From Selaginella moellendorffii (Eukaryota; Plantae; Lycopodiophyta): a DNA stretch of 64,000 bases. The stretch spans positions 1,617,955-1,681,954 of the forward strand of contig NW_003314275.1 in NCBI RefSeq assembly GCF_000143415.4. Reading direction: 5' to 3'. Below, piece after piece: positions 1-64,000 of the stretch; position 1 is the stretch's first letter, and every line of letters starts with the position of its first letter. The notes under the pieces are model-generated. The model worked only from the letters and a program-made list of their open reading frames with translations. It did not search any database and had not been told where the DNA came from. The translations under genes were made by a program, and so were the position numbers.

Positions 1-1634
1 CGGCCCTGCGAGTCCGTCACGCGGCCATCGTCGAGTATCTGGAGGAAGATGTTGAAGACGTCCGTGTGAGCCTTTTCTATCTCGTCGAAGAGAACCACCG
101 AGTAAGGCCGCCGGCGGACGCTCTCGGTCAGCTGCCCGCCTTCTTCGTATCCCACGTATCCTGGAGGAGCGCCAGTGAGCCGGGACACGGCGTGCTTCTC
201 CATGTACTCGCTCATGTCGAATCTCAGCAGCGCTTTGTCCGTGTCGAACAGGTATTCGGCTAGAGCCTTGGCCAGCTCCGTTTTCCCGACTCCGGTCGGC
301 CCCATGAACATGAAGCTGGCGATAGGACGGTTTGGATCCGCGAGTCCAGCTCTGGAACGGCGTATAGCATCGGCCACGGCTTGCACTGCGGGGTCTTGGC
401 CGATCAAGCGCTTGTGTAAGTGTTCGTCGAGGTGGAGCAGCTTCTCCATCTCGGACTGGAGCAGCCTTGAGACGGGAATCTTTGTCCACTTGCTGACTAT
501 CTTAGCACTTTCCAGAGCTGCATCCTTCTCAAGGTACTTGCGATATTCCTTTATTGTCGTGGCACCAATGCACCTCAATTCACCATGGCCAAGCATTGGC
601 TTCAGCAAGTTTCCAACATCCATCGCTCCCGACGTGGCACCTGTAAAAACAAGTACCGTGCTTGCAGTCGAAAATGCAAAATCCCACACACAAAGTACCT
701 GCCCGACGACCATGTGGATTTCATCAATGTACCCCTCTGACTCCTTTACTTCTTTTAGAACAGCTTTTAATCGATCTTCAAATTCTCCTTGAAACTTCGC
801 TCCTGCGATCAAGGCTCCCAAGTCCAATGATATCAGCTGCATTTTTAATGGTAAGGTGTTGCAATAGCACTCGCGTAAAACATACCCAAGTCAGCAGAAG
901 CCAGTGATTTCCATACCCTTCGGCTATAGCAGTCTTGCCCACACCAGGCTCTCCAATCACGACAGGATTGTTCTTGGTTCGCCGGCACACAAGATTTGAA
1001 TGCACCGTCGAATTTCGTCATCATGACCGATGACCGGATCAAGTTTTCCTTGGCGGGCCATCTCCGTCAAATCCACTCCAAATTTCTCGAGTGCTTCATA
1101 CTTGTTTTCAGGGGCTGGATCGAGAAAACAAACAACGAGACTGTTTAGAATTTTGACAAACAAAACAGCGAACCTTGATCAGTAACCTTCTGTGTCCCTC
1201 GAATGGCAGTGATCGCATCTTTAGTAGCCTTGGCATTGAGATCGAACTGCCCAAACAACTCCTTCCCGATACGAATGTCTTCTGCGAGTGCAAGGACTAA
1301 ATGCTCGATTGACGTATAATTATCTCCAAAGTCCTTCATGTGACCCTTGGCTCGATCGAGCAAACTGTCGAGGCTCTGGCCAAGCATAGCGCCAGATATG
1401 TTTCCCGTCACCTAGAAGAACACGCGCACAATAAGAATATAAAAAAACACTTTTCGCCTTAGGCTGGCGCTCGATGTATCGCTCAGTTGCTTGCAAAAGA
1501 GCTGAGTTATCAATCCCGGCCTCCTCCGTGCAAGACCATTTTTTTGCTCCAGCAAAGCCTTTAGAAGATGCTCGGTTTCTACAACCTGTTGTCTGTTTGA
1601 TTGTGCCAGTTCCACGGCGGAAACCATGGCTTGC
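1..1634 (-). pseudogene. Decayed partial tandem copy of the ClpB gene at 6142-9570 (continues past the window start)
   Basis: Near-identical to 6708-9203. Carries a ~760-bp deletion (junction at ~507/508), a 12-bp deletion at ~731, loss of a whole small exon at ~886, a 2-bp insertion at ~988 and a 10-bp deletion at ~1522. The transit-peptide exon is absent. Confidence 0.92.
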
Positions 1635-1696
1635 CTTGTTTAGAAAAAGAATCAAGTTTCTCGCTGAATATCATTCTTAACATTACTAATGAAAAT

Positions 1697-1768
1697 GGAG
1701 GTATGGCTCAGCGGTAGAGCAATCGGCTGCAGTTCGATAGGTCACTAGTTCGATCCTGCTTGCCTCCT
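1697..1768 (+). tRNA. tRNA-Cys (GCA), slightly imperfect T-stem
   Basis: Cloverleaf: acceptor GGAGGTA/TGCCTCC, D-arm GCTC/GAGC, anticodon stem ATCGG/TCGAT with loop CTGCAGT, T-loop TTCGATC. Confidence 0.85.
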
Positions 1769-1951
1769 CTTCCAGTTTGAACTTCCCAAGATTGGCGAGG
1801 TTGGTGGTATTAGCTACAATTTGACAAATCATTTTTTGAAACTCAGCTCTGAATCCATTTGTGTTTCATGCTCTAGAAAGACCCTTCAAGGACCATGTAG
1901 ATAGATCTTCTTCACAAGAAAAGTAAATGGTTGAACACCTTTGCTGTGATC

Positions 1952-2628
1952 CTATGCTTCGTCTTCCTCTTCCAGCACATAAGTTGGCCATTGCGTCCGG
2001 ATTTGCGAGCCGGGAACCGTTTCACTCAACTGGAACGATCCCGCAACTGGTTGATCGCTACCTCCCAGCTGCTGGTACCTCGAGATTTGCGAAGAGTCGC
2101 CGCCGCCAGCTTTGTGGAAGAACGCATAAGTTGGCAGCACCACCGCGAGGATCATGGCCAGATGCAAGTTAAACTGGAGCGTCATGATCGCCTTGCCTGT
2201 GTGCAATGCCATCATCCCTTTGCAGTGAACTGCGTAGTCGCCCTCGCCGTTTCGATCCAGCCAGCAGACATCCCCCTGGACGAGAAGATCGAGCTGGCCA
2301 TCTGGAAGAACCAAGCTCCCTGGAGGATCAATCCCAAGCTCTGAATAAAACGCAGCAGCTCACTGCGGGTGTAGCAAATCCTGAGAAGCGTCGACAGTAA
2401 ACACACGCCGATCGGGACGAGGAGGAGCCGATGGTACTGCCCCTGGACGCCGCTGCCATCGTCTTCCTTGAGATAGAAGAGGAAGAACTCCAATCCAAAT
2501 GCCGTCACTGCGAGGAGCCGCAAAATCTCTTTTGGGAGCGGCAAAATCCTGGTCTTCTCCTTGAGGATCGCGGCGAGGGAGTAGACGAGGAACATAGAGC
2601 GCCTCGCACCCATGCCCTCCCATCCCAT
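1952..2628 (-). pseudogene. TMEM45/DUF716-family membrane protein, 5'-truncated and frameshifted
   Basis: Frame 1 reads ...AFGLEFFLFY...GQYHRLLLVPIGVC...LILQGAWFFQM. The continuation YAVHCKG...KAIMTLQFNLHLA is in another frame (shift at ~2260-2290). The N-terminus is replaced by AT-rich DNA above 2630. Confidence 0.75.
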
Positions 2629-2689
2629 AGCTCGATATTAATATTATTTGTTATAATATACCCTTTATTGTTGAAACTTATACAAATCT

Positions 2690-2880
2690 GTTGCGCATTA
2701 CTTATTTATGTAGTAACGTAATTATTTTTATTTATTAACTTAATTGATCAAGTGGAGCTTTATAATTACAAACATATTTATAATTTATAATGCAAGATTA
2801 TTATAAATTTTAAATACAAATTAATCTAACCGTTAAATGGTAAAATATCTCAGAATATCTAAGCATATTCACATATCAAA
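2690..2880. repeat. Copy of the AT-rich repeat family also found at 10190-11485
   Basis: acaaacatatttataatttataa...caagatta...atggtaaaatatctcagaatatctaagcatatt matches 11270-11465. Confidence 0.65.
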
Positions 2881-3848
2881 AATGTAATTTCTTTGGTATA
2901 TAACATAATTTCAAATTGTGTGTGTGCTAGTGGAAAGGGGTGCTAGCAATCCACTAGAACGATTGATTGATCCATGGCTTGGAGCGTGGGGACCTTTCTT
3001 CCAAAATTGATGGATTTTTTTTCCACTCACTGTTCTTTCTTTTTGTTTTCTTATAGAGATTTATTTTATTTTTTTATAAAGTTTATCAGGCCCTTTTACA
3101 TAAATAACAGGTTCAGATTATTCACTTAAAAGTTTTAGTATCTGCTTCTGGACAACCCCACACAATGGGATGATGCTATACATGAGAATTTGTCCTAAAA
3201 CACTACTCCATGGCCTTGAACTTTCAGAGTGATCCCAGAGTGACATCTGCAAATGAATCTCCAAATGCTGAATAAGTCGCAAGGAGACTTCCACAATCTT
3301 GCGGAAGATCAACGCCAGGCCAGCTGGCCGCAAGAACACAATTACACCATCATTCTCTTGATTGGGCCTTGAGAGGAGACACTTAATATTCAAATGTGCA
3401 GATATACTTTGATTCTGCCGCGGGAGTCAATGTGACTTCTTGCCATGTGTTCGATGGAAGCATAAAAGTCAAGCCAAGATTGGGGAAAGAACACAAATTT
3501 GGATGGATTCTTTCCACCCCCACCGTACCCGTCAAAATTCTGGCTCGAATACAAGATAAAAGACAGCAAACAAAGGAGCAAGGAGAAAACCAAAACCCGA
3601 GATTCCATAAACTTTTCTCTCGAGTTTTATTGAAAGCGAGAAGCGAACCTTTAATCCCACGATACTCTTCTCGGACGTGACAAAACCCTCAGAGTCAGCT
3701 CCCTAGAAATCAAATGACGTCGTCTTTTATGGCCTCGTCTCTCTTTTAAGTAAGCGAAACAAACAAAGTGGCTTTGGGGGAGATTTTTACTCTGTTCGCG
3801 TGTGAATCCTCAGCGAGCGAGCGCGGGGATAGCGATTGATCGAACTCC

Positions 3849-5954
3849 ATGGCGTTCACTTCTCGAGCTTGGAGAGTGGCACCCTTCATCTTTGGTACCA
3901 AATTGATGCTTGGATAGATTTTGGGTCTTTTCCTTTTCTCTAGCCTCTTGAATTTTGACTCTCCATGGTCTTGATCATTGTTACATTCTTCTTCTCATGG
4001 TTTGGATACATCATCTTGATTTGTGATTTGATTTCTTCTTTGGCAGCGGTGGTGACGCTCGAACAGGCAGCTTCTTTCTCAATTGGGATCAATCTCTTCA
4101 CGTTTGCATTCAACACGGAGCATTTCAGCCTCGCCACTGCTGCCAACATTGTGACCAACTTCATGGGAACGATGTTTCTCCTCACGCTCCTTGGAGGGCT
4201 TGTGGCAGATCTCTGGTGGAGTCGGTTCAAGACGATCGTCGTCTCTGGCGTCCTGGAAATCCTGGTAAAGATCTCTCTCTTTCTTATCTCCATTTCTCGG
4301 ATTTCCAAAACAAAAACAAAAATATATTGATGATCTTCTGCGCAGGGGATTCTTCTCGTGGCGCTCGCAGCATCTATAAAATCTCTCACTCCACCCGAGT
4401 GCCAGCTTCTAGATGCTTCCTGCAAGAGCGCAACCTCTTCCCAAAAGGCAGTGTTCTTTGGAGGACTCTACCTTCTAGCACTTGGAGCCGGAGGTGTCAA
4501 AGCCAACATCGCGACCATGGGAGCTGTCCACTTCGACGAGAACTCGCCCGTGGAGAAGAAAGAGCTGGGGACGTACTTCAACACTTACTTCATCCATTTC
4601 TGCGTCGGAGCGCTCATTGCGATCACGGCACTCGTCTACACGCAAGAAAACGTCTCCTTCGAAGTTGGCTATCTCATCGCGCTTGGATGCATGGTATTGG
4701 GCGTGATCGTCGCTGCCGCTGGCTATCCACTCTATCGACACAACNNNNNNNNNNNNNNNNNNNNNNNNNNNNNNNNNNNNNNNNNNNNNNNNNNNNNNNN
4801 NNNNNNNNNNNNNNNNNNNNNNNNNNNNNNNNNNNNNNNNNNNNAGCTTCGCCCAAGTTGTCGTGGCCGCGTTTAGGAACCGCAAGCTTCCAGTTTTGTC
4901 CCCGGAAGTTCTCCATCAGGGTCCTCTCGATGACTCAAAGATGGGCTATAGGATCGAGCACACGGACCAGTTCACGTAAGATTTTGAGATTCACCTCGAT
5001 ATAGTGATCAATCGTCTTTGTAACCATGGCAGCTTCTTGGATCGAGCAGCCATCGTCGACTATAACTCTCCCCCGACCGCACAAACCAGCCCTTGGAAGC
5101 TGTGCACAGTGACACAGGTCGAGGAGGTGAAGCTCATCCTGCGAATCCTCCCGATCTTCGCGAGCACCATCGTTTTGAACTGCGTCATCGCTCAAGTCCA
5201 GACAGTAACACTCCAGCAAGGCCGGACGATGGATCGAAGGATCACCAAGAGCTTCGAGATACCTCCGGCGTCGGTGGCAGCGCTCCCGGTCGTGTTCATG
5301 ATCATAGCTCTCCCAATCTACGACCGGATCTTCGTGCCAATCGCGCGGCGAGTCACGGGTCACGAGAACGGGATCACGTACTTGCAAAGGATCTCCGTGG
5401 GCTTGCTTCTGGCGATCGCGAGTATGGTGGTGGCGGCGCTGGTGGAGAAGAAGCGCATCCGCGTCGCTCGGGAGTTTGGGCTCCTCGATTCGCCCACCGC
5501 GAGGGTGCCGCTCAAGATCTACTGGATCATGATCCAGTACTTCATCATTGGGCTGGCGGACATGTTCACATTCGTGGGTCTCATGGAGTTCTTCTACCGC
5601 GAGGCCCCCGAGAGAGTTCGCAACATGTCCACGGCGCTGACCTTTGTCTCGCTCTCCCTGGGGTACTTCCTGAGCTCCACCATTGTGGACATTGTGAAGA
5701 GCGTTACTACAAAAGGTGGCGGGCTCGGGTGGCTGCCAAGCAACATCAACAGGGGTAACATCAGCAACTTCTACCTGCTGCTTGCAAGCGTCAGCGCCGT
5801 CAACTTCGTGGTGTATGTGGCATGCGCGAGGTGGTACAGGTATAGAGATCACAGTGATGCTGATTCGGCATTGGATCGTGATGTTGAGTTAGAGGATGCA
5901 CCATCAAAAGCTACGGATATTGGTAGTGTGAGCAAGAGGCCCTTGATGGCCTAG
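3849..5954 (+). CDS. NRT1/PTR (NPF/POT) family transporter, multi-exon, spans an assembly gap
   Basis: MAFTSRAWRVAPFIF | AANIVTNF.GT...LLGGLVAD, LYLLALGAGGVK, FLDRAA, PWKLCTVTQVEEVK, LQRISVGL, EFFYREAP motifs; GT-AG introns. Confidence 0.95.
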
Positions 5955-6141
5955 ACAATATTTCAGGAAATGTCCATACAGATTCTTATATAAAATCTCA
6001 CCAATCAAGCTGTGCTAACTCCACATTTTACATGACATTGTTTTGGTGTCTACCAGCTTACAAACATGTAATTGGATTCTGATAAAAGTTAGTAAAAGTG
6101 TAACTCGAGCTCCACAAAAAAAAAAAAACAGAAGAAACTTT

Positions 6142-9100
6142 TCACGCTACAGCGACCAGCTGATGTAAAGAAGGCGACCATTTTCTCATGGCCAGCTTCC
6201 CGTCCTCGGTCATGATAAGCACCGTGTCCTCCTCCTTGAACTCGCCCTTCAAAATCCCTTTAGCCAGCTCGTTGGTCACGTACTGCTGGATCACTCGCTT
6301 CACTGGCCTGGCGCCATAGTTCGGATCATATCCAAGCTTGGCAAACACCTGCACCGCATCGTCCGTGATCTTCAAAGAGATCTTGCGGTGTTGGAGTCTC
6401 TTCTCCACGTTTTGCAGCTAGAGAAAAAAAGCCAAAGATCATAAACTGCCTGATCGCAAAAACACAACTTACCTGGAGCTTGACGATTTCTTGGATCTGA
6501 TCCACGTCCAGGGGCTGGAACACGATGAACTCGTCCACCCTGTTCATGAACTCTGGCCGGAAGGTGGAGCGAGCCACTTCCATCACCGTCTCCTTCATCG
6601 ACTGATATGCCGCGTTCTTGTCGCCCGATGATTTCAGAGCGTCCAGGATGTGCTGCGAGCCGAGGTTGGACGTCATGATCACCACGGTGTTGGTGAAGTT
6701 CACCGTCCGGCCCTGCGAGTCCGTCACGCGGCCATCGTCGAGTATCTGGAGGAAGATGTTGAAGACGTCCGTGTGAGCCTTTTCAATCTCGTCGAAGAGA
6801 ACCACCGAGTAAGGCCGCCGGCGGACGCTCTCGGTCAGCTGCCCGCCTTCTTCGTATCCCACGTATCCTGGAGGAGCGCCAATGAGCCGGGACACAGCGT
6901 GCTTCTCCATGTACTCGCTCATGTCGAATCTCAGCAGCGCTTTGTCCGTGTCGAACAGGTATTCGGCTAGAGCTTTGGCCAGCTCCGTTTTCCCGACTCC
7001 GGTCGGCCCCATGAACATGAAGCTGGCGATAGGACGGTTTGGATCCGCGAGTCCAGCTCTGGAACGGCGTATAGCATCGGCCACGGCTTGCACTGCGGGG
7101 TCTTGGCCGATCAAGCGCTTGTGTAAGTGTTCGTCGAGGTGGAGCAGCTTCTCCATCTCGGACTGGAGCAGCCTTGAGACGGGAATCTTTGTCCACTTGC
7201 TGACTATCTCAGCAATGTCGTCGGCAGTGATCTCCTCTCGCAGCATTGCTTTCTCAGACTTCCTGTACGTTGCAAGCTCGCCTTCGGCTTCGTTGAGTTG
7301 CTTTTGTAAGTTGGTAAGGACGCCATACTTGAGCTCGGCGGCTCTGTTGAGGTCGTAGTCTCTCTCGGCCTGTTGGATTTCGAGATTGACACGGTCAATC
7401 TGCCAAACACAAGCGCAAGTTAAGTTTCTGCTCTGCGACCAAAAAAAGAAGGAAAAACACAAAAACATGTGTACCTCTTCTTTGATCGAGTTGATGCGAG
7501 TCATGATCGACTTTTCCATCTCCCATTGCTGCTGCAAGGCCTTCTGTTTCTCTTTGAGAGATGCTAGCTCTGCTTCTAGCTTCTGCAGCCTCTCGCGGGA
7601 AGCTTTATCATTGTCATGTTCAACAGACAAACGCTCCATCTCCAGCTTGATGATAACCCGATCAATCTCGTCTAGAGCAGTCGGCTTCGACGTCCTCTCC
7701 ATCTTCAGCTTTGCAGCGGCCTCGTCAACAAGATCGATGGCTATGGTACACGAAGAAAAAATGAAAACATATCCAAGACACAAATTGATAAATCTCGCAC
7801 CTTTGTCTGGTAAGAAACGGTCGCTGATGTATCGAGAAGAGAGTATAGCAGCTTCGACTAAAGCGTTGTCTGAGATTTTTACTCCGTGGTGAAGCTCGTA
7901 TTTCTCTCGCAATCCACGAAGAATGGATATCGCATCTTCCACGGCAGGCTCCGCAACATAAACTTGCTGGAAACGCCTTTCCAGAGCTGCATCCTTCTCA
8001 AGGTACTTGCGATATTCCTTTATTGTCGTGGCACCAATGCACCTCAGTTCACCACGGCCCAGCATTGGCCTTAGCAAGTTTCCAGCATCCATGGCTCCCG
8101 AGGTGGCACCTGAAAAAACAAGTACCGTGCTTGCAGTCGAAAATGCAAAATCCCACACACAAAGTACCTGCCCCGACGACCATGTGGATTTCGTCAATGA
8201 AAAGCACAATGTACCCCTCGGACTCCTTCACTTCTTTTAGAACAGCTTTTAATCGATCTTCAAATTCTCCTTGAAACTTCGCTCCTGCGATCAAGGCTCC
8301 CAAGTCCAATGATATCAGCTGCATTTTTAATGGTAAGGTGTTGCAATAGCACTCGCGTAAAACATACCTTCCGGTTGGCAAGGGCCTCGGGTACGTCTCC
8401 TTGAACTATACGCTGAGCAAGTCTATGCAAAAAAATCAAGTCAGCAGAAGCCAGTGATTTCCATACCCTTCGGCTATAGCAGTCTTGCCCACACCAGGCT
8501 CTCCAATCACGACAGGATTGTTCTTGGTTCGCCGGCACAAGATTTGAATGCACCGTCGAATTTCGTCATCACGACCGATGACCGGATCAAGCTTTCCTTG
8601 GCGGGCCATCTCAGTCAAATCCACTCCAAATTTCTCTAGTGCTTCATACTTGTTTTCAGGGGCTGGAACAAGAAAACAAACGAGTGTTGAAATTTTTTGG
8701 CAAAGAAAACAGCGAACCTTGATCAGTAACCTTCTGTGTCCCTCGAATGGCAGTGATCGCATCTTTAGTAGCCTTGGCATTGAGACCGAACTGCCCAAAC
8801 AACTCCTTCCCGATACGAATGTCTTCCGCGAGTGCAAGAACTAAATGCTCGATTGACGTATAATTATCTCCAAAGTCCTTCATGTGACCCTTGGCTCGAT
8901 CGAGTAAACTGTCGAGGCTCTGGCCAAGCATAGCGCCAGATATGTTTCCCGTCACCTAGAAGAACACGCGCACAATAAGAATGTCTCAATCGAAAGAAAA
9001 AAAAACACTTTTCACCTTAGGCTGGCGCTCGATGTATCGCTCAGTTGCTTGCAAAAGAGCCGAGTTATCAATCCCGGCCTTGGTGAAAATCCTCCGTGCA

Positions 9101-9570
9101 AGACCATTTTTTTGCTCCAGCAAAGCCTTTAGAAGATGCTCGGTTTCTACAACCTGTTGTCTGTTTGATTGTGCCAGTTCCACGGCGGAAACCATGGCTT
9201 GCCAAGCCATGTTTGTGTAATCCTTGGGAGAAAGCTGCCAGGAAAGAAAGAGAAAAGAAACTCTTGGAATTAGAGAACTAGGCAAATAAGAAACACTCAC
9301 AGTGACCGGCGCTTCCAAGCGCGAGGTGCCATGGAAGCCTCGCCTGTGATCCAGCGACCATAGAACGCCTCGCCGGTAGAGACTGTCGGACCAGAATCTG
9401 GAGGACGCGCTGTGCGCGATACCTCTCCCGGAAACTTCTGCCGCTACAACTGATCCAGATTGACTGCTAGAGCTACTCAGATTTCGCGTGGCGCCACCGG
9501 CGATGCATCGCACCTGTGGCAGCAGCTCGTCCGCCGCTCGCAACGCTCGCCCGATCGCTCTCCCCTGCAT
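6142..9570 (-). CDS. CLPB: Organellar (probably mitochondrial) ClpB/Hsp100 disaggregase
   Basis: Arg/Ser-rich presequence, Clp-N repeats, NBD1 GEPGVGKT and FIDEIH, coiled-coil M-domain, NBD2 GPTGVGKTE and [15 protein letters not shown]. Confidence 0.97.
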
Positions 9571-9759
9571 CCTTCGTTGTCACAAAACCCTAAAATCACT
9601 AGCACAGCCAGGAAGGAAATGCTAGAGGTTTTTGGAGGGTTTTACACGTGGCACACTAGCAGTTTTGTTAATTTGCAAATAGAGGTTAGCAATTCAATTC
9701 TGAATTTTAAAGGAATAGTACGTGTTTGAGTAGTTTGCTTGGATCCCATAAAAGAAAGG

Positions 9760-9900
9760 CCCAAAAAGCTCTTAAAAACTTCTTTGGTGTCTTCCATGTT
9801 TCTGCATTACTTTGATTTCATAGTCAACAATCTCTTCCACTTGTTACTTCAATTGAATCCTCTGTACAAAGGCCAGCCACTCAGCGATTTGCACAACATT
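9760..9900. pseudogene. Scrambled fragment of the tau GST locus at 17.4 kb
   Basis: 9760-9799 matches the reverse complement of 17363-17400. About 9819-9900 is a degenerate forward match to GST exon 1 (caattgaatcctctgtacaa...ggccagcc...gcgatt.gc.caacat). Confidence 0.7.
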
Positions 9901-10190
9901 TATTATTTATTAAATATACAAACTAGAAGAAATTATTTAAGTACTAAGGTTATGGTTAGAGTAGTTGAGGTCCTTAAAACATTGATGTATAATTTAAGTT
10001 TAATGTGGACTTTATAAATTAGTAGATTTCATGTTCCATTGAAAATTTTTAAATGTAGATTGTTAATGTAATTATAATGGTCAGAAGAAATAAATGATAT
10101 ATATACAGAAGAAGGTTTATATGATAGATTTGTCATCTATAAAGTCTGACATTTAAGTTTTTAAAACTTTATTATTTATTATTTATACTT

Positions 10191-11485
10191 TGGTGATAGT
10201 GAATATACCTAGAATCTATATTCTCTCATCTACATTTATATTAATATTGTCTTTATATGTTTATAATTTATAAACTTTCTTAAACACCTCTAAGTATATT
10301 CTAGCAATTAAATTCATCTTGTATTTATAAATTATAAACATGTTTATAATTTAAATAATTTACAGTGTGTTCCATGCAGCAACACTTGGTTTGTTTAATA
10401 GTAGTATTATTTGTATTTATTAATCTAATTTATTTATAATTATAAACATGTTTATAAATTATAAACACAATATTAATCTTATTACATATCAACCATTAGA
10501 AGGTAGAATAAACTAGAATATACTACGAAGTGTTTAGGAAAATTTATACATTATAATAATAAGATTAATCTAAATGAATAACACATTAGATGGTAGAATA
10601 TCTTAGAATATCCAGGAATATGCTAGATATATTCCAATCCCTCTACAGGTCAAACCAAAAACTCTCTTAAACTTTAAGCCATGCAAAAGAGGTTCAAAAT
10701 TCTAATTTTCTGGAGTTAGCTGAAATCACAAGTTAGGATCAACATTTTTTTGCCATTAATAACTCTGGTAAGGGAATTTATTATACATATGGTAAGAACA
10801 TGTATCAAGAACTTGTGGAAAAATACTCCAGAATCTAAGAAAATATTTAGGGGCAAAATGAAGGATTACTAACGGTTAAAAGGCTTAAAAGTTGCAAAGA
10901 GAATATTGTCAGGTTGATAAATGTCATATATTATTGACCGAATCTAAGCTTAGATAACAAAAAAATGATATATAACTTAATTAAAACCCATAAAGATTAT
11001 AACATATTATTTTGCTTTTTTATTTAAAATTTTAATATATTATTATATTTTAAGTATTTTACAATATTGAGTGACTTAAGTCTATAATAAATAAAAAATA
11101 ATTAATAATTTCAAAAAGTAAATTAAATAATAGTATTTTTTCTACCATATAAAAACTTACAATATGTTTTAAAAATTAAATTAGAATTAAAATTTTTAAA
11201 ATAATTTACTGCATGTTGCATATAGCAATGCTTGCTTAATAGTAGTGTTAATCCTATTATTAATCTATAATTATAAACATGTTTAGAATTTATAAACACA
11301 AGATTAATTATATTGAATATAAACCATTAGATGGTAGAATTAACTAGAATATACTAGGAAGTGTTTAGGATCGTTTATAAATTATATAATTTATAAATAC
11401 AAGATTAATATAAATGAATTACAACCTTTAGATGGCAGAATATTCTAGAATATTCAAGCATATTCTAGGTATATGCACTACCACA
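10191..11485. mobile_element. AT-rich non-autonomous inverted-repeat (foldback/MITE-like) element
   Basis: Left end gtgatagtgaatatacctagaat pairs with right end attctaggtatatgcactaccac, and the inverted similarity extends ~150 bp. Internal direct repeat ~10370-10640 vs ~11205-11480. No ORF. Confidence 0.6.
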
Positions 11486-12090
11486 CAGGTTTACTTAAGC
11501 AAACCAAAAAATGTAGAATAAATAAGGATATTACAGTGGAAAAAACTTCTTTATTTGTTGATATTTTAGATAATCCTAAATATAAATTTTGATTAGGCGT
11601 TGTAATATGTCCCCATACTAAAATACTATCCATAAAATTGCATAAAACAGTTAAGGTTAAACTCAGTTATCATGCTCTTATTTTGGTATATATCCTTTAA
11701 TTATGATTATTAGTATGTATGAAAGAAGATGGACCTCAATATTCTATAAATGTTTTTAAAGTATCATAAATGAAATTTATTTGATTGTTAGGGCTCATTA
11801 GTTAACATAATTATATATTCTATAAATGTTCTATGACTCAGTAATTCCCTTAGTTCAGAATTCCTTACTTTAGATGCAACTCTGTTATTATTTATTTTTC
11901 TAGGAAATGTTTCTTCTAATAATTTTCAATTCTTTATTAAAGCATAAGCAGTTTCATCATTAAAAAGTACATCACAATCTCCATAATATCTTTTAGTTTT
12001 AGGAGCTGGATCATTTCTATGAGTTCGGCTTGCAAATTCCTGAAGCAAAAAACTTAAACGTACATTAATACAACATATTTATGATGATGC

Positions 12091-12265
12091 TGTGAGGTCA
12101 AGTGTATGGCTACATAGCCATATACTAATATTAATATAGTGGGATTTTGATATTTGTTAGATTGATATTAATCTGGACCACTCACTCCTATATATAAGCT
12201 ATGGTTTTTAAGTTAATTAAGATGTACATTTCTGTATTTTAATTTCTATATTCCATACACTCACA
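12091..12265 (+). repeat. 5' LTR (TGTGAG...CTCACA) followed by a PBS-like TGGTGGA
   Basis: 6-bp terminal inverted repeat, internal TATATAAG, similarity to 16965-17102. Confidence 0.75.
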
Positions 12266-13897
12266 TTGGTGGAATTAAGGGGCATCTTTGATTGTCCCTA
12301 AAGAGTGTTTAAATTTGGAATTTAAATTTAAATTTAGCTTTTATCTAGATGTCCCTTTCATTATAACTTTTTCAATTTCTTCACTTTTGTTTTTATCTTT
12401 TTCGTTCATCTTCATTGTAGAGAAGCAATTTCCTCTTCTTTTAACTCTAGAGTAGTAGTTAGTGCAATTGCTCAATGCTATGTAATTATTGTTAAACAAT
12501 CAAATTTAATTGATGGCGACATTCACGATGTGTGGTATAGTTGTTACTCTTGGTGCCAATCCTTGCGTCTAACTAGAGTTCTTATGTAGGAGTCATAGGG
12601 ATGATGTGTACTATTGGTTTGATCACTTTACAGTGATTGTTATATATCATTTTTGGGATAATACTTAGCGTTTGTATAAGTTTCCCATATGCCTCCAAAG
12701 AATGGCACTGCAATGGTACAATGGTTTAAGTGTAACCACTTGTGAAGATTGGAGCATTCTTTTGGATATTTTCAAATGTGCATTTGGATATACTAACAAT
12801 TATGATGATGTCTATTAACAATTATATTGTCTTTGTTAAGGCCTATTTGAGTCAATGATGCAATTTGGCATTTGTTTTCAAAGCCTCTTACTTCATGCAG
12901 AGCTAAATATGTCAGAACGAATCAAATTAGGAATGTTGTGGCCAACATTTTATAAAGATTTTATAGGACTTGTGCATGCATTTACTTTAGCCACCTTTGA
13001 TGATGCTCTTCATTTAGCACAATGTTATAAGACATCGCTTCTTCCACTTTTTATTGTATGTTCTTCAGCTTATAAATGGTCCTATTCCAATGAAGGTTAA
13101 TGTTGCTATTGCCTATATTCAAAAATTTGGGGATATGCTAGCCCTATAAATGGCATTTATGCCATTTATCTTTTGCATTTGCTCTAACTGCTCCACATAT
13201 TTAATCCTATGACCGACACCCAAAGGTACCACTAACAAATTAGTCTGTTACTTTAAGGCTATATTCATTCACCTTTATCACATTGGTTGTCCAAGACCAT
13301 TTGCATTATCATCCCGTTTCTCAAAGACTAAATTATTGGTCCATGAGTGGTCATCCCTTGACCACACTTTAGCATCCTTAAAATGCCCAAAGCCATGAAG
13401 AACACCTTTCCTTAATATCGCTTCTTCCATCTCCATTAAATCCTTCTTTATCCACAACTATACTTACCAACACTGCCATTAGGTTAAAGCTTAAAGCCCC
13501 AACCACTAAGTTTCATTGTACTTTGGGACTTTCTCACCATATGACCATATCTTTAATCACTACACTAAAGGATTGTTTTTCTTCCTTTCCATAGTCTAGG
13601 ACTTTAGAACGACATTTTGTATCACCATAGCCTTATGTAAGCCTTGTGAATACTCTCCCCACTTTCTACCTTTAGGTGCTTTAGTTATGTGGCTAGAGTA
13701 AAGTTTCAATGAGCCATATTAAGTATCCAAGTAGGTAGTGCCACCCACATTTAGATTGGGAGTATCGACCATTCGGTCTCCCGAGAGAGTTAAAGTCAGC
13801 TTTTGAACACTTCACTAAACTATTCTACTTATTTGTCTGTATTCATTTTAGCTTTAGACTCTTCAATGGTTATATTATCACCTAGCATATGGGTAAA

Positions 13898-14157
13898 ACT
13901 CCATCTCAAGTCTATCTCTGACTCCATATTAGGTCCTTCTCGGACTCCATCTCAAATTCCATCTTGAATTCCATCTTAAGTCCATCTCGAACTCTATGTT
14001 AGACTCCTTCTCAGGTCCATCTTGGACTCCATCTCAAACTCTATCTCAAACTCCTTCTTGGACTCTATCTCAGACTTCATTTTGGACTCTGTCTTAGATT
14101 TATCTTAGACTTCTTCTCAGACTCCATTTCAAACTCTTTCTTAAACTTCATCTTGAC
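13898..14157. repeat. Degenerate ~12-bp tandem array (consensus ACTCCATCTCRG) inside the retroelement
   Basis: Roughly 20 units of ctccatctc/ctctatctc/ctccttctc. Confidence 0.85.
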
Positions 14158-16964
14158 ACTTCCACATATCATATATTGGTCTTCTTGTGTCTCTTTTCTA
14201 GAGACTCACTTATTGCTTACTTCATACCTGTTCCTTGAGCACTTTGTTGGGAGTTTCACTCCCACTCTCAACTGTCAAAATCAAAGCTTTTAGTCCAAAC
14301 ATATTACACTCATTTAGCTTCTGCTTCGGCCACTACCATATAACACCTGTTCGGCTCCACTTTAGGGTTTAGGGATTTGTGTTTCACAAATTTTTAGAGG
14401 ATGGGTCTATTGAATTGCATGCTAAACCTCATAAACTTACAATCTAATTTGCCGCAATACTCAATACGGTCCCTTCCACTAAACAAAAAACCCTTTAGAG
14501 AAACCATATGTAAGATTGGGAAAATAGACTAACACTAAGTCATCCACTTTGTACTCTGTAGGTGGACAATAGTGGAAGTTGTAGCATTGTTGTTATCCCA
14601 CTTGTACGTGGCCTAGGTGTCCAACAAACTTTGCTTGGCCAAGTGGAAGAATGTTTGTCAAATATTGATCCCAAATTTAGCATTGGCAATTCATGGCAAT
14701 CATGAAATTAAACTCAACTCCATTAGTAGTATCAAATCATGACCATATAAAAGTTTATATGGTGAAGCATTAACAGATTTTAACACCCCTATAACAAATG
14801 TATACTAAAGAGATGGAAAATAGTTCACATACTTCGCGATCATCCCTTTGAAGGTCTGAATGAGCTATTCTACCAAACCATTTGATTGTGGATGATAAAC
14901 ACTCGTGAAAGTGTAGTATATCCCCAACTGAAACGTCAAAACGTGAAACAACTTAGCTATAAATGTGGGATCATTATCTGAAAGAATTCGCTCCAAACAA
15001 GAATGTTAAAACACCACTCAATTAAGGATGAAGTATCAAATAGCAGTTGCAAATGCACTAGCAAGAGCATTAACTTCCACTTAGCAAGTCAAGTAGTCAG
15101 AAGCAATAATGACATACTTATTGTTAATAGTCAACTGTGGAAAAAGTTTCATCAAATCAAATGTCAACAATTCAAATGGACAAGAGGTAACAATTTACTC
15201 ATATTTCTTCTATAGCACAAGAGGGAGTATTACAAGTTTTGCACCAAACATAGCTATGTATATACAGATAATATCACATCGCATCTTTGGCCAATAGAAA
15301 GATTTATGCAGCTTTTTGGTCACATAACGATGTCCCATATGCCCACCTAGAATAGGAGAATCATGGTAGGTATGGAAAAAATTTAGAATAAAGATTGAAA
15401 GCACCACCAACCATAAATGATTATTAGGATTCATTCTTACAAAATAAAGAAGACCATCCTTAAGATGATATTGAAAATATAAATGCTGAAATGGCAAGTC
15501 ATTAGCAAGTGATACAAAATTCTCAAACTCATTGTGAAGCCTTCAAATCCACGATTCAAGCTTTTGAGCCTCATGAACATTATTAAGAGAAGGTTAATTT
15601 TGCTTTGCATCTTGTGGACATTGAATATCAAATACAACAACTATTGATATCATGAAATCCTTATCCAGAAAATCCACAAATGTTGGAATAACAAGCTCGT
15701 CAGAAACATGAGAAGCAAATTCATATATTTGAAGCTTCAAAGCCCACCAAGAAGTACGACGAATTAAATTTTTCCACTTTAGTAATGAAGTAATTGCAAC
15801 ATAATCACCTTTTAATAATATTCGAGAACCATATAGATATGCATGAGATTTCTTGAAACCCTAAATTGCTGCTAAACACTTCTTTATTGTGGAATAGTTT
15901 ATCTCCATTGGTTATAAGGTATAATTGATATATGTAATGGGATGGTATTGACCAAACACACTTGAGCTCTTTTACATCAACACACCTCTAAGATTGATAT
16001 TAGAAGCATCCACACATAAAATAAAAAGTCGAGTGTAATCGGGATACACTAAAACTGAAGGAGTCGTCAATAGCTCCTTGAGATCCGTAAACACCTGTTA
16101 ATAGTTCATAGACCAAATAAATGATGATGTTGACAACTTTAACAACACTTATAATGGTATAGTGAGATCAGATAATGATCAACAAAATGACCGAGATACT
16201 ACACCTTGATCACAAGATGAAGTTCACACACCTAAGGACTCCACAATTTTCAAATAACACCCTTTTCCAACATCTTTTTGACGTTTATACATAAAATTTT
16301 AATCTCTTTTGGTGACCAATAATAGCCAAGAACTTTGATTGAATGAACATCCCCAATTGAAATAGAATAACATATGGCAATCTTGGTCTTAGATGACAAA
16401 GTCAAATTCAAAGAGATCGACATACTCTTTCATGAGTTAGTTAATTACTGAAACATAAAAACATTGAAGAGATCGGAAAAGGGAATAGAGGAACAAGACA
16501 AAAAAATAAGAGTATTAAAAAGACAAAAGTGATGGAAATAGAGGTAAAAGCAGAGGGATGAAAAAAAAAATAAAAGTGAAAAATGGAAAAAATATAAAAA
16601 AGTATAAGACAAAGAGGCTTCAAAATCATATTTGGCATGATTATGCTATAACTAATCTATACTATTGAGATCAAAAGCTTCACTTAGCACCACCATAATG
16701 ACTATAGCTTAAGCTTGAGATTGCTTACATGCACAATTAAGTCCACGTCACCCCTATAAACTTCTAAGTTTGAATTTCCCAGAAAGTCATTCAACTTAAT
16801 ACTATTCGAACCTAACCCCAAATATTCTAAGACCCTTAATCAATTTGAAAAACGAGGTACACTTTTATAATACCATCTACAGATCCACTAATGCCTCCTC
16901 CTGATATTCTTCTAGATCCCAATCTATCCACAAGAGAATCCTAACTGTCTTTCATCATTCATGC

Positions 16965-17102
16965 TATATACTAATATTAGTGTAGTGGGATTTTGATATT
17001 CATCAAATTGGTTATTAATCGCTACTATATATAAATTAGGGTTTTTGGGCTAATTAAAATATATATTTTTGTATTCCAATTTCCATTTTCCATGCACTCA
17101 CA
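16965..17102 (+). repeat. 3' LTR, lacking the first ~30 bp
   Basis: tatactaatatt...tagtgggattttgatatt...cactcaca matches 12121-12265. Confidence 0.75.
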
Positions 17103-17420
17103 ATACCTAATACAACAGTGCAAATTTTGCAGTAGATGATAGGTTAGAGGTAGCCCTTCATATTGTACATATTTTGCATTCTTGAGATGTCTTGATAGGC
17201 ACTACAAGACTAAAAATAGTAGATAGATAGATTCATCTTCCTGCCAATGGAGCTTGGGGCAATTGCCAGGGTGATTCCTTTTTACTTATTTAATGAATGA
17301 GAGAAAGTCAAAGTAATCCTCCTCTTGACTTGTTTTTAGTTTAAATGAATGCAACGAAAAAGCATGGAACTCACCGAAGAAGTTTTTAAGAGCTTTTGGG
17401 ATCCGTGGATTGTGTAAGCT

Positions 17421-18126
17421 ATGGCGGAGGAGAAAGAGGTAAAGCTATTGTATGTCTTTCCCAGCCCCTTTGTTCTTCGAGTGGTGCTAGTTCTTGAGCT
17501 CAAAGGAATCACGTACGAGATCATCCCCGACGATCTCTTCAACAAGAGCTCACTGCTGCTCCAATTGAATCCCCTGTACAAGAAATTTCCCGTCCTGATC
17601 CACAAGGGCCAGCCCATCTGCGATTCGCGCAACATCATCGAGTACCTGGACGAGGCATTCCCACACACGCCCGCGGTTCTTCCCAGAGACCCTCTCGCGC
17701 GATCCAGGGAGCGATTCCTGGCCGAGTTTGTGGAGAACAAGGTAAGCCCCAGAATTTGGATCGAGTCTGAGAGTTTCCTGCCAGATCTTCGCCACTTGCG
17801 GCAATATCAACTTCGGGCTGGGCGCCACTCCCGCGGATCTCGCCAAGAGCTGCGAGCTCTTCGAGGAGGAGCTACGCAAGCACGAATGCACGCCCTTCTT
17901 CGCCGGCGACAAGCTAGGGCTCGTTGATATCGTGCTCCTCGCGCCCGCAATCTGGGCTCGCGACCAAATGCCATCGGCAGATCACTGCCCCAATCTCCAC
18001 AGGCTGCTGTGCGCGCTGCGCGATCATCCAGTCGTGAAATCCGCGCTCCCCGATGCTGACACCGTGGAAACCCTGTTGACCCAAGCCATGCCAATGCTCC
18101 AGCAGCTCTATGGCGGCAAGCCCTAG
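17421..18126 (+). CDS. Tau-class glutathione S-transferase (2 exons, 43-nt intron 17742-17784)
   Basis: SPFVLRV, KSSLLLQLNPLYKKFPVLIH, IIEYLDE, LPRDP, FFAGDKLGLVDI. Confidence 0.95.
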
Positions 18127-18267
18127 GCCTTTAAAATTCATCGAATATTCTCAAAGACATCAAATTTGGCAAGCTACCCTTTAGAATTGTTTGACCTGGA
18201 AACAGAGGAAGGAATTTTTAGGGTTCTTGGAGTGGGGCGAAGATCTGATGAATTCTTGAGTTTGTGT

Positions 18268-19814
18268 ATGGATTTGACGCGGAGGGAGCGGGCGATCTGT
18301 GAATTTGCCTTCCTTGCGTGTTTCTTCTTGTGCTCGGCTGCAGCTTCTTCTACAGCGGGTAAGCATTGCTTCGTTGCAATGTTTCTCATGCGATTTTCGT
18401 GCAATGCGTAGACGTTGTTTTGCGCAGCGGCGCCGATAACAGCCAGAAATTTAATCTTACCCTCGCAAAGATTATGGTGGAGTATGCATCAGCGGTAAGT
18501 TGATTGAGATATTTCGATAGAGCTAGAGGAGATTTGGGATTTTTCTTTCAGATCTTAATAGCTAAGGAATATTTCAGGTATATGTAGATGATCCGGCAGA
18601 GCTGTGGCAATGGAGTTGTGATCGATGTAACAGTCGGACGAAAGTAAGCTTTTAGTATTTCTCGCAAGAATTTCCTTTGCTTTCATCCTTCTTCTTTAAA
18701 GGGATTTGAGCTTGTGGATTTGATCATAGATGTCAAACATTGCCTTCAGGTACGTTAGACGCAACCTTTTTTTTTTTGTTTTCCGTCTTTTTCTTCGTCT
18801 AAATTTTTTCCTGCAGGCTTTCGTTGGCCTGGACAGAAACCTCGGAGCCATTGTCATGGCATTTCGTGGGACTCAAGAAAGCAGGTAATGTGGTTTTCCT
18901 TTCAGTATTTGCAAAAGAAACGAAGACAAACTTGCGTTGCGTAGCGTCCAGAACTGGGTGGAAGATTTATATTTCAGACAACTGGATTTTCACTATCCCG
19001 GATGCGTTGACGCAATGGTACTTGCAGTGGCATTTACGCTCTCATTCTGACTTTGAGATCGTTCTTTTCCGAAGGTTCACCATGGATTCTACTCCGCGTA
19101 CCACAACACAACGCTCAGGCCTCGTGTTCTCGCGGCTGCCCACGCTTTAGTTGGCCAACACAAAGACTTGAAGCTGATGATCACCGGACACTCCATGGGA
19201 GGAGCAATGGCAACCTTTGCTGCTCTGGATCTCGTGGTATGATCCTTTTTTCACATTTGGTCTCTGCGTAGCACTTTTAAGTTTTGGCTGCGTCTCAGGT
19301 GAATCACAAACTAGAAAACGTCCACGTTGTCACCTTCGGCCAGCCTCGAGTAGGCAATCCAGCATTCGCAGACTATTACAGAGCGATGGTGCCGGACACG
19401 ATACGAATGACGCACGCTCACGACTTGGTTCCTCATTTGCCACCTTACTACCCGTTTTTCGGCGAGAGAACTTACCACCACTTTGCAACCGAGGTAAGAC
19501 ATATCAAGATTTGATTTCGCCGGAGCTGGCCCATCGCCCATCTGACAATTTCTATCCAAAACAGGTTTGGATCTACAGCTGTGAAATGGACATCCTAACT
19601 TACGATGTTTTCCGCGTCTGCGACGATTCGGGCGAGGATCCAACTTGTTGCAGGTAGAGAACAAAAAGAAAGAAAAGAAAGAGTTTGAGATTCCTGTTTT
19701 GATCTCGCGAGACCGCTGTGCAGATCGGTGGTAGGAAACAGCGTTTCGGACCATCTTATGTATCTCGGGGTGTTTCTCAAGGCGGAGCCTTTCCTGCAGC
19801 GACAAAGCTCGTAA
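18268..19814 (+). CDS. Class 3 (fungal-type triacylglycerol) lipase, multi-exon, with signal peptide
   Basis: VMAFRGTQES, NWVEDL, VHHGFYSAY, ITGHSMGGA nucleophile motif, TFGQPRVGN, HAHDLVPHLPP, GEDPTC, DHLMYLG. Confidence 0.93.
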
Positions 19815-21353
19815 TGAGCTTGTACAGTATGTGTATAGAAACTATTCTTTCTTTTCTCCTTTTTCTTTTTTTTTTTTGTGGAATCCACTATTGCGATTCT
19901 ACTATTCTACTCTCTAAATCGTCCAGATTATTTTGATTCAAGTGATAGTAGACAAACTTTCGATTAAACGCCTTTCGGACAATTCTAAGAAGCATGTGAT
20001 CTTCCCAAAGCAGCAGACTTAGCAAAAACTTTGGCTGTCTTCGTACAAACAGGGAGCCGTCACATATAAACGGGGCCGTTTTCTTTCTTTTTTTCTATTT
20101 CCCGTTCTTGCTGTTCCCGTTCTTGCTGTCCCAAAGTGGGGCCGTCAACCCGTCACTCGCGCCAAAAAGAAGGACTCGGGCCCCCACGGTTGACGTCACT
20201 GGCGGGCCCTGTCCTTGGCAAGCTTTACACCAGGACTTTAACCAGCGTTTGCCCAACTTTTCTGTTTTCTTTGCTTCGCCACCCTTCTCGTTCAGGTGTA
20301 AACATTTATCTGTGACACCTTTGTCCATATCCAAAACTCTTTTTCTTTCTTTTGTTTTCTCTTGTTTTGCCCTTGTTGTTGTGCCTTAGGCTAGCTAGTC
20401 CAGAAGAAAGAAAGACGGGAAAGCCCCACTGTTGTTTGATCTTGAAGTGCCACCACCCCTAAAGCGAGAGCTTTGATAACATTAGCACGTTGTGGTGGAC
20501 CTCAACCTCACGCACCTCTCTACTTTGGCAAGTTTTGATTAGCACACACACAGACCCAATGAGGATTTTGAAGTTTTGTGATCATTCTCAAAGAACTGTG
20601 TGGATCTTGGAAACAAAAGAGATAATATGAAGCTATGCTATAAGTGGACAAGAGCCTTTCTAAAATCTCAAACCTTCCACTTGTTAGCAGTTTGCTGCCA
20701 CAGTGGTCCATCCCTGGCCCTTTGTATTGCACAGCAATAGTTTCCACACACCAAAAAAAAAAAGTTTTTGTATGTTGCTGTTGGTCCTGGGAAAAGCAAG
20801 CTACTGATCTTTTTCCCCATGAAAAAGATTTTTATTTATGTATTTATTTTGTTTTTTGTCTTTTCTTTTTTCTTTGCTTTTGCTTTGAATGGCTAGGGCC
20901 AAGGCCATTCATCATCAATCCATTTTCAAAATTCAAGTCCTGTGGAGATCAAATGGATGGCGATTGTCACTTGATTTCAGGCTTTGTCTCTTCTTGTTTA
21001 TATTTTCTTACTTTCCACCGGCCACCTTGACGCTAATATAATGTTTCTGAACATTTTCATCAAATTATAATAATAATGTTATTATATAATGTACAAAACT
21101 TTCTTCTATTTTTCGTGTTCACAATAATTCTGGTTGCAGCAATATTCCTTCTTTTTTTTTTCTCTCTGCTTCACCGTTACGGTCTCCAGTCCATCTGGCA
21201 GCAAAGTCAATCAGTCCCCATTATAAAAATCTGGAGATTTTTCCAAAGTTTGTAACACGGCAAGAGGAAATTCACGACGATCAGAGTAAAAAGAGAACTC
21301 GCAGGTACGAACCTGAGAGGTTCTCTGAGATGATATAACACGGCAATGGAAGC

Positions 21354-22663
21354 TTACGCCCATTCCCATGCCCACGCAAACGAGCTCCCCTGTTCACCAC
21401 CACCACTTTGCGCTTCTTCCATGAGGCCTTGCTCGTCCCTACAAGAGCTCTCTTCCAGTTTGATATGTTGTTGCTGCTGACATTGCGGTTGCGGAGCTTG
21501 GCTGTGATGGTCGAGAGCTGGCGGCTCTTGATCGCGAGCAAGGAACTCGTCGGCGTAGAGAAAGACGTGGTGCTGCTCGGCCTCGTTGCAATTGTAAGCA
21601 ACAGTGGCGTCGGCTGTTGTCACAAGTGTCGCTGTTGTTAAGTGTTCTTGAATCGGGCTCTCAACTTCCAAAATCTCGCTGCCATCGCTGTCGGAGCAAA
21701 AGCTCCCCTCCTTCTTGGCGTCCATCATCGATATCGCGGCCTTGATGTCAATGGCTTGTTGCGCACCGTCGAGCTGGGAATTGGTGGTGGAAGCAGGCTC
21801 CTCATGATCGAATTCCATCTTGGCGAGTTCTTCCGCGGCCTCCTGTTTGATGCTCTTGCCCGAGAAAGCTTGCTTGCGAGGATCATCCATGCGAAGCCTC
21901 AGCCGAGAGACCTGTTAGAAAACATTTCATATCAGTATGAATTCGTGGCTCTGGAAAGAGTATCATGCTTGAATTCCAGGAAAGAAGATCTACCTCGGCC
22001 TGGAGCTTGTCCCTCTCTTTGGCAAGATCCACGTAGCTCGCCTTCAAATCGTCATACTCCGACTTGAGGAGATCGTAGTCCTTCTCCAGCTGCTTGGTCT
22101 TCCACCTCGCTCGGCGGTTTTGGAACCACACGGCCACTTGCCTTGGCTGCAATCCAAGCTCCTTGGCCAGCTGAATCTTCCGGTCGGGCTCTAGCTTGTT
22201 CTCGATCTCGAAGTTCTTCTCTAGAGCCTTGACTTGCTCCACCGAGAGCCTCCGCTTCTTCTCGACGTGTTGAGCTATGGATTCGTCGCACAAATCATCG
22301 TCGCCAGCCTCCTCAGTGGAGGCCTCGAAAATTGGGAAGAGAGGACGCTTGTGACAATGCATTCCTTCATCCATTCCTAGAAGAAAAAAGAACCACGCAT
22401 GAGTGAGTGATTGGTATTCATGATAGTTGAAAGCTTGAAAGAGAAGAAAGAAAAGTAGGGAGAATCTTTAATTTGACAAAACCAAGAACTTGGAAGGAAG
22501 AATGGGAAATTTTGAGAAAAAAGGAAGAAAGTGTGAGCCTCTGACCTTGGAATGCCAATGGAGAACACGATGCGATCACCGCCGCCAACCCATCCGCCGC
22601 GGTGCCACATTCCGGAGAGGCGAAAACATCAGCGAACAATCTGGGGGCTCCTGGCGATCCCAT
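21354..22663 (-). CDS. Homeodomain-leucine zipper class I transcription factor (3 exons)
   Basis: [19 protein letters not shown]...[28 protein letters not shown], leucine zipper, Trp-rich C-terminal AHA-like motif FAWAWEWA. Exon 1 (22663-22546) splices in frame to 22376. Confidence 0.95.
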
Positions 22664-22992
22664 ATTCGTCTCGCCAGTACGAGAGTGGGAAGAAAAGAAA
22701 GCCCTCGCTCGCTGCGCACTGCTCGACCTTGTCGCCAAATCCCCTCACATCACAAGAAATCTCCCAAGAAACGCAAATAATCGCTCTTAGACTGAGACTC
22801 TCGGGGAATCGATAGCAGGAGGAGACTCCCAGCACCGCGGGAGACGAAATTCTTGCAAGAAAGAAAGTGGGACAAACCCCTAGAATCCACGCTGCAGCAA
22901 GCGATGCAGTGGGCCACTTGCTCTCTAAGACAACGCGCTACTCCATCGCCATCGCCATCGCGAATTGGAAGCTCCACACAAGAAAGGAGGAG

Positions 22993-22994
<2 letters not shown>

Positions 22995-23026
<32 letters not shown>
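22995..23026. repeat. (GA)n microsatellite upstream of the HD-Zip gene
   Basis: About 14 GA units read directly from sequence. Confidence 0.9.
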
Positions 23027-23029
<3 letters not shown>

Positions 23030-24382
23030 AGGCTCCCTCCAAGCTCAAACGCAAATGCGGCAAATGATCAAACAAATGGGCCTCTTTTAAAAAACTGGGG
23101 CTGCCCACGTCGCGGGTTCGAACCCCGGCGGAGCCGTTATTCCTCGCAGCATTTCGTCATCTTCAAGGACCAAAGAAAAATGCTTTGTGTTTCATCCCAA
23201 GTGACAAACCTGCCATTTCCTTTTAACACTTTTTCTTTGCTTCGCCACCTTTTTTTTTGCCCTAATGTTTACGAATGCGAAGGTCGCATTCGCGAACTTT
23301 AAATGCCTAACCATGTTGCCGGATTTTATATGGTGGCTTCACATGTGGAGGTTGGGTTTGGGAGAATTAGTATTCAAATGCATGGATGTGAGACGTTTCG
23401 TGGATTTTTATAGAGTTTTACTAAGGGAGATAGATCTCCACCGCGTCACGGGCAAAACATCCCTTCTAGGTTATCAAAGAAGTTGGTAGGGTTTGCTCAC
23501 AAGCCAATGGATGGAGACCCACTCCCATACAACCAAGCTTGGTTAGGACAAACCAGCAAAGATTTCTACTGTGCACGCAATTGACAAGCAGCACAAAGGG
23601 TTAGAAATGTATCCCTTCAAAAAAGGGGGGAAGCATGATGTACAACAATGTGTGCTTGCTTGCATTGCACAAATTGTCCCCCACCCAATGCTCACAGATT
23701 TGATGAGAGCTCTACATTAGCCCTCTCAATGTCACCATCCTTGGAGCTCATAGATCTTGGAGCTCCCAATTCCTGGACCACACCACCTCCTTTTTCTCTC
23801 CTTCTTCCTTCCTTCTTCCTTCCTTCTTTTCTCCAGAGCTGGAATTTTAGATTCTGGCCAAGTCCGGCCTCCGGTTCGATCCTCTCATCTATTTTATTAT
23901 ACAGAAGAACAAAAATAGATACAACAAAAAGAAAAGAAATAAAACTGTTTGCTAGTCCAGCATTTACAAGCATTGGAAGTCTCCATTCTCCAATGCTATA
24001 AACAAATAGACAGTATCTATCCAACCAAGGCCACCACAAGATGCCAGCCTCCAAGGAAAAGGCCAGGTAAGTAAGGCGAGGTAATAATCATTAGCATTGT
24101 TTGTGCGTTGAGATTTGCTATGTTGCTGGTTTGTTTTTACCTTTTGTCGCCCCCCAGGTCAATCCTTTTTGTTGTCAGAGATAAAACAAGGGAAGGGAGG
24201 CTCTGGAATTCCGAGAAGATGCCTTTAAGGCATGGAAGATTATGCGGAGAATCTTGGGTAGTCCGCTTCCTTTTTCTTCTCTTGTATTTCTACACTTCGC
24301 ATCATTTTTTCTCTTTCATTGATTCATGACAATTTAAGTCTCATACTTGGTATAGAACATCTTGGCACAATTAGTTTTGATC

Positions 24383-26053
24383 TTACATTTTGCCTTGCGT
24401 CGATAAAAACCCGGACAAAACCTGGAAGTAAGTTACATCATGAGAGACTGGAGTGTTTGATCCACAAAACTCACATCACCAGCGGTGCTCTCGATCTTGA
24501 AGGAAGCAATCTCGTCGGCTCTAGTTTTTCCGACGTTGATTATGGCGATGGGAGAGCCTTGCTTATGAGCGGCACTGTGAACAGAGAGAAACGATTCACA
24601 CAACTCAGGAAAAGGCTCCCACTTACCTCACAAGACGAAAGGCCGATAAAACCATTACAGACGAGCCAACGATGAGTAAAGCATCCGACTCTTGAACCAT
24701 GCTTGCAGCAGCTCGAGCTCGATCTAAAGGAACGTTATCTCCGAAGAAAACCACCTGAGAAACAAAGCAACCGCGAATTAACCGAGAATGTCCTGGAGAC
24801 GAACTAGTGTTTTCATTTTATCCAGGAGACACTCGAAGAACTTACGTGAGGCTTCAAGTTTCCACCACAGGCCTGGCATGCCGGGATCTGGAAATCATCT
24901 CTGGAGAAGACGCTGTCGTCGATTTCTATGTCGCCATCCGGTCGCTGCTGCATTCCAAAGCTCGCATCCGACCCGACGGCTCCACCGCTTTCCACAATCT
25001 CCACGGCCGCTGCCCACTTGGTAGAAGCACGACAAAGTTATAAGCGTATGGATCAAGAACAAAAGAATGCATACCTCCAAGTTGAGAAGTTTCAAGCGGT
25101 CCTGGAAAGTTTGTCTGGGACTTAAATTGCCGCAGCTCAGGCACACGACTTGGTGCGTTGTTCCGTGCAGCTCGATGGGATTGCTCCCGGCTTTGTGATG
25201 CAATCTATGACGAAAAACGAGAAAAAACAGTGGAAGATGGTCGATCGATGGAGAAATCTCATGAACGTTTTGGATCAACCTGTCAACGTTTTGCGTGATC
25301 ATCCCCGTGGTTCGTGCGTCGTCTCCCTCGAGCTTTGCGAGAGCAATGTGACTTGGACCTGGTTGAGTTTGAGAAAATCGTCTCCAGCCAATGTAGCTGC
25401 GAGCCCAGTACCGTCTCCTGCTATAAGCGGACTTAAGAAATTCCTGGTAGAAGAAAAAAGAGAGAAGAAAATTCTTCAAGGAAAAACGTTTGGTTCGTTT
25501 ATTTCTCTTTTACCTGGTGAGTTATTGGCTTGAAACCTGTGCTATAAGCTCCTTGTGGACTGGCACCTTGAATACAGCAGCTATGAAAACCAAGAGATTT
25601 TTTTATTTTCTCTTTTTACCCTCTATAGTCTGGAATTCCAGACTCGGTGCTCACACCGGCGCCAGTTATCACGGCCAGCTTCTTGCTGGATTTGAAAGAA
25701 CGCACCAAAAAATCTAAGATCGAAAGAATAAGAGAAATTCAGTTACCTGTTTTGTAAGAAGTTGGAAAGGAGTTCATAGTCCCGGGAAGTGGGAGGAGCA
25801 GAGTGTGGGATGAGATTTCTATCGCCTGGAGTTTTAAATCTCACCACCTCGATTCGGGTAGACAAGCATCTGGATTTGAATGGAAGCCAAAGCCTCGATG
25901 GAAAATCTGACAAGTAAAGCTCGAATTTTGCTTGCTGAAATCGAATGGTTTACCTTGTCTTGGCAATTGGAACCTTGTTGCCTGTGGCGCAACGAATAAT
26001 AAGAAGAAGGAAAACGTAAGACTTACCGGCGCCATCGCCCAAAAGCGTTGCAT
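24383..26053 (-). CDS. SRT2: Sirtuin (SIR2 family, class II/SIRT4-like) NAD-dependent deacylase
   Basis: TGAGVSTESGIPDYR, RRRYWARSY, ITQNVDRLH, ELHGT, QQRPDGD, CQACGGNLKP, VVFFGDNVP, GSSV, INVGKTRAD. Start could be 26053 or 26036. Confidence 0.95.
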
Positions 26054-28425
26054 CCCTAGGGCTGGGAGTATCAATTGGAAAAATTGTCGTACACTCTTAA
26101 GTAAATATGCAAAAAAGTATATTGTGATAATGTTGTTTACTTTTTGATGAGCATTTTAAAAATAAATAAGTCTTAAAGTTTTTATGTATCTAAATAAATT
26201 TTCTAAGTACAATAAAAAACAGTGAAGGTGAAACCTTACTTTATAATCTTATAAAATATAAAATTATTCAAAATTTTCTCTTAATATAAGCTTATATAGT
26301 ATTTTTGAGTATGATTTTAAATATAAACTTCTTCTATTGAAAAGATTTTTAACAGCTATAAACATAAATTATAATTATATACAAAAGAAAATACATTTAA
26401 TCATATAGTTTAATATAAATCTTACTTCCTAAAACTCACATTATTATTTTAAGCAATGTATTATAAGTGCAGCCCAAAAAAGAAGAGAGCTCGATGGGAC
26501 AGAAATAATAGTTTTCCTGATTTGTTAATGGGAAATTAAAATAAGAAATTAAATAGAGATTAACATTTATATTCCCTATGGTATACATACTCATTAAAGA
26601 TTTGTAGTTTTTTTTTTTTGAAGGAAAAAGCTATATTAAATATTTTAAACAATCTACTATTTAATACAACCACACTTTTAAGAAATTTGGTAATTCATTA
26701 TCAAAACTGTAGATTAATGTACTAAGTAGCTGAAAACATTCTATTTATTATTTACAAAAGAGCTTTTTTATTTTTCCTAGATAAATTAACAAAAGTGCAA
26801 AGAATTAAATGCTAGTGACATGAAGTATATTAATAAGCTTTAAAAATAATTCATAAAGCTAAATTTATAAGATAGCAATATATCTGTACATGAAAATATT
26901 TGATATTTTATTTGCACTCTACATAAAAATCTTTTAATGAGATATATCCACTTATAATCATGAATTTGGATGTAAAGTGCATAAATTCTATCTCAAATAC
27001 TTGTATATTGTGTCACAGAACAATTATATTTTGAAAAGTATTAGTCATTTCACCAAATATTACCAAAAACTGACAAAAGAAAAGAAAAAAGAAAATAACT
27101 ACTATAAAGATGGTTTTTAATGTCCAAAATTAATGTTATATACATCTTGGTGTGCATATTATGTACTATATTAAAAAATAAACTGTCTGGCTCTCTCGAA
27201 AATCTCCCAGACGTCATTGCTTGCTTCAAATAATCACCCCTTTTTTTGGCATGTTGTGGCTGGAAAACAAACGCACCTTAGGCAGACAACTGCATGAATA
27301 AAAGTCATCTAGATCATTGTCTCTAGGATCCTTGCTTGGTACTAGAATTAAAGGTCAAACTTAAAAGTCCCTTCAGAGCACATTAAGTGGAATTCTAAAG
27401 GGAGAACCTATTCATGTACATTGACTGCTCGTTTGCCACCTTAAGTGAAAATCCAAAACCATGAACAAAAGATCATAGGAAAAGCAGGTTCCATTCATTT
27501 ATATTTTCCATGTGCTGTAAATTAGTATATGTATATATGTAACCTGTTTTAAATCTTGTGGTACCCATCTAAACATAAGATCCCAACTCAGTATATGAAA
27601 AGTTGGTGAACTCGCACTACGTTTCTCCTTACTTTAGCTACCAACAAGATTAAGCACTGCTTTTATATGAGAGAATTCTGCGCAGATACATAAAAGTTTT
27701 GTGAGAGTGTACCAGCGCCCATCTTGAAGCAGGATGGATGCAAAATTGCAGTCTGAACTATCCATGCCTATTATTCTATCCTTTTCCGATTATTCGTAAG
27801 ATCTCTGGTGTCGCATGCGAGACGTGGATTTGGCATCGCAGCTCCATGCATGTAATTTAATTGGGATGACAATGGTGGCGAGGAGAGTGTCTGTCTCCCC
27901 GTTCCAGTCCATGTCTTGCGTGCGAAACTCCGTGTAGGCAGACCGGGCAGAGTGGAATTTTCGTTTGGCCGCATCACCCAAGATGGATATGCCTCGAATG
28001 CAAACTCCTCCTGAATCATCCACAACCACAAAAGCAATGGGCACTGTTTATCTGAAGAACAGGGGGACAAGAGTGTGAAAGGCATCCATTGCATTGGCCT
28101 CCAGTTGGGCACCCAATAGACCCCAAAAATATGCAAGCAGACAACTAGGTGCTTGAACCAGAGCTATCTAAGCGGACCTCGTCCTTGGATGAAATAGCAT
28201 AATATCCTTAAAGCCAGATTCTCCCACTTATAAACTCTTTGTTGTTTGAGATCATGTCGCTCCTTCCCACTTTTCTTGATTCGAACCAATCTGTTCAAGG
28301 TTGACATGTAAGAGAATTTGAATTTGAATTTGAATTTGATCTAGGAATTATAAATAAGCCGCCATAGCTCAATAAAATTTACAAAGGGTAACAAATACAG
28401 TTACAGCGCTTTACAAAATAGCTTT

Positions 28426-29238
28426 CTACCAGTCGCCGCCACCGAAGTCTCCACCACCAAAATCCCCACCACCATAGTCCCCACCACCATAGTCCCCACC
28501 ATAGCCTCCATCGTAGTGAGCATCGTTAATCATATCTCCAACAAGTAAACCCCCCAGTAGCCCCGCGCCCAAACCGAGCCCAGCCCCGCCCATACCCATA
28601 CCACCCCCGCCAAACCGGTTCCTTCTCGGGGGCATCATTGGCGGCATAACCGGGGCGCCGTACGCCGGCGGGTAGTACGGCTGCTGCTGCTGCTGGTACA
28701 TTCCTTGCTGCTGGGGTGGATATCCCGCCGCCGGGGGATATGCCTGGGGACATGCCGAGGATGGCCCTTGCCCCTGTGGGTTGTAAGGGTAGGCCGTGGG
28801 CGCCGGCTGCTGTGTTCTTGACGAATTCCCCTGGAATTTCTCTCCGACCTTGACAGAGACGTGGATCGTGCCTTGCAATCGCCCCGATGGGCGCCGGACC
28901 TTGAAGGAGAGGGGCGCATCGCCGGAGCCCTTGGCGGAGATCTCCTGGAGGGGGATGTTGGCGCGCCCCACGATCGTGCTCTCGAGAAATCCCCTGTGGT
29001 AAATCTCCAGGACCAGGAACGCGCCCGGCTGCTGGAGCAATTGATCCTCCACCGACAGCATCAGCTTCTCGTTCCAGCGAGGGTTCTTACCCGGCAGCTG
29101 CGACAGATTTGTGGACGCCTTGCGCGACGGATCCACCCACGCCACCACGTACGTTTGCATCTTGCCGACGAGCTTCACATCCTTGAGATCCTCCGCCGAG
29201 ATGGGCGTCACTTCGAGCATCCGGAGCTCCGTCGTCAT
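28426..29238 (-). CDS. SRC2-like C2-domain protein with Pro/Tyr/Gln-rich and Gly/Asp-rich tail
   Basis: LEVT.ISAEDLKDV...KMQTYVVAWV...NPRWNEK, VRRPSGR.QG, GLGLGAGLLGGLLVGDMI, GGGDF repeats; intronless. Confidence 0.9.
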   Translation of the reverse strand: MTTELRMLEVTPISAEDLKDVKLVGKMQTYVVAWVDPSRKASTNLSQLPGKNPRWNEKLMLSVEDQLLQQPGAFLVLEIYHRGFLESTIVGRANIPLQEISAKGSGDAPLSFKVRRPSGRLQGTIHVSVKVGEKFQGNSSRTQQPAPTAYPYNPQGQGPSSACPQAYPPAAGYPPQQQGMYQQQQQPYYPPAYGAPVMPPMMPPRRNRFGGGGMGMGGAGLGLGAGLLGGLLVGDMINDAHYDGGYGGDYGGGDYGGGDFGGGDFGGGDW

Positions 29239-29652
29239 CGCGAAATCGATGGATTCTTCACCCTCCAAGCTATTTCTTTAAAGTCCCCAAAACCGCCATG
29301 GAGCACGCGTGACCGTCGATTTCGTGGAACCGTGAGAATTTGACACGTCAGACACTTGCGGACACGGATCGATACGCGGTGGCAGCATTTCACATGTCAT
29401 TCATTCGTAGCGGTTCGATTCCTGATATTGACATTTCAAAGATCGTGGGATAGCCCATTTTGGAGCAATTCATTCTTTTAGCGGTTCGATTCCTGGCACT
29501 GATATTTTAAAAGCCCTAATTTTGGACATAAACACGACATTTCTTCCCTGTACAACGAAAGCAACCCAAGAGCAAAGGAACAACGCGGCCTTGTCGCAAT
29601 CGCGAGAGAGATTCCCCAAATTCGCTATCGATTGATCGATCGCTGGCACCGA

Positions 29653-30975
29653 TCAGAAACAGATTGGACATCTCACGAGACCGTTTTCATTGCAATCCCA
29701 GCAGCGCACGATCGCCTGCCCGCTACCATCGCCATCGCCATCGCCCACCAGGAGCTTGCAGCTCCCGCCACACTCGACGCACGGGATGAATCGCGCGCCG
29801 CCGCACCCCTCGCAAGATCTCTTGACCCTCTCCTTGGGGATCCCTTCCAGGAGCTCGCGCAGGACTCCGCTCTCGTTGAGCGCCATCACCTCCTCGCCGC
29901 CACCGATGTGGCGCCCCTTGATGAACAGGCGAGGCACCGGCGCGGCGCCCACCAGATCGCGCAGCTCGCGCCGGAACTCGGCGTGCATCGCCACGTCCCG
30001 CTCGTCGATCCGCGCGAAATTCACCTCCAGGATCGTCCTCACCGCCCGGCACAGCTCGTGGGTCTTGCGGATCCCCTGGAGGCTCGTCACGTAGAGCACC
30101 ACGCGATTCTCCCCGCCCGGAGGGCACTTGCGATCGAATCGCTCCAGGAGCTCTTCCTCCCGCCGCTGCTTGAAATCGCGGAGATGGGAGAGATCACGAT
30201 GGCGATCCGCGAAGTTGGTCTTGTCTCGCAAGCAATTGCCACCGCCACTACCACTGCTCTTGGCGACGATCGCCTCCAATCTCTCCATCTTTCTCGGCCC
30301 GACGATGTACCAATCTTCCAGCGACGATGGGGGCGAAGAGCCCGCGATCTCTCCCTTGCTTTGCCAGTCCTCCACGCTCCTGGGCGATTCCTTGTCGCCC
30401 TCCGCAAGCCAGGCACCGTAGAAGAGCCCCTTCTTCACGCCTGGCGAGAGCACGCTTGGCGAGAGCAGCGGCGGCGACCTTCCAATCTTCTCGCCGGATT
30501 TGCGGAGGAGGCTCGCGTTGGGCGATTTCTCCTCCAGCACCAGCGGCAATCCCGCGACAAGCCCCTGGAATTCGCTCGATCGCGACAGGGAGGAGTGTGG
30601 CAGCGACACCGATTTGCTGTAAGTCCGAGCTCTCTTCCGGGGCTTGGCGATGGTGCTCGAGCACAGCGCCGTCTCGTCCACAATCTCCCACGAATCGCTT
30701 TCCCGGACCCTGGGCTTGCTGGGATTGATCACCTCCCCCGGATCCTCTACTCCCTCTTCTTCCTCCTCGATTTCTTGCGAGAAATCGGCCGATCTCTCGT
30801 AGCGATGCAAGGCGGCGCCATAGCTGGACTGGCGATGATCGGAGGAGCAATTGGAGAAGGACATGGACGACACGGGCGGCATCGACCAGCTGCGCGACAG
30901 GCTCCTCACCAGCGGGAGATTCCAGCCTTGATCCGCCCTAGCAGCGCTGCCATTCTTGGAGGAACTGCAGCCCAT
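29653..30975 (-). CDS. Glutaredoxin-like domain protein with C-terminal CxxC zinc motifs and N-terminal MGC acylation motif
   Basis: MGCSSSK start; CPPGGENRVVLYVTSLQGIRKT, ERDV.MH.EFR.EL, VPRLFIKGRHIGG, CEGCGGARFIPC..C.GSCK, RCWDCNENGLVRCPIC. Confidence 0.93.
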   Translation of the reverse strand: MGCSSSKNGSAARADQGWNLPLVRSLSRSWSMPPVSSMSFSNCSSDHRQSSYGAALHRYERSADFSQEIEEEEEGVEDPGEVINPSKPRVRESDSWEIVDETALCSSTIAKPRKRARTYSKSVSLPHSSLSRSSEFQGLVAGLPLVLEEKSPNASLLRKSGEKIGRSPPLLSPSVLSPGVKKGLFYGAWLAEGDKESPRSVEDWQSKGEIAGSSPPSSLEDWYIVGPRKMERLEAIVAKSSGSGGGNCLRDKTNFADRHRDLSHLRDFKQRREEELLERFDRKCPPGGENRVVLYVTSLQGIRKTHELCRAVRTILEVNFARIDERDVAMHAEFRRELRDLVGAAPVPRLFIKGRHIGGGEEVMALNESGVLRELLEGIPKERVKRSCEGCGGARFIPCVECGGSCKLLVGDGDGDGSGQAIVRCWDCNENGLVRCPICF

Positions 30976-31816
30976 GGGAGAAGAGATCTTCCACTCCCAG
31001 CTCCTGGATCTCAAGAACCCTAGAAAAAAGAAGTGGATTTAGCTAGACAAGGAAGGGCGAGCTTACCTCTGGCAGTGGCAGCGCCGAGATGGATCGCTCA
31101 GCGGCCATGGTCTGAGCGCCGGGGTGCGCGATTTCTCGCCGCGATCTTCGCAATGTGGATCTTGATCGATCCTTGGTGATCCACAAGAACACGCAAGGAA
31201 AGGAAAAAGATGCCCACTTGATCTCCACTAGCGCTGGCGGCCGGGGGCGAGCGACCGGGCTTAGCGCTTCCACACGTAGCGTGGCAAATGCATGGCGGCC
31301 AGGGGAACGTCTAGCCCCTGTTGTAGCGCTTCCAATGGCGCAAAAAGAAAGTGCGGACAAATAAAGGAAGCCAAAGAGCTGTTGCAAACCAGCGGCCAGG
31401 ATTTCGTCTCTCTCCTCTGGCAATTCTAGGGCAATTTGGAATTCTCCCTGACACCATCACGGAGGAGCGATGGAATGGTGGTGTCGTGGCCTTGCCGGTA
31501 GATGCGAGGTTAATTCGTGCGCGTGGAATCTTAGATCCGTCCAATTTCTCGCAGGTGAGAGCGGACGATCCGTGAATCTTGTCTCTTTTGAGTCTCCTTT
31601 GGAGCTATAGAGCATTCATGGCTATGGAAAGCTTCATGAGACCTCTTCGTTGTCTCTTCTCTCTTCTAAGATTTACAAAAAAGCGCTAGACCTGGATCTC
31701 TTCCTTCTGAGCGTTGTGCGTTTGATCAATTGCAATTGAAGCTTGTCAACACGATCTGGAAGTAAAGAACCAGACTTAGTTCTGGGGATGTTCTACCAAG
31801 AGCTCTTCCTGTGATC

Positions 31817-32375
31817 TTATTCCGGGGATGGTTTAGGAGGAAGGGCATAAGTTGCAGCCTTACTATCGACTTCCTCCTTGTTGGGCCCGGCAACCACGTC
31901 GATTTGCCGTCCACCCCTGATGAACACGAACGTTGGAACGGACTTGACACCCCACTGCGCGGTCACGTCCTGCGATTCACTCCAAGAAAACCCACAAGAA
32001 ATCCAGCGTGAGTTCTTCGCCGCGCTTGATCGAGATCAAGATCTTGGTTCTTACCGGGAGCATGTCGACGTCGATCCTCACGAAGTACATCCCCGGGTGC
32101 TTCTTCGAGATCTCGTCGAATTGCGGATTGATCTCCTTGCACTTGTTACACCAGGACGCCACGAAGCTCACGACCATCTGGGAGAGAGGCAGCGCAATGG
32201 AGAAGAAGCAAAGAAAAGAGAGGCATGGCGAGAGCGCGATGGGCGAAGCAAACCTTACAGGCTTGTAAATGTCGATGGATCGCCTGAGCTTGATGCGCCA
32301 GTCCTCGCCCGTGTCCGCATTCTCCACCGCCACCGGCAGATCCAGCGCCGGCGCGGCGTCTTTTCCCTTCTTCAT
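31817..32375 (-). CDS. Thioredoxin-family protein with atypical WCNKC site (3 exons)
   Basis: VVSFVASWCNKCKEINPQF...FVRIDVD | DVTAQWGVKSVPTFVFIRGGRQIDVVAG. Confidence 0.88.
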
Positions 32376-32457
32376 CGCGTCCTCAAGGGTTTAGGGCAAG
32401 AAAAGGCGCGAAACGTCACAATAGATAGTATGGGCTTGAGACCTGTAACATGTACCA

Positions 32458-32528
32458 GCGCAGCTGGTGTAGTGGTATCATAGTACCCTCCCACGGTACT
32501 GACCGGGGTTCGATTCCCCGGCTGCGCA
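32458..32528 (+). tRNA. tRNA-Gly (CCC)
   Basis: Acceptor GCGCAGC/GCTGCGC, anticodon stem GTACC/GGTAC with loop CTCCCAC, T-arm CGGGG-TTCGATT-CCCCG, followed by an oligo-T Pol III terminator. Confidence 0.97.
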
Positions 32529-32696
32529 TTTTTTAGAAAATGCTCTTTTTTCATTCAAATTTTCCATTTTTTTTGCCCAAAGTGAAGCTCCAACTTTGAA
32601 GGCTGCGACACCCTGCTTGTAATAAAAACAAGAGTAATTCTATCATTCATGGTCGATGGTTTTTCAAGAAAAAGGAGTGAAGTCCAAGAAGTACAT

Positions 32697-33047
32697 TCAA
32701 CGCCTTCTTCTCTTTCTCGTCCGCCTACGAGAACGGCGGGTCGATAGTCGGGAACGGCTGCGGGACGACGATTTGGATCTCCTTGTCGCAGAAAAGAAAG
32801 TCTTTTTCTTGCGCTTGAACCTGTACCTGCCCCGCACTCGCTCCACGCGCCCGCCCTGAGCAAGCCCAAACATCGTCCGGCAGATGACGAACTTGAACTT
32901 GGGCGGCAGCTTGGGTCCAAACTTTCGCCTCACCCGCCTCGCAACCCCGCCGGGCGTGCAACCCTTCTTGGATTTGAGCGCCATCACCGTCTCCCTCATC
33001 ACCTGCGCCTCCGCCAACTTTCCTCCTCCTACTCGCCTCCTCGCCAT
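32697..33047 (-). CDS. Arg-rich linker-histone (H15 winged-helix)/protamine-like protein
   Basis: 116 aa with 30 Arg and 14 Lys. MRETVMALKSKKGCT...LPPKFK...LAQGGRVERVRGRYRF parallels the plant H1 globular domain; RS/R-rich tail. Confidence 0.8.
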   Translation of the reverse strand: MARRRVGGGKLAEAQVMRETVMALKSKKGCTPGGVARRVRRKFGPKLPPKFKFVICRTMFGLAQGGRVERVRGRYRFKRKKKTFFSATRRSKSSSRSRSRLSTRRSRRRTRKRRRR

Positions 33048-33388
33048 CTCTTCGCTGCTCCAATCTCTCGAAGAACAACGGTTCGCAGGTTTTTGAAAAA
33101 AATCGAATATACTTTGGTTTTATCCTCTATATTTCAGTTTTTTCAAAGATGGCATATATATTGAAAGTACGTCTTTCCGTTTTCGCGTTTCTAGCATGTG
33201 TGTCTTTGTAGCATTCACCTTTAATATCGGGATAAGATCTATGTCTGTTGTTATTGTTTATAAAATTTTTGACTGTATGTATGTCTGTACATTTTGGAAA
33301 AGGGGATGGAGGAACACTGGCTCACTCCATCGCAGGAAGGACGATCCAAAGTGTGGAAAAAAGGAGACAAGAAAAATCCCAGGGATCA

Positions 33389-36300
33389 TCACCGCTGCTT
33401 CTTTCTGTTGCTGAAGAACAAGCTGAGAAGTGCCACCGCTCGCGCTCCAATGCCGTATGCGATGAGCACGGCCACGCAGAGGTTGAAGTGATTGAGGTCG
33501 TACCCTGATCTCGCCAGAGCTCCGCATCGAGTTATCAGCCATACTCCAGAGTACCTGATGTTTTCGCACGGGTTAAATCCAAAGATACTTGAACTCTCCA
33601 ATCGTACCTTTGTGCGTTTGCAACAACGTACGCCTCGAGCGCCCACCGGGCATAGCTGCCTTGGATGAGAACTTTAAGGATTCCAGTTGCGCCTGTTCTT
33701 GTGGCTACCAGCGTTGATACAACTGGGAAGAACACGCAGCACTGCAGCAGAAAAGCGGTGTAAGCAAGCCGAGGAAGAAAAGGACATATACGGACTAGTA
33801 ACTCTTACCAGTTGAGCTGTCGATGGTTGCATGAGAATCGCAAAGACGTATGCGATCCCAGTGATGCAGTAAATAAATGCCAAGGTGATGATGTAGTTGG
33901 AAATGAATGTTGACCTCGGGTTGCAGAAGAAATAAAACATGGATAGATAGACGAATGGCTTGACGACTGTGTTGAAGTGATCCACGGTATCCTTGGCAAG
34001 GAAAAACGCTACCCGGTTTATCCCGGAAGCACTCTCCCGCCAGAACTGGAGTTTATCGGCGGAGAACGTTCTAAGAGCTGATATCATACACAGGAGAGCT
34101 GCGCACGGCACGAAAACAAAGCGTAAGTTGGAGACAAAACTTAAGCTTTCCAAGCACTTACAGAGAGCAATGATAGAATAAGGATATCCGTTTGCCCCTA
34201 GAGCTTGGTCTTTGGCGTCTGCGAGTAGCCCCACGCAAATACCGGCAAGAAACAAGATAATGTAATCTTGGACCAAAAGTCTAGCTTCTCGGAACCGCTG
34301 CTTGGATACTCTGATTACAGCAGAGAAAAAAAATTAAGTAACCGAATGAAACGAAAACCAACAGTGCTACAAACCTTCCCAAGATGAGGCTGAACTGCGA
34401 AAAGAAACCAGGTATCTTTCGACCTGTTATATCCGGAACCGAGAAGATAGCATGCCGAATTCCATCCCACCACACGACTACTGGCTCCTTCAGCTCTTGC
34501 CAAGCTTCCTCTCTGAAAGTTTTCGTCTGTTCCAGCTTCTTGCGAGAAACGATACTGAAGTCACTTTCAGCAACAGCGGCCATCTCTTTAAGTTCGTCAG
34601 GTATTGCATGCCCCTCGTGTTGCATCCAAATAATTGGGAGCATCGAAGGGTCAAACGTGGGGTTCCCTTCAGGCTTCACTACCCCTTCGAGAAGATCCAT
34701 GTAGTGATCTGGAGGATTAATCCGTTCTGGAACAACAACCCCAAGAGATATGAAGTAGCTCTCAACATCGGCAACTGGCCCCAAGTAAGCGGTCCGACCA
34801 CCTTTAGCCAAAAACATCACGTAGTCGAACATCATGAACAGTCCATAACTGCAAACAAAACAGTTAAATCCTTTGAATCGGAATCACGAAAGCAAATTCT
34901 GTACCTCGGTTGATGAAGAACCACCACCACATTGACTCCTAACATAGCTTCTCTTCGCAAAGCTTGTACCACCAACCGTGAGGATGTACTGTCCAATCCA
35001 GAAGTAGGCTCGTCGAGAATTAAAAGTGAAGGCTCCATGACCATCTCAAGTCCCACATTGACTCTTTTCCTTTGTCCTCCAGAGATTCCACGCTTTTCAA
35101 CAGTGCCAACCAAGGAATCTCGAATCGGACCCAGCCCCAGTGAAGCAATAATTCTTTCGACTAGTAGAACTCGCTCACGTTTGGGCAAATCAACACTGAG
35201 CCTGCAACAAACTTAACAGTTAGACAAGAATAGCGACAACAAAAGAGACAAAGCAACGAACCTGTATTTCGAGCTAAAGACGAGATTCTCTTCCACCGTC
35301 AAACTTCCATGAACAATATCATCTTGAGGGACGAATCCAATGATTTTCCTGTACGATCGTATCGACCCCTGCTTCCCATTAATGTACATGTGCCCGGTGG
35401 TGTTACACTCACTTGCGGCTTTGCCAGCCACCGCATTTAAAAATGTTGTCTTCCCTGCTCCGGATGGTCCCATGATTGCCGTGATGTCTCCAGGCGTCAG
35501 CTTTCCAGTAACATTCGACAAAATCCTCTTCCCGGTTTTCTTGAGAACCATCGTAAGATTCTCAAATCGAAGTTCTATGAGTGGCCGCTTCCTGCGGCCG
35601 TCGGCTACCATGTTAGCGGTGGACTCTTTGATGAAGTCGGTTGCTTTCTCCTGCTCAATCTGCCTGAAAGCGTAGCCGAAAATCTGGCTCTCAGTATCGC
35701 TGCTCTTGTCCATGTGTACCCCGCCATGTTTAGCAGCGTACGCCATTGGAGGCATTGCTAGCTGTGGAGGATGAGTGCCCGTGGGACTTGCCTGCATTGC
35801 CACTACGTGTTCCTGGTCATGGGACTTGGAAAACCCCATAGGCGTCAGCTCCTGTATCTCTTCCGAACTTTTCACTCGCTTCCGAGAGAACGTTCTGCTG
35901 AACTTGGAACTGAATGTCTTGGCTCTCTTGGATACTTCTTTCATAACTTTCCAGCGCTCCATCGCAGAGACATGCTCTCGCGCTTGCCGTGCAGCTTTCT
36001 CACGAGCTTTGGACTTTCGTTTATCTCGAAAGTTCATGACTTGGTCCGAGCAACTGTAAACCAGAACCAGCAGCATGGCAAGGATAGTCTGCAGTTAAGT
36101 TGCCAAGAGTCAGAAAATCCTATCGGGACGAAAAAAGTTGCTTACTATAAACAATGCGCCATAGACGCGTAAATTTTGGCGGTCCGATCCCGTCTTGCAG
36201 GACGTAAACTTGTAACATCCTGAGGTACTAAAATCGTTAATGACAATCAAGGAAGGAAAAACACAACAAAAGAGTCAAACTTACGTTTTGGAGAAGTGGC

Positions 36301-37354
36301 GCCTTCCCTACAGTAGTTTCTGCGAAAAAACAACAAACATTAGATTCGAGTTGAAAACAACGTGGAGGGGTTACCCGCTTGTGCATGACTGCGTCGATAC
36401 AGGTGAAGGACAATATTGACCCGGCTCACAGTATACTCCGGGAGAACTGGTTACATCGGCCCATCTATCCGCTCCTCCACACACGACATTAGGACTTCGA
36501 CCATAACCATATCTATAGAACAGGGGAACGTGATAGATAAAGAACGTCGAAAGCATATCTTACGGATCACAGTTGCCGCTGGTCTCGTTGAAAATCGCTC
36601 TTGGACAATAAGCTCCCAACGGGCAAGCTGCGCAAAACCACGTTAAAACGTCTTCTCAAGTAACTAAACGAACGTACGAATCATGCAGCTGAGTCCTTGA
36701 GGACAAAAGAATCCATCGCAGCACGGCTGAGGGTTTAAGTTCCGAACCGGAATCTCGTCTGGGATTTCGGTTTGGGACACGCTACTGGCCCATCCAGCCT
36801 CGCACCCATCCGACCAATTCGAGACATTGCAGTTCAAGTTTTGTTCGACAGAGTGACCGGTGCTTTGGAGCGATTTAAAGTACAACTCAATCTCCGCCCT
36901 GCCGCAGAGCCGGGTCAAGAGACTCCCACCTGTAATAAAAGTAAAGTCAGGAATTCCATCCCAGGAAAGCAGGCATTTGCTTTACCGTTTGCGCAGTCTC
37001 TGATAAAGGAATCGTCTTTGTAGTCGAAAGCTAAATCTCTATCTTCGTTACTGCATCCATCCAAAGGAAAGTTAGAAGGATGGAAAGAAATGAGAGGGGA
37101 AAAATAAAAAGCGCCACTCACCCATTGACGATGCAAAAGCTGAACTTCGATGCCACTTCGTCTGTGAGCTGCTGTGTCCTATTTCTGAGAAGGGCTCTAG
37201 CTTGGAGCTCTGGTGAGAAGGGAGATCCAGGGTCGAAAGGCGGAGGAATCACAGACGGCAACGGTGGAGCCAAACCACCAAACTGCTGAGCTCTCGCCAA
37301 TGCAAGCCATAGAAATATCACGAACGCTAGACCCTGAGCGATCTTTCTCCCCAT
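33389..37354 (-). CDS. ABCG half-transporter with Cys-rich N-terminal ectodomain (ABCG24/28-like)
   Basis: Signal peptide; [88 protein letters not shown]. Confidence 0.95.
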
Positions 37355-38120
37355 ATTCCACTCTTTCCCGCGATCCCGGCCCCTATTCTACCGCTTCCAG
37401 CTCCTAATCGATCAAGAATCCCGAAATCTCTGCCCGGCGCCTCCAAGAACACACCGTATTCGTGGATCTTGACCTGGAAAGCACTGGAACTATCGCGGTG
37501 AACTGCCGTGTCCGCCAAACAAGACGGGCATTGCGTTTACCTGTTCTTGCCACACGAATCGGTTGACTCGAGAGAGATTCCAGCGCCGTGGTGGCGCCGC
37601 AACGCCTGTTGACGGATTCCAGAAAGGGCTAGCCGCTATCGATAGGCGAGGCGCGGCCGATCCCTCCATCGCTTCCCTCCCTCACAGACGTGACAAAGAA
37701 AAATCATAAGAAAGAAAAGTATAGACTATTTCAAACGTGAGAGTGAGAGGCCGTCGGTCTCGGGAATCGAACCCAGGCCTCTGCGCTAAAGGCATTTTGG
37801 CTGATTATTCTTGTCGGAATCGGCGTGCCTGTTAGATTTTGTTCCCCTGCCACGTGGTTAACGATCCAGCAATCCCAGGCACCCAAATTCCGGGATGGAA
37901 TTCGCTACCGTACAAGGCACTAGCATTTCCCAAGAAGTTGTCATGAGCTACTCGTGAAGGTGTCCAGGCCATCCTCGGCAATGAAAATCCTCCTCCCTCC
38001 AAAATCCCCGCTAGAAAAAAGAAACGCTTTTCTTTGCCGGATTCGCGTCTCTTCAACACTGTGCTTTGCGCAGCTGCGATAGAGATGTTATTATTAAAGG
38101 AAAAACCACCAGGCCGGACC

Positions 38121-39781
38121 TTATAGCTCTCTAGTTTTTCTTCGCAATTCGTTTAGCTCCTTTTCGATCTCGACGTCTGCGAATGCGTTGCTGCCAACGG
38201 GGGATCGCCCAGCCGGGAGCTCGCCAGCTTTCTGAATGAGTGAGACCAGTAGGAAAGCTTTAGATTAGACCCACGAAAATGTGAAAGAGAGAGAGTGCGA
38301 GAGACACATACCTTGGAAGTACCAAGCATGTCTTGCTTTAGCGCCGCGAGGTCGTCATCAACACTGTCGCTCTCCAGTAGAGCAAACTGTTTCAAGGACA
38401 ATGACAATATCGCGTGAAAAAATTACTTAAGAAAGAAGAACCATTCTCTAAGCATACCTTTCCAGCGAGCTCGTCCGTGTTGAGCTCGTTCAATGAGTCG
38501 GCTTCTGCTTCCAGGGCGGTCACTGGAGAAGAGCGCGAGAAACAGTGATGATTGTCCACGTAGTTGAAGATTACCTTTCTCTTCCATTTTCTCAAAGGCT
38601 GCCAAAGCACTGCTCGTGTTGATGTTTCCCAGCATCTCATTGACCTTTTGCGACGTTCTGTTCACCGAATAGTTTAGCTGACTGTATCAATAATGGATGC
38701 GGCAAAACACACCTTGCAGATTGCGCTCTGGCTTTCAGAGTATCCTTTTTCGACCTGGCCTCTTGAATCTTGCTCTCGAGAAGCTGCACGTGTAACACAA
38801 ACGCTTAAGCACGAAATTCACCGACAACAAAACACTGTACTCTAGTGCTGGATATCAACTTCTCCACGACGGACTTTTGTTGGTCAAGCTGCGTCCTCAG
38901 CGCCTTAGCATTTTCCTGCCGGACAGACAAATCATTGAAGCAAAAGCTCGAACGTGGCTAAAAGAAAAGCTATGAACCTCGTAATCTTTTCTCCTCTTCA
39001 AGGCTTCTCGGGCAAGAACTTCGTCTCCCTTTTCCAGTGCCAGTTTTGCTCTTTTATACCTACAAAATCAATAATTTAGCACCAGCTTAGAGAGAGTGAG
39101 AACATGTATACCAGCTTTGAGAGTTCTCTTCGGCCTGCCTATACTTGTTCTCTAGTTGTTTCTGAGATGCTAATACCTTCAAAGAAGTTATTGAAGATGT
39201 AAGTTGCGATTCAATAAAAACAAAAACTAGAAGGCTTCAAACCTGGGCAGATGCCTGACGCATTTTGATGAGATCCTCATTCATCTCGAGCACTGTCTGA
39301 TCAAGCAGCTTTTCTGGATCCTCGGCAGCACTTACCGCAGCATTTACGTAAGACTTGGCTTGAAAAGAAAACTCATCAGCGTCTAGACAAAGCTAAAAAA
39401 ACATTGGTTTTTCCATTGCATACCCGGACTACTCTAATAACTCGCTCAAAAATGTTCATTCGAGCCCCCATTGCCCCTTGTCCATCCCGGCTCGACGAAG
39501 CCACCACTGTTGCCAGCAGCGAAATTCCATTTCCTGGAGAAAATCAAGAAAATTTAGAGTGGAAGAATTTTTTTCTAATAAGCAAACAAACCTCCATTGA
39601 AAAATCTAGAGCGCGAAGATAAGCTTAGTTGCGAGCTGTGAAGAAACATTCCCCGGGACTGAACAGTGAGATTTCGCCTTGCCACAAGTGTCACCGGCGA
39701 GAATTGGCACTTGCATGACGCTCCAAAGCTCGATCCAGTCGCCTTGCCCCCGCACACAATCGGAGCTCCAATCGCGGCCAT
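38121..39781 (-). CDS. VIPP1: VIPP1/IM30 (PspA family) chloroplast membrane protein, multi-exon
   Basis: [80 protein letters not shown]-terminal [12 protein letters not shown] helix. Confidence 0.96.
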
Positions 39782-40037
39782 CGCGGACGCCAAATCCTAG
39801 TTTCTAGAGCCCCATTCTCTGCCCCATCGCCACATCCAAACCCTAACCCACCACAGCAGCGCTAATGGAGAATTCACCGCCTCGACCGCGCGAGACGAAG
39901 AAAGAGAGAAGTATCTAGGGCTATGGAGTAATTAGGGTTTATGAAACGCTCAAACCAGAGCCAGCCACGTGGAAGACCAGATAAGCAGCCGTGGCAGCCA
40001 CGTCATATCCACGTGTCGGCCACATCAAAACCTCGCT
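39782..40037. promoter_or_regulatory. Candidate bidirectional light-responsive promoter between VIPP1 and CHLM
   Basis: ACGT/G-boxes GCCACGTGG at 39964, GCCACGTCA at 39997 and CCACGTGTC at 40009; I-box core GATAAG at 39980; telo-boxes at 39838 and 39932. Confidence 0.65.
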
Positions 40038-40973
40038 ATGGCGTTCTCCTCTTCGCTCCTCCCAGCTCCGCCATTTGCCGCCCGCACCGCCGCCCAATCG
40101 CCGCCTCCCCGGCGCCTCCACCGAGGGCGATCGATCTGCAATGCGTCACTGGAGGAGCCCAGCAGCCTGAGCTTCGCACTGGTGAGTGGCGGAGTGATAG
40201 CAGCGCTGGCGGCGACGCTGTCCCTGGCGGATCCCGAGCGGCGGAGGCAGCGGCAGGCGGCGGGCGTGGCTGGCGGGGACGAGAAGCTCGTCGTCAAGGA
40301 CTACTTCAACACTGCCGGATTCGAGCGGTGGAAGCGCATCTATGGCGAGGCCGAGGACGTGAACTCCGTCCAGCTGGATATCCGCCAAGGCCACGCACAG
40401 ACCGTGGAGAAGACCCTCTCGCTGCTCGCCCGAGATGGATCGATCCAAGGCCTTTCCTTCTGCGACGCTGGCTGTGGAACTGGAAGCCTGGCCATCCCTC
40501 TAGCTCTGCGAGGAGCCACCGTCTTCGCCAGTGACATATCCTCGTCCATGGTTGCCGAAGCCGAGAGACGAGCTCGAGAGGCGCTCAAGTCGGATCCAGC
40601 ATTGCAGCTGCCAAAGTTTTCTGCCCAGGATCTCGAGAGCCTGAGTGGGAAGTACCACACCGTTGCCTGCCTCGACGTTCTCATCCACTATCCCCAGGAC
40701 AAAGCCGACGGGATGATCCGCCACCTCGCGTCCCTGGCCGAGAGCCGGTTGATCATCAGCTTTGCGCCGAAGACGTGGTACTACTCCCTGCTCAAGCGAA
40801 TCGGGGAGCTCTTTCCCGGGCCCTCGAAAGCTACCAGAGCTTACTTGCATGCCGAGGAGGACGTCGAGGCCGCCTTGAGAGCGGCTGGGTGGATCGTTCG
40901 TAACCGAGACATGACTGCCACCAGGTTCTACTTCTCGAGATTGTTGGAGGCGGTTCCTGTAGGATCTGCTTGA
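40038..40973 (+). CDS. CHLM: Mg-protoporphyrin IX methyltransferase, intronless
   Basis: LADPERRR, VVKDYFNTAGFERWKRIYG, CDAGCGTGSLAIPLA, CLDVLIHYPQ, FPGPSKATRAYLH. Confidence 0.98.
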   Translation: MAFSSSLLPAPPFAARTAAQSPPPRRLHRGRSICNASLEEPSSLSFALVSGGVIAALAATLSLADPERRRQRQAAGVAGGDEKLVVKDYFNTAGFERWKRIYGEAEDVNSVQLDIRQGHAQTVEKTLSLLARDGSIQGLSFCDAGCGTGSLAIPLALRGATVFASDISSSMVAEAERRAREALKSDPALQLPKFSAQDLESLSGKYHTVACLDVLIHYPQDKADGMIRHLASLAESRLIISFAPKTWYYSLLKRIGELFPGPSKATRAYLHAEEDVEAALRAAGWIVRNRDMTATRFYFSRLLEAVPVGSA

Positions 40974-41085
40974 ATGAATCTCACACTTGCAAGCGATTAG
41001 GCTGGAGATAAGTACAAACTTACTCGGAGACTTGGTACAAAGAAGAGGAAAAAAAAAACATTATTTTTCAGATATGAACATAAGA

Positions 41086-42465
41086 TCACTCAACTTTCTT
41101 TGCGTCCTCGCATTTCAATGCTTTCAATTTACGGTACCCCTTGTCAGTCCCGAATATCCTGCAAAAACTCGGTCAGCCACGCCACCAAGAAGAATGCTAC
41201 AGCTTACCAATCCATGTACGTGAAAGTCGATGCGTAGTTTCCGGATTTCGTGAAAAGCAGCCGATGATGATAATCGTGAAAGTCCGCTCTACGAGAAGAT
41301 ATAGGTATATCATTGACCATTCCGAAAAAAAGTAAACAAAAACAAAAGCTGGACCCGACATACCCTCCGTAGATTGGAAGAAATCTCGAAAGGCTCCACG
41401 GGAAGTCATAGCCGCAGTGAGCTTCAACCGTCTCGAGTACTCTTACGCTCATCCACAACCACAGCGTTATCAAATGCGGTCCCGTAATAGCGGGCCCAAA
41501 AATCGTCGCAAAACCGAGAAAGAGAATTTCTGCTGGATGAGCATACTCCGATGTCAAACCAAAGGGAGTGGCATATCTGTAAGCCCAGAAATGCACCATT
41601 GTCACGCTTGAAAGAGGAGAAACAATGTCACTTACTCGTGATGAACGCTGTGAACGTGCTTATAAAGCCATTTCGTGTGCAGGACCCGATGGCCCCAGTA
41701 GAAGATGAAGTCTTCGAGAATGAAGTACGAAACAATTTGGAAGAGAACGGTCTTCCTGCAAAACCAGCGTCCATCAAACCAGACTCGTCAACGAAACAAA
41801 ACGTGGCTTACCATGAAGGAAAGGGCAATGTACTTCTGAAGCCCATGTACTTGAACGCTGGATAGGAAACAACCATGAGCGGCAGATTGACGCAGGTGTG
41901 GTACAACAACAAACGCAAGATGCACTTCTCCTGTGCTGCCGGTGTGTTCATCTTGCCCTGCTCGCTATCGTTAGAACAAGCTCTCATCGAAAAAGAAAGG
42001 AAAACAAAGAGAAAGAGTCCTCGTACCTGGATCTTATACTTCGTCATCCCCCACTTCTCCATCATAAGGTAGGGAATCCCGGACAGGAAAAAAACACTCT
42101 CATGAATGATAAAGCTGCCCAGTGATGCTAGCTGAAAATCACTGAAGTTATTGATCAAGTACTGCAATACACAGCGAAAGATAAATGGTTAGTTTCTAGC
42201 CGGAAGAACAAAACTCTCAAAAAACCAAGACCAAAAAAAGAAAAAGAGAAGATGTTCACGAGCAACAATCAAGTCAGCTGTGCAAGCATCGCGACTTGAA
42301 ACGAAATCTCGCGAGTAATTCGATGTGCTGTGCCTCGGAACTGGATGCGCGGCATTAGAGGCAGCATGCATCCCGATTGTGAAATGAGGCACAGAGAAAC
42401 GCGAAATATCTCCACAACAAGCAAGACCGACATACCAGCCACGCCGTTTCCAGCGCCGAAGCCAT
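41086..42465 (-). CDS. SMO2: Sterol 4-alpha-methyl oxidase (SMO2 type)
   Basis: FSDFQLASLGSF, EDFIFYWGHRVLH, VHSVHH, YATPFGLTSEYAHPAE, EAHCGYDFPWS, FHDYHH His boxes. Confidence 0.95.
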
Positions 42466-42719
42466 TCCTCCTCCGCCTCTCCAGCCCTCGCCCCTAATCT
42501 CCTCGCGCTTCGCTCGCCAGATCTTTCCTGCATTACAACATCACGATTCAGCGCATCCACCAGTGCCAGTCGATTGAATCTACATTGGCACAGCGGGGAG
42601 GAGCACGCTCGTCGCCGCTCTCGCCGCTCTCGCCGCTCAAAGCTTCCTCTACACCCTAAGATATAAAAGGTAAAACATAAAATTATAAAGGTCCTTTACA
42701 CTGTTAGTTTAAAAAGCTT

Positions 42720-44968
42720 TCACGAGTGGAGATCAAGGATCAAACACCCGGGATTTACTTCCGACCATTTCAGTCCCTTTCGATTCATGTAAGCGATGAT
42801 CTGGAACAAAAAAAATCCGAGTAGAACTTCGTTGCGATCAACTGGAAACAAGCAAACAAAAACTCACAGCTGGCTTTAACTTTGGCTTCCCGTTTGCTGC
42901 GTGATTGCCACTGCCAGTGATCACAGTGAGCGTGTGCACAGCTGTGGAGAAAGCAAGAACACACGACTATCAGCTCCAGATCAAACACGAGGATTGGAGG
43001 AAAAAGGACAAAAAGAAGATCTAGCTTACAAGTTATGGCTTGGAGAGCGTCCAAGTGGAGCTTAAACAAGCGCAGTGCTTCGTCTACGTGTTGCGCGTGT
43101 AAATCAATCGTTATGTTGTTGTTATAGCCATTGTTCCTGCATGGGTTTGGACCATTTAGTCGAGAGAAACTCGAAAGACTAGAAAGTGGATTACTTGGTA
43201 CGAAAAATTCTTTTGCTTTCTCTGTCTCTCGCCTGCAAAGCCAGCTGCCTGTACTTCCGGCCCTGCAAAAGTGTGTAATAGAGAAAACAGTAAACGGAAA
43301 ACCAGAAAATGGAAACAAAGGAAAAACGCTTGAGATGTTTTCTCAAAAACTTGGTTACCTTCTCTGAGAGATGACTTGCTAGGCTCCGGTGACCGCTTGA
43401 ATAAGCTGCTGTAGCCTGGAAAACAAAGGTGATCCTATGCCATTTGCACAAGCATTGCATGATACAGACCTTTAAGAAGCAATCCTTCATTATCGACCAG
43501 TATTCGACTGCGCTTGCGTGCTCAGGCTCCAAGTTGTCCCGTCCATCTTCGATAAATCAATGTGTCAGTCCTCTCACGAAACACAACGAGGCGTACCCTT
43601 TGAAATTTTGTCATCGATCTTCGACGGCCTTCTTGGTGCCTTGGGCTTGACTTTAACTTCTGTCCAATCGGATTCTTTCTCGATCCGTGGATCGGGAGGC
43701 TTGAAAACTTTTTTGAGGAACTCTTGAGCGACGTCTTTCATTGGCGTCAGGCCCGCCTCGGACAGATAGTTCATTGCCGCGCTGCATAATACATTTTGTT
43801 TTTTCTTGCAAAAGTTCTTCACATACAAGTACCTGAAATCATTCTCGGTTGTTTTTAAGACCTCTTCGAGTGTCCTCGGGTCAACACTCGGGAAAGAGGA
43901 TTTTAGTTTTTCTAAAACCTCCTGCAGAAAAGAAAATGTAATGACAACATTAAGAACAAAAATGCCAATACCGAGCATAAAACTTCAGTCGCAAGCACTT
44001 GGTAAGACGACTCCTTTCCTTTCGTGAGCTGGTTTACATCGAGCAACTTGTTTGTGGCCAATTCCAATTGACTTCCGTGCTCCTGGAGAAAAACACTAGG
44101 TCCGTGACCAACAACAAACTTCACAAAAAACCTTGTCAATTCTTTCAACGTCCTCCGGATACTTGTCAGGAAAGGCTTCCCAGAGAGCAAGAACATCGTT
44201 TCGTTCTTCCACCTCCCGCTCGTCGGCGGTAGCCTCGCTCGACATAATCGCCAGTAGAGAATCCAGACTCTGCCAGTAACTGTAACACGTAAATGCAAGG
44301 ATAAATCATGCAAACGCAGGCATACAAAAGAGAGAAGAACTAAACAATCATATGAATCTTAGTCACGTACTCTCTGTGGATCGCCCTCACACTCGTCTGG
44401 AACAAGACAAGAAAGAATTAAAATCAAATCTAGCAGTAACATAAAAATAATCGTACTTACATATAACATCGCGAACAACGTCCATTCCAAGGTCGCCACT
44501 TAGCATAGAAAGAAGAAATTCTTCAAGCTCTTTGTTGTCGTTCTTTGGAACTTCTTCTTCCTTTGGCGAGAGCTCTTCAAGCCCATTCATCATCTTCTTC
44601 TTCTGATGCTTCCTCTTGCGTTTCTTTCCAGTGTCGGAGCAAGCTCGGACACTGGAAACGGTGCCCGAGCGGGCCACAGTAGTCCATTTCCTGGAACGAG
44701 ACCTTCCTAGCAAATTTCTAGGAGAACCTTCGTGATCGTCCTCGCAAACCTGGCCCGAGCTCAAAACCTCGTCGCATTTCCCGTGAGCTACTGGAGATGC
44801 CCCATTTCCTTCGCTGCTACCTGAGATTTGCTGCTCCAGCGCCCCCGCGGCGGCATTCACGCTTCCATCCGCGGCATTGTACGCCGCGACGATCGATTTG
44901 AGCGACAGCTGAGGGAACGCCTCTCGCAGAAGGCGCAGCTCCAAAAATTCGTCCTCGATCACCGCCAT
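42720..44968 (-). CDS. Smr-domain protein (CUE-like + DUF1771 + Smr)
   Basis: L.EAFPQLSL N-terminus, ATAAYSSGHR.LA..LSEKGR, ITIDLHAQHVDEAL, LTVITGSG.HS, W.EVNPG. Confidence 0.88.
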
Positions 44969-45025
44969 GGCAAAAACCCTAACGCGGAATCTTTCAAGTG
45001 GCCGTCCATTTCTATACAGTATCTC

Positions 45026-46615
45026 TCAAAAAACGCCGTCCTCTTTCATCTTTGCGTTGCCGGTCGGGCCCGAGGGAAAGTAGTCGAATCTTTCGAAGCT
45101 CCCTGGTGGGGACGAAGATGGCGACGCTACTCTCGGGCGAGCTTTGCCTTGGATCGTGGCTGGGCTCAAGGAGCCTTCGACTGGAAGCAAAAAACTTGTA
45201 AGAGTTTAAACTCTTAAGTCGTAGCGAAGCGAAAGAAGAAAGAGTTCTCGAGAGCTTACTTTGCCACTCCCAGACGATCCGTGACTCGCCCCTGACGAGC
45301 TTTGGATGCTGGTCAATCCGTGAATCCTCGAGGACCAGGCGCTCCACCTGCGAGCGAAGTTTGATAAGAGAGATGGTCTTTATTTTTTTCGTTTTGTCTA
45401 CCTCGAGCCACAACGCACGGTTCCTTCTCTCGCTTGGCCGGAGGAGATGGTCACGGAGCCGAGAAGCCACAATCCAACGTTCGCTTCCCGGACTGCTGCC
45501 AAGCTGCGTTGCTTTTGCCTCCAATGCTTCGCAAACCTGGTAAGACTTGTAGATTGGAAACAACTACGGAGAAAAAGTTCAGTTACCTGTGCATAGAGCT
45601 CTTCCGCTCGGTTTAGTCTCGATTTGTATCGCCAATACTTGATGACAAAGGAAGCCGATACGTAAAGCTAGAAACGAGAACGGATGTCTTGAGGAGGAAA
45701 GTCTTATAAAAAAGCGTAGACAATACCACTGGAATCGTCATTAGCAGCTTCAAAAAGTTCTTAAACAACCATTCTCGAAGTCTGCATCCAAATGGCTTGT
45801 AGGCATCCACAAGATCAGCTGGACAGCAGAAAACACGCACGCTGCAAAATTACAAGGATTTGAGAATTAAACTCTCTTGACAATGATCACGCACTTACTG
45901 ACCCGTGAATCTTCGTCTCCAGCCAATGCGAGGCAATTCCAATGGCTTTTTCCTGAACTAGCCACAGCGTCGGACCTTGCAGCTTCGATGTTACCGGTGT
46001 CATAGCATCTAGAATTTCACCTTCCGAGAGCTGCAAGAGAAACGAGATGAAAGAAAAAGCCATGGAAGAACGAATGCGAGGAGCAAACAAAGCTAAAAAT
46101 CACGAACGAACATACCCATACAGTAGTTCCTCCATCACAGACTGATTGTCCATTGATGGTACAAATATGATCCATCATCAGCCCAGCCTGGCTCGAAAGA
46201 AAAAGAGGAAACTTTACTGGAAAAGAGCAGGAGAACTTACGAGCTTTTCAGCGCTCTTCTCGATCAAGCTATCCTCCACGCAATGCTTCCCACGCCGCCT
46301 AAATCCCGTGAGACATTCCAGCTGCCCGTACTTGCAAATCCCATGCTCGGGACACGGGATGCAATTCTCTGCGCAAATCCGATCATTGAGGATCACATTA
46401 CTCTCAGCCTTACCGAAAGACCCGCTGTTGGTGTCGCAGAAGGGGAGATACAAGCCGCCGATCCAGCTGCAAATCTTGAGTGTGGAGGCAGCGACAATGA
46501 CGGCCACTACCAGAATCGCGATTAGCTGCCATGCCTGCTCCGCCGATGGCAGCGATCGCTCGTCCAAAGGCTGTGGAACCCTAGCTCTCCTCTTGGCGGG
46601 AGATTTCGACGCCAT
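45026..46615 (-). CDS. Inner nuclear membrane MAN1/Src1 C-terminal-domain protein
   Basis: TM helix followed by PFCD, CIPCPEHGIC..GQLEC..GF, second TM, WIVASRLRDHLL, VERLVLEDSRIDQHPKLVRGESRIVWEWQ. Confidence 0.87.
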
Positions 46616-46743
46616 GAAAGAAAAACCCTAAACTTCATCAAAAGAACTTTGAGTCCGCATTAAAAATAAAGCATTCGGCTTTATAAATATTAGGGCTTAG
46701 GTTAATTTTAGGGTAACTACGTCGGTTTCCGGCACTAGTGGCG

Positions 46744-47559
46744 ATGGGCAGAGACCGTGGCAAAAATTGCGCCAAGTCTCAAAGGAAGGAGATTGAGCAT
46801 GCACTTACTGAGACGAAGTTGCAAAAGCAACGACGAGATGAGGAATTATCGAAAATCGCTCATATCATTCTTGTTGTTCTAAGGTAATGACGACGCAAAT
46901 TTGATCAGAGGGCCTCTTTTCATAATGTTCCTTCTTGTAGAGACTATGAGCGTCCTAGACAGTTTGAGTATTCGAAACAAGCTTATGCCTTGAAAGCAAT
47001 ATGGAATTATCTTTCCGATGATTGTGAGATCAGCCAGGAAATACAGGACGGTTTGTTCCTCCTATTCCAGAAGCTGCGTTTCCCCGAAGGCCAACAGAAG
47101 ATCGACATGGAATTGGATAAGAAATCTCTGAAAGTAGCAACATCTGAGGCTTCACCAAAGGTGATGCCATTTTCTTGGGACCAAAGCTCACATTATTATG
47201 CAGGTCTTCTGTAACATCCTTATGGATGGGTGGAGCTTATTCAGGCAAAAATTCGAGCACAAGCCTCTAGTGGTCTACCAAGCTGGAAAAAAGGTCCTGA
47301 ACTCATGGACTAATCTAGAATTCACCAAGGGAATCCAGGCTATGAAACAGGATCTTCTGTGGAAGGTGTATTTGAGTATATGGTATCTACGTGTCATGTA
47401 TGATTTAATCATTTATTTACTTGCAGAGAATTGTAGAACACGTAGAAAGCTCACGAGCAGCTGCTTCAAACAATGATCCAGGGGCTAATCAGGTTTGATG
47501 TGTCTTCCTTTTGATGATTAGAGTCTTAGATGTTGTATTTCAGGGAGAAGAAAGCTTAA
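46744..47559 (+). CDS. Hypothetical multi-exon protein divergent from the MAN1-like gene
   Basis: ATG at 46744, in-frame GT-AG splicing (46883-46940 and later introns), open exons up to ~47.5 kb. No recognisable motif; 3' end uncertain. Confidence 0.45.
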
Positions 47560-47772
47560 CATCTTAATGACAGTCACTGGGCTGGTCTATGACAGGTAGA
47601 AAGTTGATAGCTTTTGTAATTTCATCTTCCTAACACAAGATAACAATGTCTCACAGTATAGATTGGAGGTAACCATCAGTAGCAAATTATCTTTGCTCAC
47701 AAACAATATTTACTTAGTATTTTAGTTTATAGATTATAAACAGCTAATGATCTTAAACATGCAAACATTTAA

Positions 47773-49370
47773 TCAAGAACATTCCTCCTCACAGATTCTT
47801 TCACGCTCGATCATATTGCATGATGGCTTTAGAATTACGTGACGCATGAGCGGACGATTAGTGAGTGATAAGTAGGGTAGGTCCTGTAAGTCAACAGTTA
47901 ATTTATCGACTACAAGGCGCACACAAGCCTCACCTTGTCCGAGATGCTCATGGAAGCCATTTTATGACTTGCAAGCATTTCTTTCACCAAACATACGAGC
48001 CGTTCTTTTACTGCACCTGTATACATTTTCCCACCGCCATACTCCTGCAACCAAATTGGTTACTTGTATGTGGCGATCAAACATGGAAGCTCTTACCCCT
48101 TTGATATTTGCCCACTCGTTATCGCTCTCCAGGAAGTAACTCAGATACTTGTAAGGAACATCAATCTGGAACAGAAAAGCTTGCAGCTGAGTCCAAAAGT
48201 TCAATCACAATCACCTCCAAATTGGCCCCATGTTTCTCATGCTCCTCTTTCGTGCTCCCTCCACCACTAAAGGCATGCTTGCGTATCTATGAGGAAGGAT
48301 AGACAACTATCAACCTTGACAGGAGCAAGAGAAATACCTTCATTTCAATCATAGGTGGATCGTCCGACAGAAACAACAATTGGCAGTTGCTGTTGAAAGT
48401 TTGCGCATTGCCTAGTTCGCCCTGCCACACTACTTAAATGAGAACAGATTGCTAAACTTTTTGTTTCACCTGTAGCATCGGGAGAGGTTTGAGTTGGACA
48501 ACCGCCGGCTCTGGTAAATTAGCACGTTCAAAAGCAGCTTTGGGAAATCTATCCTGCAGAATTCAGGTTTTCAATCAAGGCACTCGAACGTCCGTAGCTT
48601 ACTACCTGGCCAATTCTAAGACACTTCGTAAATGTCTCGCCGAGGAGAGTCTGGGGAAGGCGACAGAAAACAGCCTGCCGGAAACTTCCGTCAAGAGCGA
48701 AAAAGAATCACGAAAGAGAGAACCTCAACAAGTTCTTGCTGAAGAGCTGCCACGTCCGTCTTCGCTCCACGTACAGCCTGAATATTTTTTCCATACAACG
48801 CTTAGAAGTCCCCTTTCAAAGCCAGTATACCTCATTTATCAGCATGCACTTTGAAACATCGACAACACTCCTGTAGATTCTGAGAGGGTAAAGGTATGAG
48901 AGTGTGAAGGTCAGCTGACAAAAGCACTGTTTTTACCTGCTTGAAATGGAAGGAGGAGTGAGAATAAAAGTCCGCGACTTGTCCAAGCCGCAGGCCAAAA
49001 CACTCCTGGCCTGTGCATCAAAACACGCCTTTCTCTTGGCTGGATCGATACTAAGCTTTGAATCCGTGCAGGAAAGGATAATGACAACAGGTGCCGCAGT
49101 TGCGGTTTGCACATCCCTAGGCAAGAAAAACATAAAACAGTTTGCAAGAAATCCTGGGTTGTGCTTACTTTACAAACTGAAGAGAAGCCAAATGACGCAG
49201 ATCTAATTGTTCCGACACATCAAAGGTTCCCGCAAACAGATAAAATCTCTCCTTTCCTTCCAAGAGCTCCGCCAATACACTGCAACACAAGGATGAGCGC
49301 CGCAACACAGACGGCTACATACAGACCTGCTGTTTTCCAGGAGACCACGAGTGAGATACCGTGCCGCCAT
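47773..49370 (-). CDS. Divergent cytosolic-type tryptophanyl-tRNA synthetase paralog (likely pseudoenzyme), 10 exons
   Basis: Hand-spliced uninterrupted ORF: FYLFAGTFDVSEQLDLRHL, SVLACGLDKSRTFI, IRKHAFSGGGSTKEEHEKHGANLEIDVPYKYLSYFLE, EYGGGKMYTGAVKERL. Confidence 0.85.
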
Positions 49371-49541
49371 GCCTCAAAAACCCTACTAAAGCCCTTAAAT
49401 AAATGTTTGCATGCCCGGTTTCCTTTAAAGGCTTTAAGGGATTCTTGATGGGGAATTATTCCATGGAATGGCATCTAAAGTGGGACTTTTTTTTATTTTG
49501 GTTCAGTGAATATATCTAAAATCGTGGACGCCACGACCTCC

Positions 49542-51297
49542 ATGAATGGAGCTTCAAGGATACTTGGTTCTATTGCGCCTCTAGCAGCGGCGCCATTCAG
49601 CTCCTCGCGCCAACAAGGTACTACACATTTCCAAAGATCCCACACCATGGAGCTGCATGAGGAGCGCGAGCTCCATCGCAATCTCCTCAGCATGCCACAC
49701 AGGCCAGCATTCACAGCGTCGTACTGCTTCTTGGAGCCGATCTGTGCCACTCTTCCCTCAAATCCAGATCCCTCGCTCGCAAGCCAGGACTTGGCGCCAG
49801 TGTGCAAAGAGGGGAGGCTCTTATCTTCATGGGATATGACATTCTTGTGGCTGGGCTTGGTCGTGGGAGTTCCAAATTACTATCTCGCTGGAAGCTTGGT
49901 GGAGCTCGGGATGGCATGGTGGCAAGGAATTGGCACCGTCTTGCTTGCGAATGTGATCACGTACTGCATTCTCGTCTTAGCTGCGCATCCAGGGACCAAG
50001 TATGGGATTTCCTTCCCGGTTTTGTTGCGAGCTTCTTTCGGAGTGTTTGGAGCCAACGTCCCGGCTTTGCTGCGAGGCTTTGTGGCTTGCGGGTGGTACG
50101 GGATTGAGACTTGGATAGGTGGTGAGGCGATTTTCAGGATTGTGGACGTGATGTTGGGGAAGAACAGGTTCTCCAACTTGGCCGAGAGCTTGCCTTTGCT
50201 TGGGACCTCTGTGCCCGAGCTTGGGTGTTTTTTCCTGTTTTGGCTGCTGCAGCTGTGGATTGTGTGGAATGGGATCGAGAGCATTAAGAAGCTGGAGAAG
50301 TATAGCGCTCCGGTGCTTATCGTGCTCACGGTGGCCTTGCTTGTTTGGGCCGTCGTCTCTGCTGGGGGATTTGGAGCAATGCTTGCTGCTTCTTCGGCAT
50401 TTGGACGTGGTGGTCGCAAGGAAGGCAAGTTCTGGCAAGTTTTCTTGCCTTCGCTTACAGCAAACATTGGAACGTGGTCGACTTTGAGCTTGAATATCCC
50501 AGGTATGGTTCCACCTTTCTTTTCTTTCTCCTCGCATGGTTGCATCTCATTTCTTTTTTCTTCTTGCAGATTTTAGCCGGTACACTTATTCGCAGGCTGA
50601 TCAAATCCTTGGCCAGGCAAGCCTGCCTCTTTTCATGGCCGCCTTCTCTTTCGTCGGCCTGGCAGTGACATCGGCTTCGGAAGTCATATTCGGACACGCC
50701 ATATCCAACCCCATCGAGCTCCTTTCACGGATACGAGGTGGCTTTCTCGTTGCTGTGGTTTCACTCATTGGAGTCACCCTGGCCACTCTCACCACCAACA
50801 TCGCAGCCAACGTCGTGGCACCGGCAAACGCACTCGTCAACCTTGATCCAAAGCGATTCACCTATAGAAGCAGCGGACTCGTTGTGGCAGTCATAAGCGT
50901 GTGCTTCCTTCCGTGGAAGCTCCTCCAGACCAGCGAAAGTTTCATATACGCTTGGCTAGTCGGCTACTCGGCACTTCTCGGCCCAATCGGAGGTATACTT
51001 CTTGCTGATTACTACATTCTCAGGCAACGAAAGTTGGATATTGACTCCCTCTATTCCTCGAGCAACACAGGAAAATACTGGTACTCCAAAGGTGTGAATC
51101 CCGCGGCAATGGTTGCTCTTACGGCTGGAATTCTACCCTGCATTCCAGGCTTCCTGAGCACCGTCGGCCTACTGAAGCTCAAGATTCCAAGGCTTTTGCT
51201 AGCTCTGTATGATGGTGCATGGTTTGTGGGGTTCTTCGTGGCTGGACTCGTATACTTGACGCTTTCGTGCTTTCCCCGAGTGGAGAGAGCCTTGTAA
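49542..51297 (+). CDS. NCS1: Nucleobase:cation symporter-1 (purine/uracil permease), 2 exons; start 49542 or 49647
   Basis: [51 protein letters not shown]|[19 protein letters not shown]. Confidence 0.95.
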
Positions 51298-51647
51298 GCA
51301 TGTCAACCTCTGTAGAGTTTTCAAAACAAGGGAGCTGCAGAGTAACTTCACAGTGTTGCTTAATGACGCCACTCTATGCTCTCGAGAGCTAGATCTAAAA
51401 CTTAGGCTTTGTACAATGCAGAATTGTAAAATGGTTTTTTGCAAGAGAAGTGCCTCAGTCACACGCTCTATAGGACATCTTACCTCAAAGCACTTAGCCC
51501 CACTTTTCGCTTTGGAGCCCATATGTCAACAAGCTATATGTAACTTTGGATGGGATTGGATTGAATTTGATTGCCAGAAGGGGCAAACACCACACAAGGT
51601 TTCTGTTTTTCGAGTCGCTCCTGAGCTCTTGAGCCAAGTGCTCGGCC

Positions 51648-51994
51648 ATGGCTGATAAGAGTTATCCTTACGGCTATCCTCCTCAAGGTTTGCTTTGCAG
51701 CGAGAATCTTTGGGTGACATTTCGTTGGAAGGTTGTAACTCGCTTGTTGTGTTCAGGTTACTATCCACAGCCACCTCCAGTGGCTCCTCCTCCGCAGTAT
51801 TATGGCCCTTCTCATAGAGACCAAGGCTTTCTAGAAGGCTGGTAAAAGAAAATCATGTTTTTTGCTTGTTGGTCTTCTAGTAACTTTTACAGAGACTAAA
51901 TTTGCTGGGAATTTGCAGCTTGGCTGCCCTTTGCTGCTGCTGGTTACTGGATGTTTGCTGCTGCTGCGGCCCACACATGCTCATTGGATGCTGA
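51648..51994 (+). CDS. CYSTM (cysteine-rich transmembrane module) small protein, 3 exons
   Basis: MADKSYPYGYPPQ|GYYPQPPPVAPPPQY...GFLEG|CLAALCCCWLLDVCCCC. Confidence 0.93.
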
Positions 51995-52417
51995 TGATTC
52001 CTAGTAAATTTGAAGCTCTACATCTGATATATGGAGTTTTAGTAACTTCTTGGCTATGGTAGCGTTGGATCTTGCTGCGCTGCAAAATCATATACATATG
52101 CGCCAATTATTTCTTATTTTTCGGTAAATTACGCAGATTTTTCTGTGCAGACTTTGGAACCTATATATGATTATGCTACTGCTCGAATGTGCTTGGCCCT
52201 CTGGAGAGGAAAGCTATGGCCGCTCAATGAGAAAACGAGGTTTTTGCTCCACTCACAACAAAACGGTCACAGTGGCTGGTCAACGTTTGGTGAACGTTGT
52301 GGAATATTCGAACGATGATCATGTAAAGGTAAAAGGTAAAAACCGTTGACGGGGCAAACTTGCGACAGAAGCTTCAAGCTTGCCCTAAAAGGGTAAAAGG
52401 CTGGAAAATTTTAGAAA

Positions 52418-54542
52418 ATGCCGGGCAATGGGCTCCGTGATGCCGCGGCGGGAGGAATTCTCGCTTGCCAGGGAGTGCAATGCAACTGCAGCCAGAGCGA
52501 TGGCCTCGAGATCCTCTTCCGCGAGATCCTCAGCCTCCACAGCTACTGGAGCAGCTTCTTCGGTGCCGAGCTCGACGCTCCGCGGGTAAGGGTTTTTCTC
52601 CCCCAGCTGGTTGGAGCCGTGGATTCGGCAGCGCGGCTGGTCCGGAGCTACTCCAGCGGGCTATGGCTGCTCTCGTCGCTGCGCAAGCTTGAGAATCGAG
52701 ATGGGTTCTTGCACGCCGCGGAGATTGTGTGGAGGTATGTGGAAATCGTGCAGCGGCAGCNNNNNNNNNNNNNNNNNNNNNNNNNNNNNNNNNNNNNNNN
52801 NNNNNNNNNNNNNNNNNNNNNNNNNNNNNNNNNNNNNNNNNNNNNNNNNNNNNNNNNNNNTGCTGGAAGAGGCGGCTGGCACCGATAGAATGGAACTTAA
52901 GTTCAAGGTGGAGGCCGAGAGAAGCTCGCGCATAAAGCTGTTTGTTCAAGGGGGGAGGAAGATCATGCTCGACGCTCTCTCGCAGAAGCTGGATTCCACC
53001 GAGAGAATCTATTTCATCGATCCAAGGTCGCTGCTCTTGAGTGGAATCGTGTTGGGTGACGCGAATTCTCTCGTGCAAAAAGGAAACTGGCTGGGACAAG
53101 CAGTGGCAGTGAAGAAGTGTGGCGATGGTTTTCGCTACTGCAGAGAGGCCGGGGTCTTCCAGCACTTCCAGCCGTCCCACCCGAACGTGATACAAGTCTT
53201 GGGAGAGTCCGAGGTTCCGGAAACAAAGGAGAAACTCCTCGTCATGGAGGAGAAGAACAGCGATCTAAAGAGATACTTTCACTCTTCCGGCCCGATCACG
53301 CAACTTCAAGCGGTGGACTTTCTGATCCAGATCGCTGGTGCGATGGTTTACCTGCACGGCAAAGGCGTTTGCTACCGAGACCTCAAGCTCGAGAACATCA
53401 TGATCGACGTCCAGTATCTGGAGCTCACTTTGGCGGACTTTGGCCACTCAAAGCCACGCTTTGATCCTCTGGGAGACAACACTTGTCCCGTTGGAACTGT
53501 CAGCTACATGGCCCCGGAAGTTCTCGCTGGGATAACCTCCGGACAGGATCCCGGCTATGGCTTCAGCGTGGACGTCTTCAGCTTTGGGATCGCTTGCTCC
53601 GAGATTGTGTCTGGACAGCCTCTGGAGCTGACGGTCCCTCTAACAAGGGAGGAACGAATCGAGCGATTGCGGCGCGGAGAGAGACCTTCGCTTCCAGAGT
53701 CTTGCCACCAGAAGCTCAAGAAGCTCATCACGCAGTGCTGGGATTTTTCGCCGAAGAACCGACCGACTTTCGAGGTGATCTACGAGAAACTCTGGGAGAT
53801 CAAAGAAGAGCTCTTGGCTGGAAGCCCCGCTAGCACGGACCCGGGAGAAGCTGCGCCGGCCTCTGAGATCCAAGCCGCTGGGATCCAAAACCTGGCAATC
53901 ACTGGAGCAAACACGGTGGGAAGCAAATCGACAGCAACTTGGCAGTACGTGAACGACACGAGCTTCTGCGTGGTTGGGTGGCAAAGATACAGAGATCTAG
54001 AGTCCGAGGAGCCCCAGCTATCCTGGAAAGTCTCGCTCACATCAGGGACTTCGAGCGATTACACCATCACTCCCGACGATCTCGACCGGCACGTTGGCGT
54101 GATTTGCTTGCCGCTGGCTCTGGTCGATGGGAAGATCGTGCCAAGGCAACAGGCTCGCTTCACTCACGGAGCTCTCGTCTCGCAAGATCCGGCGATGGCG
54201 AGGGAGATGGAGAGGCACTTGAGGAAGGAACACGTTGCTTTCGACATCACCGTCGACCGCCGGAAGATCAAGCTCAACCTCTGCCACACCGACTACCATC
54301 TCGTGTGGCATATGGGAAGCACCAAGAACTTCCGCGGCCAGTTTGTTCGTGGAGACGTGAGCGTCGAGGTGGTGGGCGATTGCTCCATGGTGATCTCCAA
54401 GGCCAGCCAGAGCCAGAGAAGCACGATCGACTTCAAGGATTCTTACAGGAGGAACTTAGCAGTGCTTCTGATTCGCCATTTTTTGGAATCCAGTCCTTCC
54501 CAAAATGGATTGGACCACATTCCAACCCGGAATACTTGGTAG
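52418..54542 (+). CDS. TKL/Raf-like protein kinase with N-terminal helical domain and C-terminal Ig-like/PH-like extension (spans an assembly gap)
   Basis: VAVK, REA, HPNVI, YRDLKLEN, LADFG, GTVSYMAPE, DVFSFG, CW..P..RPTF. The N-terminal ORF at 52418 joins across the gap. Confidence 0.88.
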
Positions 54543-54709
54543 GATAGAGACTATATCGATGTAAATGATCTTTATATTGGATGTAAAAATCAGGGAATGA
54601 CAATGACAATAGAAAGAACAAAATGACAATAGAAAGATTTTGACCAAAGCTCAGAGGAAAAGAATGAGATTAATCGCCAGTGTTGGCTGCGTCCATCCTT
54701 GGCATCTCT

Positions 54710-55906
54710 TCAGCAACCTTGGCAACGAAAAAATTCGTTAGATAAGCGAGCAGGGATTAAAGCAACTCTTACCAGCTTCTGGAGGGTTTTGCGAGCGTCC
54801 ATTCTAGCTTTGACCACCTCCGGATTCCAGGGGCAGTCAATCGCCAGCGAAAGAGTCGCGACCGCCCTGTCCATGAGGCAGCCGCTCCTATACCCGGTGG
54901 CTTTCATGGTCGCAAAGTTGACCATCCAATAGTCAGCGGCGACCCCCGTTGACGCGAGCGTCACCCTCGCCCTCTTTCGCCCCCGCGTCGCCGCCTGGAG
55001 TACCACCCGAGCATCTGGCTTGTCGAGCCGCGCCATCTCCATGCTGTTATCATTCGTGAAGAGCACCTTCACCTGGAAAAAAGAACCAAAATCAATGGCA
55101 ACGCAAAATACAAGTCAACCACGTTGACCAGCAGGAGAAAAAGAGGACCTCGTCTTGCTGGATGGTGGTCTCCTCGCCCTCCTTGAGAACAATCTTGATC
55201 TCACGGCGATATCCAGTCATCAGGTTGACCTGCTCCATCCTCTCCAGGTCAATCTTGTATGGCACGCCGTTTGGATACTTGGCAGAGGTGAAGGCAGCCT
55301 CCAGCTGATCATCGGCCTCACCGCCTTGTTTCTTGCCACCAGCGCGCTTGCTACTCTCGAGCTTGGACTTTGCGAGCTTGATTCTGAGAGCAATGTCCGG
55401 TTCATACTGGACCCATTTCTTATGATTGTCGAGCCACCACACCCCCGGCTTGGTTGGATACGCGCGGCTCTTATTACTCTCTAGCACCTTCACCTGGGAA
55501 AAGAAACAAAAAACCAAAAACCAAAAAGTCAGCGGCACAGCAAAAAAAAGTCAACTCAAACGAGGACCTCGTCTGGCTTGATGGTGGTCTGCTCGCCTTC
55601 CTTGAGAACAATCTTGATCTCGCGGCGGTACCCAGACCTCACGTTGACCTGGTGCATTCTCTCGAGGTCGATCTTGTATGGCATGCCGTTCGGATACTTG
55701 GTGGAGTTGTGGAACCCGATCTCCACATCCTTGGCCTCGCCACCTTGTTTCTTACCATCGGCGGGATTGCTACTGCTACTATCGAGCTTGGACTTCGCGA
55801 GCTTGATGCTGAGAGCGATGTCCGGTGGATACTGGACCCATTGATCATCCTCCCGCCACCACACCCCCGGCTCCGTGGGATCGGCGCACTCCTTGGTGAT
55901 ACACAT
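54710..55906 (-). CDS. Tandem WWE-domain protein (3 exons: 55906-55568, 55493-55149, 55072-54710)
   Basis: Two repeats of GVWW....WVQY.PDIAL.IK...YKIDLERM.QVN..(S/T)GYRREIK and a third degenerate YWMVNFATMKATGYRSG; phase-0 introns. Confidence 0.78.
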
Positions 55907-56028
55907 GTTGCCCTACACAAAGCTTCGCCAACTTTTTCTTTTAAACTTCTATGGCCCCCAAAAGCGGTCGATTCTTGCGGAGAAATCTTTAGCTCGCGCC
56001 ATTAAAAGCATCAACGCCCACATTGGGT

Positions 56029-56744
56029 TTAAGATAAGCTTTTTATCCATGGCATTGCCGTGGCGAAGAAGTCGCGGAGTTTGTCCGGGGATGGCAGCGA
56101 CGAGCGCACCAGCGGGTGCTCCCGGATCGCGTCGAGGAGGGCGAGGAATCGCGGGCAGGCGTCGCGCGATGGCAGCCTCAGGCCCCCGACCTCGACGAGC
56201 GATTTGGAGCAGAGCGCGGTGGAGACGAGGACAATGTCAACGAGCCCGAGCTTCGCGCCACCGAAATAGGGCGCGCGATTGCTCTTGCGCAGCTCCTCCT
56301 CGAGAATGCCGCAGCTGGCGAGGAAATCTTCCTGCCCGGTGGCCCGGAACACCACATTCGCCGATTCTGCAAAGATCTAGAGCAAACGAATTGCGAGAAG
56401 AGGGTAAAATCGATCAACCGTACCTTCCTCTCCACGAAATCTGCCCAGAATCGCTCCTGCGCTCGAGCGTATGGATCCCTGGGAAGAATCTCATCGCCGT
56501 GATCGCGCCACTGCTCGTCGATGTACTCTATTATGACGCTGGATTCCGCGATTGGCCTGCCGTTGTGGATCAGCACTGGGACTTTCTTGTGCACGGGATT
56601 GGATCGAAGCAGCAGCTCGCCCTTGCTCCTCACGTCCTGCTCGACGCGCTCGTAGGGGATCGACTTGAGTTCCAGCGCCAGCATCGCGCGCATGGAGTAG
56701 GGGCTGGACCACACACACAGCAGCTTCACGCTCTCATCCGCCAT
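56029..56744 (-). CDS. Tau-class glutathione S-transferase (2 exons)
   Basis: WSSPYSMR, LLLRSNPVHKKVPVLIHNGRPIAES..IIEYIDE, LPRDPYARA..RFWADF, YFGGAKLGLVDI. Confidence 0.96.
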
Positions 56745-56819
56745 AGCCAGGAACTCAAAACCCTAGAAAAGAATTTTAAATTTTTAAAACGTTTGTGCGC
56801 GAAAGTCAAGCCTCGCAAG

Positions 56820-57526
56820 TCACGCCTGCGTTGTCACTAAGTGAAGATTGGATTGAGATTCCGAGACGTCCGCTGGAGGAGCGCTGGGTTCGTGCCCTCG
56901 AGAAGCTCTCCTGGTGGATTCACGGTTCTCCAAAATCAAAACCATGAAAAGCTCTCGCAGGGCGAGCAAAGTCGATAGAGCAAATGCAGCGAAGCTTACG
57001 AATCCAATCGCCACTCCAGCAGTCACGGTGGATCCGGTCGAGAGTTTCTCACCGAGAAGTGCATACACGACATCGTCAACCAGTTTGACACCCACGGTAG
57101 CAGCGGAAGAACTGGCTATCAGTAAATATGCTAGAATCTGTGAGAACGAGGCTCTTATCAATCGAAGCCTTATCTGGCAAATCAAAGCTCACACCTGATC
57201 AAGAGTGAAGATGATACTGGCAGTGACAACGCTGGGCTTCTTTCCTCTTGCCAAGATCAACCATACCAGGCTTCCAATTGCATACACACAAGCTACGACA
57301 TTCATAGTCCCAGCAAACCTACAAAACAAATGGTGAGACTAAATTTGATCATGGTCTTATACCTGGTTCCTTCTCCAAGTGCAAGAGTGTCTTGTTCAGA
57401 GTAATATTTTAGCTTGTCACCAAATATGAGGCCGAAGGCAAGGGCCGTAACAATAACTTGGATTGATCTGAGAATAAAGGGACTCGCGCTTGAACAATCG
57501 AGAGGAGCATCTCCATTGCTTGACAT
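56820..57526 (-). CDS. CASP-like (DUF588/MARVEL) four-TM protein, 3 exons
   Basis: ILRSIQ TM1, NVVACVYAIGS, IFTLDQ|ILAYLLIASSSAA, GVAIGFVSFAAFALS. Confidence 0.85.
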
Positions 57527-58668
57527 CTCCTCGCAAGAAAACACGCAGGCCAGCCAGAGTTAAATACAAATCAGTCTCAATTATTAGATATACATTTAAG
57601 ATACCAAGAATCTTTTACGGCAGCATTCCTTTTGGAGGATCCAACGAGAAAGGTTTCTTTTCAATGGCCTTTATAGGCATGTCCCACCCGATCGTTCAGT
57701 TGCAAACTAAATGTCTTAAGGAACATTAACTTTATACAGGAAGTTAAAAAGTATCATAATGAGTATGGATATAGTTTTGGAATCACAAACTAAGGTTTAG
57801 TCAAGGAAAGGTATTTTTAAATATCTCTATTTTGCAAGTTATGAGAAAACTAGCCTAAATTAAATATTTCTATATTTTAATGGTTTTATAGTTTTGTTTT
57901 GTAACATTTACAACAAAAACATACTTAGTATCTACAACAAGAAAAAAAAAGAGGCACAAGTATGTTATATTCAATTTAATTCTTAACTGTTTTTTTTAAA
58001 AAAAAATTTGTATCTATTTTTCAGTATTGACTTTTGGGTGGTTTAAGTTATCTTGGAAAAAAAATATAAAGGAATATTCTATTGGGACTGTAGTGCCTTT
58101 CTATCTAGAAGCATCGCCAAGAAGAGCATGCCATCAAGAAAACAAGGAGCGAGGACCAAGAGCCTTCTAAGTCCTATAATGGTGAGGATTAAGGTGGGCA
58201 GCTCTAGTGCTCGTCCAAGGAGATCAAAGCCCAATGTTGAATGGCTCACACTAGATGTTCATGCACTCGCTCATTTCGAGCTGCTTGGTCTTCTTTGGAG
58301 GTGGTCTTCTTTGTGGATTTTGGTGCCGCTCTGGATTGTTTTGTCCCGCTCATCTGGGATGCAGTAGAACGATGCTCGTCACTAAAGTCAAGGAACTGCG
58401 CCAGTCGTCTCAGTTTACTAGTGCCCAGATGGAATCCCTAGTTAACTCTTTGGATACTCTTAAATTACACTCACTCAAGTAATAATACATGTTTTTGGAG
58501 GGTCTCCCTAACACTCATGAATGAAGCTCTCAAATCCTTGGCAGGAGCTGCATGTGATGAAAGCAAGAATAAAAGAGGAAAATCTCTTGAATCTCAAGTA
58601 ATTAGAACGAAGTATCTTGCTTGCTTTTGCAATACGTGTTTGTCCAACAAACAGCCTTCTCGAGAGCT

Positions 58669-58782
58669 TCGTGCTCTCGAGAAGCTGTGTGGTGGATTCA
58701 CGGTTCTATCAAAACCATGAAGAGCTCTCGCAGGGCGAGCAAAGACGGCAGAACAAAAGCAGAGAAGCTTATTAATCCAATC
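58669..58782 (-). pseudogene. Fragment duplicated from the last exon of the CASP-like gene
   Basis: cgtgc.ctcgagaagct...ggtggattcacggttct...aaaaccatgaa.agctctcgcagggcgagcaaag matches 56891-57009. Confidence 0.8.
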
Positions 58783-59028
58783 TTGGTCGAGTCTCACCCA
58801 AGAATCCCAATGTCCAAATCTAGAGTATTCTTTCCTCTATTCCGCTGGAAGTGTACCAGTGATCATGTTTTGACCAAGGTTCCTGCAAGTCCATGCATGT
58901 AAGCAAGAACAGCGCTAGACTTATCTAATGGAACACTAATACCTATGAGGCTTATGTTAAGTCACAATAATATAAAATCTAGAAACTATTTAGGGCAGCA
59001 TTTCTTTGGCGTAGAAAGCGAGAAGACA

Positions 59029-59712
59029 ATGGCGACTGTGGAGCTGAGCAGCAGCTATGGATTTGTGGTGTTGATCGTTGTGGCAAAGTTTGTTCTCAAC
59101 GTGTGGATGATGTTGCAGGTCGGCAAGGCACGGAAGCGGTGAGTAATTGAGTGGATTTGGGGCTCGCCCATGGTTTTCTACTTGTTTTGCTTGATTTCTC
59201 TTTGTTTCCAGCTACAAGGTGCCTTACCCAACTCTGTATGCTCTTGAGAGCGAGAACAAGGAGGCCAAGCTGTTCAATTGTGTCCAGGTTTTCCTCTGCT
59301 CTTCCTGGTGTAACATTTCTTCTTGATTGAATCGTTTTTTCTGCTTCATTTGCACAGAGGGGTCACCAAAACACTCTGGAACTCATGCCACTCTTTCTCA
59401 CTCTGCTCCTCCTTGGAGGTCTTAAGGTAGTGATGGAACTTTGTAGGTCCAATCTAACATTTTGCTTTTCCATGGATGTAGTACCCGATTGTGGCAGCAC
59501 TGTTTGGAGCTTTGTACATTGTGACTCGCTACTTTTATTTCACGGGCTACTCTACCGGCATTCCAGACAACAGGCTATCCATTGGGTATTCTTCCGATTT
59601 ATCAATCTTGGACGATTTTTGGATGTTTGATTCGTGCAGGAAGTTTTCTTTCATTGGCCTGCTGGGACTTCTAGTGTGCACCTTTTTGTTTGGTATAGGA
59701 TTACTCTTTTAG
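59029..59712 (+). CDS. MGST3: Microsomal glutathione S-transferase 3 (MAPEG family), 5 exons
   Basis: VGKARKR|YKVPYPTLYA...AKLFNCVQ|RGHQNTLE.MP...|YP, RYFYFTGYSTG.P..R. Confidence 0.95.
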
Positions 59713-61257
59713 AAGTTTTTGCTCGCAAAATACATGGAGTGTTTTGATCGTTCTCAAATTATAAATGAAAATATAAAGGAAATATAACTACTAATGAGAG
59801 AGAGTGTGTGTTTCAAATAGGCTTGTTATTGCTAGTGTTATTGTTAATTATTACTGGTCAAGTGAGATCTGTTTCAGTAGTTGATTATGGCAATTCTCCA
59901 TTGTGCTGAGGATAAGATACAAATAATTAAATTATTAAAGAACATTAATAACTAAACTTCCACTATCATTGATAACCATCCATTAATTGTTTTGAATAAA
60001 AATATACATTATATATATCTAATTAAAAGTTATTTCAATTTTTTGTTGTATCTCTTTTACCACTATAGTAATAATTCTTCATTTATAAAAACCACTATAT
60101 TGACCATTTCTCCAGTTATTGCTTTTTGACAAGGTTTATTAAAAATAGAAGCTATAATTTATAGCAGCTAAAAATTTTAAAAATCTTATAAACCATACTA
60201 GATTGCTCAAGGGGTAAAATACCACAAAATTAAATTTACCTTAATATAAAAATATCAACATTAGTTGTATTCAATAATTTTACTCAAATAAGTAACTATT
60301 TAATTCACAAACTTCTATTAATTCCATTTATTGTTTGGAGTGTGGGTGGCGTTCAGCTCCGCCACACTAGTGTAAGAACTAGAGCAACTTAGGCACAAAT
60401 ACATGAGTTCAGTTTTTCTTTTTTGTTTTATCCCTCTGGTATTCACTTTAGCTTTGTGTTTAGTTTTGCTGTAAGCTGTGGCAACAAAGAGTGAGCTCAC
60501 CCATGACAATCCAGCTGCTGCAATCTACTCTTCTCTCCAACCTGCCAATGAGTGCCCACTCTTCTATTGGTAGAGAGTGAACTATTAACAAAAAATTTCC
60601 CAAAGAGTTTTGTGGAAGTTCAACTGCCTTACCCAACTATACATCTTTCTAGATAGGCTTGCTAGCCATAACCCACAACACACCTGAAGGAGCAGCTGAA
60701 TTGCACCGTGAGTGAGATCTTACTTGATTCTCTCTTAGGACATTTATAACACCACATGCCATGGTTTGAATTAAGATTTACCATGTACAATACTTTGCCA
60801 CCTTGACAGCTGTTGAAAGTGCTATTATAACATTAGACACAGGGACAACATAAAGTTTGCTTATATAATGTCATTATGTGGTGGCAATTGGATAGCAACA
60901 TTTAAAGAATAATTTAGAATAAAAATTGAGTTTTTGGTACTTTAGATTGCCATAGCACAATAGTCAAATTCTTAAACCCATAAATACTTATAATCCACTT
61001 TTCTCTCCAGCCCACTAATTGCCACCCATGCTTTAGCACACTTCCATTAGCAGAAAGTGAACATCAACAAGAAATTTCTAAACATTATGTCAACCGACCC
61101 TCCCTATTAGCAGCAGAGATAGATAGACTCACTAGTTTATTAGTCCTAAAGTTAAAGGTTTGATGCATAGAGAATATACTTAAAAATATAGACCGTTGAT
61201 CTGCTTACGACCGTTTGATTGAAGCTCACTTTTTAGGGCTTTGGGAAACAGGAGCTC

Positions 61258-63037
<1,780 letters not shown>

Positions 63038-63166
63038 AGTCGCGACCAAGAATTTTGTATGCTAAGAAACCAAAGTTTTAATAAACTTTCTCTTCATTTC
63101 CGAAGAAAGTTTGTGTAGTATCAATGGTGGGTTAGAAAGAATGTATGGCAAATAAATCAGTGTGTG

Positions 63167-64000
63167 TTAGTCCCACATGAGCTGCTGCTGCTGCTGCTGG
63201 TAGAGATCCGGGAGCTCGTCTCGGTTGTAGAGGCACGGGTAGCAATTGAGCTGCGTGGTGGACGGCGAGTTTAGAGCCGGGATCATCTCACCTTGAAACA
63301 TGAGAGCCAAGTTAGCCGGGTGATTCAAGCCGCTGCTGTAACTTAAAAGGTTTACAGGCACGGGGATGAGCTCCGGCGGTGGCCCCGGCATCTGCGACTC
63401 GAGCTCCAGCAGCGCGTAGAAATCCTCGTCCGGGTACACCAATCCACCCCCTGGAAGTTCACCAAAGTGAGAGCTTTATCACAGCGATCGATCAGATAAA
63501 ACTAGCAACCAGAGAGCAAGAGAACTGTGAATCAATCGAAGCAAACTAGAACGAGTGGCCGGAGGATGAAAGAATCAAGAAAACTAGGGAATCAATCACT
63601 CGAGAAACTCACGAACTTACGGAAGGTGGTGGCGGTGGTGGTTTGCTCCACCTGGTCCTCGTCCCACACCTCGAAGAGCCTCAGCTGATAGATTCCTTCC
63701 TCGTTGGCGGCGCTGGATTTGCCGTAGACCAGCGGCTGCTCGTCCGGGGAGTGGTGATCGTGATCGCGCTGGGCTTGATGGTCTTGGTGGAACAAGACAT
63801 CACGCAAGAAGTTGCCGCCGCCGCCGCTCCCACCGCTGTTGGATCCATAGCTCTCGCTCGTGGATTCCGGCTGGCTTTGCTGCTGGTGCTGCTGGTTGAT
63901 CTGCTCGAGAAGACGGTGGTGGTGATAAGCAGCGGCAAAGTCGTCGTGATGGTCATCGCCTCGAGCTCCATCGTCGTTGTAGTAGGACGAGGTGGCGATC
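63167..64000 (-). CDS. 3' part of an unidentified gene with a His/Gln/Ser-rich low-complexity region (transcription-factor-like); starts beyond the window
   Basis: Open frame from the window edge to a donor at ~63620, spliced to GGLVYPDEDFYALLELESQMPGPPPELIPVP...QQQQQQLMWD*. Confidence 0.65.

What the first reader, a model, noticed from the sequence alone, without database searches (positions are those of the whole stretch)
47773..49370. Intact but catalytically eroded TrpRS paralog: candidate tRNA-binding pseudo-synthetase
Seen: ten short exons with canonical GT-AG boundaries join into one stop-free ORF. The ORF track misses it because the exons are tiny. It is collinear with eukaryotic cytosolic TrpRS. 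The class-I motifs are replaced: GRGPS...HLGH (HIGH) reads GTFDV...DLRH, the Trp-pocket AIDQ reads RIGQ, and KMSAS reads NAQTF. The C-terminal anticodon-binding region (HAFSGG, GANLE.D.P.KYL.YFLE, EYG.GKM.TG.VK.RL) is well conserved. The N-terminal extension is missing. Established: HIGH and KMSKS motifs are needed for aminoacyl-adenylate formation, and aaRS paralogs that lost catalysis are known in regulatory roles (HisZ, the GCN2 HisRS-like domain). Inference: an intact frame with uneven conservation suggests selection for a non-catalytic job, such as a tRNA-Trp binder/sensor or a heterodimer partner of the normally homodimeric TrpRS.
Basis: partly seen in the sequence, partly recalled or inferred. 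Interest (0 to 1): 0.88.

Follow-up and report, generated by a model that had tools for sequence, protein, structure and literature searches.

The report
Expressed dead TrpRS copy in spikemoss
The spikemoss Selaginella moellendorffii transcribes, correctly splices and keeps under selection an extra copy of its tryptophan-tRNA charging enzyme; the copy's catalytic site is destroyed but the residues that grip the tRNA anticodon are intact, so it is a pseudo-enzyme and not a decaying pseudogene, and what it does remains untested.

Summary
The minus strand from 49370 to 47773 carries a 345-aa open frame. It has 12 exons, not ten, and 11 GT-AG introns of 47-57 nt. RNA-seq supports every junction, with strand-consistent reads from two alleles. 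The organism is Selaginella moellendorffii. The public model for this window (SELMODRAFT_411225, 298 aa) is wrong in two places.

The protein hits only eukaryotic TrpRS among solved structures (E 5e-35) and has the TrpRS fold. Ten of its 11 introns share position and phase with an angiosperm cytosolic TrpRS gene.

The HIGH, GRGPSS, AIDQ and KMSAS motifs, the Trp-pocket residues (for example Q194 to I) and the A73-reading N-terminal helix are all lost. Every canonically invariant column of the helical anticodon domain is kept (12/12, against 19/57 in the catalytic part).

It is not a pseudogene:
- Neutral simulation gave 0 of 300 stop-free frames.
- All exon length changes are multiples of 3.
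- Between-haplotype dN/dS is 0.28 (P 0.003).
- All haplotype indels lie in introns.

tRNA-Trp binding and heterodimerisation are inferred, not shown. The nearest analogues are SLIMP and the trypanosomatid TyrRS pseudo-dimer. The scan reported the same gene before on the other haplotype (s1-334479).

The parts
47720..49404 (-). Transcript extent as seen in RNA contigs: 5' UTR about 34 nt, 3' UTR about 50 nt
   Evidence: table 8. The X5 contig reaches 49404. The X1 read-through adapter starts at 49391. Contigs end at 47720-47739.
49327..49370 (-). Exon 1 (ATG at 49370; residues 1-15). It aligns to human TrpRS from about residue 127, so helix alpha1' (A73 recognition) is absent
   Evidence: junction 49279/49327; PMC1538984
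49169..49279 (-). Exon 2. GRGPSS has become GTFDVS (49230-49213) and HxGH has become DLRH (49203-49192)
48937..49116 (-). Exon 3: beta2 and the CP1 region. Trp-binding Q194 has become I65 (within 49088-49071). No real relative in 1.84 billion representative proteins apart from its own cluster
48831..48879 (-). Exon 4
48724..48777 (-). Exon 5 (18 aa). The public 298-aa model omits it; RNA junctions on both sides confirm it
   Evidence: junctions 48776/48830 and 48673/48723
48606..48674 (-). Exon 6. AIDQ has become RIGQ (48617-48606) and the preceding IPC is deleted
48470..48553 (-). Exon 7. PYF is deleted (F317 lost); R318 and R326 are kept
48338..48421 (-). Exon 8. KMSAS has become NAQTF (48409-48395)
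48215..48286 (-). Exon 9: the anticodon-wrapping loop HAFSGGGSTKEEH (48277-48239). It keeps 9/9 conserved columns, and on its own it hits only TrpRS chains in the PDB
48097..48165 (-). Exon 10: helical domain, same length (69 nt) as the plant canonical exon
47934..48044 (-). Exon 11: helix alpha14 with Y280-T-G-A-V-K285 (48026-48006). T427, G428 and K431 equivalents are kept; L426 has become Y. Same length (111 nt) as the canonical exon
47773..47883 (-). Exon 12: a divergent, extended tail ending in an acidic, Cys-rich stretch, modelled with low confidence. The public 298-aa model for this window misses the intron before it
   Evidence: (junction 47882/47933)

Best explanation
This is a DNA-level duplicate of the plant cytosolic tryptophanyl-tRNA synthetase gene that has become a pseudo-synthetase.

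Shown here:
- It is transcribed from the minus strand, all 11 introns are removed, and two alleles are expressed.
- It keeps the TrpRS fold.
- It has lost the residues needed to bind ATP, to bind tryptophan and to read the discriminator base A73.
- It keeps all invariant residues of the helical anticodon-binding domain, including the equivalent of the essential Lys431.
- Its reading frame and protein sequence are under purifying selection in both the eroded and the conserved halves.

Inferred: the protein still grips the CCA anticodon loop of tRNA-Trp. TrpRS binds each tRNA across its two subunits, with the anticodon on one and the acceptor end in the active site of the other. The paralog therefore probably works in a dimer. 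The most plausible partner is the canonical TrpRS, giving an asymmetric enzyme with one live active site fed by the paralog's anticodon domain, or a modulator of that enzyme.
For: - Gene model and splice sites.
- All 11 junctions, strand, both alleles, and depth similar to the neighbouring NCS1 transporter.
- TrpRS-only PDB hits, E 5e-35, with the N part at 37 bits and the C part at 85 bits. Exon 9 alone hits only TrpRS.
- Fold: AF2 pLDDT 82, pTM 0.81, best match 2ake_A at TM 0.76. The alignment-free ESM model has pTM 0.79.
- Ten of 11 introns share position and phase with the Thalictrum canonical gene, and the three helical-domain exons have identical lengths of 72, 69 and 111 nt.
- Residue table: Y159F, G163F, Q194I, E199D, H170D, G172R, D312G, K349N, F317 deleted. 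F377, S378, G380, H387, T427, G428 and K431 are kept. Q194L abolishes human TrpRS activity and K431 is essential (PMC1538984).
- Invariant columns kept 19/57 against 12/12, P 1.6e-5.
- Selection: dN/dS 0.28 with 12 nonsynonymous and 12 synonymous changes, P 0.003. The catalytic half alone gives 0.24, P 0.006. All 4 indels are intronic, P 0.015. The control neighbour gene gives 0.20.
- Neutral simulation to 31% identity: a mean of 10.8 stops, and 0 of 300 runs stop-free.
- Cross-subunit tRNA binding: PMC1538984.
Against: - No binding, dimerisation or protein-level evidence exists.
- L426, which stacks on C34, is Tyr here.
- The helical domain also sits on a long branch.
- dN/dS for the helical half alone is not significant (4 nonsynonymous against 3 synonymous changes, P 0.16).
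- Conservation of the CP1 dimer interface could not be assessed, and only 11 of 35 conserved columns are kept in exon 3.
- No ortholog was found outside S. moellendorffii, so long-term conservation rests on ORF arguments and on within-species data.
- The canonical Selaginella TrpRS could not be fetched for comparison.
Confidence: 0.6

Rival explanations
1. It is a neofunctionalised protein-only module. The TrpRS fold is kept as a scaffold or as a regulator of canonical TrpRS or another partner, on the prozyme model. The anticodon-pocket residues are retained for structural reasons and the protein does not bind tRNA.
For: The eroded catalytic half is itself under purifying selection (omega 0.24, P 0.006), so it does something. 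A new 36-aa tail has been added. L426 has become Y in the C34 pocket. Dead paralogs that activate their live partners are known (PMC5201418, PMC3663545, listed).
Against: The residues kept are exactly the base-contacting ones (F377, S378, G380, H387, T427, G428, K431), and 12/12 invariant helical-domain columns survive while 2/3 of the catalytic ones are lost. A pure scaffold would not need them.
Confidence: 0.22
2. It acts on tRNA-Trp as a free homodimer or monomer, as a carrier, chaperone or sequestering factor. An example would be escorting cytosolic tRNA-Trp towards organelles, independent of canonical TrpRS.
For: The anticodon residues are intact. S. moellendorffii mtDNA encodes no tRNA at all, so every mitochondrial tRNA must be imported (PMC5654404). 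The paralog appears confined to this lineage.
Against: No targeting extension is visible. The first residues are homologous to the TrpRS core and are modelled as part of the fold (pLDDT 84). Nothing links this gene to import. The argument is circumstantial.
Confidence: 0.1
3. It is a transcribed, unprocessed pseudogene drifting neutrally that happens still to be open.
For: The catalytic motifs are destroyed. Pfam does not recognise the protein. No orthologs were found. Expression is low to moderate.
Against: In a neutral simulation, 0 of 300 runs stayed stop-free at this divergence, with a mean of 10.8 stops. Six exons changed length, always by multiples of 3. All 11 splice sites are intact and used in both alleles. 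dN/dS is 0.28, P 0.003, like the neighbouring functional gene at 0.20. All four haplotype indels are intronic.
Confidence: 0.04
4. It is a still-active, highly divergent TrpRS with unconventional motifs.
For: The overall fold is retained. Q284, Q313, H173 and G161 are kept.
Against: Q194 is Ile here, and Q194L abolishes activity in the human enzyme (PMC1538984). The first His and the Gly of HxGH, all five KMSAS residues, D312, G163 and E199 are replaced, and F317 is deleted. The A73-reading helix is absent. The NCBIfam trpS score is 67.7 bits against a cut-off of 176.75.
Confidence: 0.02

Closest known systems
SLIMP / SerRS2-alpha heterodimeric mitochondrial seryl-tRNA synthetase of animals (PMC10570016)
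   Same: It is an aaRS paralog whose active site is ablated while its tRNA-recognition domain is retained and needed. The parent enzyme is a dimer that binds tRNA across its subunits. The dead subunit supplies tRNA recognition to the live one.
   Different: It is class II SerRS, not class Ic TrpRS. It is mitochondrial and widespread in animals. Its partner has lost its own tRNA-binding domain. Here the heterodimer, the localisation and the state of the canonical partner are all unknown, and the gene is seen only in Selaginella.
Trypanosomatid double-length TyrRS pseudo-dimer (Larson et al. 2011, via PMC8319005 and PMC9978631)
   Same: It belongs to the same class Ic subfamily (TyrRS/TrpRS). 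[quoted passage not shown]
   Different: There the two copies are fused in one polypeptide and the catalytic copy has a damaged anticodon domain. Here the dead copy is a separate gene and its partnership with canonical TrpRS is only inferred.
Canonical eukaryotic cytosolic TrpRS (human WARS1; plant cytosolic TrpRS)
   Same: The fold (TM 0.76 to 2ake_A), the domain order, 10 shared intron positions and phases with the plant gene, and the anticodon-contact residues.
   Different: It lacks HIGH, KMSAS, AIDQ, the Trp-pocket residues and the N-terminal fragment with helix alpha1'. It has deletions in the catalytic core and a new C-terminal tail. It falls below the Pfam and NCBIfam thresholds.
HisZ and the GCN2 HisRS-like domain
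   Same: They are aaRS-derived, non-aminoacylating, and used for regulation or for sensing of tRNA or other ligands.
   Different: They derive from class II HisRS. They are ancient and widespread with established partners (HisG; the GCN2 kinase domain). The comparison is by analogy only.

Membership tests
Tryptophan--tRNA ligase (functional TrpRS, EC 6.1.1.2) | HIGH-type signature (HxGH) for ATP binding | tested here: not met
   It reads DLRH. The first His is Asp and the invariant Gly is Arg, while 18/18 canonical sequences keep H and G.
Tryptophan--tRNA ligase (functional TrpRS, EC 6.1.1.2) | KMSKS-type loop (KMSAS in eukaryotes) | tested here: not met
   It reads NAQTF, with all five positions changed.
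Tryptophan--tRNA ligase (functional TrpRS, EC 6.1.1.2) | Trp-pocket residues (Y159, G163, Q194, E199, F317) and AIDQ Asp312 | tested here: not met
   Y159F, G163F, Q194I, E199D, F317 deleted and D312G. Q194L abolishes activity in the human enzyme (PMC1538984).
Tryptophan--tRNA ligase (functional TrpRS, EC 6.1.1.2) | Curated profile thresholds (NCBIfam trpS TIGR00233; Pfam PF00579) | tested here: not met
   TIGR00233 scores 67.7 bits against a cut-off of 176.75, and only residues 177-311 match. Pfam gives no hit. The plant control P0043 passes both.
Tryptophan--tRNA ligase (functional TrpRS, EC 6.1.1.2) | Aminoacylation / ATP-PPi exchange activity | not testable with these tools
   This needs a biochemical assay.
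TrpRS homologous superfamily (descent from eukaryotic cytosolic TrpRS) | Significant full-length sequence and fold similarity to TrpRS only | tested here: met
   All 19 PDB sequence hits are TrpRS, with a best E of 4.8e-35. The Foldseek top 45 are TrpRS, TM 0.76.
TrpRS homologous superfamily (descent from eukaryotic cytosolic TrpRS) | Shared gene structure with plant cytosolic TrpRS | tested here: met
   Ten of 11 introns have the same position and phase as the Thalictrum gene.
aaRS-derived pseudo-synthetase with retained tRNA-recognition domain (SLIMP-like / TyrRS pseudo-dimer-like) | Active site ablated while the tRNA-recognition residues are conserved | tested here: met
   Invariant columns are kept 19/57 against 12/12. 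Anticodon contacts F377, S378, G380, H387, T427, G428 and K431 are kept.
aaRS-derived pseudo-synthetase with retained tRNA-recognition domain (SLIMP-like / TyrRS pseudo-dimer-like) | Expressed and under purifying selection | tested here: met
   RNA junctions; dN/dS 0.28, P 0.003; intron-only indels; neutral simulation 0/300.
aaRS-derived pseudo-synthetase with retained tRNA-recognition domain (SLIMP-like / TyrRS pseudo-dimer-like) | Physical tRNA binding and heterodimer formation with the catalytic partner | not testable with these tools
   No complex prediction or assay was available, and the canonical Selaginella TrpRS could not be retrieved.

The most novel reading that the evidence does not exclude
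The paralog is a dedicated non-charging tRNA-Trp handler that arose in a lineage whose mitochondria encode no tRNAs at all (PMC5654404). It would be either a carrier or chaperone that routes cytosolic tRNA-Trp to organelles, or the obligate anticodon-reading subunit of a heterodimeric TrpRS. In the second case it would be the first split class I synthetase with this division of labour in plants.
Probability: 0.12. Interest if true: 0.85.

Novelty: new member of a known kind. Interest (0 to 1): 0.58.

Why it matters
Catalytically dead aaRS paralogs that keep their tRNA-recognition module are rare and informative. SLIMP and the trypanosomatid TyrRS pseudo-dimer show how a homodimeric synthetase can split its labour between subunits.

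A 2022 review of aaRS duplications lists only active TrpRS duplicates and no TrpRS-like protein with a non-canonical role (PMC9437257). No paper in the searched library links Selaginella with TrpRS.

This gene would be a TrpRS-derived, plant example. It already has evidence of expression and selection, and it gives direct predictions that can be tested by EMSA, pull-down and activity assays.

The work also corrects a public gene model: SELMODRAFT_411225 lacks one exon and one intron.

Tried and rejected
- Pfam on single exons found nothing. Pfam on the full protein also found nothing.
- PDB sequence searches with exon 3 and exon 11 alone gave only chance hits. Exon 9 alone did hit TrpRS.
It returned only the gene's own cluster plus four repetitive proteins. 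Those scores come from summed weak repeat matches and are spurious.
- Word-based homolog searches with the whole protein and with its helical part found only the two Selaginella alleles and a few canonical TrpRS.
- The third protein search, with a canonical profile, returned 120 TrpRS but no Selaginella canonical enzyme. The duplication could therefore not be dated and the partner's anticodon domain could not be inspected.
- The full-length tree is uninformative. The paralog sits on a branch of about 7 changes per site at an unresolved node. The helical-domain tree places it with Viridiplantae at 78/98 support, which is not decisive.
- Three private variants of a third allele in run X9 (2 nonsynonymous, 1 synonymous) add too little to change the dN/dS estimate.
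- The spliced 345-aa product of this window has no reference. The 97%-identical other-haplotype protein P0006 was used for folding and family scans instead.
- The look-up of sequencing runs was busy twice before it answered.

Full report
**What is there.** The minus strand between 49370 and 47773 was read in three frames. A model was assembled from GT/AG sites that keeps one frame open. It has 12 exons:
- 49370-49327
- 49279-49169
- 49116-48937
- 48879-48831
- 48777-48724
- 48674-48606
- 48553-48470
- 48421-48338
- 48286-48215
- 48165-48097
- 48044-47934
- 47883-47773

The 11 introns are 47-57 nt long and all are GT-AG. The CDS is 1038 nt and encodes 345 aa. Its count of ten exons is low by two.

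**Organism and public models.** An exhaustive search with exon 3 returned a 298-aa protein identical over that exon. The word-based search named it SELMODRAFT_411225 of Selaginella moellendorffii. It also found a 345-aa sister, SELMODRAFT_418391 (P0006). P0006 is encoded on scaffold GL377602.1. That locus (L001) is collinear with this window over 13.6 kb at 96.6-97.9% identity and has the same neighbours: a WWE protein, a kinase, an NCS1 transporter and others. It is therefore the other haplotype. P0006 has exactly my 12-exon structure. The 298-aa model of this window omits exon 5 and reads through the last intron.

**Expression and splicing.** Nineteen RNA runs hold about a third of the sampled 31-mers, roughly the share that lies wholly inside exons. 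I laid three contig sets from different studies and one run of raw reads on 47200-50200.
- All 11 junctions appear at the predicted coordinates. Raw reads give 4-9 per junction from several start sites, and most are also in the contigs.
- This includes both junctions of exon 5 and the last intron. The 345-aa model is therefore right and the 298-aa model is wrong.
- First mates lie on the plus strand over this gene and on the minus strand over the oppositely oriented neighbour, as expected for a minus-strand mRNA in a stranded library.
- Variant letters at the haplotype-differing sites show that two alleles are expressed.
- Depth is similar to the neighbouring transporter in X21 and about ten times higher in X1.
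- Contigs run from about 49404 to about 47720. No upstream exon or ATG exists, so the N-terminal truncation is real.

**Descent from TrpRS.** The protein hits 19 distinct PDB sequences, all of them eukaryotic or archaeal-type TrpRS. The best E-value is 4.8e-35. The match splits into an N-terminal stretch of 37 bits and a C-terminal stretch of 85 bits. Exon 9 alone (24 aa) hits only TrpRS.

An AlphaFold2 model of P0006 has mean pLDDT 82 and pTM 0.81, with pLDDT 94-98 over the helical domain. Its best structural match is human TrpRS in complex with tRNA (2ake_A, TM 0.76), followed by about 45 TrpRS chains. The ESM Atlas holds an alignment-free model with pTM 0.79 that also matches TrpRS clusters.

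I mapped the exons of a canonical angiosperm gene (Thalictrum, L002). Its ten introns in the homologous region lie at the same positions and phases as ten of the paralog's eleven. The three helical-domain exons have identical lengths of 72, 69 and 111 nt. Every exon-length difference in the catalytic part is a multiple of three: -6, -3, -12, -18, -9 and +3. The gene is therefore a DNA-level duplicate of a plant-type cytosolic TrpRS gene. It is neither a retrocopy nor a transfer.

Trees cannot date the duplication. The paralog sits on a very long branch. With the helical domain alone it joins Viridiplantae at 78/98 support, and a clade with land plants is not rejected.

**Catalytic erosion against anticodon-domain conservation.** I aligned the paralog with 18 canonical eukaryotic TrpRS sequences.

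| Measure | Catalytic part (residues 1-206) | Helical part (residues 207-309) |
|---|---|---|
| Invariant canonical columns kept | 19 of 57 (5 deleted) | 12 of 12 |
| Columns conserved at 80% or more, kept | 38 of 118 | 26 of 36 |
| Identity, paralog to canonical | 27% | 42% |
| Identity among canonical enzymes | 66% | 54% (minimum 35%) |

Fisher's test gives P 1.6e-5 for the invariant columns and P 3e-5 for the 80% columns.

The residue changes below use human numbering, with functional roles taken from PMC1538984.
- Lost or changed: Y159F, G163F, Q194I, E199D, F317 deleted, H170D and G172R (HxGH), R162T, P164D, S165V, A310R and D312G (AIDQ), and K349N-M350A-S351Q-A352T-S353F.
- Q194L alone abolishes human TrpRS activity.
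- Residue 4 aligns to human residue 130, so helix alpha1' with D99, K102 and R106, which read the discriminator A73, is absent.
- Kept anticodon contacts: F377, S378, G380, H387, T427, G428 and the essential K431.
- R381G, D382S and I384K fall within the variation seen among canonical enzymes.
- Only L426Y is unusual.

NCBIfam's trpS model scores 67.7 bits against a cut-off of 176.75 and matches only residues 177-311. Pfam PF00579 does not match. A plant control passes both.

**Pseudogene or selected gene.**
- I mutated the homologous Thalictrum CDS at random until protein identity fell to 31%. This gave a mean of 10.8 stop codons, and no stop-free outcome in 300 runs.
- Between the two haplotypes the 1038 exon bases carry 24 substitutions, 12 synonymous and 12 nonsynonymous. 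The 560 intron bases carry 23 substitutions and all four indel events.
- Nei-Gojobori dN/dS is 0.28 (dS 0.054, dN 0.015). The deficit of nonsynonymous changes has P 0.0028.
- The eroded catalytic half alone gives dN/dS 0.24, P 0.006. The helical half has too few changes to test (4 against 3).
- The chance that all four indels fall in introns is 0.015.
- The first exon of the neighbouring NCS1 transporter, used as a control, gives dN/dS 0.20.

The neutral-pseudogene reading is therefore rejected. The degenerate catalytic domain is itself constrained today.

**Likely mechanism.** The shown parts are these: an expressed, selected TrpRS-fold protein that cannot activate tryptophan and that keeps the anticodon pocket. 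The rest is inference. In human TrpRS each tRNA binds across the dimer, with the anticodon on the helical domain of one subunit and the acceptor end in the active site of the other (PMC1538984). A subunit with a dead site but a live anticodon domain is what an asymmetric dimer needs.

Two precedents have this layout. In the animal mitochondrial SLIMP/SerRS2-alpha heterodimer, the active-site-ablated subunit supplies tRNA recognition (PMC10570016). In the trypanosomatid double-length TyrRS, from the same class Ic subfamily, the copy lacking KMSKS carries the working anticodon site (PMC8319005).

My preferred reading is that the protein binds the tRNA-Trp anticodon within a dimer, probably with canonical TrpRS. 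Alternatives are a tRNA-independent scaffold or regulator, and a free tRNA-Trp carrier. The carrier idea is prompted by the complete absence of tRNA genes from S. moellendorffii mtDNA (PMC5654404). No targeting peptide is visible, however.

**Novelty.** No paper in the library links Selaginella with TrpRS. A review of aaRS duplications lists only active TrpRS duplicates (PMC9437257). No relative of exon 3 exists in 1.84 billion representative proteins beyond the gene's own cluster. The kind of protein, an aaRS-derived pseudo-synthetase, is known; this would be a new TrpRS-derived, plant member. The scan had already reported the same gene on the other haplotype (s1-334479). My tests were made independently on this window and agree with that report.

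**Limits.**
- The canonical Selaginella TrpRS could not be retrieved.
- No orthologs outside the species were found or excluded.
- There is no protein-level, binding or interaction evidence.
- The structure and family scans used the 97%-identical allele P0006, because the spliced product of this window has no reference.

Noticed in passing
window 47773-49370 (-) versus P0001: The public gene model for this window (SELMODRAFT_411225, 298 aa) skips exon 5 (48777-48724) and reads through the last intron to an early stop. RNA-seq supports the 345-aa structure that is annotated on the other haplotype.
   Followed up: yes
window 49371-49506: The TrpRS-like gene and the NCS1-type nucleobase transporter gene (plus strand, from about 49486) are head to head. 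Their transcript ends lie only about 80-100 nt apart, which suggests a shared bidirectional promoter.
   Followed up: partly
L002 5478-5570 and 6243-6335: The Thalictrum thalictroides canonical TrpRS model (P0043) contains the exon that begins just after AIDQ (DPYF...FFPALQ) twice in tandem, which duplicates 31 residues. This is either an assembly or annotation artefact or a real exon duplication.
   Followed up: no
P0013, P0015, P0016: Arabis alpina, Oxalis oulophora and Microthlaspi erraticum entries of 780-900 aa each contain two complete TrpRS units. They are apparently tandem TrpRS genes merged by annotation, so cytosolic TrpRS tandem duplicates recur in angiosperms.
   Followed up: partly
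window 1697-1769 and 32458-32528: The window carries two nuclear tRNA genes, tRNA-Cys(GCA) and tRNA-Gly(CCC). It carries no tRNA-Trp gene.
   Followed up: no
run X9 (organism C) and X7 (organism B): Runs labelled with other organism codes hold this gene at 95% identity or more. X9 carries a mosaic of the two assembly haplotypes plus three private variants (48388, 49056, 49210). It is therefore a third allele, or a mislabelled or very close taxon.
   Followed up: partly
P0002-P0005: Four long repetitive proteins scored E 4e-14 to 1e-4 against exon 3 only because weak matches sum over many tandem repeats. They are not homologs.
   Followed up: yes

Follow-up and report, generated by a model that had tools for sequence, protein, structure and literature searches.

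Among plant proteins, WWE domains have been described only in the RCD1/SRO group, where they stand together with a PARP-like domain and with an RST domain at the C-terminus, and the WWE domain of RCD1 binds poly(ADP-ribose) (PAR) in vitro (PMC10115779, PMC2848248). RNF146, TRIP12 and HUWE1, which are E3 ligases, each read PAR or ADP-ribose with a single WWE domain and a recurrent set of residues: adenine receives two hydrogen bonds from a conserved Gln and is stacked upon by a Trp, which in RNF146 is a Tyr, and a Tyr and an Arg bind the proximal phosphate (PMC11269756). In Deltex/DTX1 (PDB 8r5n, 2a90), two WWE domains follow one another and are accompanied by RING-H2 and DTC domains. Reading of PAR is not universal, as some animal WWE domains do not bind it (PMC10115779).

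The window considered here, a stretch of 64,000 nucleotides from Selaginella moellendorffii, carries on its minus strand a spliced gene whose product, 343 aa long, is made solely of WWE-type modules. Like RCD1, this is a plant protein with WWE domains, but the PARP-like and RST domains are absent, as judged by Pfam and by RNA reads, and the protein falls outside the RCD1/SRO group. It has two consecutive WWE domains, as Deltex does, but lacks RING-H2 and DTC and is not a member of the Deltex family (DTX1/2/4); the ligase domain of RNF146, TRIP12 and HUWE1 is missing as well. We lean towards reading it as a bivalent, non-catalytic ADP-ribose/PAR reader, either an adaptor or a competitor of its effector-bearing relatives, a view built on its sequence and on structural models. 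The gene and its surroundings are laid out as follows.

56029..56744, minus strand: tau-class glutathione transferase (GST) gene, adjoining the WWE gene
55907..55967, minus strand: 5' UTR; approximate transcript start near 55967, the end of the contig from run X5
55568..55906, minus strand: exon 1, 113 codons, ATG at 55906; Met-Cys N-terminus and intact WWE unit 1a
55494..55567, minus strand: intron 1, 74 nt, GTCCTC...CCCAG; RNA joint from 55491 to 55566, cut shifted by 2
55149..55493, minus strand: exon 2, 115 codons; intact WWE unit 1b
55073..55148, minus strand: intron 2, 76 nt, GTCCTC...TCCAG, a copy of intron 1; RNA joint from 55070 to 55147
54773..55072, minus strand: exon 3, 100 codons; degenerate unit resembling the second WWE of the family, with a P-W-N-P linker motif
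54718..54772, minus strand: intron 3, 55 nt, GT..AG, GTAAGA...CCAAG; RNA joint from 54715 to 54771, cut shifted by 2
54670..54717, minus strand: coding part of exon 4, 15 codons (VAEEMPRMDAANTGD) and a TAA stop; the translation equals residues 329-343 of XP_024531145.1
54597..54669, minus strand: 3' UTR; approximate end 54560-54597, WWE contigs reaching 54560 (X1) and 54597 (X5)
55894..55473 and 55472..55052, minus strand: the two copies of the duplication, 422 and 421 nt
ending at 54542, plus strand: convergent protein kinase gene, adjoining the WWE gene on its 3' side

The transcript was examined over 53000..58500 with two stranded raw RNA-seq runs and with the contigs of two runs from other studies. 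In these stranded reads and contigs, which come from three studies, all three introns are removed and no further joints occur; the joint of intron 1 is found in raw reads (run X21) as well as in contigs (X1 and X5), and those of introns 2 and 3 in X21, X22, X1 and X5. The first mates of the WWE gene lie on the plus strand, like those of the minus-strand GST gene and opposite to those of the plus-strand kinase gene, which fits minus-strand RNA. The transcript extends from about 55967 to about 54560-54597. Its 5' UTR holds no ATG, and an in-frame TAG stands 9 nt before the start codon. At the other end the genes are crowded: only about 130 nt lie between the WWE stop at 54670 and the point, 54542, where the kinase reading frame ends, and the convergent kinase transcript overlaps the 3' UTR with its own 3' end, an opposite-strand contig of it reaching 54624.

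At the depth available, therefore, the gene is transcribed and spliced as predicted, and the possibility raised in the first-pass annotation that it might be silent does not hold. The other possibility raised there, that the gene might be part of a larger PARP-type gene, finds no place in the data either: the reads show no splicing to PARP, RST, RING or macro exons, and in the four RNA runs there are no loose ends on the WWE gene and no reads that link it to more exons. What did have to be changed is the 3' part of the gene model. The lower bound had been set at 54710, which is the stop met on reading through intron 3, while the RNA joints show that the coding sequence ends at 54670; the 55-nt intron 3 and the 15-codon exon 4 had been missed, and exon 3 ends at 54773.

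The corrected product matches exactly RefSeq XP_024531145.1, an "uncharacterized protein LOC112346420" of Selaginella moellendorffii, and the public annotation already carries the four-exon model. The four exon translations lie in order within this entry, as residues 1-113, 114-228, 229-328 and 329-343. When exon 2 by itself was used for an exhaustive HMMER search, a 343-residue protein was returned whose 90% cluster consists of two RefSeq entries, XP_024531145.1 being one of them. The other one, XP_024539172.1 (LOC112349277, again an "uncharacterized protein"), lies on another scaffold between the same neighbours, with the order GST, WWE gene and kinase, and is the syntenic copy of the second haplotype. 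Full-length analyses were run on the public proteins (XP_024531145.1 or the second-haplotype protein) and not on joined exon translations.

The first two exons each encode an intact WWE unit. The Pfam WWE profile (PF02825) scores 30.8 bits on exon 1 and 36.9 bits on exon 2, above the gathering threshold of 21.1, and it gives 58.5 bits over two stretches of the second-haplotype protein. Both exons carry the pattern that had been picked out by eye, W-W...W-x-x-Y...Y-K-I-D-L-E-R-M-x-Q-V-N...G-Y-R-R-E-I, and the profile search bears out its assignment to WWE. Pfam detects no PARP, RST, RING or macro domain, whether the exons are scanned singly or the protein as a whole, and the description of the gene as WWE-only and built by exon duplication stands.

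An AlphaFold2 model built on an alignment of 28 family sequences agrees with this assignment. Both units are modelled with pLDDT values of 80-94 (about 90 over residues 10-100 and 80-85 over residues 130-215), and they are predicted to adopt the WWE fold, a half beta-barrel covered by one helix. In structure alignments with VIA-align, predicted unit 1b matches TRIP12 with Z 9.9 and an rmsd of 2.9 Å over 73/73 residues, and HUWE1 with Z 9.0 and 1.8 Å; predicted unit 1a matches the WWE domain of RNF146 bound to iso-ADP-ribose with Z 8.1. The structural check proposed at the outset is passed by both units, and the three single-WWE readers share their predicted fold (Z 8.1-9.9). The relative orientation of the two domains is predicted without confidence (pTM 0.44).

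How much of the ligand site is preserved? Across the family alignment eight columns are invariant, namely P10, G14, W17, W23, Y26, Y77, Q86 and R95. The key residues of unit 1a are W17, W23, Y26, Y77, Q86 and R95, and those of unit 1b are W133, W140, Y143, Y192, Q201 and R210. A HMMER alignment to full-length HUWE1 equates W17 with Trp1619 and Q86 with Gln1667; counting along the printed alignment, Y77 corresponds to Tyr1658 and R95 to Arg1676. By alignment, then, the Trp, Tyr, Gln and Arg in contact with ADP-ribose are all preserved in both units, and this is the set used by RNF146, TRIP12 and HUWE1, with Trp or Tyr at the stacking position (PMC11269756). Two features set the units apart from these readers. 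Between the helix and the third strand both have an insertion of about 20 residues, rich in Ser, Lys and Gly (pLDDT 65-75). After the stacking Trp comes an acidic loop (R-E-D-D), whereas RNF146 has there a basic loop that holds the distal phosphate, and this makes a specificity for iso-ADP-ribose doubtful.

With regard to their nearest relatives, a profile of 25 family WWE units, searched against solved WWE domains, matches DTX1 (1.7e-10), Deltex (7e-9), TRIP12 (2e-7), HUWE1 (1e-6), PARP11 (9e-6) and RNF146 (0.04). The best matches are those of animal E3 or PARP-type proteins (DTX1, TRIP12, HUWE1, PARP11), in keeping with the animal-type likeness that the first reading of the motif had suggested. 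DTX1 is the best PDB match of the profile and also the best Foldseek match (E 6.9e-6). Could the units then be protein-protein interaction modules that tether a protein partner, as the tandem WWE of Deltex does on the ankyrin repeats of Notch? The Deltex matches and the acidic loop after the Trp are in favour of this, and a role in protein interaction is what was first proposed for the WWE domain (PMC2848248, PMC10115779). However, the WWE domains of DTX1 themselves bind ADP and ATP (PMC11269756), the nucleotide-contacting residues are all invariant across the family, and the predicted two-domain arrangement does not superpose on that of DTX1 (rmsd about 13 Å over 139 residues). The tandem itself is a recent duplication of one unit, unlike that of Deltex. 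We regard an interaction role of this kind as unlikely, and ligand reading by both units is still the preferred explanation.

The duplication that gave rise to the tandem can be traced in the DNA. In protein, exon 1 has 68% identity to exon 2 (BLASTP E 3e-50), and the two copies of the duplicated segment agree at 333 positions, compared with a maximum of 264 in 200 shuffles. Read on the minus strand, both exons end in the donor GAC GAG|GTCCTC, introns 1 and 2 end in TTTCCCAG and TTTTCCAG, and exons 2 and 3 both start with GTGAAGGTGCT; the identical donors and the common acceptor reported earlier are real. Aligned with each other, the two introns have in common the GTCCTC start, the blocks GTTGACTT and TTTTGGTT, and their ends. 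The position of the seam follows from the start of exon 2, where the first 21 nt match exon 3 at 15/21 positions and exon 1 at only 5/21. From codon 8 onward the relation is reversed, with 24/33 nt matching exon 1 (from its codon 5) and 12/33 matching exon 3. The alignments show the trace of a single tandem duplication of about 422 nt, which took in exon 1 from codon 5 on, the intron, and the next exon up to codon 7. The left breakpoint lay in codon 4/5 of exon 1 and the right one after codon 7 of the following exon, and the first seven codons of exon 2 are a copy of the start of exon 3. Such a duplication explains the identical donors and the common acceptor, without exon 3 being a third copy. 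A tblastn search within the window found no further WWE copy.

Since the duplication, the two units have been held by purifying selection, with a dS of 0.44 and a dN/dS of 0.43 between the duplicated exons. A different view of the protein is that of a decaying remnant, drifting since an enzymatic ART domain was lost and with no function of its own, whose transcript and reading frame persist as the loss is recent. The haplotypes speak to this on both sides. The frame is intact and the duplication present in both, and their differences in the WWE exons are 9 synonymous and 3 nonsynonymous, with none of the latter in exon 1, which is not what drift would leave; in the C-terminal region they are 5 nonsynonymous and 3 synonymous, as decay would have it. 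The numbers are small, and they suggest that the C-terminal region is under weaker constraint than the WWE exons. This region is also not confidently folded and has lost its ligand residues, and no orthologs were found in the collections searched. Transcript levels are similarly divided. The depth is low (1-6) in the raw-read runs, which are two of the four, while in the contigs of run X5 it reaches 100-126 on the WWE gene, far above the kinase (about 7) and the GST gene (about 3-4). Splicing is correct, and the duplicates have kept all ligand residues at the divergence given above. On balance a remnant without function seems improbable, and a maintained reader fits these data better.

The C-terminal 115 residues (exons 3 and 4) are more difficult to classify. 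Exon 3 has no Pfam WWE match and the region none in NCBIfam; a PDB sequence search with exon 3 gave nothing meaningful, the ESM Atlas held no usable match, and a word search with the region found the other haplotype only. AlphaFold2 leaves it unfolded, with pLDDT below 50 in context and 46.5 alone. The model of the region alone allows no fold call, and its Top7-like matches (Z 4) are meaningless. The idea that exon 3 is one more recent copy of the duplicated exon was considered and rejected, as BLASTP gives no alignment between exons 2 and 3 and hhalign against exons 1 and 2 a probability of 0.3%; the first 21 nt are all that exon 3 has in common with exon 2, a likeness due to the duplication breakpoint. 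A truncated PARP-like/ART domain, suggested by eye from the resemblance of VLFTND to LFHGT, was also discarded. Residues 229-343 were compared with a linker and ART profile made from the Mesotaenium, Chara, Closterium, Riccia and related proteins, and hhalign gave a probability of 0.7%, the sole aligned motif being C-P-W-N-P against F-P-G-D-P. With BLASTP, exon 3 finds nothing in the Mesotaenium and Chara proteins.

A better match is obtained with a profile of the family's second WWE and linker, to which hhalign aligns the region with P 6e-4 and a probability of 29%, over 73 collinear columns anchored on D-x-S...D, (A/R)-V-L-Q-A-A-x-x-G, (I/V)-x-(L/F)-A-T-M and P-x-(N/D)-P. Its score, 27.2, lies at z about 7 relative to 250 shuffles that preserve composition (mean 11.3, sd 2.2, maximum 21.1); it is reached by 0/250 of them, and the reversed sequence scores 14.6. 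The first-WWE profile is weaker on this region (P 0.007), and 2/250 shuffles reach its score. With moderate support, the C-terminal region is probably a relic of the second WWE and linker of the streptophyte family. The claim that exon 3 holds a degenerate third unit was right in so far as the profile match points to a WWE relic, and wrong if it is taken to mean a third copy of the duplicated exon.

In the aligned register the relic has Thr for Trp, Ala for Gln and Met for Arg, and the strand region is several residues short; from such a sequence one would not expect canonical ligand binding. A trivalent PAR reader, with all three units binding, would draw on the WWE origin of the third unit and on the aromatic residue that it keeps at the Tyr position. 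The three substitutions, the partial deletion of the strand region, the lack of a Pfam match and the pLDDT below 50 stand so clearly against it that we consider it highly implausible. The notion of a multivalent reader survives for the two units with a full ligand set, and at most two sites can bind, the third having lost its Trp, Gln and Arg. The bivalent reader remains the reading adopted here. The relic has, in addition, gained a basic cluster, RGRKRAR, at residues 258-264, which fits the pattern K-(K/R)-x-(K/R) of nuclear localisation signals.

Where does this protein come from? The HMMER search with exon 2 returned 31 of 1.84 billion cluster representatives at E 1e-3, and below 1e-30 only the protein itself; word searches gave two more weak matches for the whole protein and none for exon 2, the latter under a length filter that leaves out the 343-aa protein. 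In the collections searched, no ortholog of the same architecture, or with more than about 50% identity outside the species, was found. Of the representatives, 24 have G-(V/I)-(W/Y)-W, and most start with M-C-x-x-x-x-C-A-D-P-T-x-P-G-V-W-W-R-D-D. The sources that could be named are Chara braunii, three Closterium strains, Mesotaenium endlicherianum, Riccia sorocarpa, Ceratodon purpureus, Diphasiastrum complanatum, Selaginella, Ginkgo biloba and Welwitschia mirabilis, with no angiosperm among the matches of nameable source; stoneworts, desmids, a liverwort, a moss, lycophytes and gymnosperms are thus represented. In the databases, members such as those of Chara braunii (GBG73099.1), Mesotaenium (ME000081S09775), Closterium (CAI5954189.1) and Riccia (KAL3693818.1) are called "hypothetical" or "WWE domain-containing protein". 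Their architectures are diverse: WWE-WWE-PARP in Mesotaenium and Chara, WWE with a degenerate remainder in gymnosperms, WWE-(WWE)-RING in three contigs of uncertain origin, and short WWE-only fragments. One match, a sponge DTX2, shows the true Deltex-type architecture by Pfam. RST was absent from the 30 of 31 matches scanned with Pfam (the 92-aa P0010 was left out), and this lends indirect support to a place of these units nearer to the animal E3/PARP type than to RCD1.

The window protein has in common with this family the Met-Cys...CADP...GVWW start and the invariant ligand residues, as well as the order of a first WWE, a divergent second WWE and a PxNP linker. It has the MC..CADPTxPGVWW first WWE and, with moderate support, the divergent second WWE and PxNP linker. 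It differs in having the first WWE twice, the second one decayed and no ART domain of the FHGT type: the minimal PARP-like ART (FHGT ... Y) at the C-terminus of the family is absent, and some 30 residues follow the linker motif before the protein ends. From these comparisons it appears to be a truncated derivative of the WWE-WWE-enzyme family that has lost the enzyme part. The proposal of a stand-alone adaptor or decoy is consequently only half right: no effector domain is present, but the protein derives from an enzyme-bearing family and was not originally stand-alone.

Returning to function, the bivalent reader can be formulated as follows. The two intact WWE units would bind an ADP-ribose-containing ligand, be it PAR/iso-ADP-ribose or an ADP-ribose-like nucleotide. 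The protein would have no catalytic or ligase output, and with two binding sites and no output domain it would act as a bivalent reader/adaptor or as a competitor. As a competitor, it might shield ADP-ribosylated targets from its WWE-ART and WWE-RING relatives. A precedent exists, in that an overexpressed isolated WWE domain stabilises PAR chains in cells (PMC10793466), which indicates that a reader-only protein can act by itself.

Some observations sit less easily with a reader, namely the acidic loop, the lack of an ortholog, the unfolded and less constrained C-terminus and the uncertain domain orientation.

The plant literature states that WWE occurs in plants solely in RCD1/SRO (PMC10115779), and this is correct for Arabidopsis. 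The data presented here suggest that non-flowering plants keep a second WWE lineage, which resembles that of animal E3 ligases and PARPs and was inherited from streptophyte algae. No description of this streptophyte lineage was found in the searchable plant literature, and the window gene would represent a new architecture of a known domain family. As a reader-only derivative, with two intact modules predicted to bind and no output domain, it offers a compact test case. What do plant PAR readers recognise? And do readers devoid of an effector compete with those that have one? The practical importance is modest, and the exact architecture is known from one species.

Another intriguing point is the N-terminus. 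Among the subfamily representatives, 21/24 start with Met-Cys, from stoneworts to gymnosperms, and Cys2 is nearly invariant. It is through a Met-Cys start that proteins enter the plant cysteine oxidase (PCO) / Arg N-degron pathway; N-terminal S-acylation is an alternative reading of the same feature. In the window gene the Met-Cys does stand at the true translation start, which is secure, as no ATG precedes it in the transcript and an in-frame stop lies 9 nt upstream. Active PCOs occur in a liverwort and in a streptophyte alga (PMC9585510). That the whole family should be controlled in this manner is a long shot, suggested by the conserved start. If it were true, the reading of ADP-ribose would start only when oxygen or nitric oxide is low, and the family would provide algae and non-flowering plants with endogenous PCO substrates, of which none is established there. 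The duplicate in exon 2 has lost both N-terminal cysteines (C-A-D-P has become R-A-Y-P) while the rest of the domain is conserved, which indicates that these cysteines are not needed for the fold.

The proteins related to the WWE gene share a nearly invariant Met-Cys start, present in 21 of the 24 representatives of the subfamily, from charophytes to gymnosperms (P0006, P0017, P0030, P0033, P0020 and P0028 are among them), and its usual form is M-C-x-x-x-x-C-A-D-P. In the WWE gene itself, this start is encoded as follows:

55901-55906, minus strand: Met-Cys codons 1-2

Both N-terminal cysteines are gone from the internal duplicate, exon 2. The Met-Cys N-terminus of the subfamily may serve as a Cys/Arg N-degron or as an S-acylation signal.

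Another possible signal occurs in the decayed third unit of the protein:

54979-54999, minus strand: basic cluster R-G-R-K-R-A-R, residues 258-264, inside the third unit

In the algal relatives a loop rich in Ala and Thr takes its place. The cluster matches a monopartite nuclear localisation pattern and is a putative signal of that kind.

As for domain order, in three relatives from the same subfamily (P0015, P0018 and P0038), all of them taken from Logan contigs, a single or double WWE unit is followed by a RING finger of the C3HC4 type, an arrangement that resembles the reader-plus-ligase layout of RNF146.

At position 55452, a synonymous site in exon 2 of the WWE gene, the contig from RNA-seq run X5 shows the base of the other haplotype, and therefore both haplotype copies are probably transcribed. 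The neighbouring gene is the following:

56029-56744, minus strand: tau-type glutathione transferase (GST) gene, interrupted by a single intron of 47 nt (56377..56423)

The raw-read RNA runs show strong expression of this gene, and many of its positions show alternative bases at 20-30% in the RNA reads, which is consistent with reads derived from both haplotypes. One contig from run X1 (55652-56308) continues unbroken from the last GST exon into WWE exon 1, while the X5 contig begins at 55967. Either read-through from the GST gene or a 3' UTR overlapping the WWE promoter region accounts for the X1 contig.

On the opposite side lies a convergent gene:

52611-54542, plus strand: protein kinase gene (Pfam Pkinase, 127 bits)

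The ~250 residues past its kinase domain have no Pfam match, and its model on the other haplotype has 707 aa. A run of N is present in the assembly near 52770-52870, within the span of this gene. The plus-strand kinase-transcript contig extends to 54624, and the 3' ends of the WWE and kinase transcripts overlap by ~30-65 nt (54560-54624).
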